Of a stretch of 64,000 bases of DNA, positions 1 through 64,000 are shown one piece after another. The position numbers were made by a program, and so were the translations under genes. Each line of letters starts with the position of its first letter. The stretch's first letter is position 1. The stretch spans positions 32,001 through 96,000 of the forward strand of contig JALVYU010000011.1 of the NCBI GenBank assembly GCA_027022365.1. Reading direction: 5' to 3'. The DNA comes from Desulfurococcales archaeon (GTDB lineage: Archaea; Thermoproteota; Thermoprotei_A; Sulfolobales; Desulfurococcaceae). The notes under the pieces were generated by a model that was not told the DNA's origin, made no database searches, and worked only from the letters and a program-made list of their open reading frames with translations.

Positions 1-233
1 ACATCCAGGTTCTTGAGCTTCTTGCCAGCAAGCATCCACTCTGCGATAATACCTACCTGTGGGCCGTTACCATGTGTGATTGCGACCTTGTAGCCCTCCT
101 CGAGTATCTTTACGAGAAACTCGGCACTCTTGTAGGCGTTCTTCCAGTAGTTCTCGGGGGTGCCGCGTTCTCCCTTGGTCTGGAACGCGTTGCCACCAAA
201 TGCGACGACTATGTACTTCTCCTTACGATCCAT
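1..233 (-). CDS. arcC: Carbamate kinase (5' part; runs off the window start)
   Basis: Not in the ORF track. Manual translation from ATG at 233 gives MDRKEKYIVVAFGGNAFQ...KVAITHGNGPQVG, with both carbamate kinase motifs. GGTG SD upstream. Confidence 0.93.
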   Translation of the reverse strand, partial: MDRKEKYIVVAFGGNAFQTKGERGTPENYWKNAYKSAEFLVKILEEGYKVAITHGNGPQVGIIAEWMLAGKKLKNLD

Positions 234-318
234 CTGGTACACCTTCTCGGCGTTTTTGCTAGTATATCTTTTCTTTTCAAGATAATATGGTTAAAAAATC
301 CTAATGTGGCAGTATAGC

Positions 319-1098
319 CTAGATCATAAATCCCGGTAATCCGTCCGGTCTAAATGCTTTCCTAGGCTTTAATCCGTATCTCTTCATAAGATCTACGACG
401 TGCGGGTAAAGGATAACGTATTCAGGATCTATTGACTCTGGAAGGCTAGGATCTATCGATTTAAGTTTCTCGACAAACCATTTAATGTTCTCAGGCTCTG
501 AGAAGCTAAGCATTATTGCCGGGTATACCCTCTCGCCGGGCTCGAGACCCGCGTCGACTAGATTTTCGAGGGCTTTGAACTGATAATCGTAAAATTTCTT
601 CGAAGCACCTGTCAGCCTCTCGAACTCATCGGGTGAAGCGCCTTTAAACGATACTCTTACGATAACCGATTTGTGGATCGCCAGTTTTTCCGCGAACTTC
701 TTGTCACGGCCTATGAGGAGACCGTTTGTCTCTAGAACAAATAGGTAATCAGTCTCATCGACTATATCAAGTAGTTGTAATAGATGATTTTGTGAAAGCG
801 TTGGCTCACCACCGCTTAGACGTAGATACTTGTACCCTCTTCTCGATGCAATATTAGTCAATCTATGGAAAACCTGATATGCATTATAGAATCTGCCATC
901 CTTGTATCCATGGCTGTACCTCCATGACCAGCAGAACTTGCACCTAAGATTACATCCTACAACATCGCCTGTTGCTATACCTCCATACCACTTGCCCCCA
1001 CGAAACCTATAGTACATCCTATACTCCATGCCGTTCCTTACCCGCACAATTTTTCCTCTAACTTTCTCAGCAAGCATGAATGGATCGAATCCTGTCAT
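319..1098 (-). CDS. Radical SAM protein, conserved archaeal, function unknown
   Basis: CNLRCKFC CxxxCxxC motif, SGGEP and ETNG motifs. Confidence 0.9.
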   Translation of the reverse strand: MTGFDPFMLAEKVRGKIVRVRNGMEYRMYYRFRGGKWYGGIATGDVVGCNLRCKFCWSWRYSHGYKDGRFYNAYQVFHRLTNIASRRGYKYLRLSGGEPTLSQNHLLQLLDIVDETDYLFVLETNGLLIGRDKKFAEKLAIHKSVIVRVSFKGASPDEFERLTGASKKFYDYQFKALENLVDAGLEPGERVYPAIMLSFSEPENIKWFVEKLKSIDPSLPESIDPEYVILYPHVVDLMKRYGLKPRKAFRPDGLPGFMI

Positions 1099-2042
1099 AA
1101 CTCATTCCTCAGACAAGAACCAGGTTGTTCTAGAATGTGTGAGAATCGTATCAATATTGTCTCTACTGCACTGCTTCTACTCCTGCTTCTTGTCCTGAAC
1201 AGACAATATATGAGCGATTGTATAATACCTGTCAGGCTTCCAAGTTTCCTCTTTGCCGAGGCATAGATACAGCTAGTGCTGTATAGACAAGACCTGCAAT
1301 CCAATCCTGACCTTAAACATTTCTTCTTGTTCGGCACTCTACCGCTAACGCCTATAGTACTAAGGAATTCCATAAAATACCTGTCTACAGGAGCATAACT
1401 GGTTAATCCATATGTATGTAATAGGTATGCATGGACAGTCTTGACCCCGATTCCATCTAGCGAGAGTAGTTCGACGGCTTCTTCTATAGGATCATTTGCT
1501 TTGTCGAGGATCTTATCAAGATGAGCTATAAGTCTATTAAGTAGTTTCACCTGATACGATCCGGAGTCGACACTCCTGTGTTTAATGAATTCTTTCATCC
1601 ATCTCAGTGTATTAATATAGTAATCTGTATTCATACTAAGAACTATTGATGCGATTATGAATTTTTTATCGCCTGGCGACGAAGGAATACTTATTCTCCC
1701 AATACAATCTGGTGTAATATACCCGGATACTTTGTTCATAATACGAGGGTTAAGCCAAGCTCTTTCATAGGATTTCACGCCTAATAATGAAAATATATCC
1801 TCTAAATCACATTCCTTCGGCATTCTGCACATTAGTTCAAGTTTTTCTTTGATGTAATTACACATGAGGCCTTTACAAACACCAGTTGTTTTTGTAAATA
1901 CAAGTCTTCCGTCCTTATAATCCAGTTTGAAAAGCGGGAGCAAATATGAGTGGTAAAAGCTTAAGGCATAATCAATGCCTCTAACAATAATTTTATCGTC
2001 CTCAACTAAAACGGTCATGGCATAATATTTATTTCCTAGCAC
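1095..2042 (-). CDS. HhH-GPD superfamily DNA glycosylase-like protein with C-terminal [4Fe-4S] loop
   Basis: LDGIGVKT HhH motif, APVD catalytic Asp, C-X6-C-X2-C-X5-C (CLRSGLDCRSCLYSTSC). Confidence 0.7.
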   Translation of the reverse strand: MLGNKYYAMTVLVEDDKIIVRGIDYALSFYHSYLLPLFKLDYKDGRLVFTKTTGVCKGLMCNYIKEKLELMCRMPKECDLEDIFSLLGVKSYERAWLNPRIMNKVSGYITPDCIGRISIPSSPGDKKFIIASIVLSMNTDYYINTLRWMKEFIKHRSVDSGSYQVKLLNRLIAHLDKILDKANDPIEEAVELLSLDGIGVKTVHAYLLHTYGLTSYAPVDRYFMEFLSTIGVSGRVPNKKKCLRSGLDCRSCLYSTSCIYASAKRKLGSLTGIIQSLIYCLFRTRSRSRSSAVETILIRFSHILEQPGSCLRNEL

Positions 2043-2115
2043 ATGTTCTCCCCAATGATAAAGAAGAGAAGAAAGTAAAGAAAAAAGAGTGTTGGAGTAT
2101 TGGTGGATAAAAGTT

Positions 2116-3186
2116 TTAGGCTTTGCTCCCCATCACCATGGCCATTACGGCCTTCTGGACGTGTAGACGGTTCTCGGCTTCCTCGAAGTAGAGGCTCTTC
2201 TCGTAACTGTCTAGTACTTCGTCTGTTACCTCCTGTCCACGATCTGCTGGTCCACAATGCATGTAGTACGGCTTGCCGGCCTTCTCTAGTCTCTCCATGG
2301 TCACTATCCAGTCCTTGAACTTGGCCTGATACTGCTTTGCGCCCTCCTTGTCTACAGTGCTGTTGAACGGTGGGAAGAAGCCCTTCGGGCTCCATGCCTT
2401 CGGGTATACGAAGGTGGCGCCCTCGAATGCCTCGTCCATATCGTGCGTTATCTTGAACTCTGCGCCCCAGTGCTCGGTGTACTTCTTCACCTTCTCGATC
2501 ACGTCGTCGAGTAGCTCGAAGCCTGGTGGGTGTGCAATGTATACGTCAGCACCTAGCATCGCGGCGATGAGCGCTACGCTCTGGGGTACTGCTAGAGGCT
2601 TTAGTCCTCCGCTATAGGCATAGCTGACAACGAACTTCTTTCCTCTCAGGTCCTTAGGCCAGCCCAGGGCCTCGAGAGCTGCCTGAGCGTCTGCTAGGGC
2701 CTGGAATGGATGGTAGATGTCGTCCTCCATGTTTAGGACTGGCACGCTTGCCCACTTGGCGAACTCCTGTATGATCCTGTGTCCACGGCCGATGATCCAC
2801 TTGGCCGGGTCACCATAGATTCTGATGGCGATTCCATCACCATATCTGCTTAGGACACGGGAGACATCACGGATAGCCTCGGTCTGATAAGGCACCATGT
2901 CTTCGGGTAGTGTGGGCGTGTATACGTCGTGTGGCGATATGAAGATACCCATACCGCCTAGCTGGTAGATTCCTGTTTGGAAGCTGTTCCTTGTTCTAAG
3001 GCTCTTATTGTAGAATATCAGGTATAGAACCTTGCCCGGCAGGTATTTTGTCTCGACTTTTTGATGGAACTTCTCCTTCAAGTCCTTGGCTGCTTCTAGT
3101 ACTTTGAGTATCGTATCGATATCATAGTCTGCATTGGAGAGCCAGTGCTTGCCTTCAAGATAACCTACATACCATGGTTTGCTCAT
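2116..3186 (-). CDS. Transcarbamylase, YgeW/N-acetylornithine carbamoyltransferase-like
   Basis: SLRTRNSF carbamoyl-phosphate motif, HPFQALAD, KPLAVPQS loop, HCGPAD, AENRLH. Confidence 0.85.
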   Translation of the reverse strand: MSKPWYVGYLEGKHWLSNADYDIDTILKVLEAAKDLKEKFHQKVETKYLPGKVLYLIFYNKSLRTRNSFQTGIYQLGGMGIFISPHDVYTPTLPEDMVPYQTEAIRDVSRVLSRYGDGIAIRIYGDPAKWIIGRGHRIIQEFAKWASVPVLNMEDDIYHPFQALADAQAALEALGWPKDLRGKKFVVSYAYSGGLKPLAVPQSVALIAAMLGADVYIAHPPGFELLDDVIEKVKKYTEHWGAEFKITHDMDEAFEGATFVYPKAWSPKGFFPPFNSTVDKEGAKQYQAKFKDWIVTMERLEKAGKPYYMHCGPADRGQEVTDEVLDSYEKSLYFEEAENRLHVQKAVMAMVMGSKA

Positions 3187-3341
3187 TTTGACTTCCCCAA
3201 CCAGATTTACTGTTCTTGTCTATTGTCTAGTCTTTGCTTAGATATAAATTGTATTTCTCTCCGTACTAGTCTTTGATAATAGGTGTTATTGAAGAATCTA
3301 TATAGCGTATAGAGATAATTTAGGCCCAAGTACCGGAGCCA

Positions 3342-4841
3342 GTGATCGCTATGAGGATTTCACGTCCCGCTAGAAGTATTGTAGGATTATGCCTACATAG
3401 CCCTGGAAACCCGTGCGAGAGAATTGGTCATCCAGAGCACTTGCTCATTCAATTATTCATCGATTACTTGAAGAAAAAAAGAATACCTAAGCAAATAGTC
3501 CTAGCATATTATCCTATAGCCTTTCTAGAAGTATTTGACGAGAAAGGAATATTGGTCGACGCATATACGCTTAAGAAGACAAAGATGCCTCTATGGTCTC
3601 CACCAATAACACTTCTGCTCAAATCTGTCGAGGAGATAGATACCTCATCCACGCATGATTTTATGAGAGGATTGAAGATAGTTAAGAGGCTTGCGACGGA
3701 GATCTATGCAGGAAAATACAGTGATATTGAGTACCAAGAAGTACCCGGCCTCATAACGGGAGGCATTAAAAATACCTTGGAGAATTTGTTCCCCATTGCC
3801 ACGACGACCGGCCTTACAGGCCTAATGCTCGAACATGACGAAGGATATAGGAGCACAAAATACGTTTATATAAGAACTATCACTTCGCTCGAAAACCTAA
3901 TGTCTTTGACTCAGCAGGCTCACTCACTACTATTCAGGAAGTATAAGGAATGGATAACAAATATAACGAGACATTATAACGAACGTTTCGGCGAATTAGA
4001 ACTAAGTCTTGAAGAGACGAGAAAGATTGTTGACTCGAATATCCAGAATTTTAGTATGAAGATGAATAATGAGATGAAACATATCGAAGAAAACTATCAT
4101 TACAAGATAGAAAAATTATTGTTCAGAAGCACTCAGATCCAACGTGAACTAACTGAGATCAAAAAGAAGATCTCTGACCCAACATATGTCGATAAAGAAG
4201 AACTCCTGAGAGAAGAACTGAAAAGGCTGGAGAGAGAAAGAAAGCTCATCCTCAATGAGATAGAGGAGCTAAGACGAGAGGCCGAATCAGAGATCGATCT
4301 TGTTAAGAGGAAGTACTACAAACTCATAACAAAGGAGAGGAACAAGTTACAAGTTCTTGTAAAAGAAAAAAGAAACATAGAGCGTGAGATGAAGGGCAAA
4401 GTCAACCGTATATACATGATGTTCAAGGATGTTGAGAAATGTATAGATTACATATCGTCCAAACTTGCTGGCTTCCGTCGGATCTACGAGGACGCAATGA
4501 TTCATAGCCCTGCTTTAGGCGAATCACTCTATTATCTAAATATTATCATCGCTTCCAACGAAAAGAATACTTGGATTGTCCCCTCCTATGATGTTGTCAT
4601 TGCTAACGGTAGTATCGGTATTTACAGGATCAAGGAGGTTGATAAAATTATCGAAACTGTTAAAAAGGATCTTACGAAAATAGTTCGTGCCGAGAAAGAT
4701 AGGGTACTCATTTATAGGATGAATGACCTTATCGAGCAGAAGAAGGCTAAACAAATTCTTCATCATTTGTTGAAAAAATATGGTCTTAACAAGGATGTCG
4801 AGACAAAAATAGATAGGTTCATAGGGAGGCTCTATGAGTAG
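3342..4841 (+). CDS. Hypothetical protein with long central coiled coil
   Basis: 499-aa ORF with E/K/R/L-rich heptads at about aa 210-370. Confidence 0.75.
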   Translation: MIAMRISRPARSIVGLCLHSPGNPCERIGHPEHLLIQLFIDYLKKKRIPKQIVLAYYPIAFLEVFDEKGILVDAYTLKKTKMPLWSPPITLLLKSVEEIDTSSTHDFMRGLKIVKRLATEIYAGKYSDIEYQEVPGLITGGIKNTLENLFPIATTTGLTGLMLEHDEGYRSTKYVYIRTITSLENLMSLTQQAHSLLFRKYKEWITNITRHYNERFGELELSLEETRKIVDSNIQNFSMKMNNEMKHIEENYHYKIEKLLFRSTQIQRELTEIKKKISDPTYVDKEELLREELKRLERERKLILNEIEELRREAESEIDLVKRKYYKLITKERNKLQVLVKEKRNIEREMKGKVNRIYMMFKDVEKCIDYISSKLAGFRRIYEDAMIHSPALGESLYYLNIIIASNEKNTWIVPSYDVVIANGSIGIYRIKEVDKIIETVKKDLTKIVRAEKDRVLIYRMNDLIEQKKAKQILHHLLKKYGLNKDVETKIDRFIGRLYE

Positions 4842-6027
4842 TGAAGAGGAATGTTTCAACCGTAGAAATGTCTATGCTCTTAGCGCTACAAGCTTATTAA
4901 CCGATATCAGTAGCGAGTCCGTCTATGCAGTTCTTCCTTTCTATATCTTATCGCTTGGATACGGTAGGGATATAATAGGTTTTGTAGAAGGTCTTGGAGG
5001 ATTTCTTGATAGCTTAATGCGGCTTATAAGTGGAAAACTAGCTGATCGTGTTGGGAAGTATAAGTTGCTCGCGACAACAGGTTATTTAATATCATCGGTT
5101 TCTAAGCCTTTCTTCGCTTTTACGAGTTCCTGGCCGATCATAGCACTCATCAGAGCTATTGATCGCATCGGGAAAGGGATCAGGACATCCCCACGCGACG
5201 CACTATTATCTTTTAGCACGTCTCCAAAATACAGAGGTAAAGCCTTTGGACTACATCGGAGCCTAGATACACTGGGTGCCATAATAGGTCCTCTGTTTGC
5301 ATTCTTTATACTGCCGTTCCTAGGATTCGGTGGAGTCTTCATATTAAGCCTCGCCCCTGGGCTATTAGCGGTTCTCCTCATAGCAGCGATTGTCTCAGAG
5401 AAGGAACTATGTCTACGGAGTGAAGAGAGGAAGAAGTCGAGGACGGTGATTGCTGGCAAACTCCCAAGAGAATATTGGTTCTTCCTCTTGTCCGTGGGGA
5501 TGTCTGGATTGTCGGGTTTTGGCCAAGCATTTCTTCTGATCAGATCAGTTGAGCTCGGCTGGAGCAAGGAATACAGTTTATTCTTCCTGATGATCTCTAA
5601 TACTGTGTATGCCTTAACTGCTTATCCGGTAGGGCTTATCAGTGATAAGATGGGGGCTAGAAGAAAGTATCTTTATCCAATAGTTTTCATCCTTACATTC
5701 GTGACGGGAGTATTCCTAGCGATAATACAGTCTCCCTCCATGGCAATAATATCATTCATCATGCTCGGACTATACATGGCATTCAACGACACACTTAGAC
5801 GTATAATCACTGGCCTTCTTCTACCAGTTAGGACACGTGGAACTGGTTATGGATACATGCATGGAATACATGGTTTAGCATATCTGGTCGGGAATACTAT
5901 TCTCGGAAAACTGTATCAGATGTATGGAGCCACCATAGCGTTCACTTACATGTCATTAACGGCACTGATCGGCTTTGTCACGGCGACATTGTTCTTAGTG
6001 GGGTTCTGGCGCTCAATTCTTAACTAG
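4834..6027 (+). CDS. MFS transporter
   Basis: About 12 TM segments, GKLADRVG motif A, DRIGKGIRTSPRDALL signature. Confidence 0.92.
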   Translation: MSSEEECFNRRNVYALSATSLLTDISSESVYAVLPFYILSLGYGRDIIGFVEGLGGFLDSLMRLISGKLADRVGKYKLLATTGYLISSVSKPFFAFTSSWPIIALIRAIDRIGKGIRTSPRDALLSFSTSPKYRGKAFGLHRSLDTLGAIIGPLFAFFILPFLGFGGVFILSLAPGLLAVLLIAAIVSEKELCLRSEERKKSRTVIAGKLPREYWFFLLSVGMSGLSGFGQAFLLIRSVELGWSKEYSLFFLMISNTVYALTAYPVGLISDKMGARRKYLYPIVFILTFVTGVFLAIIQSPSMAIISFIMLGLYMAFNDTLRRIITGLLLPVRTRGTGYGYMHGIHGLAYLVGNTILGKLYQMYGATIAFTYMSLTALIGFVTATLFLVGFWRSILN

Positions 6028-6052
6028 ACAGGAGCCATTATTAATTGAATAG

Positions 6053-7006
6053 GTGGTGCGAATGGTCACGAGCATGAAAGGCAAGCACTTCTTGACGTTA
6101 GCCGATTTCACACGTGAAGAACTAGAATTCATGCTAGACACTGCGAAAATGCTTAAAGAAAGATACTTGGCCGGAGAAAGGATCATACCGATACTAAGGG
6201 GGAGGCACCTAGCCCTCCTCTTTGAAAAACCTAGCACCCGTACAAGAATAAGCTTCGAAACAGCGATGCTTGAACTAGGTGGTGACGCCTTATATCTGAA
6301 CTGGAGAGACCTACAGTTAGGGAGAGGAGAAACGATCGAGGACACTGCGAGAGTCTTGTCGCGATACGTAGACGGCATAATGGCTCGCGTATACGAGCAC
6401 GAAAAACTCGTCAAACTAGCACAGTATAGCCGTGTCCCTGTGATCAACGGTCTTAGCGATCTGCTCCACCCGGCACAGGCATTGACTGATATCTACACTA
6501 TAATGGAGAAGAAAGGCACAGATCTCAGGAAGCTCAAAATAGTGTTCGTTGGTGATGGGAGAGACAACGTGTTACATAGCCTCATGCTGGGAATAGGTAT
6601 CCTGGGCGGGAAGATAATAATAGCTAGTCCCGAGGGATACGAACCCGATCCGAAAGTCGTGAAGATGTTCGAGGAAACAGCAGCACCTAACGGCGGTGAA
6701 TACGAGATCATAAGGGATCCCGTCGAAGCCGTCAAGGGAGCCGATGTCGTATATACTGATGTCTGGGTGAGCATGGGCCAAGAATCGATCAAGGAGAAGA
6801 AAATACGTGATCTGAGCCCATACCAGGTTAACAAGGAGCTCATGAGCTATGCAAAGCCGGATGCCATATTCATGCACTGTCTGCCAGCGCATAGAGGACA
6901 AGAAGTGACCGATGAAGTAATTGATGGCAAATGGAGCGTGGTATGGGATCAGGCAGAGAACAGGAAACATGTACAGAAAGCCATACTCGCGCTCCTAATA
7001 CCTTGA
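6053..7006 (+). CDS. argF: Ornithine carbamoyltransferase
   Basis: FEKPSTRTR, HPAQALTD, DVWVSMG, FMHCLPAHRG, QAENR. Confidence 0.95.
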   Translation: MVRMVTSMKGKHFLTLADFTREELEFMLDTAKMLKERYLAGERIIPILRGRHLALLFEKPSTRTRISFETAMLELGGDALYLNWRDLQLGRGETIEDTARVLSRYVDGIMARVYEHEKLVKLAQYSRVPVINGLSDLLHPAQALTDIYTIMEKKGTDLRKLKIVFVGDGRDNVLHSLMLGIGILGGKIIIASPEGYEPDPKVVKMFEETAAPNGGEYEIIRDPVEAVKGADVVYTDVWVSMGQESIKEKKIRDLSPYQVNKELMSYAKPDAIFMHCLPAHRGQEVTDEVIDGKWSVVWDQAENRKHVQKAILALLIP

Positions 7007-7153
7007 AACACCCGGTCCAAACACATTGATAGGACGCGATCAGGATAATACCATACAATATTTTTATATTCTATCAGACATACCCTTGAAACCCAGAGAT
7101 AAACCTAGCATTAACCACAGGTTTGTTTATTACTTTGCTTATGGGGGAAAAGA

Positions 7154-9541
7154 ATGTCGCAAGAATTCGAAAAACTCATTACCAAGATCTATGAAGCCCT
7201 GGATAAAAGGCCCGGTCTTTCAAAAATCCTGACCGCAGTGCTCCTCACGGTTTTCGCCGGAATAGGAATATATCTGCGCGCACTACCGGCGATCAAATGG
7301 GGTTTAGAGCTCCACGCCAACGACCCATGGATCGAGTACTGGCAGACAAACTACACCTATTATCATGGTCTGCTCAGCTGGTACACGCTGACCCCGTCCA
7401 ACCCCGCCACTCATCTATTCTGGTATCCATGGGGAAGGAATTTCCTACTATCTGCTTATCCGGGCATACCGATATGGACAGCGCTGACATACTATGTTGT
7501 GGGCGCCCTGGGGATCACGGTCAAGGCATGGGTTGCGCTACAACCACTAGTATTTGCCGGATTCACGTTCGTAACGTTGTTCTTCGCTGTGAGAGAGATC
7601 ATGGATGGGAGTAACGTAGCTGGGCTCATGGCAGCCCTTCTCTATGCTTTGGTTCCAGCGGCAAGTGATAGAACGATCGTGGGGTTCGTGGAGAAGGAAG
7701 GCGTTGCGATGGCTATGGTCTTCCTGTTCATATACTTCTACTCGAGACTGATGAAGACATATAAGCGTAAAGACGTCGATGTAAAGAAAAAGATGATTTA
7801 CCTCATACTAGCTGCTCTAAGTATGGCGTCGGTTGGCTGGTTCTGGGGTGGATTCCTCTACGTGTGGATGGGGCTGATAGTATTCATGATCCTATACCCC
7901 TTGTTCGCGCCGAAGGAGATAACACCGAGATTCCTTAAATACAATATAGCGCTCATATTATTGTCTCTCATTCTATCCTTTGCGGCGCCAACCGTGCCAG
8001 AAGCACTGGGTTTCTTCCCTAGATTCAATCCCAAGGGTATAGGCGTACTGGCTCTAGCATCCCTGGTTCTCCCCATCATATACTATGTGCTCGGTAATAG
8101 CAAATACTTCAAGAAGAAAATACTGACTCCAGCACGTTACTTCCTAATATTATTCTTCGGAGTAATAGCCGGCGTAGTATTAGCGGTTAAAGGCATAATA
8201 CCCGTCAGCGGCAGACTCGCATGGGCGCTGGGTCTGCGATTCGTACACGTGTCTCCGCTCGTAGAGAGTGTTGCAGAGCAACAGCCAGCACTAGTTGCGA
8301 AGGGATTGACCGGTCTCTTTACTGCTTGGGGTACCGGTATCTATGCCTTATTCTTCGTGTCACCACTGATCCTCGCAATAATCGGTGCTTTCTATCTCCT
8401 GTATAAGGGCCGCGCCGACAGAGTCTATCTGGCGCTGGCTTTCTTGATAGCGTTTTACGCATATATGAACGCGACATATTTTGAGGCCACAGCCGCTACC
8501 TATGGCCTAGCGGTTGCGGGCTGTTTCCTCGGCTGGCTCTTCCAGAAGTTCCTGCCGAGCAGGAAAGAAATAATGGAGCGTAAGAGGGGAAGAGTTAGCT
8601 TCAGACATAAGTCCTCGGCAAGGATCATAGCATTCGTATTCGTCGTCCTAGCACTAATAAACTTGGCAGCAGCTGGCGCGGTCACATACAATAGCCATAT
8701 TAGGATGGTACCATCAATTATGGCGGGTGGTGCTCCAGTTAATGCTCGTACCAATGCATGGTATGATACCCTGAAATTCCTAGAGAAAAACACGGCAAGA
8801 GATGCACTCATAGTGGCGTGGTGGGACTACGGATACTGGATAAGTGTTGGAGCGCATAGAGCAACCCTTGCAGACGGCGCGACACTGAATGGTACACAGA
8901 TATCCCTACTAGCAAAAATATTGACGGCATATAATGAGACCGAAGCTGTCAAGATATTAAAAGAGCTCAAAGCACCTGAGAACCAGACCTATATACTTGT
9001 CTTCGATGTCTTCCGCTTCATACCGGGCAAGAACAACACTATTACAGTGGTGCCAATTGTTGGCGGGGGAACATTTGTGGGCCTTGTTGATCTACCGAAG
9101 AGCTACTGGATGGTGAGGATAGCGCGTGAGGATGTATCTAAGTACTTCTACCTCTACATTGTGCAGAGCCAGCGCCTAGCGTTTCTATCGCCCAGATTCG
9201 ATGAGCCAAACAAGCTACCACTTATCTATAAGATAATGGTGGACGGTATACTTTATCTCAACTACGAGGACAAGAACCATACTTACTATTTCGTATGGTA
9301 TACAGGTAATGTCCAGCCAGTATCGCCAGAGTACCAGTTGTTCGCCGAAAGGGTCGGGATAAAGTACCAGGTAACAGTTACTTCGACAAGGACGCTATCA
9401 TTCATTGACAGGCCGCAGTTCAAGTATTTCGAGCCATATAAGGTTATTGCAGAGCCTTATCAAGGTCTCCCAGGATATTATGAGGTAATATTCATATACA
9501 AGGCGGTCTTCTCGGGAGTAAACCGGTCAACAACTGGTTAA
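7154..9541 (+). CDS. aglB: Oligosaccharyltransferase AglB (STT3 family)
   Basis: Multi-TM N-terminus, SVAEQ, WWDYGYW motif, DxxK motif (DLPK). Confidence 0.95.
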   Translation: MSQEFEKLITKIYEALDKRPGLSKILTAVLLTVFAGIGIYLRALPAIKWGLELHANDPWIEYWQTNYTYYHGLLSWYTLTPSNPATHLFWYPWGRNFLLSAYPGIPIWTALTYYVVGALGITVKAWVALQPLVFAGFTFVTLFFAVREIMDGSNVAGLMAALLYALVPAASDRTIVGFVEKEGVAMAMVFLFIYFYSRLMKTYKRKDVDVKKKMIYLILAALSMASVGWFWGGFLYVWMGLIVFMILYPLFAPKEITPRFLKYNIALILLSLILSFAAPTVPEALGFFPRFNPKGIGVLALASLVLPIIYYVLGNSKYFKKKILTPARYFLILFFGVIAGVVLAVKGIIPVSGRLAWALGLRFVHVSPLVESVAEQQPALVAKGLTGLFTAWGTGIYALFFVSPLILAIIGAFYLLYKGRADRVYLALAFLIAFYAYMNATYFEATAATYGLAVAGCFLGWLFQKFLPSRKEIMERKRGRVSFRHKSSARIIAFVFVVLALINLAAAGAVTYNSHIRMVPSIMAGGAPVNARTNAWYDTLKFLEKNTARDALIVAWWDYGYWISVGAHRATLADGATLNGTQISLLAKILTAYNETEAVKILKELKAPENQTYILVFDVFRFIPGKNNTITVVPIVGGGTFVGLVDLPKSYWMVRIAREDVSKYFYLYIVQSQRLAFLSPRFDEPNKLPLIYKIMVDGILYLNYEDKNHTYYFVWYTGNVQPVSPEYQLFAERVGIKYQVTVTSTRTLSFIDRPQFKYFEPYKVIAEPYQGLPGYYEVIFIYKAVFSGVNRSTTG

Positions 9542-9595
9542 TAGCCCCTATATTTTTAACCATTCCATTGCCGATTTCATTACTGGTGTATTTAC

Positions 9596-10138
9596 ATGAT
9601 TTTCCGAAGAAGAAAAATAGATCCTTATAGAGAAGGCATTCAAGCCCTTTACTCCGTCAAATTAGGGATGAGCAAGATCGAGGCTTTACTCGATAGGATT
9701 AAGAATCGCCGTCACCGCATGATGGAGGTTGCGGCAGAGCTTCAGATGCGTGGAGAAACATTTCTAGCAAAGAAATATGCGGAAGAAATAGCTAAGCTTG
9801 ATAAGATATCTGCTCGTCTACAAATGATCCACCTTGTCCTAGAAAAAGTGGCTTTAAGCCTAGAGTACGCGATGACCGTTCATAATTTCCAAGGGATAGC
9901 AAAAGAGGTGCTCGAGATAACAAGGGATCTCAAGAAATTGCCTGAATCAACTATTCCGGATATGGGTCTTATGCTTTATAATCTCGAGGAATCATTGAAA
10001 GCTATAGCTAACTCAGGGGCTAATGTCCCGGATTATAGCTTGATAGATATGTCGCCATCAACGGACGAGAATACTGAGAAGATACTCAAGGAAGCCAGGG
10101 AGATATTGAAGTCAAGACTGACAGTTGATGCAGCCTAG
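9596..10138 (+). CDS. Snf7/ESCRT-III (CdvB-like) paralog
   Basis: All-helical 180 aa; AKKYAEEIAKL and C-terminal EKILKEA resemble CdvB family helices. Confidence 0.65.
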   Translation: MIFRRRKIDPYREGIQALYSVKLGMSKIEALLDRIKNRRHRMMEVAAELQMRGETFLAKKYAEEIAKLDKISARLQMIHLVLEKVALSLEYAMTVHNFQGIAKEVLEITRDLKKLPESTIPDMGLMLYNLEESLKAIANSGANVPDYSLIDMSPSTDENTEKILKEAREILKSRLTVDAA

Positions 10139-10842
10139 ACAAGGCCTTTTCTCCTTCGATTCCTCCTTATGTGCTCATGTAACACTTCCTCGCTTAAATA
10201 GTACCTGTGCCTAGGTATACCAACCGATACCATGTATACTGGCTGAACTCCCTCTCTGATACCAGCGGCTTCTCCTAGTTCATCGTCATAGAAAGCACCT
10301 ATGGCGACCGCGCCGAGGCCGAGTGCTGTTGCCTCCAAATAGATGTTCTGGGCACAATGACCTGCCTCTAGTATAACATATCTGATCCCGCGTTCGCCAT
10401 AGTATCGTGTTGTCCGCTCATAATCTGCGGCTATGACGATGTTAGCCTTGGCCTGGAGGACCCATTTCTGCGAGAGACAAGCCCTATAGATCTCCTCCTT
10501 GATATGGCCCGGCTTAACATATGCAAGGACATGGTACTGTGGCAGATATCTATATGACCCAGGCTCCAAGAACTCGCCATTACCTAGCTCGACATCTTCT
10601 GTCCCAACAACGAGATATAGTTCTAACGGATAAGTAGCGCCGGCACTCGGGCATGTCAAGAATCCTTTGGTAGGCATCGACAAGCCGTAGGCGGCCCACA
10701 GTAGTTGGGAAACATCACTAATGCTGAGCGGTTCATCCCTGAAGCTTCTATGACTCCTCCTATAAGCGAGCGCTTGTTCGACGCTGAGAACACCCGATCT
10801 TATCCTTGGCAGGGGAAGTGTGATCATAGACACTGCCATCAA
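10135..10842 (-). CDS. SagB/ThcOx-family nitroreductase
   Basis: RRSHRSF, PSAGATYPLE, EAGHCAQNIYL, IGAFYD. Confidence 0.92.
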   Translation of the reverse strand: MMAVSMITLPLPRIRSGVLSVEQALAYRRSHRSFRDEPLSISDVSQLLWAAYGLSMPTKGFLTCPSAGATYPLELYLVVGTEDVELGNGEFLEPGSYRYLPQYHVLAYVKPGHIKEEIYRACLSQKWVLQAKANIVIAADYERTTRYYGERGIRYVILEAGHCAQNIYLEATALGLGAVAIGAFYDDELGEAAGIREGVQPVYMVSVGIPRHRYYLSEEVLHEHIRRNRRRKGLV

Positions 10843-10917
10843 TCCTCTTAGAATAACCGATTATGATTTCTTCATACAATTTTTGTCTCGAAGCACAGGT
10901 ATTTATACAGATATGGA

Positions 10918-11586
10918 TCAGAACACGAGCGTGTAGCGTCTCTCTTCTCTGAGAATAGCGAGTTTGATCCCTAGACTCCTAAGCATTTGTTTCACTTTTT
11001 CCGGTATCTTGTTTATTATGAAGGAAGGCCCCGTAATGATTATCTCATCATAGATTCCATTACTGGATAGCAGAGCAGATCCTATGGCGTAAGCCAGGTT
11101 CTTTAGCTGTGTTGCCTGGTCAGTCCCTGGATCGATCACCCATACAGCCGTCTTTTTTCCGTTATCGGCGACTATATCCGGAGTTAGTGGTTTTCTGTGT
11201 TGGAGTATGATCTGGACTTTATAGCCCTTGTTCTCCAGTATCTCGGATATCTGGGATAATACTAGTTTTCTCGTGGGGAGATAATGGTGGGGTTCAAGGT
11301 ATTTCTCCAGGGGGCCATGAATATCTGGGTCGTAAAGAGTATATCTCCCCCTACTGATTCTGAAAAGGAATAGTTTCTCTGGATCCTTATACCTATCTTT
11401 ACTATTGCTGTTCACTGTAACTAGATCTACTTCGAAATCTAGGCTTGTCTCAGGTCTCGATGGGTCAATGTTTTTCTTGGCGAACATGGTTAGTTCTTTC
11501 CTCGTGAAGGAGGTCTTACCCTTCTTCGTCAGTTCCTCCGCTGCTTTTTTCAGCACCATCCATGTCGGTAGCTTACTTGTTTCCAT
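10918..11586 (-). CDS. Hypothetical protein: N-terminal wHTH-like domain plus restriction-endonuclease-like C-terminal domain
   Basis: Probable start METSKLPTW at 11586; FLFRISRGRY wing; LENKGYKV...PDIVA. Confidence 0.6.
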   Translation of the reverse strand: METSKLPTWMVLKKAAEELTKKGKTSFTRKELTMFAKKNIDPSRPETSLDFEVDLVTVNSNSKDRYKDPEKLFLFRISRGRYTLYDPDIHGPLEKYLEPHHYLPTRKLVLSQISEILENKGYKVQIILQHRKPLTPDIVADNGKKTAVWVIDPGTDQATQLKNLAYAIGSALLSSNGIYDEIIITGPSFIINKIPEKVKQMLRSLGIKLAILREERRYTLVF

Positions 11587-11721
11587 GACTATTCCCCAGT
11601 AAAGTATAGGGGGTATTAGGCCAAATATATAAGTTACGATATAAGGCAGAGAAGTAAGGAGTGATGAAAAAATGGTAAGAGGAAACACTACTGTTTTTCT
11701 TTGGGGGGTTATCTATAAGAG

Positions 11722-12579
11722 TTAATTACTGTTTTTATCCGAGGCAAGTAGCTCGACTATTCTATCAGCAAGTCCCCGGAGGGCTTTTGCAGCTTCTCCC
11801 TCAGGATATTCTACTAGGTATGGTTTCTTCTTATCGAGTGCTTCTCCGATGTACGGGTCTAGGGGTATCTTGGCCAGTAATCTAGTACCATATTTCTTCG
11901 CCAGATCTTCGCCTGTGCTCTTACCTAGGAGCTGGTATATGGAACCACACTTTGGGCACTTGAAATAGCTCATGTTCTCGACTATTCCTAGAAGCGGTAT
12001 ATTGTTCTTTATGATGAAGTTTATGGCCTTTGCGACTATTACCTCGGACAATATGCTTGGGGCAGTAACAACTATTGCGCCGTCGAGATCGCTTATTGTC
12101 TGTACTATCGTTATAGCCTCGTCACCGGTCCCCGGAGGTAGATCTATTACTAAGAAGTCGTTCTCTCCCCAATTCACCTTGGCTAGTAGCTCGGTAATAG
12201 CCCGGGATTTAAGAGGGCCTCTCCACACGATCGGAGTATCTGGGGTATCGAGCATCATGTTTATCGCAACAACCTTGACTCCCAGCGGTCCTGGCACGGG
12301 CTCTATTCCGTAGGGGCCAGCGTAGTGTCGCGCATCCTCGAGGCCCAGAACCGTGGGTATTGATGAACCATGGATGTCCGCGTCGAATATGGCTACTCTA
12401 TATCCTTTCTCTGCGAGTGCAAGGCTGAGCATTGATGAGATAAAAGTTTTTCCGACACCGCCTTTGCCGCTGAGAACCATTATTTTGTACTTGGTCTTAC
12501 CTAGCCTTTCACGTGCCTCGTTTATTGTCTTAAAGATAGGAGTAGGTGCTCGAGGCTTCATAGTGTAGTTTTGCGACAT
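11722..12579 (-). CDS. Mrp/NBP35 Fe-S cluster carrier ATPase
   Basis: SGKGGVGKT, DADIHG, WRGP, DLPPGTGD, ENMSYFKCPKC. Start refined to MSQNY after a GGTGA SD. Confidence 0.95.
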   Translation of the reverse strand: MSQNYTMKPRAPTPIFKTINEARERLGKTKYKIMVLSGKGGVGKTFISSMLSLALAEKGYRVAIFDADIHGSSIPTVLGLEDARHYAGPYGIEPVPGPLGVKVVAINMMLDTPDTPIVWRGPLKSRAITELLAKVNWGENDFLVIDLPPGTGDEAITIVQTISDLDGAIVVTAPSILSEVIVAKAINFIIKNNIPLLGIVENMSYFKCPKCGSIYQLLGKSTGEDLAKKYGTRLLAKIPLDPYIGEALDKKKPYLVEYPEGEAAKALRGLADRIVELLASDKNSN

Positions 12580-12695
12580 ATTTGGCTCACCCAGATAAGC
12601 AGTAATGATCATAGCTTGAGACAACTTTATTGTAAGAGGCAATTATTAATCTAACTAGCATCAAGATATAGTCAAGTATATGGTGCCTTATCCAG

Positions 12696-13670
12696 GTGAG
12701 CGTATTCATGAAAGTGTGCTGTAGAGCTCCTGGAAAGACGATATGGTTCGGAGAACATTTTGTGGTGAAAGGCATCCCAGCTATAGCGAGTAGTGTCGAC
12801 CTATATGTTAGGACTTATGTCGAGCCATGTAAAGACGACAAGATAAAGTTTTGGTCAAAGTCGCTCGAGAAGGGATTCATATATGGAGAGAAAGAACCCG
12901 ACGAAAAACTTCTCCCGTTTAAGCGTATCCTTGATCTTATCAGTAATAGGTATGGAGAACTCCCTAGTATGAAGATTACCATCGACTCGGACATACCAAT
13001 ATCATATGGGCTTGGCTCATCAGCTGCTTCGAGCATAAGCTTTGCCGCCGCAGTACTCAAGTACATTGGGGAAGAACCTACAACAGCCCTTATTAAGGAG
13101 CTGTCAATGGAGGCCGAAAAAATAGTGCATGGGAAACCAAGCGGTATAGACACAGCGATCTCTCTGCACGGCGGCTTCATATATTATCTGGGCCCACACG
13201 ACATAAGGCCACTAAACGCCAAGTGGATCGACGAATATACTCTCCTCGTCATCGGTACTGGAATAACACGTAATACCGGATTAGTTGTCAGGAAAGTACT
13301 CGAGAGATACGAGCGTTTCCCAACCATTATGAAAAGAATATATGATGCAGCAAAAGAGATATCCTTGATCGCTAAATCCCTCACGACTATTGGTGAATGG
13401 GATAAAATAGGAGAGCTAATGAACATAAACCACGGTCTCTTAGTCTCTATAGGTGTAGCAATACCTGAAACTGAGAGAATAATACACAATAGCCTCAGAC
13501 TAGGGGCGCTTGGAGCGAAGATAAGTGGTGCAGGTTTGGGAGGAATAGTGATCGTGCTGTCGAGGAAGAAGGACAAAGACATAATAGTCAATGGATTAAT
13601 GAGCTTCTCAAACGAGATAATCGAGGTAAAACCAGGAGTACCCGGATTGGAGTGCTCAGTCAAAAATTGA
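12696..13670 (+). CDS. mvk: Mevalonate kinase
   Basis: APGKTIWFGEH, PISYGLGSSA, HGKPSGID, KISGAGLGG GHMP motifs. Confidence 0.92.
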   Translation: MSVFMKVCCRAPGKTIWFGEHFVVKGIPAIASSVDLYVRTYVEPCKDDKIKFWSKSLEKGFIYGEKEPDEKLLPFKRILDLISNRYGELPSMKITIDSDIPISYGLGSSAASSISFAAAVLKYIGEEPTTALIKELSMEAEKIVHGKPSGIDTAISLHGGFIYYLGPHDIRPLNAKWIDEYTLLVIGTGITRNTGLVVRKVLERYERFPTIMKRIYDAAKEISLIAKSLTTIGEWDKIGELMNINHGLLVSIGVAIPETERIIHNSLRLGALGAKISGAGLGGIVIVLSRKKDKDIIVNGLMSFSNEIIEVKPGVPGLECSVKN

Positions 13671-13736
13671 TTGAAGCACTGATTAGGAAAAAGTATTGTT
13701 CAAACATAAATATTCCCCCTACCTATATTAGGTGCG

Positions 13737-13792
13737 GGGATGAAGAATAGTTACTCGGCGGAAAAGATGAAGAGACTCCCATGGGCTGACCT
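13737..13792 (+). ncRNA. Box C/D methylation guide sRNA
   Basis: C ATGAAGA (13740), 12-nt guide, D' CGGA (13759), C' ATGAAGA (13767), 12-nt guide, D CTGA (13786). Intergenic, with a short terminal GG/CC stem. Confidence 0.85.
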
Positions 13793-13795
13793 GGT

Positions 13796-14203
13796 TTGAA
13801 TAAGAAGAAACAAGAACTCGCAAACAAAACGGTGCTCCGTACAATAAATGATATTATCTCTAGCTATACACAGAAGATCTATGAGTATAACAACATCGTC
13901 CGAAAGAAAGGTTACTATCTGAAACCTGTGCACATAGTGGTGAAGAAACGAAAAGATGGGACAAGAGTCAAATACTACTATTATGGACGCTACTGGTACA
14001 GGATCGAGATACGTAAGAACGGCTCTTCTCAAATTAAATGGATATATCTAGGCAAAGAAAAACCCGATAAAGACCTCCCCGATCCGCCTGAGAACCCGCT
14101 GGAGGGACTAGTTGTGAGAGTAGATAATGAAGGAGTAAGCCTAAACAAGTCCTTGCACGAGATACGAAGACTCGTAAAGGAACTTGCGGAAAAAGAAGAA
14201 TAA
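13796..14203 (+). CDS. Conserved hypothetical basic protein, possibly nucleic-acid binding
   Basis: K/Y-rich beta segment KYYYYGRYWY...KWIYLGK. Confidence 0.7.
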   Translation: MNKKKQELANKTVLRTINDIISSYTQKIYEYNNIVRKKGYYLKPVHIVVKKRKDGTRVKYYYYGRYWYRIEIRKNGSSQIKWIYLGKEKPDKDLPDPPENPLEGLVVRVDNEGVSLNKSLHEIRRLVKELAEKEE

Positions 14204-14283
14204 CCGTGTTTTAACGGTCATCCATAAAATACGTCACCGTGAAGATAATAATAATAATTTAGTGGGAAGACTAGTGATTAGCC

Positions 14284-15594
14284 TTGGACAACACTATCCT
14301 GATAAAGAATGCAAAATACATAATTACTCCCGACGAAGGAGGCGATAGAACATATATTCTTCGTGATAAAGATATTCTTATAGAGAACGGTGTAATCATA
14401 TGTATTTCTAGTTCATGTAGTGAATTCTCTCCTCGCGGAACCATCAGAATAAATGCAGATAAACACGTGGTAATGCCGGCTATGATTAACTGCCACACGC
14501 ATGCAGCCATGAAAATATTCAAGGGCAGTCTTCCAGACAAGGAGTTTTGGGAATGGCTGGACAAGATCGTCAAAATAGAAGAAAAGGTCATTACTAAGGA
14601 ACTAGTGTATCAGGGATCTAAACTAGCTTCTATTGAAATGTTATTGAATGGAATCATAGGCTTTATTGACATGTACTATTATCCAGACGAGACCGTCAAG
14701 GCCGCATCAGAGTATGGGTTGCTTGTTAGGACAGGGCCATACAGGCCGGATAATGCATATGCGGTACTGTCGATCATAAAAAATTATCCTAACGGATATC
14801 CGCTCATAAACATTCATAGCCTGTACAAGAACGATCCAGAAATTATTGATAAAATGTACGCATTAGCCGAAGAACATGGTTTACCCATCCACATACATGT
14901 CTCCGAGACACGTAGAGAAGTGTATCTTATACGTCGGGAGACGGGGAAATGGCCTATACAGTACATGTATAGTAATGGGTGGTTAAACGAGAATGTTATA
15001 CTTGTGCATCTTAACTGGGTTCTAAGCTCGGAGATTCCTTTGATCAAAGAAAAGAACACTAAGGTCGTGAATTGTCCGCACTCAGCAATGAGGCTCGCAG
15101 AGGCCGGTTTCTGTCCGGTGTACGAAATACTTCGTGAAGGCATTATTCTCGGCGCGGGTACGGATGGATCTAGCGGTGACAGATACAATTTGTTGGACGA
15201 GATCAGAATGATGCTTCTCTTATACCGTCATAATTACTGGGATACAAGGCTTAAACTCCCATATCTCTTCTCTAAGATCACGACCAACTCCTACAAGATC
15301 TTTGGTATCAAGGGTGGCGTGATAAAACCGGGTTGGCCAGCGCATTTGTCCCTGTTCAAAATAGACAATATCCGGCATAGACCCTTAGGTACTAGTAACT
15401 TGTTGGCAAGCCTTATATTGGGTGGCGGTGCTGAAGCCGACTATGTAATGATAAATGGAGGTTTAGTCCTCACTCCTGAGATGAAGACCAAACTTTACAC
15501 TGATGCGGAGATAGTGTCGGATGAGATTGAGGAAAAACTGATGAGGATCATAGATTACTATGAAGGTGTGCCAATTGAACGAAAAACAATATAG
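14284..15594 (+). CDS. Amidohydrolase (MTA/SAH deaminase-like)
   Basis: NCHTH, HIHVSET, VH and GTDG metal-binding motifs. Confidence 0.9.
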   Translation: MDNTILIKNAKYIITPDEGGDRTYILRDKDILIENGVIICISSSCSEFSPRGTIRINADKHVVMPAMINCHTHAAMKIFKGSLPDKEFWEWLDKIVKIEEKVITKELVYQGSKLASIEMLLNGIIGFIDMYYYPDETVKAASEYGLLVRTGPYRPDNAYAVLSIIKNYPNGYPLINIHSLYKNDPEIIDKMYALAEEHGLPIHIHVSETRREVYLIRRETGKWPIQYMYSNGWLNENVILVHLNWVLSSEIPLIKEKNTKVVNCPHSAMRLAEAGFCPVYEILREGIILGAGTDGSSGDRYNLLDEIRMMLLLYRHNYWDTRLKLPYLFSKITTNSYKIFGIKGGVIKPGWPAHLSLFKIDNIRHRPLGTSNLLASLILGGGAEADYVMINGGLVLTPEMKTKLYTDAEIVSDEIEEKLMRIIDYYEGVPIERKTI

Positions 15595-16009
15595 AAAACT
15601 AGCTATAGCCGCTGTTATAGCGACTTTCACGGCATTTATATCATCTATTATAGCATATGTTCGTGGTTACGGTAGAATTTATGCTGGCTACGCGTTTTTC
15701 TGGCTATTAATGTTCCTGCTAGACTTGTACTTGCTGAAACACCCGCCAGAACTGAGATCAGAAGGAATTGATTGCAAATATCTTGAGGAGCTAGCCCGTA
15801 TAATAGCTGGTCTGGAAGACAAGTATAGTATGGCTAAGAAAGCATCAAGGATGCTTAGCGAAGGCCTCACAGACAAGATCAGGGCTATCTGTGGAGATAA
15901 TACACTATCACTACTGAACCGACTATTGGAGGGCGATGAAAGTATTAGGGAAAAACTTATTGAAGCACTGGATAACTGTTATGCTACTCGTTGTCGTGAA
16001 GCGAGATAA
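15560..16009 (+). CDS. Hypothetical membrane protein
   Basis: Two N-terminal hydrophobic helices; overlaps the upstream gene. Confidence 0.65.
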   Translation: MKVCQLNEKQYRKLAIAAVIATFTAFISSIIAYVRGYGRIYAGYAFFWLLMFLLDLYLLKHPPELRSEGIDCKYLEELARIIAGLEDKYSMAKKASRMLSEGLTDKIRAICGDNTLSLLNRLLEGDESIREKLIEALDNCYATRCREAR

Positions 16010-16793
16010 TCCATCGCATCCTTGCGTGTTTGAGAACAGGGATTAGCTTCCTTGCATCATAAACGCTCTCCTTATCAATGCTGATCTCCACGTATCCAGG
16101 CCTTGGACCTAGATCAATTATCCTATAGCCGTAAGGGCTAAATACACCGCTTCGACCAACATATTTTTCACCGCTATGGCTCGACAATATGATATAAATA
16201 GTGTTTTCATGGGCTCTTGTCACCAAAATATGTTCTAGGATTTCTTCTTTTAGCGGTCCTCTAACCCATCCCGCCTGTACGATCACGGATTCAGCTCCTT
16301 TCAAAGCATATGTTCTGAAGAGCTCGGGGAACCTGATATCATAACATATTGCAAACCCTGCCTTCACTCCCGCTAACTCGACTATCTGCGACGGCGACTC
16401 GCCGGGTATAAAATAATCCGATTCCCTATACCCATAAGCGTCGAATAGATGTATCTTCCTATAAACAGGCTCAATCCTTCCCGATGGGTGGATTAGAACT
16501 GTTGTGCTTCGAGATAATGGCGGTGTATCGGTTTTCTCGATAAGGTGTGCAACTATGATTGCAGAGTATTTCAGTGCCATATCAGATAGACTAGATAGAT
16601 ACGCACTATCTTCGAGGGGCTCAGCGATATCGTATACTCGTTCTGGTTTAAGTGATAATACATCCGCCATAGAGTACTCGGGGAGAACAACTATATCTGC
16701 CATATTGTAGCTACGATCAAGTATTTCTCCCGTGATCTTCAAGTTCTCTATGGGATTTATACCGTATCCTGCCTGCAGAACACCAACTATCAT
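15984..16793 (-). CDS. Carbon-nitrogen hydrolase (nitrilase family)
   Basis: LPEY, YRKIHLFD, ICYDIRFPE (E-K-C triad). Confidence 0.93.
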   Translation of the reverse strand: MIVGVLQAGYGINPIENLKITGEILDRSYNMADIVVLPEYSMADVLSLKPERVYDIAEPLEDSAYLSSLSDMALKYSAIIVAHLIEKTDTPPLSRSTTVLIHPSGRIEPVYRKIHLFDAYGYRESDYFIPGESPSQIVELAGVKAGFAICYDIRFPELFRTYALKGAESVIVQAGWVRGPLKEEILEHILVTRAHENTIYIILSSHSGEKYVGRSGVFSPYGYRIIDLGPRPGYVEISIDKESVYDARKLIPVLKHARMRWIISLHDNE

Positions 16794-16836
16794 TACATGT
16801 TCATCTCCATACTCTAAGAACGGCTTCTGGGTTATT

Positions 16837-17199
16837 TTACCCGTTCGCTATTCCTTTCTTCTTAAGCAGTAGTTTCTTGACTTCACTAGTGGTATTCTTG
16901 GTAAGGATCTCGTTTAGATCATAGACTTCTATTTTGATATCCTTAACTCTGAATTCTCCACCCCCCGTATTATATTCAAGGATAATATTGACTATAGCTT
17001 CTTTTGGTACCTCAAACTTATTAATAAGAACTTCATAGATAGCCGTATTTATCTCGCTAATCTTCGTGTTTACTTCTCTAGAACTAATCTTCTTCTCTCT
17101 ATAGAGAGGCCTTAAGGAGGCATTAACTACCCTCCTAAGCTTTATGGCATAACCGCTGACCCTAACAGGCCCTGTCCTGACCACAGGCAATTTTACCAT
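16837..17199 (-). CDS. DUF2258/ThermoDBP-related single-stranded DNA-binding protein
   Basis: RTGPVRVSGYAIKLRR N-terminus typical of this family. Confidence 0.7.
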   Translation of the reverse strand: MVKLPVVRTGPVRVSGYAIKLRRVVNASLRPLYREKKISSREVNTKISEINTAIYEVLINKFEVPKEAIVNIILEYNTGGGEFRVKDIKIEVYDLNEILTKNTTSEVKKLLLKKKGIANG

Positions 17200-17256
17200 C
17201 CAAGTAAATGATTTTGTCTATGGATCATAATATTCCTTATCATGTGAGGTGAGCTT

Positions 17257-17691
17257 ATGCCATACAAAGTGCCGAGATTAGCAGATATCAATGCCCGCTC
17301 CAAGCTTTTCAAGCATAAGAAAAAACTCTTGATTATAGGTCGTTGCGTCGAATTAGAACACCCCGATATACTTGCTCGATTCCCAAGAGAAGAATATGGA
17401 GTGCTCAGCGTATGCCTCGAGGCCGAGCATGTAAACATGGTGGGATTCAAGCTTGCCGGTATACTTGCGAGAGGTAGTTATGAAGAGGTAGCTGTCCTCA
17501 CAGTTGACGGGAGTCTTCACTGCACCCAGCTACACTGGATGGTTGAGGAAACATGTAGGATCCTCGGCGATAGAGCTCCCAGTAGAAGCCATTACGTTAT
17601 TTACAAAGGTAAGCTATATAGAATAGGAGAAGACGTGGTCAAGACAAGCAGGTATCTCTACAAGGTCAATAAACTCGTGTCAGGACAATAA
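17257..17691 (+). CDS. Conserved protein, putative Fe-S binding
   Basis: Conserved Cys in GRCVE, VCLE and DGSLHC. Confidence 0.7.
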   Translation: MPYKVPRLADINARSKLFKHKKKLLIIGRCVELEHPDILARFPREEYGVLSVCLEAEHVNMVGFKLAGILARGSYEEVAVLTVDGSLHCTQLHWMVEETCRILGDRAPSRSHYVIYKGKLYRIGEDVVKTSRYLYKVNKLVSGQ

Positions 17692-17702
17692 TCGCCTTAC
17701 GG

Positions 17703-18491
17703 GTGTATATGGATTTGATGAATTCATCTGTGGAGAGGATACTGAAAGCCTTCGACCTCTCAGTAAAACGTATGCTTTCAATGAAAGGTCTTGACAGCAG
17801 GTTCATAATCCTAGGCACTGTAATGACGTATGTCTGGCTCGCCGTTATGGTGTTTATGAATATCTATGATCCCAACAACATATTCCTACAGCTAATAGGA
17901 ATGATAACAGGTTTCGTGGGTCTTACCGTTATTTTTGCTTTTCAAGTAATCCTCTCCTACAGGATATGCGAACATGTAAAACTCGCGGGATATTATATCT
18001 CCTACGCCAGGGACATCATATCATTGGCCAGTAAGGAAGTCCTACAAGAATATGACGAGTTCCTAGAGGAGGCTTACCTATATAAGTGTCCACATACAGA
18101 GTACAGCCCCTTAGCACTGATCCTTGGTTATCTAGCCATACTATCCATGTACATCTATATCGCGCCTCTCTTCTATGCTGGATACTTGGCCATACTCGGT
18201 ATTTTCGCATACACATTATATGATGCGGTCATAGAGCATCAAGAGATCGAGAGAAAAGTCAATAGGCTTCTCCTCAAGCTTATCGGCATGGATGATGAGA
18301 CAATGTCTTTCCATGAACCGCCAGATTTTAAACCAACATATGTATTGACCACCGTGTTTACTCTAGGGCTACATTTATTCGTCTGGTTATCGTGGATTAA
18401 TTCCTACCTTGATGCCCACATAGTCGACCATAGGAGAATGTATGAATTATTCAAAAAACGGTATGTCAGCATGTACTTGAGCCGGTCATGA
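17703..18491 (+). CDS. Hypothetical membrane protein
   Basis: About 5 hydrophobic segments. Confidence 0.7.
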   Translation: MYMDLMNSSVERILKAFDLSVKRMLSMKGLDSRFIILGTVMTYVWLAVMVFMNIYDPNNIFLQLIGMITGFVGLTVIFAFQVILSYRICEHVKLAGYYISYARDIISLASKEVLQEYDEFLEEAYLYKCPHTEYSPLALILGYLAILSMYIYIAPLFYAGYLAILGIFAYTLYDAVIEHQEIERKVNRLLLKLIGMDDETMSFHEPPDFKPTYVLTTVFTLGLHLFVWLSWINSYLDAHIVDHRRMYELFKKRYVSMYLSRS

Positions 18492-20468
18492 AGCCTTAAT
18501 TGTCCCAATATCATCAGGGATCTTATAGCCGGGGAGCAGCGAAGCGATCTTCTTAATACGTTCTTTGTCACGAATATATTCTATGAAGGCCTTCACATAC
18601 TCCTTGTCTAACCTATTCTTGTGTATTAGGAAGTCGTATTCCTCCCACGCCAATGGTATGAAATCTAATCCGTAGAGGTAGGCTGCAGCCTCTATCGCTA
18701 TGCCTGCATCTGCTCTTCCATGCTTTACTGCGGCGGCGACAGCCGTGTGTGTTTTCACCTCATAGGTGTAGCCGTTGATCATCTTTTTAACATCGTCAAA
18801 ACTCAACCCTTTCTTCTCAGCTACTCTGTGGAGAAGGATATCCAGGAGAACTCTGGCGCCTGCCCCCCTTGTCCTGTTGACTATTCTGATATCATTTCTT
18901 AGGAAATCCTCTATGCTGTGTATGTTTTTCGGATTGCCTTCCTGGACGACTATACCTATCTTTCTATCATATCCTCTAATGATGACTGCTTTACCCTTCA
19001 AACCATATTTGTCTAGGAACGGTGTATTGTATTTCCCTGTTTCCTTATCGAGAAGATGTGTGGGCGCTATATCGGCCTCACCTCTGATAACGGCTTTCCA
19101 ACCTCCCGTGCTCCCCGTCACGATCACTCTAGAAATACTTCTTAATCCTGATTCGGCGAGAATACGGTGGATCAACATGTCGTTGCTACCTATAATGTTT
19201 AGTTTACTGAATCCTCTCGTCTCATCGAATAACTCCACAGTAACTTCTTCATCTTCTATCAGTAGATCTCTATCTTCAGGTAAGACCACGTATCCATCAC
19301 TATTGTATAGAGGCGATATCGCACCGCTCCTCATAGAGACGGGGTAGGCCGTTAATCCTTTCTCTGACTCGACGAGTGCAACGGGCAGTAGCCATGTCTT
19401 GCCTAGGGGTTTCTTGACCCTATAGGGAAGCCTAGCCTTTAGCCTGTATGTTCTTGTCCTCTTTAAGCCAAGCATAGACGCCACTATGGGCCTGACTATC
19501 ACGTTGAATATCATAAAGCATGACAAAGGAAACCCGGGAAGACCGAACAATAATTTATTCTTGGCGACAGCAACAACTGTTGGTTTTCCGGGCTTTACCT
19601 TGAGGCCATGTATAATTATTCCAGGCTCACCCATGTTCTCGAACACCCTATAAACCAGGTCTCCCACCCCAGCGCTTGTTCCCCCACTGGTTATGACTAT
19701 ATCTGCCCATCTCAGCGCGTCATCAATCGCATCGTATACTTCATCGTAGTCGTCGGGGAGATGGCCCATGAACCTTGCGTCCGCCCCTATTTGTTTGAGT
19801 CCTGATGTGATGAGCTGGCCGTTAACATCATAGACTTTTCCCGGGCTTAGCTTCTTCCAGGGCTCTATGACCTCGTCACCGGTCGAGAAAACCGCTATCT
19901 TTGGGGGGATGTAGGTCTTTATCCTGGTTATTCCCAGACCTGCGAGTAAACCTATCTCTCTGAATCCTAGTCTTGTGCCCGCCTCGAGGACGAGGTCTCC
20001 GAACGATATATCGTTTCCTGTTGAAGAGATGTTTTCTCCAGGTACGACGCTCCTATATATCTCGACCTCATCGTTAAGCCTACGCGTGTACTCGACCATG
20101 ACAACAGCGTCTGCCCCTCGCGGGATCATCGCGCCCGTCGCTATCTCAGCCGTTTCTCTTGGACCTATGCTTATATCGGGGTGTTGGCCAGGCTTAACTA
20201 CACCTACTATTTTCAAGCGCATTGGATGAAGATCGTCCGCCCCTGCAAGATCCTCGGATCGCACCGCGTACCCGTCGACTAGACTTCTGTCAAAAGGAGG
20301 GTGATCGATGGGTGAATATATGTCTTCGGCCAATACTCTTCCTAGAGCCTCCGTTATATTTACCTCCTCTATACCGAGCGGTTTGAGCGGATAGTATCGC
20401 TCTATAATCTTCATGGCATCATTGAGAGACACTAGTTTATGGAAAATCCTTCTCTCCGGCACTTCCAA
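18486..20468 (-). CDS. moeA: Molybdopterin molybdotransferase MoeA fused to a periplasmic-binding-protein-like domain
   Basis: PPFDRSLVDGYA, STGDE, SGGTSAG, KPGKP, GLPGFP; C-terminal GSND...NRTRGAGAR. Confidence 0.93.
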   Translation of the reverse strand: MEVPERRIFHKLVSLNDAMKIIERYYPLKPLGIEEVNITEALGRVLAEDIYSPIDHPPFDRSLVDGYAVRSEDLAGADDLHPMRLKIVGVVKPGQHPDISIGPRETAEIATGAMIPRGADAVVMVEYTRRLNDEVEIYRSVVPGENISSTGNDISFGDLVLEAGTRLGFREIGLLAGLGITRIKTYIPPKIAVFSTGDEVIEPWKKLSPGKVYDVNGQLITSGLKQIGADARFMGHLPDDYDEVYDAIDDALRWADIVITSGGTSAGVGDLVYRVFENMGEPGIIIHGLKVKPGKPTVVAVAKNKLLFGLPGFPLSCFMIFNVIVRPIVASMLGLKRTRTYRLKARLPYRVKKPLGKTWLLPVALVESEKGLTAYPVSMRSGAISPLYNSDGYVVLPEDRDLLIEDEEVTVELFDETRGFSKLNIIGSNDMLIHRILAESGLRSISRVIVTGSTGGWKAVIRGEADIAPTHLLDKETGKYNTPFLDKYGLKGKAVIIRGYDRKIGIVVQEGNPKNIHSIEDFLRNDIRIVNRTRGAGARVLLDILLHRVAEKKGLSFDDVKKMINGYTYEVKTHTAVAAAVKHGRADAGIAIEAAAYLYGLDFIPLAWEEYDFLIHKNRLDKEYVKAFIEYIRDKERIKKIASLLPGYKIPDDIGTIKAS

Positions 20469-20562
20469 AGCACCTTGACAAGCCTTGATATAAAGTCCAT
20501 GTTACCTGTAGATAAAATATCCAGTTTATACCGTTTTTATTATACTGTGGCAGAATGGTGGC

Positions 20563-22710
20563 TTGTTAATGGAAGTGGATAAGCTCGTTGATTATGGTCT
20601 TCCAAACACTGTTGTCGAGGTATTGAAGAAACGAGGAATCAAGAGCTTGAATCCCGTGCAGGCAGAGGCTGTTAAGAAAGGATTATTGTCCGGCGAGAAC
20701 TTGGTCGTAGCATCGCCTACCGCCAGCGGTAAAACCCTTATCGGCGAACTAGCTCTTGTCAAGGCCGCTCTCGAGGATGGTATGGGTCTTTATCTTGTCC
20801 CATTAAGGGCTCTTGCATCGGAGAAGTATGATGAGTTCAAGAACTGGCAAGAACTAGGCCTCAAAATAGGGATCTCTACTGGCGACTATGAATCCCCGGG
20901 CGAGTATCTAGCCAGATACAATATCGTTGTAGCTACTTATGAGAGATTCGATAGCTTGCTACGGCTTAGGCCGCGTTGGCTCAACAGGATTAGAACCATT
21001 GTTGTTGACGAGCTACACATGATCGGCGATCCCGAAAGAGGCCCCGTCCTGGAAATGATTATCGCGAGACTAAGGAATACAGGTGTCCAAATAGTCGGGC
21101 TATCCGCAACGATCAGTAATGCGGATGTACTGGCCGAATGGCTGGAAGGAGAATTGGTAAGAAGTGATTGGAGACCGGTAAAGCTGGTTGAGGGAGCCTT
21201 TGACAGAAGGCGTCACACAATAGTATTCGTTGATGGTAGGAAAGAGAAGGTGGTACATCGCCTGGGCTCCTCTGCTCTCTCGATAGCACTACATAGTGTT
21301 GAGCATGGAATACAGGTACTGGTATTTGTAAATAATAGAAGGAAAGCAGAAGAATGGGCTTTCAGGCTTTCCGAGCACATGAAGATATTAGTGCACCTAA
21401 TCGATAAGAACAAGCTCGAAGAACTGCTTTTAAGGCTCAGCGAGTCTCCAAGCAGGAAAGAACGGGAAATGCTCGAGAAACTACTTAGGAAAGGCGTTGC
21501 TTATCACCATGCGGGATTGACGAGTATTGCGAGGAAAGTAGTCGAGGAAGCATTTAGAGAAAAAATAGTCAAGGCGGTCTTCGCCACACCTACGCTCGCA
21601 GCAGGTGTTAACCTGCCTGCACGCAGGGTGCTTGTCTCGATCAAAAGATATGATCCGTATAGGAGGAGAATGGTTGGAATACCTGTTTTCGAGTACAAGC
21701 AAATGGCTGGTAGAGCTGGTAGGCCTATGTATGATGATATAGGTGAGGCGATTATCTATGATGCAACCAGTATCTCAGAAGCAGCCAAATATATCAGGGG
21801 AGAACCCGAGCCCGTAGTTAGTAGGCTAAATAATGAAAGGAGCCTAAGAATACACACGCTCTCACTGATCGCTACAGGCCAAGCACAGAGCATAAAGGAG
21901 CTCATCAAAGTATACAGGGAGACACTATTCTTCAAACAATACGGTAGTACAAGATATCTCGAAAACCTACTGGATAATATAGTCGATGAGCTCATCGACT
22001 GGGACATGGTAAGATATAGGTCGGGAATACTGGAGCCTACGAGGATCGGTACATTAACAGCCATAACATACCTCGACCCATTATCAGTACATAGGTATCT
22101 CTCGCTCGTGAAAGATGGGGCAGGCGCATTCTATCTATTACACCTCATAGCATACACACCGGACTATTTACGGAGCAAACCATATATCAACTATAAGGTG
22201 GTAGATTACCTAGAGCCTGAAGCCTGGGATCTCGCTGAAGAAGGAGTGATACCAGAGCCTCCTCAAGACGAGTTCGACTACCAGCTATGGCTACAAGCCT
22301 TTGTACAGGCAAAGATGCTTCACGACTGGATAAACGAGGTGTCAGAAGACAATATAGTCTCAAAATATGGTGTAGGGCCAGGCGACATATACTCGGCTAG
22401 AGACACGGCTGCATGGATCGCTTCGGGGCTTTCAAGGATTGAGCGCCAAAGAAATCCCGACATCGCGGATAAGCTCGAGAAACTAAGTATGAGGCTAGAA
22501 TACGGAGTTAAAGAGGATGCGCTAGAACTCGTAAAGATAGAAGGTATAGGCAGAGTAAGAGCACGCATACTTCTCAGCCACGGTATAAGGAGTATAAGAG
22601 ATCTAGCGAAGATGACCGTAGAGGAACTATCCAAGCTCCCTACCTTCGGCCCCAAGATCTCTGAAACCGTTATACGAGAGGCTAAAGCCAGAGTAGAGGT
22701 ACATGACTAG
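20563..22710 (+). CDS. hel308: Ski2-like DNA helicase Hel308/Hjm
   Basis: PTASGKT, DELH, SAT, TLAAGVNLPA, QMAGRAGRP, C-terminal HhH with RVRAR. Confidence 0.93.
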   Translation: MLMEVDKLVDYGLPNTVVEVLKKRGIKSLNPVQAEAVKKGLLSGENLVVASPTASGKTLIGELALVKAALEDGMGLYLVPLRALASEKYDEFKNWQELGLKIGISTGDYESPGEYLARYNIVVATYERFDSLLRLRPRWLNRIRTIVVDELHMIGDPERGPVLEMIIARLRNTGVQIVGLSATISNADVLAEWLEGELVRSDWRPVKLVEGAFDRRRHTIVFVDGRKEKVVHRLGSSALSIALHSVEHGIQVLVFVNNRRKAEEWAFRLSEHMKILVHLIDKNKLEELLLRLSESPSRKEREMLEKLLRKGVAYHHAGLTSIARKVVEEAFREKIVKAVFATPTLAAGVNLPARRVLVSIKRYDPYRRRMVGIPVFEYKQMAGRAGRPMYDDIGEAIIYDATSISEAAKYIRGEPEPVVSRLNNERSLRIHTLSLIATGQAQSIKELIKVYRETLFFKQYGSTRYLENLLDNIVDELIDWDMVRYRSGILEPTRIGTLTAITYLDPLSVHRYLSLVKDGAGAFYLLHLIAYTPDYLRSKPYINYKVVDYLEPEAWDLAEEGVIPEPPQDEFDYQLWLQAFVQAKMLHDWINEVSEDNIVSKYGVGPGDIYSARDTAAWIASGLSRIERQRNPDIADKLEKLSMRLEYGVKEDALELVKIEGIGRVRARILLSHGIRSIRDLAKMTVEELSKLPTFGPKISETVIREAKARVEVHD

Positions 22711-22770
22711 TATGATTAGTTTTTATATACTCATCACGATGAATAAGATGTTAATGCAAGGTGAACATTT

Positions 22771-24156
22771 ATGTCATCTACATGGAATATGCTGGTGAAT
22801 GCCTTCACTAACATGGTCATAGAAATAATCAACTATTTGCCGAAGATAATAGCTGCCATAATAATCATACTCATAGGATACATGATCGGCTACCTCGTCA
22901 AAAAAGGAACTAAGGCCCTCATAGATAAACTGCTATCTGGCGTCATCAAGAAGACAAGGATTGGGCAGAGCATGATCGAGTCAGGCGTAGATCTAGGCAG
23001 TCTTGTAGGCAATGTCCTCCTTGCACTGATCATTGCGTTGTCAGTTCTCGTATCCGTGACAATACTGGGTTTCACGGGCTATGTTGGATCAATAATTGTG
23101 TTGGCTGCCCAGATAATATTCAAAATAGTTGCCGGTCTATCGATAATTGTGATCGGTATACCTGTTATCCTAGTTCTTTCAGAATATATTGCAATGTTCT
23201 TCAGTAAAATGTTCCGCGAAAAACATGATCTAATGACTGAGCTTATATACGATGTATCAGTTCTTGTTCTATCGATATTCATATTATCGGTAGCTATTGA
23301 CGTTATGTTCAACTACTCACTACTTCTCAACTATTTGATCACCTCTGCACCCGCCTTCATAGGGGCCGCCATAATCCTCATCATAGGCTATGTTATTGGA
23401 GATACTATTGGTAAGATAGTAAACCGTATAGTGAGCCAGATCCTAGATAGGCCTCTCGAAGCAACCGATATAGGACGTACGATCAAGAATATGAACATTA
23501 ATATATCTGATCTAATAGGGGGCCTTACAAAGGCATTCATAATAGTGGTAGCGATCGTTGCAGCAGTCGAGATAATGAATATAGGCGGCCTAACAGGACA
23601 GCTGGTATACCAGGTGGCCGTCTACCTGCCCAAGCTAATCGGAGGCATAACCGTTCTAACGCTAGGACTAATACTCAGTATTGGGTTAGCAAGGTACATT
23701 GGTAAATTCCTCCAAAAAGCCTTCAGTAACGGGTTCGAGGATGTAGCGAAACTCGTGGAGAACCTGATCCTGCTAGGTCTAACAGCAGTAGTTATAACTA
23801 TCGCTCTAAACATACTCATGCTTCAAGGATCACTCATATACCCGCTAATACTAGGCATACTAGTCATAGCCTCCGGCATCTATATTGCTGGGGTCGCCGG
23901 CAAGATACTGGCAAAGATCCATCCCACCTATAAGTACACGGTGCCACTTATCGAAACCATGATAATACTTTCGTTTTCAATAATCGGTATCGCCGGGATA
24001 TTTGCAGAATACACTGGAGCCGTTGATGTTATAAAGAACATATCGTGGGGAATAGCCATAGCATTTGCCGCATTACTAGTACCAATAATATTCCACTACA
24101 CGAGGCTGGCTTGGAGAACAGTACCCGAAGAGGAAGAAAAGCGAAATAATCAATGA
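22771..24156 (+). CDS. TM-helix repeat membrane protein (CmpX/mechanosensitive-channel-associated type)
   Basis: Repeated YLPKIIAAIIIILIGY / YLPKLIGG units and an internal duplication. Confidence 0.75.
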   Translation: MSSTWNMLVNAFTNMVIEIINYLPKIIAAIIIILIGYMIGYLVKKGTKALIDKLLSGVIKKTRIGQSMIESGVDLGSLVGNVLLALIIALSVLVSVTILGFTGYVGSIIVLAAQIIFKIVAGLSIIVIGIPVILVLSEYIAMFFSKMFREKHDLMTELIYDVSVLVLSIFILSVAIDVMFNYSLLLNYLITSAPAFIGAAIILIIGYVIGDTIGKIVNRIVSQILDRPLEATDIGRTIKNMNINISDLIGGLTKAFIIVVAIVAAVEIMNIGGLTGQLVYQVAVYLPKLIGGITVLTLGLILSIGLARYIGKFLQKAFSNGFEDVAKLVENLILLGLTAVVITIALNILMLQGSLIYPLILGILVIASGIYIAGVAGKILAKIHPTYKYTVPLIETMIILSFSIIGIAGIFAEYTGAVDVIKNISWGIAIAFAALLVPIIFHYTRLAWRTVPEEEEKRNNQ

Positions 24157-24171
24157 GGATGCACGTGTATC

Positions 24172-25740
24172 ATGATAAGAAAAACGGTCATCCTCGACCT
24201 CTATACGGATGAGCCGGCTGGCCTGGGTGTTCCCCCATATATTAATACATGGCCCAGGCTAGTTGCTGGAGCTATATGGTTGGAGAACAAAGACGTAGAC
24301 ATAAGATATTACACTATTGACGAAGTTCGGCATAACATGGATTCATTCATTAGGCAGGCCGACGCATCTGATATGCTAGTAGTTATAGGAGGCGTAGAGG
24401 TTCCCGGTAAATATATTGGGGGGAGGCCAGGCACCATCGATGAAGTTGAAAGAATACTAACATTAATAACCAAACCCTTGAAGATACTGGTAGGCCCGGC
24501 GGCACGTCATGGCTTCGGCTCTGGCGGAGGCACAATAGCCTCCTCAAGAAATACACTTACGAAAATATTCGATGAAATAATTGCCGGAGACCCGGAAATA
24601 TTCTTCAGCGAGCTCATAAGATACGGTTTTGAAAAAGCGGACTCGAGAAAAACACGGACAAACTACGAATTAGCGGATAAGGCGTTCATTAAGGGTGCGA
24701 AGATAATAGTGATGCATCCAAACCATGGTAGGAACCTTGTTGTCGAGATAGAGACCTACAGAGGATGCCCAAGATATATTTCTGGGGGATGTAGTTTCTG
24801 CATAGAGCCTCGATGGGGTAAACCGATTCAGCGAAGCCCTAGATCAATTATTGAGGAAGTAGAAGCACTATACAGACATGGTGCAAGACATATCAGGCTC
24901 GGAAGACAACCAGACATACTCGTATATGGGAGCAAAGAGATGGGAGAGAGGGAGTTCCCCAAGCCCAACCCAGAAATACTTAGGAAACTCTTCTATGGGA
25001 TAAGAAACACTGCACCGGGCATAAGGATATTACACATAGACAACGTCAACCCCGGAACAATAGTGCATCACCCAAGGGAAAGTATTGAAGCACTAAAAAC
25101 AATAATAAACTACCACAGCCCGGGCGACGTTGCCGCCCTAGGAATAGAGTCATTTGACGAGAAAGTCGTTAAGGCAAACAATCTCAAGGTTTACCCCGAC
25201 GAAGCAGTAAAGGCTGTCAAGATAATAAATAGAGTTGGAAAGATAAGAGGCTGGAATGGTCTCCCCCATCTTCTTCCAGGAATAAATCTTCTCTATGGAT
25301 TGCCGGGTGAGACCAGGGAGACGTACAGGATAAATTATGAGTACTTAAAGAGAATATATGACAAAAATCTTCTTGTGAGAAGAATAAATATCAGACAAGT
25401 AACTGTCTTGGAGAACACGCCTCTATGGCTAAAGAGGGATACGGTTAGGAGTATACTTAGACGACACAAGGGCTTATTCAAAACTTATAGGCTCCGGATA
25501 ATGAGTGAGCTTGATAAGAAGTTCCTCGAGAAAATAGTCCCATCTGGAACCATTCTTGACTATCTGTACGTTGAAAAACACGTGGGGAACCTAAGTATTG
25601 CGAGGATGCCGGGAAGCTACCCGATAACAGTTAAGATCCCGTACAGAATAGGCTTGTGGAAAATAATTTCTGCAAGAATAAGTAGTGTAGCGGCAAAAAG
25701 CGTTACAGGTAGACCCATAGGACTTAGTTACCGTGGATAA
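24172..25740 (+). CDS. Radical SAM protein with extended Cys motif (COG1031-like)
   Basis: ETYRGCPRYISGGCSFC (Cx7Cx2C); DEPAGLGVPPY N-terminus. Confidence 0.85.
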   Translation: MIRKTVILDLYTDEPAGLGVPPYINTWPRLVAGAIWLENKDVDIRYYTIDEVRHNMDSFIRQADASDMLVVIGGVEVPGKYIGGRPGTIDEVERILTLITKPLKILVGPAARHGFGSGGGTIASSRNTLTKIFDEIIAGDPEIFFSELIRYGFEKADSRKTRTNYELADKAFIKGAKIIVMHPNHGRNLVVEIETYRGCPRYISGGCSFCIEPRWGKPIQRSPRSIIEEVEALYRHGARHIRLGRQPDILVYGSKEMGEREFPKPNPEILRKLFYGIRNTAPGIRILHIDNVNPGTIVHHPRESIEALKTIINYHSPGDVAALGIESFDEKVVKANNLKVYPDEAVKAVKIINRVGKIRGWNGLPHLLPGINLLYGLPGETRETYRINYEYLKRIYDKNLLVRRINIRQVTVLENTPLWLKRDTVRSILRRHKGLFKTYRLRIMSELDKKFLEKIVPSGTILDYLYVEKHVGNLSIARMPGSYPITVKIPYRIGLWKIISARISSVAAKSVTGRPIGLSYRG

Positions 25741-27518
25741 TAATCTTTAACATTGTCCTCATACCTTATGATCAGTTCACCATCATTGTTTTCATCAATT
25801 ATGATCTCCGGGTATTCTTCGAGCATGTTATGACCCATTGCAAGAGGATCCTGATACGCGCCTGTGTGGAGGAAGGCTACGTAGTAATCCTCGTTTTTTC
25901 CGGGAAGATGAAGAGGTATACCACGTAGAATTATCCTTTTTCCAGGGATCCCGAGTAATCTATTGTCTTCTTCGGTGAATATGTCGTCAAACCCCTCTGG
26001 AAGCTTGCTGATAAACTCGGATATCTCTCCCATCGAGTCACATGTTATATCGCTTATCGTGGCGAGTACATCTGGTCTTTTATCGAGCATGCTGCAAGGA
26101 ACGATCTGGAAATATTGGTTCAGAATAACATAGTCGGGAAGTACATTGAACAACGAGAATGATAGGACATACCTTTTACTAGGGGAGGTAAGGAATCTAT
26201 ACAGTGGTCTACCCGTTCTAGCATTTTCTGCCAGGTCTTTTAGCGCATTGTCTTTGTCCATCAGGTAGATTTCTTTGGCCTTCCCGGCTATTTCCTCGTA
26301 TATGGTTTTGATCATTCCTTCTAGGAGCTCCCTACGCTTCAGGTCTATGTTCTCCGTGAACGATAAGAGCCTATTGATGATGTTCTCGGATTCACGGGCT
26401 ATTTCTGATAATTCTTTAATTGTTTTTGAAGATTGTATCTTCTCAATCAACTCTATTTCTGTTCCCAATTCTGAGATATACGGTCGTATGTCTATGACCT
26501 TGGCCACGCTGATCCTGTGGGGTGCAACTATTGCCCTGCCAGACTCAAACACTATATCGGGTGGCAGGATGCCTTGTTCCTCCGCGTGTTCCTTGAAGGT
26601 TTTAACCATTATCTCCACGTATTCGCGGAAAGTATAGTCAGGACTGTATGATGAGCCGGACAATGTAGATTCATAGTCGAAAGCAAGTCCTCCACCTGTA
26701 TCGATATATCTAAGATTGGGGAGATACTTCTCCTTGAGAACAGTGTAAGTGTTTATCATTTCTGTAAACATTTTCTTCAAGGCGTCCTTGGTAACGATCT
26801 GCGAACCATAGTGGAAGTGGAGCATTATAATCTTGTCTTTGATCCATGGCTGTTTCTCTATTATCTTATAAATACTTGATAATGGTAGGCCGAACTTCGA
26901 TGACAAGCCTGAACTGGACGACCATATGCTTTCTCCTCTGAACATAGGCCTAATCCTAAATCCGACCCAGATCTTGTCCCCGAGTTGTTCACGTATTTCC
27001 TCAAGTAGCTCTGCCTCTCTTATACTCTCAATATCTATGATCGCTTCACCATATGCTTCTTTGTTTTCAATAACACGTTTTAGACCCCTGAAGTCTTTCA
27101 CTCCGTCAATAACTAGTAGGCCTTTAGTCTTAATGGATAATGCCTCATAGAGTTCGGGAAGCGTGCCTGCCTCCCAGCCCCACGAGTATTTCCCGCCGTA
27201 TCTCTTTATACTCCTAAGGACTAGTTCGTGGTGGTTGACTTTTAATGGGTATACTGGCCTGAATTCGCCGCGGTAATTATTCTCTCTAATGTTTTTGAGG
27301 AATAAGCCTGCGATATAGTCTATCATCTCTCCTATCCATGGCAGTATCCTGATATTAGCACCCGGTAGCCCACGTTTTTTCAATAGTTCGGCTATGGACA
27401 GGGTTTTCCCCTTGATCTTAACTACTAGCTCGCCTTTTTCATTGATATCGAATAGCTGGTTGTTCAGTACCCCTTTAAGTCCGTAGAGCTCTCTGGAATT
27501 CTCTATACCCCAAACCAT
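25728..27518 (-). CDS. speA: PLP-dependent biosynthetic arginine decarboxylase (fold type III)
   Basis: VYPLKVN PLP lysine, SKFGL, HFHYGSQ, GGGL, ESGRA, DITCDSMG, GAYQ...HN. Confidence 0.88.
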   Translation of the reverse strand: MVWGIENSRELYGLKGVLNNQLFDINEKGELVVKIKGKTLSIAELLKKRGLPGANIRILPWIGEMIDYIAGLFLKNIRENNYRGEFRPVYPLKVNHHELVLRSIKRYGGKYSWGWEAGTLPELYEALSIKTKGLLVIDGVKDFRGLKRVIENKEAYGEAIIDIESIREAELLEEIREQLGDKIWVGFRIRPMFRGESIWSSSSGLSSKFGLPLSSIYKIIEKQPWIKDKIIMLHFHYGSQIVTKDALKKMFTEMINTYTVLKEKYLPNLRYIDTGGGLAFDYESTLSGSSYSPDYTFREYVEIMVKTFKEHAEEQGILPPDIVFESGRAIVAPHRISVAKVIDIRPYISELGTEIELIEKIQSSKTIKELSEIARESENIINRLLSFTENIDLKRRELLEGMIKTIYEEIAGKAKEIYLMDKDNALKDLAENARTGRPLYRFLTSPSKRYVLSFSLFNVLPDYVILNQYFQIVPCSMLDKRPDVLATISDITCDSMGEISEFISKLPEGFDDIFTEEDNRLLGIPGKRIILRGIPLHLPGKNEDYYVAFLHTGAYQDPLAMGHNMLEEYPEIIIDENNDGELIIRYEDNVKDYYPR

Positions 27519-27646
27519 ACCCCTTTTCCCCTGGACATCCCCTACCCTAGACTTGAAGGGTCTTGGGGGATATAGAGGTTTCCCAGAATTTTAAAGAACT
27601 GACCCATATCCAATAAATAGATGCTCGCCCGGTATTCAAAAATGGA

Positions 27647-28357
27647 GTGATCTCCATGGAGGACCGTGAGAGGATCGAGGCATACATAGTGAATCTGGAG
27701 AGGGCAATAAAGATACTGAAACACAAAGAGATACCAGCCAAATATAAGCCTTTACTCGAGAACGCTAAGGCCTATCTAAGTGACGCAAAATACTATCTTT
27801 CAAAAAATGATTACTTTACAGCCTTAGCATGCGTAGCTTATGGTGAAGGCCTGATCGATTCCCTCAGACACATCGGCGAAATAGATATGGATTGGAAACC
27901 ATTATCCAGCCTCCTATCTAGGCCAAAAGTACTAGTTGCGGGTAGTTTCGAGATACTCCATCCAGGCCATATATACTTGTTCGAGAAGGCATGGGAATTG
28001 GGAAGAGTCTATGTGATAGTCTCTAGGGACTCTAATTTCGAGAAGTTCAAGGGGAGAAAACCAGCTATACCGGATAAATACAGGGCTGAAGTTGTTCGTT
28101 CGGTACGCTATGTCCATGAAGCTGTCTTGGGTGATGAAAAAGATTATCTGAAGCCGGTTCTCGATATATCTCCTGATATAGTATTATTAGGCCCTGATCA
28201 GTGGCCTGATAAGGCGAAGCTCGAGGACGAATTGAGGAAACGAGGCCTCGAAAAGACTAGGGTATTAAGGCTTAAGGAGCCATTCAAGGACGATGTGTGT
28301 AGGTCTTCAAAAATAATCAGACGTATCCTGGAGATACACGGGTGTGTTGATGAATAG
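27647..28357 (+). CDS. ribL: DUF357 domain fused to FAD synthetase-like cytidylyltransferase
   Basis: AYLSDAKYY...ACVAYGEGLID (DUF357) followed by GSFEILHPGH and LGPDQ. Confidence 0.8.
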   Translation: MISMEDRERIEAYIVNLERAIKILKHKEIPAKYKPLLENAKAYLSDAKYYLSKNDYFTALACVAYGEGLIDSLRHIGEIDMDWKPLSSLLSRPKVLVAGSFEILHPGHIYLFEKAWELGRVYVIVSRDSNFEKFKGRKPAIPDKYRAEVVRSVRYVHEAVLGDEKDYLKPVLDISPDIVLLGPDQWPDKAKLEDELRKRGLEKTRVLRLKEPFKDDVCRSSKIIRRILEIHGCVDE

Positions 28358-28362
28358 AACTC

Positions 28363-29082
28363 TTAGTTCTTCTCTGCACCAAGCAGTTTCTCGAAGAGCT
28401 TCCTTCTTTCTTCCAGCTGTGCTTTATTTTTCTCAGCCTCATTGTTGGCTAGACTCGCCAGGCTCTTAAGGTCGACGTCCGGCTTATACCATGTACCAGA
28501 ATTCTTTACTATGTCTGCAAGCCTCGCAACATTGTAGCCGACATTATATGAGTCGAGAACTGCTTGGTCATCCTCTGTGACATCGTCCATTGAGTGATGA
28601 TATGCAATAGCCCATCCGGGGATATGTACGCCCATACTGTTTAGAACGATCATCATGTGGGCGAGCGCCAGTATTGTCCCGCTATCATTTCCCGTAGCGA
28701 TTAGTCCCGCCACTTTCCCTTCGAGGAGGCTCCTGCCAGTTATGAATATCATGTTCTCCATGCTTGTGAGCCTGTCAATAAAGTTCTTCATGATACCGCT
28801 CATGCTGTACCAGTAGACAGGGGTGACCATTATGAATCCGTCGCTCTCAAGGATCTTTTTCCCTATCGTGTTGAAGTCGTCATCATTGATGATGCACGGG
28901 AATCGACAGTATTTTGTATCGTCACTAACGCATCCTAGGCACCCTTTTATCTTGTAGTCATAGAGATATATGATCTCAGGGGTTCCGCCTGCGTCCTCAA
29001 CGCCCTTAGCAGCTATAGATGTGAGCTTGGTTACAGCTCCGTATTTTCGGGGAGAGCCGTGAAGTATTGTTATTCTGGCCAT
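28363..29082 (-). CDS. Flavodoxin-like iron-sulfur flavoprotein
   Basis: GSPRKYG, CLGC...C..PC, TPVYW, KNFIDR. Confidence 0.9.
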   Translation of the reverse strand: MARITILHGSPRKYGAVTKLTSIAAKGVEDAGGTPEIIYLYDYKIKGCLGCVSDDTKYCRFPCIINDDDFNTIGKKILESDGFIMVTPVYWYSMSGIMKNFIDRLTSMENMIFITGRSLLEGKVAGLIATGNDSGTILALAHMMIVLNSMGVHIPGWAIAYHHSMDDVTEDDQAVLDSYNVGYNVARLADIVKNSGTWYKPDVDLKSLASLANNEAEKNKAQLEERRKLFEKLLGAEKN

Positions 29083-29153
29083 TTCTATCTCCCTCTTGCT
29101 TCCTTCTCAGTCCTATGGTTGATTGCGGAAATATTATTTAAATGAATTGAAAA

Positions 29154-29237
29154 GCCTCAGTAACGCCGACCCACTTCATAACCTATACATTTGAGGAATA
29201 ATGTATAGGCTCCGACACGGGTTCGCTCATCATCGGC
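29154..29237 (-). ncRNA. Box C/D sRNA with an inserted hairpin between D' and C'
   Basis: Minus strand reads gcc-g-ATGATGA, 12 nt, CGGA, 10-bp hairpin, TTATGA, guide, CTGA-ggc. Confidence 0.8.
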
Positions 29238-29265
29238 CACAAACTAACACTAAGATAAGTCGTGT

Positions 29266-29988
29266 TTAAAGTATTTTAAGGAGTTCAGTGAGCGATGTTA
29301 TGCATGGCTGGGGATCCGCTGGACGGCACAAGGTTTTCCATCCATAATATATTGTTTTTAGCCCCGCTTTTCTCGCGGGCAATACATCGTTCTCGATTGA
29401 GTCGCCGATATGGACTATTCTGGCTGGATCCGCCCCGAGGAGATCGGCTAGTTCCGCGTAGAATAATGGGTTACGTTTAGGGATGCCTACGAGCTGCGTA
29501 CTATAAATGATCTTAAAGTATTTCATTAACTCATTGTCTTGGAGAACCTGATATGGTAGATCATGGGCGCCAGTAGCTGTTGTGAGGATGAGTCTATAGC
29601 CCTTACCAACTAGTCTCTCGATAACTATTCTTGTATGATCCACGGGGACGAACCATTTCGCTCTCTCGGCTATGAAGTAATGATAGATCTCCTCTAGTTC
29701 GCTCTCGGAAATATCAACTCCTGATTTCTTGAGGAACTTCAATAATACATATCTGTGCCAGTGCTGGTAGCCGGGGTGCTTAGCCTCTATTTCACGCCAT
29801 ATATCATCGTAGAGCCTAAGAGGATCAACAATATGTTTTGGAGCATACCCTTTCTTTTTTAGATAGCATAGTATGTCTTTGAGAACATCGCGTGCTGGTC
29901 GCACAGGGTTTCTAGGCTCGCACCCGATATCCCAGAATAGGGTGCAGGCGGAATCTAGGCTAACATACTCGATCTCTCCCTTCAGCAT
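29266..29988 (-). CDS. HAD-superfamily hydrolase
   Basis: Variant motif I (LDSACTL) and HIGDSIENDV motif IV. Confidence 0.85.
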   Translation of the reverse strand: MLKGEIEYVSLDSACTLFWDIGCEPRNPVRPARDVLKDILCYLKKKGYAPKHIVDPLRLYDDIWREIEAKHPGYQHWHRYVLLKFLKKSGVDISESELEEIYHYFIAERAKWFVPVDHTRIVIERLVGKGYRLILTTATGAHDLPYQVLQDNELMKYFKIIYSTQLVGIPKRNPLFYAELADLLGADPARIVHIGDSIENDVLPARKAGLKTIYYGWKTLCRPADPQPCITSLTELLKIL

Positions 29989-30069
29989 ATTGCAACACCA
30001 ATCACAATATTTTGGTGGGAAAGCAAGGTTATATTACTGGTTCACTAATTCCGTGGCTGGTGCTAGGTC

Positions 30070-31164
30070 TTGCCTAGTATAGATTGGGATGAAGTAAGAA
30101 GGCGTAGGGAGGAATTCTGGAGCTCCAGCCCTGTCTATAGGGCAATATACGAGAAGATGAAGAAGCAGGGATATCATTTTATCGCCACACTTGGTGTTGT
30201 TAAGAGGTGCCACTGGACACGTGAAGCCCTCGTGAACAAGAGGTTCTGCTACAAATGCCTCTGGTACGGGATCGAGAGCCATAGATGCATACAGATGAGT
30301 CCACTAGCTGCTTGGTGCTGGCTTAGATGTATGCATTGCTGGAGGCTACAGCCTGAAGATATTGGAATGCACTGGGATGAAACAAGGCCCCCGGTTGTTG
30401 ATGAGCCAGAAGTTATCGCTGAAGAAAGTATTAGGGTACAGAAACAGATCGTGTCGGGCTATAAAGGTAATCCACGAGTCGATCCAAAGATGTATGAGGA
30501 GGCAATGAACCCGAAGCACGTAGCGATAAGTTTGACAGGTGAGCCAACGCTATATCCGCGCCTAGGAGAGCTGATCAAAGAATACCATAGAAGAGGCATG
30601 ACGACGTTCCTCGTAACGCATGGTGTACGGCCAGATATTTTAGCTAGCCTCGAAGAGGAGCCCTCCCAGCTCTATATAAGCCTAGAAGCATGGAATAAAG
30701 AGAAATTCATGGAGTTTAACAGACCCATAGTCCCGAGAGCATGGGAACTAGTAATGGAGACTCTAAAGCTTCTCCCAAGCTTTTCCTGCCCGACAGTTTA
30801 CAGGTTAACAATTATAAAGGGATTCAATGACTCCGAAGAGGCTTTAAAGGGCTTCGCAAAACTGATCGAGATCGGTAATCCGACATATGTAGAGGTAAAA
30901 GCATACATGTATGTCGGCTCAAGCAGGACGAGACTACAGCCGACCAATATGCCGAAGCACGAAGAAATAAGAATGATAGGCAAGAGACTCGCCGAGCTAA
31001 CAGGATACATGTTGCTCAGCGAAAGCGTGCCGAGCAGAATAGTATTGCTAAGCAGGATCAAACATCCGAAGAGGCACGGCAAAGGCTGTCCAGATGGTGT
31101 TGAGTACCCGGAGAAGTATGCCCCTGTAATAACGCATGATTATGAGGAGATGGCTGGTCAATAA
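30070..31164 (+). CDS. taw1: 4-demethylwyosine synthase (radical SAM)
   Basis: [38 protein letters not shown]. Confidence 0.93.
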
Positions 31165-31266
31165 GGTTGAAGTCGGGTATTAGTTGATAAGTTCAAATCT
31201 CTAGATTTTTATATATAATCATTGATCATTTTTCATAGCAGGTATAGGATATTTTGGTGACAAAAT

Positions 31267-31770
31267 TTGGATATTAGTATACGCAAAATAATAGATTTGA
31301 TTACAAAAGGTGATGACACAGTTCTGAAACGATTCATCGAAATGTACTCAAGGAATAGGATCGAAAGATCTTTTTACACCCTAGAAGAGATAACGATATC
31401 GCTCCTCCACTACATCAAGAGATACACTCCCCAACGCATTGCAGAGATCCTAGGTATGAGCAGGAGCAATGTGTATGCAGTTCTAAAAAGATTCTCGCAG
31501 AAATACGAGAAAGCAGTGAATACGATCAACCTATACGAAGCTATAACAAACGTTATCTACATAACGGTTAGGAAAGGAGAACCTCTGGACGAAGTAGCAA
31601 GAAGAATATACTCGATAGCAGATAAGAAAAAGATAAAGATCCCGTTTAGAGGCTTAGAGCTAATAAATATACTCGAGCGTCGGGACATTGTTGATGAAAG
31701 GCTTAGATTCAAGGATAATTATCGCCTAATATTGTTACCAAATATCGACATAATAGTTGAGAAGATATAG
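31267..31770 (+). CDS. Tfx-like HTH DNA-binding protein
   Basis: IAEILGMSRSNV HTH; ARRIYSIADKKKIKI C-terminal motif. Confidence 0.7.
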   Translation: MDISIRKIIDLITKGDDTVLKRFIEMYSRNRIERSFYTLEEITISLLHYIKRYTPQRIAEILGMSRSNVYAVLKRFSQKYEKAVNTINLYEAITNVIYITVRKGEPLDEVARRIYSIADKKKIKIPFRGLELINILERRDIVDERLRFKDNYRLILLPNIDIIVEKI

Positions 31771-31815
31771 TGTTCCTTTTAATAGAACGCCCCTATGGCT
31801 TGCAACAATAGATCA

Positions 31816-32590
31816 TTATATCTTTACTGGCTTTACAGTATTTTCATCAAATGAATTATAACCTACATGCTCACCTACCCTGATCAGACCATTACAGTTA
31901 TGCAGAGCGAAGGTTATTGCTTTGACCCCATCGATTCCTCGAAGAAGCGCCTTACAAGTTCTCTTATGCTCGTCTACAACGTATTTTGAGCCCGGATAAT
32001 CATAAACAAGTACCTGGCAATAATGAACAAATCGCATCGTATGTTCCCAGTATTTCCGACGGAGGCTACTTAGGCTTCAGAACTTTAATTAGCGGCTCCT
32101 CCTTCCATACCCTCGCGATTGTGCCATACATCTTTTCTAGGAAAACGATTGTATTAACCATGTGTCTGAGGGGCAGGGCTTCTTCTGGTGTATAAGATGG
32201 AGGATTAATGATATCAGTTACACATAGAGGATTGTTTATTCTAGGCTTGTATGCCAGAACATATATGGGATGTGCTGGGAGCTTTTTCCAAGCCGTACGT
32301 ATACTCGAGCTCTATGATGGCCGTCTAGAATATAGTTATAGTAATCTCCTATGTTATTTTATACGACTATTACTGGTACCTTGTATTCTTTGAGGAGAGC
32401 CAAGTATAAAACTAGTCCAAGCTTGTCTGATTATATGGTAGGTTGTGTTGCATACAGGTTTAATGGATCTAATTCTTTGATCCCGATATACCTTATAACG
32501 CTATACTTCATTCCAATAAGATCTATGATTTCACGGGGTTTTGATAAAATCCTTATGCGTCGACAGAGGTAGGTGTGAAGGTGTATTACG
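31816..32590 (-). pseudogene. Disrupted tandem ParB/Srx-domain gene
   Basis: Manual translation: LYATQPTI*...VPVIVV*...YILDGHHRAR with in-frame TAA at 32431 and 32359, then frameshifts; a second decayed motif YVVDEHKR lies in the 31816-32037 fragment. Confidence 0.7.
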
Positions 32591-32601
32591 TAATTATTTC
32601 C

Positions 32602-33408
32602 TCATACGAGCCGGTATTCTTTTCCCGCATAGAGTATTACTCTCGCATCCCGCTTCATTTCCTCTAACAATGTCTTCTCGAGGGGAGGTAGCTTCTCGGC
32701 TTCTCGTATGGATAATGGGAACTTCTTAATGAATTCTTCATAGTATCTCTTATCCACTGCAAGTCTACCCACGACTTCAATACGGCCCTGGTAGACTAGC
32801 GTGTTAAACATAGATCCTAGTGCATTCATTGCCTCGTTAATATACATAATCGGTTTTGGTAGCCCCTTCTCTTCTTTTTTGTTCTTCTTTTCCTTGGTAC
32901 TCCGGGTTTTTGCTTTCTTTAGTTCCTCTCTAATTTTATCGAGCTCTTGTCTAAGACTAGATACTTGCTTCTCTATTCTTATGATCTCTTTCTCGATCTG
33001 ACGTATCTTCTCATCTAGATTGGTTAGAGGTTCTTCCGTAGTTCTTGGATATGTTGTTTTGCGTTCTTGTGCTTTAATCTCAGCTTCTACTTCTTGTTCT
33101 TCGGTCAATATAACCTCATGTGTAGCTTCTTCACTTCGAGCTTCTCTAGGGACTTCTTCGATGTTCTCTTCTCTAGGTCCACCAAACTTGTTAACAAACC
33201 ATTCACCCTTATCCGTCAATATGTATCCTTTCCCTGCTTTCTCGATGTAGCCATTATTGCGTAGCCTGTAGACAACAGTTCTTGCGAGCGACATGGATAT
33301 CCCTAGGGTTGCGGCAATATCTTTTATTGTAGCTCCGCTATATTCTTTGAGGAACTCGAGTATTCTTAGCATTAGCGTTTTCTTAGGCACTTTCTCATCC
33401 CTGATCAA
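32602..33408 (-). CDS. Winged-helix DNA-binding protein with coiled coil
   Basis: ATIKDIAATLG...YILTDKG wHTH followed by heptads. Confidence 0.8.
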   Translation of the reverse strand: MIRDEKVPKKTLMLRILEFLKEYSGATIKDIAATLGISMSLARTVVYRLRNNGYIEKAGKGYILTDKGEWFVNKFGGPREENIEEVPREARSEEATHEVILTEEQEVEAEIKAQERKTTYPRTTEEPLTNLDEKIRQIEKEIIRIEKQVSSLRQELDKIREELKKAKTRSTKEKKNKKEEKGLPKPIMYINEAMNALGSMFNTLVYQGRIEVVGRLAVDKRYYEEFIKKFPLSIREAEKLPPLEKTLLEEMKRDARVILYAGKEYRLV

Positions 33409-33520
33409 ATTATTATGTTTTTAAGCGGTAATAATCTGTCGCGTTGAGGCGGAATTGTTATAAGGAGTTTTTTCGATAGCTGTGTTAGGTATGCCTAACA
33501 GGAGATGTATGGTGTAGGTT

Positions 33521-34243
33521 ATGTCGCAGGGATTATTTGATGAAGAAACAATAAGTGCACTAAGATCGATATTCGGGCAAATGAAGAAGGAACTCGTTGA
33601 TATACTGGTAGTTGATGATCCAATGGCTCCATCTAGTGGAACTCCAAGTTGTGCGACATGTAAAGAAGCAAAGATCCTTGCTGAGGAGCTTGAAAGGATC
33701 AGTGGGGGTAAGCTGAAGTTCCACATAATTGGCAAAAATAGTCCGGAAGCAAAGCTCTTGAAGCCCAGATATCTTCCCGCATTCATTTATGATACGCCGA
33801 AGAGAAATATTAGGTACTATGGATTGCCTAGTGGGCAGGAGTTTGCACCGTTCATATACATTCATCGATATGTTGATTGGGGTAATGTGAAGCTACAGGA
33901 GAGTGTGATCAAAATAATTAAAGAAATAGATGTGCCTCTTCATATAAAGATATTTGTAACCCCTGAATGCCCGTACTGCCCGCTTGTCGTCGATCAATTC
34001 AATCAGTTCGGCCTAGTAAACAGCAAGCTGATTGTCGAAACCATAGAAGCCATGGAAAACCCGCGTGAAGCAGATATCTATGGTGTATCATACGTACCCG
34101 ATGTGGTAATAACAGATCCGTCAGAATATGATACCTATGGCGCACCACCAGTAGAACGAATAAACGGGTACCTACCAGCTGAGCAGACAGTATTATTCCT
34201 TAAATCAGCCGCTGAGAAAATAGCCTCTAAGTCGAGGCGTTAA
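33521..34243 (+). CDS. Protein disulfide oxidoreductase (two thioredoxin folds)
   Basis: CATC and CPYC motifs; GLPSGQEF. Confidence 0.9.
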   Translation: MSQGLFDEETISALRSIFGQMKKELVDILVVDDPMAPSSGTPSCATCKEAKILAEELERISGGKLKFHIIGKNSPEAKLLKPRYLPAFIYDTPKRNIRYYGLPSGQEFAPFIYIHRYVDWGNVKLQESVIKIIKEIDVPLHIKIFVTPECPYCPLVVDQFNQFGLVNSKLIVETIEAMENPREADIYGVSYVPDVVITDPSEYDTYGAPPVERINGYLPAEQTVLFLKSAAEKIASKSRR

Positions 34244-34248
34244 TAAAA

Positions 34249-34671
34249 TTGACATCTACTCCAGCGTGTAGAAAATACAATCTCAGCCGAAGAGCGGAGG
34301 AATACCTTGAATTAATTCATATCATGCTAAAGAACGGGGAAAGGCCGAAGATTAGGGAGATTGCGCGTCGTCTGGGTGTTAGGCCTAGCAGTGTTGTCGA
34401 GTACCTCAAGAGACTGGAGAGCAAGGGATATATTGTGTACGAGAAAGGCGGGCACATATACTTGACGGAGAAAGGCCTCAAGTATGCTGAGTCGATCTAT
34501 GAGAGACACAAGATTCTCACGAAATTCCTAGAACTTCTCGGAGTCCCACATGATGTTGCTGAAGAAGATGCGTGTTATATCGAGCATGGCATACATGATA
34601 TAACACTTGAAAAAATAATTAGTTTTATCAAGAAATGTGGTAGTTTCCTCGATGAGATCAATACGAAATAA
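34249..34671 (+). CDS. DtxR/MntR family metal-dependent regulator
   Basis: EEYLELI, ERHKIL, EEDACYIEH. Confidence 0.92.
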   Translation: MTSTPACRKYNLSRRAEEYLELIHIMLKNGERPKIREIARRLGVRPSSVVEYLKRLESKGYIVYEKGGHIYLTEKGLKYAESIYERHKILTKFLELLGVPHDVAEEDACYIEHGIHDITLEKIISFIKKCGSFLDEINTK

Positions 34672-34676
34672 GAACG

Positions 34677-35486
34677 CTAGGCTCTCCTTCTACTGAAGAA
34701 TTTTTCAAGCCTAACAACTAGTTTGATCGGATCATCATCAAAAACACAACAGTATCTATTATTGCACTTGAAAAATCCTCCATCGTTTTCTAGATTATTT
34801 CTATCGATACAAATAAATGTTCTTTTTCTCACTTTCATACCCGGTAATAGGTTCTTTATAGACACTATTCTTATGGGGGGAGTTGCAAACATGTTTCTAC
34901 CCCATACTATTATCTTGGAGGCGAGAACGTTTAGATTATCGTTCATGAAACCAATAAGTATCTCCTTGCTCCTACGACCCTGTATTTCAAGTAAATTACT
35001 CCTAGACAATAAGCGCTCAGTAGCCTCCAATAACCGTTTGTACATCCTATAATAGTTTAGTCTCTTCCAAATATTTGAGACCGGATTATCATTCTCCATG
35101 GTTTTGATTATGTCGATTGCTTTATCCATGGCATCTACCGGGTTGTTCGAGATGAGGTAAAAGCCGATGAAAGCACCTAAGAAATAGTATTTGTTTATTG
35201 GTTCAAACGTGACCCATTTCTCCTTAATACTGGTTGTTCTAAGGATATGTATGTATGATTCTGAAATTGGTTTATTCAGTATTACAACTATGTCTCTAGC
35301 GGCTTCGTGTTGTTGATCGTTAGTAGTAATCATTATGTTTTCTCCATGTAGTGACGCTGCCAGAACATCGTTATCCATTGTTAGTGGTATGTTCTCAATT
35401 TCCGATAGGTCTGAACCTGTAGCAATATATCCTGCAAGAAGAAATATTAGCTTGTCATCTACTGTTGCTTGACCAAACAATTTCAT
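34677..35486 (-). CDS. Hypothetical protein, possibly a highly diverged ThiDN relic
   Basis: Only the linker (DAMDKA...NPV...YRMYKRLLEATERL) and the DDPIKLV end resemble ThiD-ThiN. Confidence 0.5.
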   Translation of the reverse strand: MKLFGQATVDDKLIFLLAGYIATGSDLSEIENIPLTMDNDVLAASLHGENIMITTNDQQHEAARDIVVILNKPISESYIHILRTTSIKEKWVTFEPINKYYFLGAFIGFYLISNNPVDAMDKAIDIIKTMENDNPVSNIWKRLNYYRMYKRLLEATERLLSRSNLLEIQGRRSKEILIGFMNDNLNVLASKIIVWGRNMFATPPIRIVSIKNLLPGMKVRKRTFICIDRNNLENDGGFFKCNNRYCCVFDDDPIKLVVRLEKFFSRRRA

Positions 35487-35540
35487 CTGGTATTGTCACC
35501 CAGTTAAAAACATTATTTTAGTGGTTTAAGAAAATGGTAC

Positions 35541-35610
35541 TCCGGATGAAGAAGGTCCCGAACACATCTAGAGCCTTCCTCGGCGATGATGAAGCGGTGG
35601 CTGTCGGATC
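35541..35610 (+). ncRNA. Candidate box C/D sRNA
   Basis: ATGAAGA (35546), guide, degenerate D' (CTAGA), gcc-ttcctc-ggc hairpin, ATGATGA (35586), 12 nt, CGGA (35605). Intergenic. Confidence 0.65.
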
Positions 35611-36328
35611 AAATTATTCTAAGTACATAAAGAACTAGGATAGAAGCCTCAAAGAGTATGCTGGCAAGTAAAAGAACGACATACTTTTTTTCTGAACGAT
35701 AGGGCAGAAGCGTCTTGAGAGGCAATTCGAGCCTATAGTAATTGTTTTCCCAGACAATCCGGCTGTACTCTATCATGCTAGCGGTTGCTGGGCCGAGTCT
35801 CTTCCAGGCTTTCTCTCCTTTAAGAGCCCCGATCGCGAGGGACTCCATCATATCATGTAGTCCCGCAGGCATAGTTCTCCATAGGATTATGGGCGTGATT
35901 GCCTTGTCACCCAACCCTATTTTTATGAGGAAATTGGATAGCTGGACAGGACTAATTATCGAGCCGGCGAATAAGACTAGGAATGAGATATACGTGGTTC
36001 TGAAATAGATCATGCTAGCATCTATGGGGGATATGTGGGCCGCGAAACCGAGAAATCCGAATAGGTACGCGGTTAAGCCATACCATATCCCTGGGATACT
36101 TGATAATGCCAGGCTTGCTCCTGCCCACCATCTGTTAAAGCCTAGGAGGCCTGTTATTGACAGTATTAGGACAGGTATGTAGGGCTCGTTATAAAATGGG
36201 ATATAGATCAATGCTGAGAGGATAATTATTGTTATTTTCAGCACGCTCGGCGCTGCTCTTAATCCGGTCTCCCCGCTCATGAACAGGGACCTATAGATTA
36301 GCCCGACAAGTGCACCTATTATTTGCAT
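35609..36328 (-). CDS. ECF transporter T-component-like membrane protein
   Basis: Multi-TM; coupled to the ATPase and S-component genes. Confidence 0.7.
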   Translation of the reverse strand: MQIIGALVGLIYRSLFMSGETGLRAAPSVLKITIIILSALIYIPFYNEPYIPVLILSITGLLGFNRWWAGASLALSSIPGIWYGLTAYLFGFLGFAAHISPIDASMIYFRTTYISFLVLFAGSIISPVQLSNFLIKIGLGDKAITPIILWRTMPAGLHDMMESLAIGALKGEKAWKRLGPATASMIEYSRIVWENNYYRLELPLKTLLPYRSEKKYVVLLLASILFEASILVLYVLRII

Positions 36329-37650
36329 TTTAACACGCCTCCTTCGATCACGCATGTTTTATCATAGATGCTGTGTAGCCTCTTGTCATGTGATGCAATA
36401 ACTACTGCTTTACCACTACTTGCAGTGGCGAGAATGGAGTCGATCACTTTCCTAACTATATAATTATCAAGACCGCCGCTCGGCTCATCAAAGAGGAAAA
36501 TATCATACCCTGCGAGAAAAGCTGACGCTAGGGCGGCTCTCCTTCTTTCCCCACTGCTTGTCTCCGCCAATGGTTTCTCAAGAATATGCTTTATACCGAA
36601 TTCTTCCGCGGTAGCCGTGATTTTTTCCTCGCTGCAACCTCTTCCGCAGGCCAGTTTTAGTTCTTCTTTGATTGTGGCTCCTGAGAAGTACAGGAGCGGG
36701 TTTTCTGGAATAAGTATTGTCTTTCCTTTACGCATCACTACTCCTCTCGAAGGCTTGTATATTCCAGCGAGTATTTTCAAGAGAGTTGATTTACCGGCTC
36801 CGTTTGATCCCGTAATGCCTATGATCTCTCCTTTACCTACAGTAATTGATATGCCTTTTAGAACGGGTTTTTGTCCCGGATAACTGTACCAGATATTATC
36901 AGCAACTAATAAAACATCATTTCCTCTACTTCTCATGGTCTCTGATGCGAAGCCTTCCTTTGGAGGTGTGGGCACCTTATCTTCTCGGAAAACCCCTTCA
37001 TATACTGGCCTTCCGTTCTCCAGCACTAAGAGTTTAGGTGAGAGACGAGCCCATAGTAATGGATCATGATCAACTATGATAGCGGAGCCCCCGTTTTCGA
37101 GATGTTTCTTTACCAGGTTAACGAATTCTTTCTTGCCTTGCTCATCAATATATACTCCAGGCTCATCCATGAAGAGTACTTTTCCGCCCTTGTCGATATT
37201 CGAAGCCCAAAGGAGACGCTGGATCTGCCCAGCGCTTAGACCATAGGTTATATGGTCTCTGAGCCGTCCTAGACCATATATACTGAGTCTGGAGGGGTTA
37301 CACTGGAGGCCTAGCACGGAGAATGATAGACAATACTCGGTCTCGACCGTGTGGCCCAGCACGCCGTACCATGGATCCTGCGGGATATATCCGATTATCT
37401 GGAAAATCTTTTCGGGTTTTTCACGGTACGGATTTATCCCCGAGACAATAACTTCTCCCCTAAAATACCCGTTTCTCGAGAGCTTGATGAGGCCCAGCAG
37501 GGATTTGAGAAGAGTGGATTTACCACTACCCGATCTCCCAGTTATAACTAGGGCTTCGCCATAATCAACCTGCAGAAACACGTCTTTTATAGAAAATCCT
37601 CCCTTATACCCTGCCTCACTCACCTTGGCCTTGACCGCTGCTTGAGACAT
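36319..37650 (-). CDS. ECF transporter duplicated ATPase
   Basis: Two Walker A motifs (GRSGSGKS, GSNGAGKS), LSAGQ/SSGE, DEP. Confidence 0.9.
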   Translation of the reverse strand: MSQAAVKAKVSEAGYKGGFSIKDVFLQVDYGEALVITGRSGSGKSTLLKSLLGLIKLSRNGYFRGEVIVSGINPYREKPEKIFQIIGYIPQDPWYGVLGHTVETEYCLSFSVLGLQCNPSRLSIYGLGRLRDHITYGLSAGQIQRLLWASNIDKGGKVLFMDEPGVYIDEQGKKEFVNLVKKHLENGGSAIIVDHDPLLWARLSPKLLVLENGRPVYEGVFREDKVPTPPKEGFASETMRSRGNDVLLVADNIWYSYPGQKPVLKGISITVGKGEIIGITGSNGAGKSTLLKILAGIYKPSRGVVMRKGKTILIPENPLLYFSGATIKEELKLACGRGCSEEKITATAEEFGIKHILEKPLAETSSGERRRAALASAFLAGYDIFLFDEPSGGLDNYIVRKVIDSILATASSGKAVVIASHDKRLHSIYDKTCVIEGGVLKCK

Positions 37651-38368
37651 ATCCTGCACGCCTCAGCCATGATGCCAGTGGTATGGCTATGGCAGCACCT
37701 ATTACTGCTTGGCCTATATTGACTGGTACCTCAATAAACGCCGCGGCTGGCGGTCTCCCCGTTAATGGATTACTCACAAAGTACTCGTATAGCAGGTAGC
37801 CTGTAACCATTATTAGACCCGACAACAACACGGCAGCAGCCTCTCCTCCATATACGTTCTTTGCGACACTATATGCGATGAGAGCTCCTAGGACGAAGGC
37901 AATAATTATCCATACTGCAAGAGGGATCTCGATCAATGGGGATTCAAACTTAAAGCTGAGCCACTGCTCCGGCCCAACATATATTTTCCCCCTCCAGTAG
38001 AACACCGAGAAGGACAGTAACAATGCAGTATAACAAGCACCAGTCAATGCACCAATAGCTTTGCCACGCAGCCCTTTAAACCTCCTAGCAAGATATCCGG
38101 CCACGTAGCCCTCAGTAAACTTAATAACTAGTGTTGCAGGAGCGAATATCCCATAACCCGTTGATAAGTCTGCAAGACTCGATCCTATGCCTCCCGCTAT
38201 ACCGGCAACCAATGGCCCGGCTGTAAGGGCTGCTAGGTAGATCATTGCCTCTCCTAGGTTGAAGTATCCACCCGTAGCCGGCTGATATATCTGTAAAGCA
38301 ACTGTGGCGACGTAAACAGCTACTGTATACGCTATAGTTAGTAGAAGCTCCTTACTGTGTGTCTTCAT
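37616..38368 (-). CDS. ECF transporter S component
   Basis: PATGGYFNLGEA...GGIGSSLADL...APATLVIKFTEG. Confidence 0.88.
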   Translation of the reverse strand: MKTHSKELLLTIAYTVAVYVATVALQIYQPATGGYFNLGEAMIYLAALTAGPLVAGIAGGIGSSLADLSTGYGIFAPATLVIKFTEGYVAGYLARRFKGLRGKAIGALTGACYTALLLSFSVFYWRGKIYVGPEQWLSFKFESPLIEIPLAVWIIIAFVLGALIAYSVAKNVYGGEAAAVLLSGLIMVTGYLLYEYFVSNPLTGRPPAAAFIEVPVNIGQAVIGAAIAIPLASWLRRAGYVSSSGQGQGE

Positions 38369-38433
38369 TTCCTTCACCAATAAATACATTCTTGCCTTTC
38401 TGAATTAATATAAAGTTTTTTCTTTAAGAATCC

Positions 38434-39765
38434 CTAGGATAATCGATAGACAGTGTTCAAAAACTCCCTTCCCTTATCAGTTAACCTATATTTTCTAATA
38501 CCCTGCTCCACATACGATTTGATAAGCCCCATTTTCTCCAGCTCTCTAAGATGCTGGTAGACGGCCTGAACAGATATCTTCACCCCGAGGAGCTTCCACA
38601 AGCCGTAACCATGTATGGGCTCGTTCTCCGCTATTTTCTCAAGGATAATTAACTTAGTAGACGGGGGGAATACGCTTATCTCGCTTCTCGCACGACTAGG
38701 CCTGCTATAGGCTTTCGGGCCTTTCAAGCCGTGGCCCGTCAATACAACGACTGTATCGCCCTCTAGTTGTTCGGAGAGCTTCAGGACTCCGGCAAGTGCT
38801 ACGGCTGAGGATGGCTCAACAAATAACCCCTCGTTCCGTGCTAGAAGCTTAGCGGCTCTAAGTAATTCCTTCTTAGAGACCGCCAGTACATCGCTCCTAC
38901 TCAGGATCTTCGATATTTTGTCTTTAACCGGAGAATCTGAGTACATGAGGCCCGGTGGAGGCTCTTCACGACATCCATATGGTATGCCGAAGATTCTTGA
39001 ATAAACGGGGTTTCCGCAGCTCTCGATCCCTATGAGTCTCGGCATAGTTGATATTATTCCTCGATCATACATTTCCTTGTATCCATGATATACGCTATAG
39101 AGTGTTATGCCTGAACCTAGAGGTACTACAATGTTCTTGGGGACCTTCCCTAGTTGCAGGTATATTTCTATACCTATGGTCTTAAGGCCCTCGATAGATA
39201 ATGGGTTGTGGGATGTTGAGCCCGGATAAGCTTTCATCTCGGGAATCTTCTTCGAGACAATATCCAGTAGTTCATCTATTGTTTTATCAAGAACCTTTAC
39301 GTGTGCACCGTACGCTTTCATAAGGAGTATTTTCTCGGGATCTGTTTTCCTTGGAACCACGACGTACGCTTTGATCCCAGCCCTAGCACTATAGGCCGCT
39401 ACGCTTGAACCCATATTGCCATCGCTTGCTAGTAGAATTTTCTTTTCCCCAAGACTACTGGCATGACTAACGATCAGAGCGGCCGCTCGATCCCTGAAAC
39501 TACCTGTCGGGTTTCTCCCTTCATCCTTGAAGTAAACGGGTAGATTCTTGAAGAGCCTTGTAGACCTTATTAGTGGTGTCCATGCTTCGCCAAGACTTAT
39601 CTTTGTCTCTATATCGGGTAGTATTGGTGAGAAGCTCCATATGTTGGATCCCTTGAACCTTGTCCACTTCCATTTATGCCCAGGATGCATTATTTCTCTG
39701 CAAATAGGGCACTTCATAACGGGTGTTACTGTGCTGTAGCCGCATCGTGGACATATGAAGAACAA
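38434..39765 (-). CDS. Threonine-synthase-like protein fused to a C-terminal PadR-like wHTH
   Basis: Zn ribbon, SLGEAWTPL, NPTGSFRDR, VEPSSA; C-terminal HGYGLWKLL...VYQHL...YRLTDKG. Confidence 0.85.
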   Translation of the reverse strand: MFFICPRCGYSTVTPVMKCPICREIMHPGHKWKWTRFKGSNIWSFSPILPDIETKISLGEAWTPLIRSTRLFKNLPVYFKDEGRNPTGSFRDRAAALIVSHASSLGEKKILLASDGNMGSSVAAYSARAGIKAYVVVPRKTDPEKILLMKAYGAHVKVLDKTIDELLDIVSKKIPEMKAYPGSTSHNPLSIEGLKTIGIEIYLQLGKVPKNIVVPLGSGITLYSVYHGYKEMYDRGIISTMPRLIGIESCGNPVYSRIFGIPYGCREEPPPGLMYSDSPVKDKISKILSRSDVLAVSKKELLRAAKLLARNEGLFVEPSSAVALAGVLKLSEQLEGDTVVVLTGHGLKGPKAYSRPSRARSEISVFPPSTKLIILEKIAENEPIHGYGLWKLLGVKISVQAVYQHLRELEKMGLIKSYVEQGIRKYRLTDKGREFLNTVYRLS

Positions 39766-39874
39766 TATTTTATCCCCGGGTGAGTGGCTCGTACATTCTA
39801 TCCTAATATATAATTAAGGTATTAGCTTCCACCATATTAACCAGTTGCGATATACTCTTCAATGGTGTAACGTA

Positions 39875-40588
39875 TTGGCCGAGCAACTATTGACGCCCGT
39901 AGATGTTATCATTGATTCTAGAGAGGACTCCAAACATCCTGAATTTAGGAAATCATTGATCTCTAGCGGTTTAAAGGTTGCAGTCAAGAAGCTAGAGGCG
40001 GGGGACTTCCTATTGCTCGCCTCCCCTGGGAAGAGACCGGTTCTCGTTGAGAGGAAAACAATTAATGATCTGGGGAATAGTATTCGTGATAACCGTATAT
40101 GGGAACAAGCCAAACTACTCGTTGAAGCCGCCAGGAAGGATGGCTACATACCAATGATTGTCATTGAGGGATGGCTCGGTGCCCTCGAAAGATATAGGGG
40201 ATGGAAGATACAGAGTGTGCTAAGGATACTTGACACGCTTATGATAGATTTTGACATCAAGATATTGAATACACCAAACAAGTCAGCTACTATAGGATGG
40301 CTGGTATCAAAGGCTAAAAGTCTAGGCAAGACTAGCGAGAAGAGAGTTTATAGGCTACGCGTCGAGAAGAAACCTATGACTATCCAGGAGAGGATAATAT
40401 ATGTCGCTGAGGGTCTTGTTGGCCCTAAGCTGGCCCGGAAACTATTGGGAGTATTTGGTACATTGCGAAACATTGCGAATGCTAGTATCCAGGATCTTAT
40501 GAAGGTTGAAGGGATAGGTGAAAAGAGAGCTAAGGAGATATATCTCGTCTTCAATACTAGATGGGGAGGAGAAGAAAGGGAAAGGTAG
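39875..40588 (+). CDS. xpf: XPF/ERCC4 structure-specific endonuclease (short crenarchaeal type)
   Basis: IDSRE, GDF, VERKT...D, tandem HhH. TTG start at 39875. Confidence 0.92.
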   Translation: MAEQLLTPVDVIIDSREDSKHPEFRKSLISSGLKVAVKKLEAGDFLLLASPGKRPVLVERKTINDLGNSIRDNRIWEQAKLLVEAARKDGYIPMIVIEGWLGALERYRGWKIQSVLRILDTLMIDFDIKILNTPNKSATIGWLVSKAKSLGKTSEKRVYRLRVEKKPMTIQERIIYVAEGLVGPKLARKLLGVFGTLRNIANASIQDLMKVEGIGEKRAKEIYLVFNTRWGGEERER

Positions 40589-40594
40589 CCCGAA

Positions 40595-41620
40595 TTGTTG
40601 TCTACATGGACAGAAACATTCTACGTTATCCTAGCATCTATAATAAGCTTCATGCTAAGCCTCCACTTGGTCCGCTGGTGGATCCATAAGGCACGCGAGA
40701 TAGGCCTGACTGGTAAAGACATGAATAAGCCCGAGGAGATACAGATCCCTGAGAGCGGCGGAATATGGGTCGGTGTCGCCGCTAGTTTCGGTCTCCTAGT
40801 CTTCATCGCGCTACAGATATACCTTTCCAAGTACAAGGAATACAATTTAGAGCTCATGGCACTAGCTCTCATGCTCTTCATGTCTAGTTTCCTCGGCTTC
40901 TTAGACGATATTCTTGGCTGGAAGAAGGGATTGAAGCCATGGAGCAAGATCATCTATATGGCCCCTCTTGCTCTCCCCATAGTAGTGATCAAGGCGGGCT
41001 ACTCCATCATAACACTGCCTATCATAGGGCCGGTTAACCTAGGCCTCATATACCCCTTAGTACTGGTCCCCATCGGTATACTCGGCGCAGCCAATGCGTT
41101 CAACATGTTGGCAGGGTATAACGGACTGGAGGCTGGACAGGGCATACTATTGATGCTGTTCACGCTCATCTACTCGTGGATCAAGGGTTTACACCCAAGC
41201 CTCGAAGCCTCAGCGATAATGTTGGCCGCAATACTGGGCTTCATGATCTATAACTGGTACCCGGCAAAAGTGTTTCCCGGCAATAGTTTTACGCATGGGC
41301 TGGGAGCATACTATGCAGCAATTGTGATTATGGGTAACTTCGAGAAATTCGGCATAATGCTCTTCACTCTCTACTTCATAGAACTAGCATTATTCTTACG
41401 TGGACTCAAAGACGGTGTCTACAAGGAGAATTTCGGCAAAGTACAGCCGGATGGCACTATCCTGCCGCCATACGAGAGGGTTTATAGCCTAACTCATCTA
41501 GCGATAAAGGCCCTGATTAGGATGAGGGGGTATGCTCGGGAGAAGGACGTCACCCTATTCATACTTTCCTTGCAGGTAATAGTCGGTGTTCTCTCCCTAG
41601 TTCTTATAAGATATGTTTAG
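40595..41620 (+). CDS. UDP-GlcNAc:dolichyl-phosphate GlcNAc-1-phosphate transferase (glycosyl transferase family 4, AglH-like)
   Basis: GKDMNK, PESGG, GFLDD, NAFNMLAGYNGLE, YNWYPAKVFPGN. Confidence 0.9.
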   Translation: MLSTWTETFYVILASIISFMLSLHLVRWWIHKAREIGLTGKDMNKPEEIQIPESGGIWVGVAASFGLLVFIALQIYLSKYKEYNLELMALALMLFMSSFLGFLDDILGWKKGLKPWSKIIYMAPLALPIVVIKAGYSIITLPIIGPVNLGLIYPLVLVPIGILGAANAFNMLAGYNGLEAGQGILLMLFTLIYSWIKGLHPSLEASAIMLAAILGFMIYNWYPAKVFPGNSFTHGLGAYYAAIVIMGNFEKFGIMLFTLYFIELALFLRGLKDGVYKENFGKVQPDGTILPPYERVYSLTHLAIKALIRMRGYAREKDVTLFILSLQVIVGVLSLVLIRYV

Positions 41621-41623
41621 ATA

Positions 41624-42343
41624 CTAGATAACGTTTGGTGGAAGAGGATTAGACACGTATCCATTATATCCTGTCCTAACTAGCTCGGAAGCCCTTATGC
41701 CGCTTTGGATTAAAGGTGAGACATAGGGCCATGGCTGGCTACAACTATAGATCATCGCGGCAGACATGCCAGCGACAATAAATCCGGGAATCAACCAATA
41801 GGTTCTCTCAACGAGCTCTTGTGAGCCAGGAATAGTAGGGCCCAAACCCTCTGATACAACGCCGATCTTAAGCCTGTCAAGCACCATGCCCGTTAAATAA
41901 CCATTAGCTGTTGCATCGATGACTATTCTTGAGCCTATGATCTCCTTATCGCCGAGCATATGCTCGTTAAGTTCTCTTATTATAATGCCTGCGATGGTTA
42001 TCCCTGTTCCGCCGGGTGAGAACAGGGGCTCTAGGTCAGTATTAACGATGATTTCGCCACCTAGGTCGAGTATTCTCGAGGAAAGCTTAACGATGTACTC
42101 GAGAGGCCTTATCCACTTCTTATCATTATCGCTGAAGATCTTTACTCCGGACTTGGTTAAGAAATCAACTACACTGTCATCGATATAGGCTTTATCGCCT
42201 AATCCAGCGTAGTAAGTGTACTGCGAAAGCCCCGGTTCGGGCTCGATCACGATGACGTTATATCTGTTTTCGAGGAGTGAAGCAGCTGCCGCGAGACCTG
42301 TATATCCGGCCCCGATGATTATTACGTCATAGTTTCTCGACAT
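41624..42343 (-). CDS. Diverged Thi4-like FAD-dependent protein
   Basis: IIGAGYTGL, IDATA, PGFIVAGM...SGIRASEL; the Thi4 RMGP motif is replaced by QPWP. Confidence 0.7.
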   Translation of the reverse strand: MSRNYDVIIIGAGYTGLAAAASLLENRYNVIVIEPEPGLSQYTYYAGLGDKAYIDDSVVDFLTKSGVKIFSDNDKKWIRPLEYIVKLSSRILDLGGEIIVNTDLEPLFSPGGTGITIAGIIIRELNEHMLGDKEIIGSRIVIDATANGYLTGMVLDRLKIGVVSEGLGPTIPGSQELVERTYWLIPGFIVAGMSAAMIYSCSQPWPYVSPLIQSGIRASELVRTGYNGYVSNPLPPNVI

Positions 42344-42427
42344 CAACACGCTTTCTCCCTTAACCCGTAGGACTTGGCTCGGCATAGGCTTTTACAGTTT
42401 TTTAGAAAAAGAACTTTACGAAAAGTA

Positions 42428-42496
42428 TGTGGTTGGCGGTGAATACGTCCCTGGCCGTTTCATCCCGCCAGGACTTGCCTGGGCGTCGCGGCCACA
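42428..42496. ncRNA. Structured intergenic element containing an 18-nt 16S rRNA-identical segment
   Basis: GC-rich two-stem hairpin in an AT-rich spacer; GCGGTGAATACGTCCCTG at 42436-42453 matches the conserved archaeal 16S segment as recalled. Confidence 0.55.
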
Positions 42497-42517
42497 ATAT
42501 ATTTTCGTTGTCTAGCC

Positions 42518-43795
42518 TTATTTTGCTTCACCCTTTAGATATTCTTCGAGGAGCTTCTTTGCATAGTCATACCTTATTCTCCCCTCACTAATCATTCTCT
42601 CCGCTATCTTGTCTACGAGCTCGCCCTGGGCGCCAGCCATTATCGCTAGGTTTCTAGCATGTAGTCTCATGTGTCCTTTCTGTATTCCCTCATGTACCAG
42701 TGCACGTAGTGCAGCGAGGTTCTGTGCTAGACCGACGGCGGCCATAATATCTGCTAGTTCCTTGGCGGTCTTGACGCCAAGTATTTTCAGAGCGATCCTG
42801 CTTATTGGGTGTACTTTTGTCGCCCCACCAACAATACCTACTTGCAGTGGTAGCTCGATGCTTCCAACAAGGTATCCTTCCTCGTCTAGCTCCCAGTAGC
42901 TGAGCGGCTTATATACCCCTGTTCGGGCGGCGTAGGCGTGGGCTCCAGCCTCGATCGCTCTATGGTCTTGGGCTGTAGCGAGAGCTACTGCTATTACCCC
43001 GTTCATAATCCCCTTGTTGTGCGTCACGGCCCTGTATGGATCAATGTCCGCCAGCACGCTTGCCTCCACGATCTTCTTTGCTATATCTTCTCCGCCAACG
43101 TTCTCCGGTTTAGTTCTCGCCCATGCCCGGACTATTCTTCTAGTAGCATAGTTGCTTATGATCCTTAGCCTCGCCTCGCCACCCGTGATCTTCTCGAGCA
43201 ATGGTGCAATGCATTCTACCATGGTGTTCACGGCATTAGCGCCCATGGCGTCCAGGACGTCAACGATTAGATGAACAACTATGACTGGCCCGATCCTAGA
43301 GTCTAGGACGCGTACCTCTAGGTCTCTAGGGCCGCCTCCAAGTCTTAATAGTGTTGAGTCTTGTTGCCGCGCATGATCAAGTATCTCCTCCTTATGCTCG
43401 ATTATCTTCATGGCCTTGTACCGGGGGGCAGTCACGTTGACCAGCATGACCTGCCCGATCATCTCCTGCGGGCCAGCCCTAGCTATTATCCCATCACCTT
43501 CCCTGAGCATCTTAGCAGCATTACTCGCTGCGGCTACAACACTTGTTTCCTCGATAACCATTGGGACAAGATAGTCCTTGCCGTTAATCTTGAAGTTAAC
43601 TGCTACGGCGAAAGGCATAGTCATGCCGCCGATCACGTTTTCGATCATACTATCAGCTATTTTCTCGGGAAGATTACCGAGATTCCTGAGGAGCTCCACC
43701 TCTTCATCGCTAAGACCCGCCCACTCCGCAACAATCTTAAGTCTTTCGTCAAGACTTAACTTATAGAAACCCTTGATCCTCGAGGACCTGGCCAT
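42518..43795 (-). CDS. hmgA: HMG-CoA reductase, class II
   Basis: IENVIG, EETSVVAA, DAMGAN, THNKGIMNG, GIQKGHM. Confidence 0.95.
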   Translation of the reverse strand: MARSSRIKGFYKLSLDERLKIVAEWAGLSDEEVELLRNLGNLPEKIADSMIENVIGGMTMPFAVAVNFKINGKDYLVPMVIEETSVVAAASNAAKMLREGDGIIARAGPQEMIGQVMLVNVTAPRYKAMKIIEHKEEILDHARQQDSTLLRLGGGPRDLEVRVLDSRIGPVIVVHLIVDVLDAMGANAVNTMVECIAPLLEKITGGEARLRIISNYATRRIVRAWARTKPENVGGEDIAKKIVEASVLADIDPYRAVTHNKGIMNGVIAVALATAQDHRAIEAGAHAYAARTGVYKPLSYWELDEEGYLVGSIELPLQVGIVGGATKVHPISRIALKILGVKTAKELADIMAAVGLAQNLAALRALVHEGIQKGHMRLHARNLAIMAGAQGELVDKIAERMISEGRIRYDYAKKLLEEYLKGEAK

Positions 43796-43820
43796 GTGAC
43801 CACCTAATTATATCCTTAGA

Positions 43821-44633
43821 ATGATACTAGTTATTAATTGCAGGCTGGGGGTGCATGGTTTGCTTGTCGAAGAGATAGCAGAGAAAGAGATCTCCCTACT
43901 ACGGGAAGAACCACTGATCACCGAGTGCCTTATAGGATTAAGGTACTCGTACTGCGAGATCATGGTTGATGGCGAGAAGTATCTGGGCGTATCTATCACG
44001 CCCATAGAGGATCTACTTAACGTCTCTCCCAGCCTAAACCTCCCCAAGACGATTCATGAGTTGCGAAGACTTGTCAGGAGCCCTAATCCATATGACAGGA
44101 CAATAGCGCAGGCTCTCTTGAACGCGCTCGGCTCGTACTTAATAAGAACAATGATGCAGGAGGAAATAGAGCTTATTGAAGCAGATATTATAGAATTGAT
44201 AGGAAGACGTATTGTAGAGCCAGTATTACTAGTAGGAAACATGGGTCCCCTAAGGAGAAAACTCGTTGAGCAGGGAATCGGCGAAATATATGTCGTTGAG
44301 AGAAATCCATTGAATAGATATAATGCCTTACCCGACGTATCGCTTCCCAGGCTCATCGGAAGAGCCAAAACGATCATAATAACCGGCGCGACACTAGTAA
44401 ATGATACGATCGACTATATAGTTGAGAAAGCCAGAAACAATAAAAACCTAGTGCTCGTAGGCCCTACAGCATCTGTTTACCCGCCCATAATAGTTCCGAA
44501 GTACTTCAACATAGTAGCGTCCATGATACCTAGGAACATAGATGCCGTGAAAAACGTGATCAGGGCGGGCGGCGGTAGATGGGATTTCAGCCGATACTGT
44601 AACAGCTACTTGTTTTCCGGGGAGAAGAATTGA
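43821..44633 (+). CDS. DUF364 family Rossmann-like protein
   Basis: ALLNAL, VGNMGP, ITGATLVNDT, VGPTA. True start probably near 43860. Confidence 0.8.
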   Translation: MILVINCRLGVHGLLVEEIAEKEISLLREEPLITECLIGLRYSYCEIMVDGEKYLGVSITPIEDLLNVSPSLNLPKTIHELRRLVRSPNPYDRTIAQALLNALGSYLIRTMMQEEIELIEADIIELIGRRIVEPVLLVGNMGPLRRKLVEQGIGEIYVVERNPLNRYNALPDVSLPRLIGRAKTIIITGATLVNDTIDYIVEKARNNKNLVLVGPTASVYPPIIVPKYFNIVASMIPRNIDAVKNVIRAGGGRWDFSRYCNSYLFSGEKN

Positions 44634-44986
44634 TTGTGTGGGAGCCCGATAAAGGGGTCATAAGGAAAGCGTCAATAAATGATCTCATGGAGGCAACATA
44701 TATCCTGCTCAATCTAGTGCCCCCAGGCAAGACCATAACGTACGGCTCACTGGCTAAAATCCTAGGTATTACTCCGAGATTGGTTGGACTGTTCATGAAG
44801 AAGAATAGGAAACCAATAATAATTCCGTGTCATAGAGTTGTGGGGAGGAATGGTGAGCTTAAAGGATATAGCCGTGGAGGCCCCGAGATCAAGAAGAAAC
44901 TATTGATGCTTGAAAACGTGCGGTTCAAGAATGACCGGGTAGCCAAGGACTGTATCATTTCTCTCGACTGGATCCTCGACCCATAA
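44630..44986 (+). CDS. ogt: O6-methylguanine-DNA methyltransferase
   Basis: ITYGSLA, PRLVG, IPCHRVV active site. Confidence 0.9.
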   Translation: MIVWEPDKGVIRKASINDLMEATYILLNLVPPGKTITYGSLAKILGITPRLVGLFMKKNRKPIIIPCHRVVGRNGELKGYSRGGPEIKKKLLMLENVRFKNDRVAKDCIISLDWILDP

Positions 44987-45530
44987 TGTATGGTAGATGT
45001 ATGTGGAGATACTCGGCTATCCTAAACGTGAGATAAGGAAGTGATTGCAATGTACTCACTATTCCTTTGATGAACACCGTTTTTTGTCTACCAAGTAGGG
45101 CCTTATTCATTTCTAAGCTCCTATAGTATCGCTCGATAATTATCCCATAGATCTTGAGCGCTAAAAGCACGAGAACAAGTTTATTACCCCCATGCTTAAC
45201 CGTGTACAATAATTCCCGGTCTGTGACTGTGCCGAAGAAGAGTATAAACATGCTATAGTACCCGATGTATGTTATGTTATGGTATACCCCATAAATGCTC
45301 ATGAAGAAAAATGTGAGACCTAATATTATTAGTACGCTCACAACATAGGATACAGCGGAGCCTGCACCCCTTATTTCCAGGAGCATAACAACCGTTATAA
45401 TAACTAGTAATGAGCAAATTAGTACAGGACTAATATCTCCAAACAAATAGAGTAGGATCGCGCCCGTTATGAATGCTCCCCCTCTAATCATAAGGGGAAG
45501 GTAGGCCTTCAACGACACCGAGCTCCTCAC
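44955..45530 (-). CDS. Membrane protein, probable T component of a second ECF/ABC system
   Basis: Multi-TM; overlaps the ATPase gene. Confidence 0.6.
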   Translation of the reverse strand: MRSSVSLKAYLPLMIRGGAFITGAILLYLFGDISPVLICSLLVIITVVMLLEIRGAGSAVSYVVSVLIILGLTFFFMSIYGVYHNITYIGYYSMFILFFGTVTDRELLYTVKHGGNKLVLVLLALKIYGIIIERYYRSLEMNKALLGRQKTVFIKGIVSTLQSLPYLTFRIAEYLHIHLPYIMGRGSSREK

Positions 45531-46677
45531 CTCGTGGAAGCGTTGTAATGACTACTCCGCCCCCTTCAAGATACTGGTTGATAAGATCATAGATCACATT
45601 TCTTCTCATGGAATCTATTCCCTCAAGCCATGAATCCAGCAGAAGGACGGATCTACCGGAGAACAGCTGCGGGATCAGTAGTGTTAGTCTCCTTTGACCA
45701 TCACTGAGCGCAACGTAGGGTTTATCGCCGCCTTCAACACCAAGTTCTCTCAGAGTGAAGAATGATTTCTTAGCACACTCTTTTTCATGCCTGCACAGGT
45801 TTCCTACTACGTCCCTAAGAGTCACCCCTGGAGATACTAGGAGTGTGTCGTCTGGAACAAAACCTGTTTTTCCCTTGATCTCTATTCTCCCCTTATATTT
45901 GAGAGCACCAGCTATAGCTAGTAATGTGCTTGTCTTTCCCGAGCCGTTCGGACCAATTATTGTTACTGCTTCTCCGCTCCTGAGCCTTAGTTCTTCGAGC
46001 TCTATTTGTTTTCTACCGCGTTTAACGACGAGGTTTTCAATGACTATTTCTCCATTTGTCGCTATCGGCGGCGGTGGGTCGATCTTGTCTATTAGCTGTC
46101 TCGCCATTACGCGTGCTTCACGGCCCTCTGGATATGAATTTTCCTTATTAGTTGCAACTACTACTAGTATTCGCCCACTCAAATCTTCTATGATCTTTTT
46201 TGCCAGCTCTACGTATTTCTCGTCTAGACCACTATAGGGTTCATCGAAACACACTAGTTCAGACATTATGTTATGAGCCTTAATTATTTCGAGGATCTTT
46301 CTCTCCCCATAACTCATATAACCGATCTTTTTATCTAAAACCCTCTTGACAAGCTGAACACTTGTCAGCGGTGCATGATCATTACGGCTTATCAGCCACA
46401 GCTCATCATACCCTGTATCGCCAAGGGTTATTAGCCATGGTTCTTGGGGAACAAACCATTTCCTTGTATTACCCGGCTCTACTTCTATGCCCTTATACGA
46501 TATCTCGTTTATTTCATCTAGTCCCGCTATTGCTTTTAGAAGGATGGTTTTTCCCGAGCCATTTGGGCCTTTAATGTAGAGTATTCCCGGCGATTCAGCT
46601 ATAATGTCGGATACACGTGCAGTGTGATCGCCTATCCTTATCTCGGCCTCGCTAAATCTAATAGTTGTCTGCGCCAC
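45484..46677 (-). CDS. Duplicated ABC/ECF ATPase
   Basis: Two GPNGSGKT motifs, MSYGE/LSDGQ. Confidence 0.88.
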   Translation of the reverse strand: MAQTTIRFSEAEIRIGDHTARVSDIIAESPGILYIKGPNGSGKTILLKAIAGLDEINEISYKGIEVEPGNTRKWFVPQEPWLITLGDTGYDELWLISRNDHAPLTSVQLVKRVLDKKIGYMSYGERKILEIIKAHNIMSELVCFDEPYSGLDEKYVELAKKIIEDLSGRILVVVATNKENSYPEGREARVMARQLIDKIDPPPPIATNGEIVIENLVVKRGRKQIELEELRLRSGEAVTIIGPNGSGKTSTLLAIAGALKYKGRIEIKGKTGFVPDDTLLVSPGVTLRDVVGNLCRHEKECAKKSFFTLRELGVEGGDKPYVALSDGQRRLTLLIPQLFSGRSVLLLDSWLEGIDSMRRNVIYDLINQYLEGGGVVITTLPRGEELGVVEGLPSPYD

Positions 46678-47431
46678 TGATCCTCCTCCTAATCAGTATT
46701 TCCCATGGCTTCAGCGTTGAAAGTATGATTATACTGCCTATTATGATTAGAATTGTGCGCTCAATAGGATAGATGTAGGCGGACATGTTCCATATCTTAT
46801 ACCAGTTAGCCTGGAACCTCGGGTTTGTGGCGAGCTGCGAAATGTTTCCTTGTAGATACAGGTAGTTCAGAACCCATGCAAGGTTCCCTCCCATATGATC
46901 TCCTATAACCCCAGCTATAATGCTTCCTATGCCTCTTAGAATCTTCTTGCCGATGATATAGGGTGTCGCGATCGCCAGGCCTACCGTGACCGCTACATCG
47001 TATACTAGTACGCCTAGATAGTTCAATATGTATGGATATTGAACAGCTACGAATACTATATAGAGTACCGCCAATATGCCGAGCGAGTAATGAGGCTTCC
47101 CCGAATAATATGTTCCCGCGACAATGAAGCTGATCACAAGGGGCATGAAGAAGAAGGGACCGAAAAACGTGATCAGAGACGAGTTATACTGAACAGCGAC
47201 AATGAGTGTTATCAAGACAGCTGTTACGCCGAGTCTCAAACCAAGATAAATGCCTATAATGCTCCCAGCGAGGGCGCCGAGGGTGATGAACCCAGCACCA
47301 CCGATTATCGGGAACGCTGGGATTAAATTAAGGGCGATAGCGGCGCCAGATACGACGATTATTGATGCAATGACTAGTGCTGCCTTACTATTTTTTCCGG
47401 TTTTCATCATCATTTTTGACTCCCATTTCAC
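46658..47431 (-). CDS. Probable ECF S-component membrane protein
   Basis: PIIGGAGFITLG N-terminus, multi-TM, YPIER end. Confidence 0.7.
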   Translation of the reverse strand: MKWESKMMMKTGKNSKAALVIASIIVVSGAAIALNLIPAFPIIGGAGFITLGALAGSIIGIYLGLRLGVTAVLITLIVAVQYNSSLITFFGPFFFMPLVISFIVAGTYYSGKPHYSLGILAVLYIVFVAVQYPYILNYLGVLVYDVAVTVGLAIATPYIIGKKILRGIGSIIAGVIGDHMGGNLAWVLNYLYLQGNISQLATNPRFQANWYKIWNMSAYIYPIERTILIIIGSIIILSTLKPWEILIRRRISGADNY

Positions 47432-47540
47432 ACAATAGTGGTGGGAGGGATTTTTATTCGCTACTAATGAGGATTGCTATGTACTTGAAGTAATGATCAA
47501 AAACTACAATAGAAACTACTGCTCTTTACTTTCCTTCTTT

Positions 47541-48203
47541 CTAGTACTTGTTCGTCCATGTGACTATTAAGGCTCTTAGATAATCAGCCGCCTCTTCACA
47601 TGCATCGGCCGCGTCTTCTAAGTCGCTGTTAAGGTCATGAAGTAGGATAGCTAGTGTTATGGGCTTGATATTATCGGAGTACTTGAGTAGTTTGCCCCTG
47701 TTAGAAACATCTATCTCGTCCGCCTCTTCCTCAATAGTCTCTATCTTCTTTAGGATCTCTTTTGCATCCTTATATTCTTCATCAAGTATTTTCTCGACGG
47801 CTACGCCGAGGAGCCTTGTCATAGATACTACTTTTTCTATGAGTAAATGAATACCGTCTCTTATGTCTGCAGGGGTTTCTAGATAGGGAATTATAGTGAG
47901 GTCTCTGGCTGCTTCTTTTACCCAGTCAGCTATTCTATCTATTCGTTTGATCAGATGGAAGAAATCCTCCTTGAAGCTCGGATCTAGTCTGCTCTCTTCA
48001 AGTAATAGGAGGATTTTTTTCCTTATCTTGTCGGCTTCGCTCTCGGTCTTCATCGTCTCAGCTAGCTTTTCCCTCGCCTCGCCTATACGCATATCGTTGA
48101 GTAATTCTATTCCCCGGTGGAAAGAGTTGACAGTATCTATGATCTTAGATACGTATTCCTCGAATAACTCGATTATCGGTTCTGGGAGTATATCCCTTAT
48201 CAA
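47541..48203 (-). CDS. DUF47/PhoU-like phosphate transport regulator
   Basis: Repeated E.EAD...D.IAD motifs. Confidence 0.85.
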   Translation of the reverse strand: MIRDILPEPIIELFEEYVSKIIDTVNSFHRGIELLNDMRIGEAREKLAETMKTESEADKIRKKILLLLEESRLDPSFKEDFFHLIKRIDRIADWVKEAARDLTIIPYLETPADIRDGIHLLIEKVVSMTRLLGVAVEKILDEEYKDAKEILKKIETIEEEADEIDVSNRGKLLKYSDNIKPITLAILLHDLNSDLEDAADACEEAADYLRALIVTWTNKY

Positions 48204-48255
48204 CCGCTACTCAGCCTCAGTGTTAGAGAATTAAGTATCTGGATTTTATTTTTAA

Positions 48256-48783
48256 TCATGGCTTACTCGAGGCCAGCGCCAATATATTGTCGGGCTCCGT
48301 AACAGTGATCGTAGCTACGCGTCTCCTATGGTATAATCTGACGCTTCTGATGTATACGATGTAGTCGGGACGAGTGAGCGACACTGGCCGATCTATTTTC
48401 TCCGCAATGATCTTTATTGCATCGCTGCTATGAGCGGGCATTCTTGTTTCACGCCAGTAGAGTCTCCCGCGTAGTGTTACGCGGTATGTCTTATCCACGG
48501 GTATCTTTTTCTTCGCTAGCTCGGCGGATTTCTCCGCTACGTCTTCCACATAGGGATTAGTGATGGCGTCAATAGGTATTATTCTATAGATAAGGTTTAG
48601 TTCGTCTCTATGTTGTTTCAACACCTCTACCGCTTTGTAGGGGTCGCTGACCCTGAGCAGGATTACAGCTGTAGCGGCATCAACGACCACGTAGTTGTCG
48701 AGGATATCCCTCAATATGCTGAGCACGTACCGGTAGTTCTCAGGGCCTGGCTCATGTGTCACCATCAGGTTGAATTCGGGCAT
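48256..48783 (-). CDS. THUMP-domain RNA-binding protein
   Basis: RIIPID, TYRVTLRGR, VSLTRPD. Start refined to MPEFNL after GGAGG. Confidence 0.82.
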   Translation of the reverse strand: MPEFNLMVTHEPGPENYRYVLSILRDILDNYVVVDAATAVILLRVSDPYKAVEVLKQHRDELNLIYRIIPIDAITNPYVEDVAEKSAELAKKKIPVDKTYRVTLRGRLYWRETRMPAHSSDAIKIIAEKIDRPVSLTRPDYIVYIRSVRLYHRRRVATITVTEPDNILALASSKP

Positions 48784-48896
48784 TCTACCTATTCTCCTCC
48801 ACATAATGGTGTTTCGAAGCGTTACTGCTATGTAGGTTAGGATAGATTGTTTAGCTAAAAATAAGTTCTTATCCATTTAGATAACATGCTTATATT

Positions 48897-49754
48897 TCAT
48901 GTTAGTCTCTCACGCATACATGATACGCCGTAGGACATCATGGCGAGTACTTCTATGATCCCGACCAGGTCGACCCCGTTATCCACGGTGAATTCCAGTG
49001 TGTAGGCGTCTCTTCTCTTAATGAATGGTAGTTGTTCCGCAACGTCTGCTATGAGTGAATCCCTAACAATTACTTCGACCCTGTAAGGCCCGGATAGCTT
49101 TAAGGGTTTGGCCCCGCCCTCCTTAAGGGACTGAGCGGCTTTCTCTAGTCCTTCTTCTAGCCTAGCGAGCACCTCGGGCATACTGTCGAATCCTCCAGCG
49201 TACCTGCTATATCCTTTCTTGAAGGGAACAAATACAGCCCAGGGAGTATAGGTCTCTACCTCTTCTCTGAGTGCTTCATCGCCTGCGACTAGGACAACCG
49301 GGACATTGTATTCGCCTGCGTACAAAGCGTTTAACAGGTACTCGCTCGCCCTCCTACCGTTGACTTTTATCAGGGCAAACGATCTGCCGCTCATCGTATG
49401 ATCCAGTACTCCGTGTTTGGTCCCGGCGGCAGCGTGGTAGCCGATGAAGAACGCCGCGTCGGTATTCTCGTCTAGACCTGCCAGCATAGAGTAGGGTCTG
49501 GGGTATCCCTGTATAAGCGTTGTTTTTTCAGGCATTTCTAGATAGTCGATATTGGTCATGGCGCCGTGGCTATCAGCAATAACAACTCTGTCAAAGCCCA
49601 GCTGAAGGAGTTTTTCGGCGGCCTTCTTTGCAACGATGGTCATGATCTTTGAGCCCTGCTGGAACTGGCTGAGCCTAGGTCCTAGCATGGTTGTCGAGGA
49701 GATGCCTGGGAGACCCTCGATATCGATTGATATGAAGGCCTTCATGTCCAGCAC
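48897..49754 (-). CDS. dppA: M55 family D-aminopeptidase
   Basis: SIDIEG, ADSHG, IGYHA, DHT. Confidence 0.92.
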   Translation of the reverse strand: MLDMKAFISIDIEGLPGISSTTMLGPRLSQFQQGSKIMTIVAKKAAEKLLQLGFDRVVIADSHGAMTNIDYLEMPEKTTLIQGYPRPYSMLAGLDENTDAAFFIGYHAAAGTKHGVLDHTMSGRSFALIKVNGRRASEYLLNALYAGEYNVPVVLVAGDEALREEVETYTPWAVFVPFKKGYSRYAGGFDSMPEVLARLEEGLEKAAQSLKEGGAKPLKLSGPYRVEVIVRDSLIADVAEQLPFIKRRDAYTLEFTVDNGVDLVGIIEVLAMMSYGVSCMRERLT

Positions 49755-49766
49755 CCTGTAAACAGG

Positions 49767-51182
49767 TTATATCTCGATCACTCTATTAATGATGTTTCTG
49801 AACAAGTTTATCTCACGGAGGGTGTGGGCTTCCCTATTAACTATGTATAGCGATAATAGATCTGGGTATTTCGAGACGAGATTTCTGAGGAACGTATACG
49901 TGTTGATATCGCCTATCAAGAACTCTATATCGGTTATCGTATCTATGATCAAAACTGGTAGCTCGTTCTTACCCACAAGGCTTAGAGCCCACCTTATGGC
50001 GTAGAGGAGGTGTACCGGGGAAGGCGGTGATTCAAATCTATTATCCTCTCTCGAAACCGTGGACTTGCCGGGGATAACATCTATGCGCGTTATCCTGCTC
50101 TTAGGAAACCTTAATGCCAATGTATCCGCTATTAGTGAGCCAGGCCTTGTAGCCAATATAAAGTTTATGTTCTCTCTTCTGGGCAGTATCAGGGAGAGGA
50201 AGAACGCTATCCTCTCGTAGGTTTCAATGGGTTTATTGAAGTCGGTCTCTACTAGTATATGGTTAATGTTTTTGATCTCCCCTATATTAAAGTGGAGTAT
50301 TTGGAGTAGGTTGATGCATATTATCATCAGTATTGACACTATTATGCTTGAACCTATGCCCATGTAATATATATTGCCTATTAATAAATATGATAAGCCT
50401 CCTGTGGGCAGAAATAATTCTGTGAAAATCATTTCATTAAATATAATATTCATAAATATTGTTAAAACTGAAAGATCCGCCAAGTCTATCAAAGTATAGA
50501 GGCTTTCCAAGTACACAAATCTCGTAAGAAGATATGCATCCAATATTAGACCCGAGAGCGATGCAGCTATTATCGACATAATTGCTGGATTTTGCAGACT
50601 CGGTACTACTGCTCCTCGAGAAACTATTGTATATGCGAGGATCAGGTTGATGATTACGAAGAATGCTAAGCCCATAGCACTAAAAATCCTGTTCCTGATG
50701 CTGAGAGGCCTGATCTCGCTTATAAAAGACGTCATAACGTATACGAAGTACATGAAAACAAAGAATGCTAGGTTGTAGACATAGTTATTTGTCGTAAGTA
50801 TTGGTTCTGGAGATACTAATATACCTGTTGTCTCTCCCATCGCCAGTATCAGGGCTAAGGCCAAGGCGAAAGACGATAAAGCAAGAGAGCGGAATATCGA
50901 TGGGGCTATCTTATATATTTCTCTCCTCACAAGAAGAAATAAGATCATAAACACGAAGATTAGGAGAGCATCAATAATCGCGGACAAGTATTTCGGGTAT
51001 GGAGGATAAGGGTTTGTTCCGCGGACAACATGTATGCCTGTAAGATACTGTTCTAGCACAAACAAATAGGGCGACAAAGAAATAAAGAAAGCAAGGAGAG
51101 AAACGGGCAGGAGCCATTCAAATTTCTTCTCAGCTAGCGAAACATAACCGATTACTGACCCTTGTTCGTCTCCATCCAACAT
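49767..51182 (-). CDS. Membrane protein with DUF835-like C-terminal domain
   Basis: About 8 TM segments, then an alpha/beta domain (LIIDTITD...YTFL). Confidence 0.65.
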   Translation of the reverse strand: MLDGDEQGSVIGYVSLAEKKFEWLLPVSLLAFFISLSPYLFVLEQYLTGIHVVRGTNPYPPYPKYLSAIIDALLIFVFMILFLLVRREIYKIAPSIFRSLALSSFALALALILAMGETTGILVSPEPILTTNNYVYNLAFFVFMYFVYVMTSFISEIRPLSIRNRIFSAMGLAFFVIINLILAYTIVSRGAVVPSLQNPAIMSIIAASLSGLILDAYLLTRFVYLESLYTLIDLADLSVLTIFMNIIFNEMIFTELFLPTGGLSYLLIGNIYYMGIGSSIIVSILMIICINLLQILHFNIGEIKNINHILVETDFNKPIETYERIAFFLSLILPRRENINFILATRPGSLIADTLALRFPKSRITRIDVIPGKSTVSREDNRFESPPSPVHLLYAIRWALSLVGKNELPVLIIDTITDIEFLIGDINTYTFLRNLVSKYPDLLSLYIVNREAHTLREINLFRNIINRVIEI

Positions 51183-51296
51183 TTTTTCCTCCGCTTGTTT
51201 GTCAATAGTTTTTCGATGACCAATACATCGGCTTATTTACATGATTATTTAATCCAGTCTAACCGATATTAACTATGTCATTAGATTCTCGAGGAG

Positions 51297-51704
51297 GTGT
51301 TAAGGACTATGAGGTTACCGGAGATAGGTGAGGTCAATGAAAAAGAATACATTGTTAAAGAAGAGGATTCGCCCGAGTTTCTTGCTAGACAAGGCCTGGG
51401 CGTCCTAAGCACTCCGAGAATGATAGCGTTGATGGAGATAGTTTCGAAGGAGCTACTGGATCGCATCATCGGTGATGAGTATACCAGTGTTGGAATACAT
51501 GTTGATGTCTATCACAAGAACCCTGCCCCCGTTGGAGCTAGGCTCCGCTTTATATCTAGAGTAGTGGATGTTCGGGGTAGGAAAATAGTATTCGAAGTAA
51601 AGTGCTTAATGGGCGACAAGATAATAGGTGAGGGCAGGCACGAGCGCTTCATTATTGAGTGGGGAAAGCTCAAGGAGAAGATCGAGGCTATGAGAAGAGG
51701 ATGA
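51297..51704 (+). CDS. FlK-like hotdog thioesterase
   Basis: VLSTPRMIALME, SVG, H..PAPVG, GRHERFI. Confidence 0.88.
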   Translation: MLRTMRLPEIGEVNEKEYIVKEEDSPEFLARQGLGVLSTPRMIALMEIVSKELLDRIIGDEYTSVGIHVDVYHKNPAPVGARLRFISRVVDVRGRKIVFEVKCLMGDKIIGEGRHERFIIEWGKLKEKIEAMRRG

Positions 51705-51772
51705 GTCCTTTTTTGTAGTATATATTCTATATCACGAATTATTCATACAAGTAGGGTTACCTATTTTAGGGT

Positions 51773-51792
51773 TGTTCGGAATATTCTGAACA
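51773..51792. promoter_or_regulatory. Palindromic operator candidate
   Basis: TGTTCGGAAT|ATTCTGAACA (one mismatch), about 30 bp upstream of a wHTH regulator. Confidence 0.6.
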
Positions 51793-51820
51793 GGGTGAAC
51801 AACTTCTAGGAAGTGAGAAC

Positions 51821-52201
51821 ATGAGGAGCCTAGTAGCCCTCCTAACATTTATAGGTATACCGGTTGCCGCCGCCTCTGTAATCACTACGTTATTACATGA
51901 GTCTAGGCCCCTCACGCTCCGGGATTTGTCTGAGAGAACAGGATATGCTAAGAGTCATCTTTCAACGCATTTGAAGCATTTGGTTAATGCGGGTCTCGTG
52001 GAGATCCATCATGAGAAAGGGAAGATCAGGTACAGTGTTAGGAAAAAGGCGGTTGTTCAGTTGCTGCAACAGCATCTTCATAAGCTCCATATCTATATCC
52101 GCCAGGTCTCCAGCGAGATAAACGATCACGATCTCAAGAGGGAGCTCGACGAGATCGCTCACAGTATTTCACAGTTGTTTTCACGGGGTGAGAAGCAGTG
52201 A
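51821..52201 (+). CDS. wHTH transcription regulator (GbsR/TrmB/ArsR-like)
   Basis: PLTLRDLSERTGYAKSHLSTHLKHL...GLV. Confidence 0.85.
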   Translation: MRSLVALLTFIGIPVAAASVITTLLHESRPLTLRDLSERTGYAKSHLSTHLKHLVNAGLVEIHHEKGKIRYSVRKKAVVQLLQQHLHKLHIYIRQVSSEINDHDLKRELDEIAHSISQLFSRGEKQ

Positions 52202-52575
52202 AGAGCCTGCGTGTACTTGAAGAAAACAATACATGCATTATCCTCGGCTTTAACGGGAAGGGCTCAGATGTTGCTCTAGTAGCCTATAACGAGTTGGCGA
52301 GGATCTCAGCGAGAACCAGGTGCCGTAGGTTCACGTTCTTCATAGTTACGAATAAGCCTTCGCCATACTATATCGAGGACTTGAGATATGTTTTGCAGAA
52401 CAATATAGCGTACACGATTGTTATGAGATACGTAGGTCTCGACATGGAGAAACTATCTCGGCTTATTGATGAGATCAGGAGCTCCGGTAAGCCCTTGATC
52501 GGCGTAGTCGAATCCGATATGGAGGAAATATCCCGTCTCCTCGAGGAGAAAGGAGTCCAGGTTATAAGGGTCTAG
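52198..52575 (+). CDS. Hypothetical protein
   Basis: GTGA overlap with the regulator, GGGGTGA SD. Confidence 0.75.
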   Translation: MKSLRVLEENNTCIILGFNGKGSDVALVAYNELARISARTRCRRFTFFIVTNKPSPYYIEDLRYVLQNNIAYTIVMRYVGLDMEKLSRLIDEIRSSGKPLIGVVESDMEEISRLLEEKGVQVIRV

Positions 52576-52586
52576 GGGGTGAGACC

Positions 52587-54107
52587 ATGGGCAAGTACGA
52601 GGTCGTCCTAACCGTTGATAGGTCCATGATGAGCAATCATCATGGGAAGGAATTCCTCGGCTTCATGGCTACCGGGCCGGCAATGGGCATACCCGAGAAG
52701 CTATGGCAGTGGCTCGCCGCCCCGAAGATCAAGGTTGACTCGGAGGGCAGACCGGTACAAGCACCCTATGGTATGAGGAAGGTCGAGGCGGTACTGATAG
52801 ACGCCGGGTTCAAGGCCGCGATAATAGACCCTGATCATCTACACAAGCACCTTGACACCATGAAGGTCATGATGGTGGGTCACCACGACTACTTCGCATA
52901 CGGGCCGCCTAGTAGCGAGTTCTGGAGCATGACGGGTAAGGAGCCGCTTAACAGGAGGCTATTCATAAAGTTCATGAACAGCCCGGTCGTAAGGAAGGCC
53001 AAGGAGAAGGGAGTAAGATTCATAATGGGTGGTCCGGCGGCCTGGCAGTGGCTATGGGAGCTCGAGCTGTGGAAGAAGTGGGGTGTCGACACCGTCATTG
53101 AGGGGGAGGTGGAGCGGGTAATAGTTGATCTGGTTCAGAAGGCTCTCGACGGGGAGGAGCTCCCGGACTACGTGTACGTGGGCCCCGGCGACTCTCCGAG
53201 CATTGAAGAAATACCTGTTATCAAGGCAGCGAGCGTGAACGGCTTAGTAGAGATTATGAGGGGTTGTCCTAGGGGCTGCAAGTTCTGTAGTGTAACGCTC
53301 AGACCGCTACGCTTTATCCCTCTAGAGAAGATCAGGGAGGAGATAAGGGTCAATAAGAAGGCCGGGATAAAAGGAGTCATACTACATAGTGAAGACGTCC
53401 TACTGTATGGTGCAGACGGTGTTAGGCCGCGTCCAGAGCCATTGTTGAAGCTACATAAAATGGTCGCCGAGGAAGTCGGGCCGAAGGGCGATATCGCGTG
53501 GGCGCACGCCAGCCTTGCCGCTATCAAGTATGCGGAGGAGGAGTACGGCCTGGTGTCCAAGCTCATGCACGAGTACATTCTCAACGAGCACAGGAACCTG
53601 CTCGGCCTAGAGGTAGGCATTGAGACGGGTAGCCCGAGGCTAGCCAAGATCATAATGCCCGCGAAGAGCCTACCCTACAAGCCGGAGGAGTGGCCCGACG
53701 TGGTGGAGGATGCGTTCAGGATAATGCATGAGAACTACATGATACCGGCCGCTACACTAATCCTAGGCCTCCCCGAGGAGAAGCCCGAAGACGTTGTCAA
53801 GACCCTTGAGCTGCTTGACAGGCTCAGGCCGTATAGGAGCGTGATTGTGCCGATGTTCTTCGTGCCTATGGGTGCGTTGAAGAAGAACATGTGGTTCATG
53901 AGGGAGCACTTGAAGCCCGAACATATTGATGTCCTCGTGAAGTGCTTGGAGCACTCGATCTACTGGGCCGAGGAGATCATCAATAGGTTCTACCTCAAGG
54001 AGCCCTACCTTGCCCCGGTGAGGCTGGGCATAAAGCTCTTCCTAAGATTCGCTAAACGTGGGCTGAAGTCGCTGAAGCCAACTCTTGAGGCAATGATAAG
54101 GAAGTAG
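52587..54107 (+). CDS. B12-binding-like domain radical SAM protein
   Basis: APYGMRKVEA, EIMRGCPRGCKFC, GIETGS. Confidence 0.9.
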   Translation: MGKYEVVLTVDRSMMSNHHGKEFLGFMATGPAMGIPEKLWQWLAAPKIKVDSEGRPVQAPYGMRKVEAVLIDAGFKAAIIDPDHLHKHLDTMKVMMVGHHDYFAYGPPSSEFWSMTGKEPLNRRLFIKFMNSPVVRKAKEKGVRFIMGGPAAWQWLWELELWKKWGVDTVIEGEVERVIVDLVQKALDGEELPDYVYVGPGDSPSIEEIPVIKAASVNGLVEIMRGCPRGCKFCSVTLRPLRFIPLEKIREEIRVNKKAGIKGVILHSEDVLLYGADGVRPRPEPLLKLHKMVAEEVGPKGDIAWAHASLAAIKYAEEEYGLVSKLMHEYILNEHRNLLGLEVGIETGSPRLAKIIMPAKSLPYKPEEWPDVVEDAFRIMHENYMIPAATLILGLPEEKPEDVVKTLELLDRLRPYRSVIVPMFFVPMGALKKNMWFMREHLKPEHIDVLVKCLEHSIYWAEEIINRFYLKEPYLAPVRLGIKLFLRFAKRGLKSLKPTLEAMIRK

Positions 54108-54180
54108 GGCTTATCCCGGGGAAAACAATATTTTTTCCATAACCCCTATTCTCCATTTAATTAACAAGAAGTATTACTGC

Positions 54181-55692
54181 TTGGGTGGGATTATGAGGTC
54201 ATTTTACATCACGACGCCGATATATTATCCCAATGCTCCACCACATATAGGGCATGCTTACACGACGGTTTTCGCCGACACCATTGCACGTTACCACCGC
54301 CTCGTAGGCGATGACGTCTTCTTCATGACGGGGACCGATGAGCATGGCCTCAAGCTTCAGAGGGCCGCGGAGGAGATGGGCATTAGTCCTAAGGAGCTCG
54401 TCGATAAAATGGCGGAAAAATACAAGTGGTACTGGAGCCTACTCGATATAAGCTATGATCACTTCATACGCACGACCCATGATTATCATGAACGCGTCGT
54501 GAAATACGCTATGAACAAGCTGTACCAGGAAGGCCTCATTTACAGGGCAAGCTATGCTGGCTGGTACTGTGTCAACTGTGAGAAATTCTATAGCACTGGC
54601 GAATACATAGAGATCGACGGTAAGCCCTACTGCCCAATACACCGTAAGCCCCTAGAGTGGCTGGAGGAGGAGACCTACTACTTCAAGCTCAGCGAGTTCG
54701 AGGACTTCATGAAGGACGTGCTCAGGAACAGGCATGTGGTCTATCCTGAGAGCTACGCCCAGGAGATTCTCGGCAAAATAGAGAAGGAGGGCCTCCGCGA
54801 CGTAAGTATTGCTAGGCCTAAGGAGCGTGTATGGTGGGGGATAGAGGTCCCGTTCGATCCAAACTACACGGTCTACGTTTGGTTCGATGCCCTCCTGAAC
54901 TATCTGAGCGGAATAGGGTTCCCCGAAGACATGGAGCGCTTCAACAAGTACTGGCCGGAGGTACACCATGTTATAGGCAAAGACATACTATGGTTCCACA
55001 CCGCCATATGGTTCTCAGTACTAAAAGCTCTAGAAGTCCCCCTGCCAAAGAAGCTCCTTGTCCACGCATTCCTCATAAACCGTGGCCTCAAGATCGGTAA
55101 GAGCGCCGGGAACGTGATAGCGATCGAGGACCTGCTAAGCAGGTATAACGACAGCAATGGCGTCAGATACATACTGATGAGGCTGTTCAACATGGCGAAA
55201 GACATAGAGGTGACCACGGAGCTCTTTGACTCAATATACAATAGCGAACTAGCCGACACCTACGGCAACCTCGTGAGACGCGTAGGCGTGCTAGTCAAGA
55301 AAAAGCTCGGGGGAACCGTGGAGGCGGGAGAAATCGATGGAGAACTCGAGAAAACACTGAAAGAAACCCTTGAAAACTACCGGGAGGCAATGGACAACTA
55401 CGATGTATCGAGAGCACTTACAACAGTAATGGATCTCCTACGCCGGGCAAACGCTTACATAAACGAGAGACGCCCATGGGAAAAACAAGACCCGACAAAA
55501 GAACTCTACACCCTACTAGAAACAATAAAATACTCAACAATAATGCTCTACCCCGCCATACCCAGAGCAGCGGAGAAAACAGCAGAAGCACTAGGCTTCA
55601 AGATAACAGACCCGTACCAAGAACCACCGACAACACAGAACAAATACGTGGTAAGACAAGCCCCGATACTCTTCAAGAAAATAAAAACCTAA
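54181..55692 (+). CDS. metG: Methionyl-tRNA synthetase (short, single-knuckle type)
   Basis: TTPIYYPNAPPHIGH, TGTDEHG, YVWFDAL, GKDI, KIGKS. Confidence 0.95.
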   Translation: MGGIMRSFYITTPIYYPNAPPHIGHAYTTVFADTIARYHRLVGDDVFFMTGTDEHGLKLQRAAEEMGISPKELVDKMAEKYKWYWSLLDISYDHFIRTTHDYHERVVKYAMNKLYQEGLIYRASYAGWYCVNCEKFYSTGEYIEIDGKPYCPIHRKPLEWLEEETYYFKLSEFEDFMKDVLRNRHVVYPESYAQEILGKIEKEGLRDVSIARPKERVWWGIEVPFDPNYTVYVWFDALLNYLSGIGFPEDMERFNKYWPEVHHVIGKDILWFHTAIWFSVLKALEVPLPKKLLVHAFLINRGLKIGKSAGNVIAIEDLLSRYNDSNGVRYILMRLFNMAKDIEVTTELFDSIYNSELADTYGNLVRRVGVLVKKKLGGTVEAGEIDGELEKTLKETLENYREAMDNYDVSRALTTVMDLLRRANAYINERRPWEKQDPTKELYTLLETIKYSTIMLYPAIPRAAEKTAEALGFKITDPYQEPPTTQNKYVVRQAPILFKKIKT

Positions 55693-55730
55693 ACAAAATA
55701 TTTCCTTCCGAATTAAACCATATCTTAGAA

Positions 55731-55808
55731 GGGCCCGTAGCCTAGCCTGGATAGGGCGCCGGCCTCCGGAGCCGGATGTCCCGGGTTCAAATCCCGGCGG
55801 GCCCGCCA
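55731..55808 (+). tRNA. tRNA-Arg(CCG) with encoded CCA
   Basis: GGGCCCG/CGGGCCC acceptor stem, CCGGC-CT-CCG-GA-GCCGG anticodon arm, CCGGG-TTCAAAT-CCCGG T arm. Confidence 0.97.
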
Positions 55809-56009
55809 CTGATCTCAGACTTTTTCATAATTTTGTTTAATCTTGAAGAAAACTTCAATGTTAAGATGCATGACCTAAATTTCTAGGGTTTTTCTTGCTT
55901 CTACTAGGTAGTATGGCCAGAAAGCAAGCCACTTATTGAGGAGAATCTCTAATTCAACGCGCAGATAACTACTGTACTTCCTAATCTCATTTACTGGTGG
56001 TAGATAGCG

Positions 56010-56246
56010 TTAGAGTGCATTTTGCTTCAACAGTTTCTGTCCCTTCTTAGTATTGCGGAGCTTGGGGTCTAAGCCTTCATCAACTATAACTATCTTTGCG
56101 CCAGTAGTATAGAGTAGCTCATTGTATACTATCATGGGAATCGCCATACCTTCAACAATTGCTTCCATGATAACCTTCTCTGAGGCGCTTGTTAGCTCGG
56201 TCTCGAAGAGGAAGCTATAGATGATGTTCGTGTCAAGACATATCAT
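56010..56246 (-). pseudogene. vapC: Truncated VapC/PIN toxin
   Basis: MICLDTNIIY...IVYNELLY, then non-PIN sequence; only 78 aa. Confidence 0.75.
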
Positions 56247-56452
56247 TGAACCTGAGCCTCTTCTTCGAGCTCCTGGAACTCCTCGATAGAGGATTTCCCG
56301 AGAATGCCTCTGTACTTTTTGATTAGCTCGTCTATATCCCTTTCCACTATAACCTTATACTCCTTGCCCTCCTCAAGGTCTATACTGCCCAAAGGCCTCA
56401 GCACACCCTTCTCGTACCTCACACGTATAACTTTATACAACTCCATCCCCAT
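56243..56452 (-). CDS. DUF104/AF2212-like antitoxin
   Basis: IRVRYEKGVLRPL...L.EG; ATGA overlap with vapC. Confidence 0.88.
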   Translation of the reverse strand: MGMELYKVIRVRYEKGVLRPLGSIDLEEGKEYKVIVERDIDELIKKYRGILGKSSIEEFQELEEEAQVQ

Positions 56453-56598
56453 TCATACACTAGATACATTGGGCCAATTAGCCTTTTCCTGTATGGGTGT
56501 TTTCCAGATTATCCTCTCTGACATTCAATATGGATAATCTTTTGTGGAGGGTGTTTCCATTTCATGATTTCATCCGGAAACATTGTTCTTATATCCCA

Positions 56599-56645
56599 GG
56601 CCTTCGGAGCCGGATGTCCCGGGTCCCGAATCCCGGCGGCCCGAC
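56599..56645 (+). repeat. att-like copy 1 of the tRNA-Arg 3' half
   Basis: ggccttcggagccggatgtcccgggtcccgaatcccggcggcccg versus tRNA 55761-55805. Confidence 0.9.
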
Positions 56646-56776
56646 ACTAAGTTTTAGTGTGTTAGTAAACATTATTCATTATAGTCTTCAGTGTATGCTT
56701 TAGGACAGTAGATGACAAAAGATATGTGATGTAGGAATGTTGATAAGATTCTATCTAATACTATGTAGGATGAGGG

Positions 56777-57001
56777 GTGCTGGTATTGTCTGAGGTAGTT
56801 GTTAAGGTGCCTAGGGGTGTTGATGCTGAGAAGGTTAAGCGTAGGATCGAGGCTATTCTTGACCTTGTGATTAGCGATGAGTTTGACAAATTCATGGAGT
56901 ACTTAGAAGAATACGCTCTCCTACGTCTTCAAGAAGAAAGTCTTCGGGAATTTCTAGAGGATGAGCCGGATGTCTACACCGAGGACGACATTAAAAGGTA
57001 A
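56777..57001 (+). CDS. Putative antitoxin of the MazF-type toxin
   Basis: Acidic C-terminus ESLREFLEDEPDVYTEDD; overlaps the toxin start. Confidence 0.75.
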   Translation: MLVLSEVVVKVPRGVDAEKVKRRIEAILDLVISDEFDKFMEYLEEYALLRLQEESLREFLEDEPDVYTEDDIKR

Positions 57002-57341
57002 GATAGTGCTCATCTATTCCCCCTTCACCGACCTAACGGGTAGAAAGCTCCGGCCAGCACTAGTACTCTATGATAGTGGTAAAGATGTCGTTGTTGCATT
57101 CATATCCTCAAAGATAGAGAAATACGAGCCTGAGACCGATATCCTGATAAGTAAATCACATCCGGAGTTTCATCTCACCGGGCTTAAAACAGACTCAGTA
57201 TTGAAACTCTCAAAAATAGCCACCCTATATAAGAGACTAATAGCAGGAGAATTAGGCACCATAGGTGAGCAACTAAGAAATGAGATAAACCAGAAAATAA
57301 TAAAAATAAATATTATTAGTATAAACTCAGAGAAGACCTAG
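56961..57341 (+). CDS. PemK/MazF family toxin
   Basis: GKIVLIYSPFTDLTGRKLRPALVL, ISS, TGLKTDS. Confidence 0.9.
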   Translation: MSRMSTPRTTLKGKIVLIYSPFTDLTGRKLRPALVLYDSGKDVVVAFISSKIEKYEPETDILISKSHPEFHLTGLKTDSVLKLSKIATLYKRLIAGELGTIGEQLRNEINQKIIKINIISINSEKT

Positions 57342-57480
57342 CATTATCAATAAAATTATTGCACGCTTTAAAACACTTATATCTAGTAAAACTTCAATAT
57401 TACCCAGCGCCTCCTAAATCTTTATGAAGATGTGTTTAATACTAGCCCATTCATACCTGAGTATAAAATGTAACTATTTA

Positions 57481-57573
57481 CCCAGGTCATAATTAATTCT
57501 TGGACGTTTCCTTATAGGATCTGGTCTTTGGAGCCAATGAACCTCGGATCCATAATCCCGGCGGGCCCGCCAC
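57481..57573 (+). repeat. att-like copy 2 plus conserved left flank
   Basis: 20-nt exact match (57554-57573) to 55790-55809; GGACGTTTCCTTATA at 57502 is shared with copy 3. Confidence 0.88.
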
Positions 57574-57624
57574 AATGTATTTCTATTATTGTTTGTTTCA
57601 GGATGGGATACGGATAAGTAGTTT

Positions 57625-57999
57625 TTAAGAAAAGTGTTTACGGAGAAGCTGCCTAACAGTATCTAAGAATTTTTCTAGCGATGGGTCTTGTAGGGGATAT
57701 GCTTCTCCCCTTAGGTGTCTGTGGTGTGGATGGGTTTGGATTTCTGGGTGATGTGGCCGATTATCCCACCATTCCTCATAGTCATAAGCTCTCAGGTAGT
57801 AACCATAGGCTACGAGATTATTTCCTTGCCAGTACTCACGTATCACCACTACCGCGTTAGCGTGAGGGATGCTTATCCTTACGTTTAAGTACTCTATGTC
57901 TTCTTCATCCATGACATAATGCTCAATAACTCTGACTACAGGATCGTGCTTGCCCAGAAGCTTATTGATCAAGTTGAATATGTAGCGTAGCCTTGTCAA
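57625..57999 (-). CDS. DUF6516/TumE-like toxin
   Basis: YGYY...WDNRPHHPEIQTHPHHRH motif. Confidence 0.75.
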   Translation of the reverse strand: MTRLRYIFNLINKLLGKHDPVVRVIEHYVMDEEDIEYLNVRISIPHANAVVVIREYWQGNNLVAYGYYLRAYDYEEWWDNRPHHPEIQTHPHHRHLRGEAYPLQDPSLEKFLDTVRQLLRKHFS

Positions 58000-58005
58000 T
58001 CCTCT

Positions 58006-58266
58006 TTATCCCTTAAGCATTGCCAGTATACGCTTCTTCCTCTCCTCTAGCTCTCTAAGTCTTCTCTTCAAGTAGAGGTATTCTGGCCAGAGAAGGTCTA
58101 CCTCCGGGTTATCAATGCCTCTACTAGTGAGAAGTTTCTCTAGCTCCTTCCAGTCCCCAACGCCTAGTCTTGCAGCCATTCTCTGAAGCCTAGCCTCGAC
58201 TACTGCAGCCTCTCTATTAATCCTCCTCAGCATTACCTCTAAGCTCTCACGTACAATAGGCTCCAA
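58006..58266 (-). CDS. Putative antitoxin (helical, 86 aa)
   Basis: Immediately upstream of and co-oriented with the DUF6516-like gene. Confidence 0.7.
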   Translation of the reverse strand: MEPIVRESLEVMLRRINREAAVVEARLQRMAARLGVGDWKELEKLLTSRGIDNPEVDLLWPEYLYLKRRLRELEERKKRILAMLKG

Positions 58267-58504
58267 GATCCTACCCCACTACATAAACTATTAATAAATC
58301 TAGTAAAAATGTCGTTAGCTATACCCGTGATAAGGGTCACTGCTATTCCTACCCCTATTACCATCTGAGACTAAAACAACTTCAATCTAATTCCTACTAA
58401 TGTAATACATGCTCTCCCTAACTAAAATTTTTGAAAACCGTACTTTAAACAATATTTATTGCCCCATATACCAAATAATAGGTATGAATTCCTACCGTAA
58501 CTGC

Positions 58505-58594
58505 CCCAGATCCTTATCAGCCCTTGGGACGTTTCCTTATAAGTGTCGGCCCCGGAGCCGGAGATCCCGGGTCCAGAATCCCGGCGAGCCCACC
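58505..58594 (+). repeat. att-like copy 3 plus conserved left flank
   Basis: cggccccggagccggagatcccgggtccagaatcccggcgagcccacc; GGACGTTTCCTTATA at 58527. Confidence 0.88.
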
Positions 58595-58693
58595 CTTTTA
58601 TTCAATGAATTGTTTTGTTCTATGATAGAGAGACGTTGTGTTTGGGGAGAGGTTAAGAGGCCGGGAGGACGTAATGTGATTTGGTGAGGGATT

Positions 58694-58974
58694 ATGCCTT
58701 GTGTTTTGAAGCTCCCTCTTTCTAGGAACGCGGTGAAGAAATTGTTCGGTTCTTGGAGGGCGAGCATATCTAAAGGGTCTGGAGGACGTGCTTAGCCAGT
58801 ATTCTGAGAGGGTTGAGGAGGACATACTGGAGGATTTCCTAAGGGAGAGGAGGTAGCCCCGTGGGATCGAACCTGGTTGTCGACGTACTAGTCTTAATAT
58901 ATTCTTCTCTTCCACAAAAGAAGTTATATGATTACCCTGATTATATACGGTTGTATATGGTGGGTAACTCATAG
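58694..58974 (+). pseudogene. Decayed antitoxin plus PIN-toxin remnant
   Basis: Frameshifted ...VEEDILEDFLRERR* ending at 58856, then MGSNLVVDVLVL... 37 aa (58861-58974). Confidence 0.5.
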
Positions 58975-59028
58975 TTTAACTATGAAATCATATTGGTTCA
59001 GACTCCTGTAATTAGACATAGTTATAGA

Positions 59029-59396
59029 CTAGTGCTGCAAATGTTGGTCGTAGATCTCTATGTATTCATGCTCTATGACTATGAGTAGCCCGGGCTTAGG
59101 CTCTAGCTGACTGGCTATTGAGGCTATTCTCTCAGCCAGTCTTGGTATCTCGTTTTTGGAGGGCTGGTAGGAAATATAGATTACTCCATTCTTCGCTAGA
59201 GATAAAAGGCTTGGTGCTGTAAAGTCGGTGTCTCTCGTTAATATTGTCATTCCAAGCTCGCTTGCTGTATTAACTAGCTCCTTATCACTAATATCTCGGG
59301 TACCTAGATCTTGTAGACGGGCAACATCTATACTTTTCTGCCTCAAGAAGATTACCAGCTTTTAGGTATGTTTTCATCAGCCAGAAGCCTCAGCAA
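59029..59396 (-). pseudogene. DUF5615/VapC45-like PIN toxin with a 1-nt frameshift
   Basis: MLRLLADENIPK, shift at the A4 run (59360-59363), continuing LVIFLRQK...SDKEL...ILTRDTDF. Confidence 0.8.
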
Positions 59397-59622
59397 CCAC
59401 TATAACTCTCTTCAGCGCCTTAGATGCAAACCTCAATGCTTCACATACAGCTTCCACCAGTATATCAAACTCCTCAGCAACCTCCTCGGGTTTCCAACCA
59501 GCAGCAAGCATATCTAGAATATCATCAACAGATACTCTTGTACCCTCCACAGTAGGCCTACCACGCCTACCAGGCACTATTTCAAGCCATTTATAACCAG
59601 GCAAGAGAACCATACCAGCCAC
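59377..59622 (-). CDS. DUF433 antitoxin
   Basis: GRPTVEGTRVSV...GWKPEEVAEEF...EALRFA. Confidence 0.88.
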   Translation of the reverse strand: MAGMVLLPGYKWLEIVPGRRGRPTVEGTRVSVDDILDMLAAGWKPEEVAEEFDILVEAVCEALRFASKALKRVIVVAEASG

Positions 59623-59961
59623 CGCTAAGCAATACTACCAAGAAAGGTTCTTTTATATTCTCAGCCCGAAGACTAGAATTAATCCCGGTTTCTAGTCTCA
59701 ACATTATTTCCCACGGATCAATTTCCAGGACCCTACATCTTCCATCTCATTAGCAGTCCTAAAATACTTAGACAGCCCTATTAACCATAAACAAACTCTC
59801 GTAATAATCTTCCTTGTCCACAGTCTTTTAGTTCCTCGTAGATAAATGGCGCCTAGCTAAAAAATCCTTAGCTCAGATAAGTTTAAAGTCTCTACAGTTA
59901 CAAAACCCCTTCAGATACTCAAACGAGCTAATAGTCCTTGGTGGGCCTAAGCCATGTTTTT

Positions 59962-60088
59962 CTCATCGTTTATTGTTCTAAGACTAGTGTAGACTTCATC
60001 ACTACCGGATAAAAATGTTAATGATTAGATCTGGCTTCGGCCTTATATCATGTAACAGGTATATTGGAGCGTTGGTGTCGACGTACAT
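59962..60088 (-). pseudogene. VapC/PIN toxin remnant
   Basis: MYVDTNAPIYLLHD..., frameshift, ...DEVYTSLRTI; TGATG overlap with the antitoxin stop. Confidence 0.65.
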
Positions 60089-60300
60089 CAAAGATGCTCG
60101 GCCTCTTCTATCGCCTCCTCTAGGAGCTCTGGATTCACACGGCCCAAAACGCTTCGATACCTCTCCAGTATTCTTCCACTCCCTCCTATATTGATTATCT
60201 TGACAAGAAGCCCTTTGTTCTCATCCATGACAAGCGGCTCCTCAGGCGCCAGCACACCGCCCCTATATCTTACTCGGATGATCTTGGACAATCCTTGCAC
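60088..60300 (-). CDS. DUF104/AF2212-like antitoxin
   Basis: KIIRVRYRGGVLAP...LEEAIEEAEHL. Confidence 0.82.
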   Translation of the reverse strand: MQGLSKIIRVRYRGGVLAPEEPLVMDENKGLLVKIINIGGSGRILERYRSVLGRVNPELLEEAIEEAEHL

Positions 60301-60475
60301 CCGCCTAGTCTTACCAATAATTAACCAATTAGCTCTTCCTCAAGGAAGTTACTAGGTTATCATAATGGATGCCGGTCTCGGTGGTAATTGGTTTTGTGTA
60401 GTGTTTCCCGGTATAATGTTTTTCCTCTGGAAACCCAGCTTATAGATTCTAGGACCCAGATCCTGCTGTCCCGGG

Positions 60476-60937
60476 CTAAACGCCTAGTTTCTCGATGATG
60501 CGGCGGCTCCATTCCCGGCATCTTCTTAGGGCTTCTTTGTCTGGTCTTCTTATCCAGCCGCTGAAAGCGGTGGATTCTATTATTTTGCCCCTGACGTGTT
60601 TTATGACTTGGCCTAAGTACCACCTGACGATCTTGTCCCTTATCGGTGAGGGTATTTTCTTGCTTGCCATGAAGCACGTAATGTACACGGCGACTTTCCG
60701 GCCCTCCAAGCCGTTATTTCCGTCTATGAACTCGATGACCGTTCTCATGGGGCGCTCAAAGTATATCGGTGTCCCAAGCACGACTAGGCCGCAATCCCCA
60801 AGATCGGGCTGCTCCCTCGACACCCTGTACACGGCTACATCAAGGCCTGCACTCCTCATCTCGGAGCCAATGCACTCAGCAATAGTGGCTGTAGCGCCCC
60901 CTTCATGCATCGAATCATAGATTATGCAAACCCTCAA
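60476..60937 (-). CDS. Flavodoxin-domain protein (HemG-like)
   Basis: IIYDS...GATATIA, LGTPIY, KVAVYITC. Confidence 0.82.
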   Translation of the reverse strand: MRVCIIYDSMHEGGATATIAECIGSEMRSAGLDVAVYRVSREQPDLGDCGLVVLGTPIYFERPMRTVIEFIDGNNGLEGRKVAVYITCFMASKKIPSPIRDKIVRWYLGQVIKHVRGKIIESTAFSGWIRRPDKEALRRCREWSRRIIEKLGV

Positions 60938-61211
60938 GTACTAGCGACACCCCGCATTTAATAAGCAGATACTATGTGTGTTATTGTGTATAGTTAGCTT
61001 CATGAGGGCCGATCGCTAATTGTAATTATACCGAAAAACATTTTTCCTTGCCCACTATACTTCTCGTTCGTTAATATTCTCGTTTTTAATTGTATTGGTT
61101 ATTAGGTCTGCTCATATCTATGGTATTATCAACAATTCGCAGAGGACTAGAAAGAGCATCTCTAAGGTCTTAATAAAAAATAATTCTTAATAAAAAATAA
61201 TTATTGCTTTA

Positions 61212-63770
61212 TTATTTTCTCATTATGTACAGGATTAGTGCGAGTGCGGCTATTCCGGTTCCTGCTGCCGCTACTATAACTATTGTTTCGGTGCCTCCTC
61301 CTTGTTTACTTATTGATGTTTGAGAGGCGGTCTTAGGAGTATTACTGCTTACAGTTGTGCTTGTTGTCTGGGTTTTACTGGTTATTGCTGAGTTCTCTGC
61401 GGCGGTTTGAGGACTTGTTTGTTCACTTGTTGTCTGCGTTACATGGCTCTGCTGGGCTTGTATGGGTATCTCTATCGTTATGTTTTCTCCCGGATGAGTC
61501 GCTACAAACTCTATTTCTTTTCCGCTGGTGATTTCGCTGGAGGATTCCTTGTAGTAGTAGAGCTTGTAGTGGAGTCCGACGAGTATTTTATATTCTAGTG
61601 ATTCGCCCCCGTATATTTCGCTGACCCTTACTGGTATGTATTCTTCACCAGACTTTACGTAGAAATCGAGTAGATACGTGGTGTTAGCCGTATTTATTAT
61701 TATGAGGTTCGCGAGTTTATCTTCGAATAACTTATCTGTATCTATCCATACTATTTTCGAGTCACCCGTCAGATTAATGGTTATACTCCAATTCGATGGA
61801 GCCACTAAACCTAGTATCCTGGGCTTTATCATTAACGTATAGTTTCCTGGGGGGACACAATAGCCGGTCCAGTTCTCGGTCGTAAACAAGTGCTTGACAA
61901 CATTCCCCGAGGATGACAACAGGTACACGCGCTGGCTCCCTCTTAGCATTATGACGATGCCCCGAGGGAGCAGCTTGATAATCTTATCTTCTCCTCCCCA
62001 GACAATTAAGTGAAGCCTAGTCGGTTCTATGTTTCCTCTAATGATAAACCTGTCTTCACGGAATTCAGCGGTAATATTGTAGTATCCTCTAAGGGCTACA
62101 AGTATTATCCTGTGTTTTTCGATGTCACTAAATACGTATGATTCCTTACCCCATCTCACAACTAAGCGCTTAACTATGCATGGGCCGGGGATCTCTAGCG
62201 TTATATGGGATACTAGGCTTCTCGCCTTCTCGGATATATTTATATGTATCATCTGTAGGGGCTCCGTGTTCAGGGATACATTCCAGCTCTCCTTAGCAGC
62301 GTTGGGGTCTCCCACGATAAAGCCATCCACGCCTAGTACTGTCCTAACCCACATCTTGGTCTTCGCATTAAGGGTATAGGTGATTGACGCTTTTCTATCG
62401 GGGAACAGGGGGATAAACCATCCGGTATGAACAGTGAAGCCGCTTTGATCCCTTAGAGTAAGCCCCAAGAAGTAGTTCTTATACGGGCCCGGATCAAAGT
62501 ATGCGATCGCATATCTGGGCCAATCTATAAGTGCAATCCTCACCTTGTAGAAGTATTCTTGGACAACCCATGCCTCTCCATCGTCGAGGAACCCGGCGTT
62601 GATCGGCATAGTGGCCACCGCTCTATTCACTATGGATTGCCAGATCAGCGGGTTTTGCTGAAACCTTATTAGCGGGGCCCCCATCATCCCGACAAACCCG
62701 ATCTCAGCCAGTCTTTCCTTCCTCGCAACCACTCCCCAAACCCCGTTACCGGTCCATCCATAAATCCTTGTCACGAACGGCCTCCAATCCACTGTACGTA
62801 GGAGAACACCGTTGCTCGCATTGTAGACTAGGTAGCTCCCTGAACCGGACTGGTAGTACAGGCAACACCCTGTGGGATTAAATATTATTCCTTCCGATGG
62901 ATTGGCGGGATAACCAACAGTTCTAGACCATAGTATTTCCCGCCTCAAAACATCTAAGACCGCAAGGCTTAGTGTTCCCTCGGTCTTGTTATACCCTAGA
63001 AACGCTAACATGTTCCCTTCCGGACTCCATGAAACGGAGGAATATAGGTATTGGCCTGTACTGTAAAGCTTTTTGAGTGACTGATTATATATTGGTGAAC
63101 CGCCCCTATCAAATACGATGATTGATTCATACAACATCCCTGTATAAGAGAACGCTACCATACCCTTAGGAGACACGGCTACCTTAACATATTTCAAGAG
63201 AGTAGGATCAACAGTGTTCTTGGGAAAAGCGATGTCCCACTCAGTGTTCCTTGAAAACACCCACAACTGTATACCTGTGCCGGGATTATCAACTATTAGG
63301 GCGATGGTGCCATTATTCGAATCTAGGCTACGGGGATAACCGCGCACCGTCTTGAACTTTACTAGCTTTCCTACAGGGGTATACTTGTATATTGTCGTAC
63401 TGATATTTGATCCCTCGTATAATGCGATGTATATTACCCCCTCATTTGCGTCATATGAAGCTAGTATGAAACTGCCCTTCGATATCCTGTCTTCACGCAA
63501 GACAGACAGGTTAGCAGTATCCAGGGATATAACCCTCTTTGATGTCACGAGCACTATATTGTCGCCGATGTTAAATGCATTCACAACTCTCTCATTGAGA
63601 GTTCTGTTCAATTCTATTACGTTACTTCTCACGTGGGACAGCGAGGATGGTATGAGTAAATTGCCGATTACGCGTTGTTCGTAATTGCTACTGCCAACTA
63701 TTGTGATCTGGATGTAGGCTAGTAACAGTAATGCTAGAATAATATATATTAACGGGGATTTAACCCCCAT
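61212..63770 (-). CDS. Large cell-surface protein: signal peptide, beta-propeller-like repeats, Thr/Ser linker, C-terminal TM anchor
   Basis: Hydrophobic N-terminus, VAVSPKG/VSWSPEG/IFNPTG blade motifs, T/S-rich tail, TM helix ending in RK. Confidence 0.8.
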   Translation of the reverse strand: MGVKSPLIYIILALLLLAYIQITIVGSSNYEQRVIGNLLIPSSLSHVRSNVIELNRTLNERVVNAFNIGDNIVLVTSKRVISLDTANLSVLREDRISKGSFILASYDANEGVIYIALYEGSNISTTIYKYTPVGKLVKFKTVRGYPRSLDSNNGTIALIVDNPGTGIQLWVFSRNTEWDIAFPKNTVDPTLLKYVKVAVSPKGMVAFSYTGMLYESIIVFDRGGSPIYNQSLKKLYSTGQYLYSSVSWSPEGNMLAFLGYNKTEGTLSLAVLDVLRREILWSRTVGYPANPSEGIIFNPTGCCLYYQSGSGSYLVYNASNGVLLRTVDWRPFVTRIYGWTGNGVWGVVARKERLAEIGFVGMMGAPLIRFQQNPLIWQSIVNRAVATMPINAGFLDDGEAWVVQEYFYKVRIALIDWPRYAIAYFDPGPYKNYFLGLTLRDQSGFTVHTGWFIPLFPDRKASITYTLNAKTKMWVRTVLGVDGFIVGDPNAAKESWNVSLNTEPLQMIHINISEKARSLVSHITLEIPGPCIVKRLVVRWGKESYVFSDIEKHRIILVALRGYYNITAEFREDRFIIRGNIEPTRLHLIVWGGEDKIIKLLPRGIVIMLRGSQRVYLLSSSGNVVKHLFTTENWTGYCVPPGNYTLMIKPRILGLVAPSNWSITINLTGDSKIVWIDTDKLFEDKLANLIIINTANTTYLLDFYVKSGEEYIPVRVSEIYGGESLEYKILVGLHYKLYYYKESSSEITSGKEIEFVATHPGENITIEIPIQAQQSHVTQTTSEQTSPQTAAENSAITSKTQTTSTTVSSNTPKTASQTSISKQGGGTETIVIVAAAGTGIAALALILYIMRK

Positions 63771-64000
63771 TTTTCTACATCCTCGAATACACCATATTAT
63801 TATTTGGTTAATATGAAGTTCTTAATTAAATCTTACGAAAAACCCCCAACATATTACACCGTATTATATTAGAGACTCTTAGAGAAAACCATGAACGACG
63901 AATCGAAGACAATCCCTCGGCCTTATCTAGTATATATTCCATCAAAATAATGGGATATTGATGAATATTAGGGTTAGAATATAGCCCGAAAGTATAGTTA

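Follow-up and report, generated by a model that had tools for sequence, protein, structure and literature searches.

What builds a row of small toxin-antitoxin (TA) units, each closed by a piece of the same tRNA, downstream of a tRNA-Arg gene? We addressed this question in a 64-kb stretch of DNA (the window) from a hydrothermal-vent archaeon, in which ARAGORN detected one tRNA, tRNA-Arg(CCG), at 55731-55808 on the forward strand (Rfam tRNA model, 64.5 bits). This gene anchors the array and is its presumed integration target; its adjacency to the MetRS gene is conserved in all five same-genus genomes. The segment from the anticodon stem to CCA recurs downstream in three direct copies. A repeat search placed copy 1 at 56599-56648 (80% of 50 nt matching the tRNA-Arg 3′ part) and copy 3 at 58547-58596 (66%), and copy 2 (~57521-57573) was found via a 27-nt core family member at 57545-57571 and by reading of the sequence. 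Copy 2 is more diverged than the other two and was recovered solely with a profile derived from these copies, which makes its profile E-value circular; the profile search returned no further copy in the window at E ≤ 10. A 19-nt motif of the tRNA 3′ part (16 specified bases) matches in full at the tRNA and at copies 1 and 3, and with ≤3 mismatches gave four matches against 0.24 expected, a number reached by none of 100 shuffles. Together, the repeat, profile and motif searches bore out a preliminary description of direct anticodon-to-acceptor repeats at 56599, 57521 and 58547, and start spacings of 838 (tRNA to copy 1), ~925 (copy 1 to 2) and ~1023 nt (copy 2 to 3) confirmed its estimates of ~0.84, 0.93 and 1.02 kb. 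The window's copies have an extra base in the T-loop (8-nt T-loops) and are 66-80% like the tRNA; they are incapable now of restoring a working tRNA, and the array is therefore probably immobile.

Pfam searches bore out the earlier proposal of one TA pair per unit in all three units. Unit 1 (55809-56648) carries on the reverse strand a methyltransferase C-terminal remnant (~55880-56009), recognized by nucleotide likeness to a unit of another genus, a truncated PIN/VapC of 78 aa (56010-56246) and an AF2212-like protein (formerly DUF104; 56243-56452), followed by a family-2 arm (~56497-56598) and copy 1. The DUF104 and VapC families and their strand were as first described, but the break in VapC had been missed. 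Positions 55758-56102 are 89.6% identical to the methyltransferase-bearing unit of another genus, and 56092-56614 match, at 76% identity, an AF2212/PIN unit whose PIN is complete (148 aa); judged from these matches, unit 1 is a deletion-made chimera, in which a deletion fused two genes and cut the PIN. Unit 2 (56649-57573) contains, on the forward strand, a 74-aa ORF without a Pfam family, the putative antitoxin (56777-57001), and PemK/MazF (56961-57341), then a degenerate family-1 arm (~57446-57520; arm profile match, E 4.9e-08) and copy 2. Unit 3 (57574-58596) contains, on the reverse strand, TumE (PF20126, formerly DUF6516; 57625-57999) and an 86-aa partner ORF without a Pfam family (58006-58266), then a family-1 arm (~58440-58546) and copy 3. 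The original assignments of antitoxin plus MazF (forward) and antitoxin plus DUF6516 (reverse) to these two intervals held.

Beyond copy 3, the distal part (58597-60400) has no recognizable arm or repeat, and Pfam matches and translations revealed the eroded remains of about three units. Of the three further PIN-type pairs that the preliminary description placed here, one is intact, DUF5615 (59029-59346) with DUF433 (59377-59622), both on the reverse strand; the other two are wrecks, namely a VapB-like frame broken by a frameshift, together with a PIN N-terminus (~58695-58930, forward), and a 28-codon PIN stump (~60004-60087) beside an AF2212-like gene (60088-60300), both reverse. Another genome (G003) has a repeat-bounded DUF433/DUF5615 unit that positions 59050-59637 match at 77% identity. 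Since only one of the three distal pairs is whole and unit 1 has a truncated VapC, the array looks old and decaying. No integrase, replication or virion gene occurs at 55.7-60.4 kb, as first noted.

The repeat had been equated with a tRNA half, which is correct for the tRNA part, but the full module spans ~160 nt and includes a non-tRNA arm of ~110 nt at the end of each unit. The arm carries a 7-nt site in two direct copies and one inverted copy, and a TATA-like box ~10-15 nt upstream of the tRNA part in both family-1 and family-2 arms. In unit 3 the sites lie at 58460-58466, 58502-58508 and, inverted, 58525-58531, with the box at 58536-58543; unit 1 has GTTTCC-type sites at ~56499, ~56551 and, inverted, ~56575, with the box at ~56586. 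There are at least three arm families, and 45 distinct units divide into 23 with a family-1 arm, 10 with a family-2 arm and 12 with another arm or none. Units with unrelated cargo have the arm in common, the tRNA part is about as conserved as the arm, and boundaries of arm plus repeat (~160 nt) are 70-85% alike between units. The arm does not look coding, since indels of 1-2 nt are tolerated, and it is no general cargo promoter, since about a quarter of the cargo shares the array strand. In 35 family-1 arms, conservation is as strong at the site outside the hairpin as at the two sites able to pair, which fits protein binding; the hairpin itself has one clear compensatory change, and its non-Watson-Crick cells comprise 17 C-A versus 8 G-T, C-A being G-U on the cargo strand. 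The arm probably serves as an arm-type binding region for an SSV-family integrase or a helper protein.

Comparison of relatives for gain, loss and reordering at the repeats, suggested in the preliminary description, revealed a repeat-bounded unit in a congener and repeat-bounded, reordered units in other genera. The congener G005 has the TumE unit at 90.6% identity over 1052 nt; there, the flanking DNA is unrelated on either side and the likeness starts and stops within repeats. It stops in the T-arm of the right-hand repeat, the left-hand repeat being ~70% alike by eye; a single crossover point would not cleanly explain both endpoints unless extra decay had occurred. Different genera share whole units with 83-91% DNA identity, bounded by repeats and in different order. 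Three genera share a HEPN/nucleotidyltransferase unit at 83-86% identity over its full repeat-to-repeat length; a DUF433/DUF5615 unit precedes it in G013 but lies three units after it in G003, and two units are reversed in order between G040 and G032. In one genome pair the likeness extends ~220 nt into the neighboring unit. Between genera, cassette proteins are 86-94% identical, whereas a radical-SAM housekeeping protein of the window's genus is 72-80% identical to its counterparts in four other genera.

Of the family's 63 genomes, at least 13, belonging to 7 of 22 genera, have matches to arm plus repeat, frequently in tandem. Among species genomes, 34 stretches matched the arm pattern, 26 of them also containing the repeat and 29 titled Desulfurococcales, Acidilobaceae, Pyrodictiaceae or Thermoprotei MAGs; 67 of 78 metagenome stretches matched the arm/repeat profile. 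The arrays are known from MAGs alone, with frequent contig breaks at this locus, and the longest have up to seven repeats. The 45 distinct repeat-to-repeat units, drawn from Desulfurococcales MAGs, measure 796-3395 nt (median 1179), with 34 at ≤1.6 kb and a cluster at ~1-1.3 kb. Nearly all have TA pairs as cargo and none has an integrase; some are longer (2-3.4 kb), with metabolic or transport genes. Pfam counts for 79 ORFs in 31 intervals gave PIN 16, AF2212-like 13, UPF0175 6, three each for DUF433, DUF5615, DUF3368, nucleotidyltransferase, aspartyl-protease and DUF5678, and two each for HEPN and TumE. The TA operons point toward the tRNA in about three-quarters of cases and lie on the array strand in about a quarter.

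Other tRNA loci of the same genome, which the preliminary description had also proposed to scan, yielded a second array: tRNA-Val(CAC) is followed by two ~0.8-kb units with one DUF433/DUF5615 pair each, the pairs being ~35% alike by eye. Val-type arrays occur in at least nine genomes. At tRNA-Val(GAC), the genome holds a captured element of the textbook kind with a split integrase. Separated tRNA-Lys halves also occur elsewhere in the genome.

A search of the whole genome with PF00589 and PF16795 gave matches confined to other contigs, and SSV-type integrases in this genome and three searched congeners lie solely at tRNA-Val(GAC), carrying a tRNA-Ala piece. Array loci totaling 349,115 nt were searched with seven recombinase queries, which found no integrase remains inside units; at all loci but one, the matches were confined to a peptide that the repeat itself encodes. 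Fragments at the exceptional locus point to a 435-aa integrase that stays unsplit on integration. This candidate has PF16795 at residues 254-428 and PDB matches 3uxu, 3vcf and 4dks, immediately follows a tRNA gene in 10 of 12 fetched loci (an Arg tRNA in six), and has no match in the window's genome or the three searched congeners. In another genome, a 17-kb element at tRNA-Arg that encodes this candidate integrase displays the layout of two direct sites and one inverted site before its distal repeat, with an additional inverted site pair between tRNA and int; of eight site copies across 19.9 kb, five are no more than ~100 nt from one or other of the two repeats. This one full-size element links arm and integrase; in two other units adjoining integrase elements, the arms are unrelated. 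A 0.96-kb AF2212/PIN unit stands in the same array as a 4.1-kb integrase element in G039, and integrase-bearing elements have TA pairs of their own. Terminal repeats indicative of circular forms were found in none of the 78 metagenome stretches.

Building on the directly observed anatomy, arm families, cargo, wide occurrence and repeat-bounded, reordered homology, we favor as the probable explanation an old, partly decayed array of integrase-less miniature cassettes at tRNA-Arg(CCG), inserted in trans by an SSV-family integrase. In tRNA orientation, a cassette would consist of a short left end, one TA operon, the arm and the tRNA part from anticodon stem to CCA. A putative circular form would recombine with the tRNA gene at the anticodon loop, where IntSSV1 exchanges strands according to the available text of PMC8371274, which also suggests that short att sequences suffice in vitro. 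The catalyst may be an SSV-family tyrosine integrase from elsewhere, acting from a resident or incoming element. The cassette's tRNA part would restore the gene, displacing the previous 3′ part downstream, and repeated insertion would build an array whose newest unit adjoins the tRNA. TA cargo may predominate because addictive cassettes resist loss.

General recombination offers another, unlikely route to the same pattern, in which an old site-specific seeding was followed by homologous exchange, reordering and loss of units at the ~160-nt boundaries once foreign array DNA had been taken up, a cassette-specific integrase playing no part. The length and 70-85% likeness of the boundaries, the lack of the candidate integrase in the window's genus and the genome pair with likeness running past the repeat all fit such shuffling, as does module exchange between tandem integrated elements, cited in the portion of PMC8371274 available. 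However, that likeness would be low for efficient exchange, and shuffling leaves unexplained both the packaging of unrelated cargo as one operon per unit and the well-kept tRNA 3′ part with its three-site arm, the latter as in the integrase-bearing element. The boundary might instead be a small transcription unit encoding a tRNA-half RNA, the 3′ half of a split tRNA or a regulator of the adjoining TA pair, rather than a recombination site. We consider this very improbable: although the TATA-like box in both arm families, the similar conservation of tRNA part and arm, the excess of C-A cells (G-U on the cargo strand) and the tRNA-Lys halves are in its favor, Rfam matches the tRNA alone, corresponding 5′ halves were not seen, T-loops of the window's copies measure 8 nt, the unpairable third site is equally kept with one clear compensatory change in 35 sequences, and the units act as movable modules.

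Quite improbable, too, is that each unit is the remnant of a separate large virus or plasmid that lost everything but its undeletable addiction module, an account that matches the gene-capture model for archaeal tRNA loci and bacterial cis-mobilizable elements (CIMEs). The same minimal repeat-to-repeat unit recurs in three genera with different neighbors and order, which independent erosion would not yield; sizes cluster near 1-1.3 kb, the ~110-nt arm is retained beside the repeat despite unrelated cargo, no intN overlies the tRNA and the units are free of integrase remnants. These observations weigh against the decay visible in the window (the PIN cut by a gene-fusing deletion, the distal pairs without repeats), the captured element at tRNA-Val(GAC), the 2-3.4-kb units with metabolic or transport genes and the TA pairs of integrase-bearing elements; decay and tandem accretion of integrated elements are described in the available parts of PMC3119797 and PMC5704250. 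The preliminary description had preferred cassettes to eroded large elements, and the tRNA-Val array, the repeat-bounded reordered units, their sizes and the lack of integrase remains support that choice. The reshuffled recurrence of cassettes in many related archaea suggests an undescribed mode of TA gene movement.

The virus SSV1 classically targets tRNA-Arg(CCG). The TA units resemble SSV-type (class I, 'suicidal') elements in their tRNA gene target, in a repeat running from the anticodon arm to the 3′ end and in the candidate 435-aa enzyme with its SSV-family catalytic domain (PF16795). In SSV-type elements, however, attP lies inside int, so that intN ends up overlapping the tRNA and intC at the distal repeat, the split visible at tRNA-Val(GAC) of this genome, whereas the TA units are ~1 kb long, lack any int piece and have a non-coding three-site arm in place of intC. 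Tandem integration of SSV-type elements at one tRNA is known (PMC8371274, available text). The units share with bacterial CIMEs, as outlined in the accessible sections of PMC5704250, the lack of an integrase, target-derived attL/attR and tandem stacking at one site; those sections describe CIMEs as decay products of individual ICEs or IMEs. In contrast, the TA units occur in hyperthermophilic archaea and are uniform mini-units with conserved arms, found in several genera, in arrays of up to seven repeats and with TA pairs as almost their sole cargo.

The earlier label 'integron-like' survives as an analogy only. In chromosomal integrons, TA cassettes are common and have a role in the arrays. 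The likeness lies in ~1-kb single-operon cassettes in variable order at one attachment site, each closed by a structured recombination module. Unlike integrons, the units have no adjoining IntI and no attC; direct repeats of a tRNA part plus the arm form the boundaries, a working tRNA gene serves as attachment site, and many cargo operons read toward it, presumably driven by their own promoters. By Pfam, the cargo consists of ordinary members of type II TA families (VapBC, MazEF, HEPN-MNT, TumE/TumA and DUF433/DUF5615). The available text of PMC3718332 and PMC3119797 places archaeal vapBC loci in variable regions, with degenerate IS copies on their flanks and no defined vehicle; here, by contrast, each TA pair resides in a defined unit bounded by att-like repeats.

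The array begins at the only tRNA gene in the window, tRNA-Arg(CCG) (55731–55808), which lies downstream of MetRS and whose 3′ part recurs three times in direct orientation. Copies 1 (56599–56648), 2 (~57521–57573) and 3 (58547–58596) correspond to the stretch from the anticodon stem to the CCA end, and copy 2 is more diverged than the others. A motif of 16 specified bases taken from the tRNA 3′ part has exact matches in the tRNA gene and in copies 1 and 3. When as many as three mismatches were allowed, it yielded four matches against 0.24 expected, a count reached by none of 100 shuffles. The threefold repetition proposed in the preliminary description is confirmed. A possible fifth copy at 60456–60480 (76% of 25 nt) was no better than chance families and was missed by a profile search, which found no further repeat beyond copy 3 in the window. 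Pfam searches assigned an AF2212-like protein and a PIN protein shortened to 78 aa to interval 1, a 74-aa ORF and MazF to interval 2, and an 86-aa ORF and TumE to interval 3, with no Pfam family for the MazF and TumE partners. One toxin-antitoxin (TA) pair per interval therefore holds for all three, but the VapC of interval 1 is broken. Of the three PIN-type pairs originally described past copy 3, one is intact and is a DUF433/DUF5615 pair, and two are wrecked PIN pairs. The type II TA families of the window are thus AF2212-like/PIN, MazF, TumE and DUF433/DUF5615, with toxicity predicted from family membership. As first noted, the array region contains no recombinase gene (PF00589, PF16795); matches elsewhere in the genome fall only on contigs C7 and C26.

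Two sources are joined in the chimeric unit 1: the left 345 nt show 89.6% identity to a unit of another genus that bears a methyltransferase, the right part matches an AF2212/PIN unit, and a deletion has fused the PIN gene to the methyltransferase gene. The window's array is probably a fossil, because its repeats match the tRNA at 66–80% and their T-loop is 8 nt long, a toxin is truncated, the ends of the distal units have been lost, and the candidate integrase discussed below was not found in the genome. GC content changes from ~0.50–0.55 in the flanks to ~0.34–0.46 in the array. On the far side lie host genes for a 153-aa flavodoxin-like protein (60476–60937) and an 852-aa surface-protein-like product (61212–63770, minus strand), which is rich in Thr and Ser over one stretch and hydrophobic over a segment at its C terminus. 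Past the stop codon of the latter gene (~61212), a 17-nt AT-rich unit stands twice in perfect tandem at 61168–61201; one of the two copies is missing from contigs of two public runs.

Alignment of the 150 nt preceding each repeat copy in the window's genome and two congeners uncovered a ~110-nt non-tRNA arm directly 5′ of the tRNA part, common to units with unrelated cargo. The repeat had been taken for a tRNA half; the tRNA part is indeed present, but the module also includes this arm. In family 1, whose layout is drawn from 35 examples in at least eight genomes, the arm consists, 5′ to 3′, of a GTCCCA-type site, ~35 nt, the site repeated, a ~15-nt spacer, the site inverted, a TATA-like box and ~10 nt before the anticodon stem. 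Family 2 has the identical layout built on the site GTTTCCA. Within the window, unit 1 carries a family-2 arm, unit 3 a family-1 arm and unit 2 a degenerate family-1 arm. The arm alignment contains 1–2-nt indels and no three-base pattern, and the indels indicate that the arm is not coding. In family 1 the non-pairing site is conserved as well as both pairing sites, a pattern of conservation that points to protein binding rather than RNA folding.

This arm was compared with several known kinds of element. A split-integrase remnant was rejected: short ORFs do cross the repeats in one frame, but against this reading stand the indels and missing triplet pattern, and likeness to IntC is negligible beyond the repeat-encoded peptide. 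A known RNA is likewise unsupported, since an Rfam search at E ≤ 1 returned only tRNA and four sub-threshold chance matches. Across the hairpin positions of the aligned arms we counted 214 Watson–Crick, 17 C-A, 8 G-T and 6 other combinations, with one compensatory change, and this pairing evidence is too weak to call an RNA structure. The module also differs from the 3′ half of a split tRNA: a TATA-like box is present, as the promoter of such a half would require, but a genome-wide BLAST search found the tRNA-Arg 5′ half nowhere beyond the gene itself, and the window copies have an 8-nt T-loop. Nor do the units resemble transposons or MITEs: direct repeats stand at their ends, and none is framed by an inverted pair. 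ARAGORN nevertheless calls two array modules complete tRNA-Arg genes (L073:4325–4402 and L071:11023–11095, both in relatives), since base pairing is possible between the inverted GGGAC site and the 3′ strand of the acceptor stem; arm-plus-repeat modules may inflate tRNA counts in MAGs.

The tRNA complement of the window's genome has other features. All 46 ARAGORN calls fall on four contigs, 40 of them on C26, with none on the 494-kb C31 or on C30, C38 and C3. ARAGORN did not find tRNA-Lys(CTT) in this genome. On the minus strand of C7 are a 31-nt tRNA-Lys 5′ look-alike (151904–151934, 97%) and a 45-nt 3′ look-alike (155753–155797, 98%), 3.8 kb apart with the 3′ piece first, which could represent a split or permuted gene or an integration scar.

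Extending the search to other tRNA loci revealed a second array in the same genome. On C26, tRNA-Val(CAC) is followed by two ~0.8-kb units, each with one DUF433/DUF5615 pair and each ending in the Val 3′ part preceded by a third kind of arm. A 161-nt arm-plus-repeat query gave extended matches in no fewer than 13 of 63 family genomes, from 7 of 22 genera, and these matches are often tandem; the Val module occurs in at least nine genomes. The arm-only pattern was present in 34 stretches of species genomes, 29 of which are labelled as Desulfurococcales, Desulfurococcaceae, Staphylothermus, Acidilobaceae, Pyrodictiaceae or Thermoprotei MAGs; in 26 a repeat is present too. Metagenomes contributed 78 arm-pattern stretches, 67 matching the arm/repeat profile. 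Viral carriers were considered as well: two IMG/VR stretches contain the arm pattern, but they resemble tailed-phage DNA, do not match the arm/repeat profile and are attributable to chance. The array material comes from MAGs throughout, and arrays break MAG assemblies at tRNA loci. Arrays reach up to seven repeats. At the tRNA-proximal end of one seven-repeat array (L071:13843–13907, contig C7 of genome G013, which is ~70% complete) is a well-kept Arg(TCG) anticodon-arm-to-CCA part preceded by neither an arm nor a tRNA 5′ half; the anchoring tRNA there may be split, rearranged or intron-bearing.

Exact-sequence collapse, which removed duplicate loci from the same contigs, reduced 74 units to 45 distinct ones of 796–3395 nt (median 1179), with 34 at or below 1.6 kb; the count leaves out units of more than 6 kb between repeats, and at least one long 'unit' (3024 nt, G040) includes a repeat missed in the counting run. 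Their cargo is overwhelmingly TA. Among 79 ORFs from 31 intervals, Pfam identified PIN (16), AF2212-like (13), UPF0175 (6), DUF433, DUF5615, DUF3368 and nucleotidyltransferase (3 each), HEPN and TumE (2 each) and an aspartyl-protease/DUF5678 pair three times. Rare passengers include a methyltransferase, a PEBP protein, an amidohydrolase, a CPBP protease and an ArsR-plus-permease set. About three-quarters of the cargo pairs are oriented toward the tRNA. No integrase or integrase piece was detected inside units by tblastn, and none is among the 25 families listed for the 79 ORFs, to which nine further families add.

Comparison of relatives showed that the units behave as modules. MetRS adjoins tRNA-Arg(CCG) in all five genomes of the genus, and the DNA after the tRNA is different in each. 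The window's TumE unit (57574–58596) is 90.6% identical over 1052 nt to one in the congener G005, with likeness that runs from inside the left repeat to inside the right repeat between unrelated flanks. Across genera, a HEPN/nucleotidyltransferase unit is 83–86% identical, repeat to repeat, among three other genomes (G003, G013 and G040), and a DUF433/DUF5615 unit stands directly before it in G013 and three units after it in G003. The order of two units is reversed between G040 and G032. Cassette proteins are 86–94% identical between genera; a housekeeping radical-SAM protein is 72–80% identical between the window's genus and four others. Such patterns are not what independent erosion of large elements down to their TA modules would give, nor would they arise if a growing stack had simply been inherited vertically. 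The preference for cassettes over eroded large elements, argued initially from the window, is thus supported by repeat-bounded sharing and reordering across genera.

A candidate for the recombining enzyme emerged from the array neighborhoods. A broken integrase gene follows a family-1 arm and repeat at three stretches (L114, L160 and L231); the genes at L114 and L231 are near-identical, and these two stretches may be one DNA. Its intact relatives are ~435 aa long, with an SSV-family catalytic domain (PF16795) at residues 254–428 and a long N-terminal part in which a helix-turn-helix-like stretch can be recognized by eye. This type was present in 69 of the 301 genomes searched in the order and was not found in the window's genome or the searched members of its genus. 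Its genes lie directly after a tRNA gene at 10 of 12 loci, six of them Arg tRNAs. One element with such an integrase, 17 kb long and located at tRNA-Arg(CCG), repeats the arm layout of two direct sites plus one inverted site, here of sequence GTTTCAG, before its distal repeat, and it has an inverted site pair between the tRNA and int; its 435-aa integrase is encoded at L255:830–2134. Five of the eight copies of this site in 19.9 kb lie within ~100 nt of the element's two repeats. The link between arm and integrase comes from one full-size element; in two other cases, a unit next to an integrase element has an unrelated arm. In another genome (G039), a single array behind tRNA-Arg(CCG) holds both an integrase element of 4.1 kb and an AF2212/PIN unit of 0.96 kb.

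The window's own genome contains other recombinases. On C26 (534226–538415), an SSV-type captured element at tRNA-Val(GAC), which served as our positive control, has a 135-aa intN that overlaps the tRNA on the opposite strand and a 296-aa intC that starts in the distal repeat, ~4 kb apart. Its integrase might also recognize the similar repeats of the tRNA-Val(CAC) array. Another SSV-type integrase of C26 (525314–526363; 349 aa) is unsplit. The stretch that encodes its N-terminal part contains, on the same strand and with 100% identity, the first 43 nt of tRNA-Ala(GGC). G013 (L144) shows nearly the same arrangement; taking the 5′ part of a tRNA instead of its 3′ part is unusual. A 382-aa C26 recombinase was rejected as a general partner of the arrays: close relatives (E < 1e-50) were present in only five other genomes of 63 and were not found in G005 and G001, and the other array-bearing genomes examined (G003, G013 and G040) gave only XerA-like matches.

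We lean towards a model, which we regard as fairly probable, in which the units are non-autonomous integrative cassettes inserted at the anticodon loop by an integrase acting in trans. A cassette circle comprising arm, tRNA part and cargo would recombine with the tRNA gene at the anticodon loop, with the integrase provided by a larger element elsewhere in the cell. Such action in trans has indirect support, from the arm architecture common to cassettes and an integrase-bearing element and from the occurrence of both in one array. Cassette and gene begin to resemble each other at the 5′ strand of the anticodon stem. According to the available text of a review (PMC8371274), strand exchange by IntSSV1 takes place at the borders of the anticodon loop of the tRNA, and short att sequences are suggested to suffice in vitro; the same text treats tandem integration as known and presumes integrase-less integrated elements to have lost the gene. 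In the cassette model the incoming tRNA part would restore the tRNA gene, which would account for its good preservation in most arrays, and the displaced old part would become the next internal repeat. Each internal repeat would then be a hybrid, its left part from the left unit and its right part from the right unit. The comparison of TumE units fits this expectation, albeit not cleanly: odd bases are common to the right part of the left repeat, and the right repeat diverges after the T-stem. TA cargo would predominate because addictive TA units resist loss.

None of the 78 metagenome stretches has the terminal direct repeats of a circular contig. Thirteen public runs contain matching sequence, all in the form of contigs and none listed as RNA. 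Contigs of four public runs contain many short-sided joints; their sides are under 30–52 letters, the likeness falls as low as 90% and many related organisms occur in the samples, so that these joints were given no weight either way. One joint (X4) skips from 56623 to 57554 (side 22) and would equal loss of unit 2; another (X7) goes back from 58547 to 57549 and would equal a unit 3 circle or tandem, or another neighbor with a similar arm; a third (X9) goes back from 58546 to 55760.

More tentatively, the arrays may belong to a Desulfurococcales cassette platform that is a functional counterpart of integrons, a reading we consider plausible but doubtful. A working tRNA gene (Arg-CCG, Arg-TCG or Val-CAC) would be the attachment site, ~160-nt modules of arm and tRNA part would be cassette recombination sites of at least three specificities, and SSV-family integrases on larger elements would act in trans. 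Such a platform would be a vehicle dedicated to TA and other small defence operons, by which they spread horizontally and accumulate. Since the part from anticodon loop to CCA comes with the cassette, integration could also switch the tRNA between types such as CCG and TCG. TA pairs are among the most horizontally mobile genes of prokaryotes. For archaea, the available portions of two studies (PMC3718332, PMC3119797) define no vehicle beyond 'variable regions' and nearby IS remnants. One-kilobase units bounded by att-like repeats, each with one TA operon, would be such a vehicle. Among archaeal integrative elements they would, to our knowledge, form the smallest class. If correct, this would be a parallel to integron cassettes that arose on a different chassis of recombinase and site, and the arm with its tRNA part would offer short, defined substrates for the study of archaeal integrases and for integration tools in thermophiles.

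We found no prior description in the full-text literature searched, which excludes subscription journals and supplements, so an earlier one is possible; in the available text of the 2021 review of archaeal tyrosine recombinases (PMC8371274), the word 'toxin' does not occur. Among known systems, the integron, to which the array was initially likened, resembles it in outline only: an integron has intI next to its array, attI and Pc, and cassettes bounded by attC sites that are imperfect inverted repeats, whereas the window array has neither intI nor attC and each boundary consists of an arm followed by a direct copy of the tRNA 3′ part. In SSV-type partitioned elements intN overlaps the tRNA gene and intC adjoins the distal repeat, whereas at the window array no ORF enters the tRNA from downstream and tblastn matches only the repeat-encoded peptide, with no intN or intC. 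The gene pairs of the window are ordinary type II TA modules by Pfam, with two small adjacent genes of toxin and antitoxin families. The units share features with CIME-like elements: direct repeats from the 3′ part of the target gene flank them in the window and in relatives, and they have no integration or transfer genes of their own; tandem accretion of integrase-less elements at tRNA genes, described for bacterial CIMEs in the available text of PMC5704250, resembles the array. What seems new relative to these systems is the combination of uniform 1-kb one-operon units, a three-site arm in several specificities, up to seven repeats, and TA pairs as nearly the sole cargo, in hyperthermophilic archaea.
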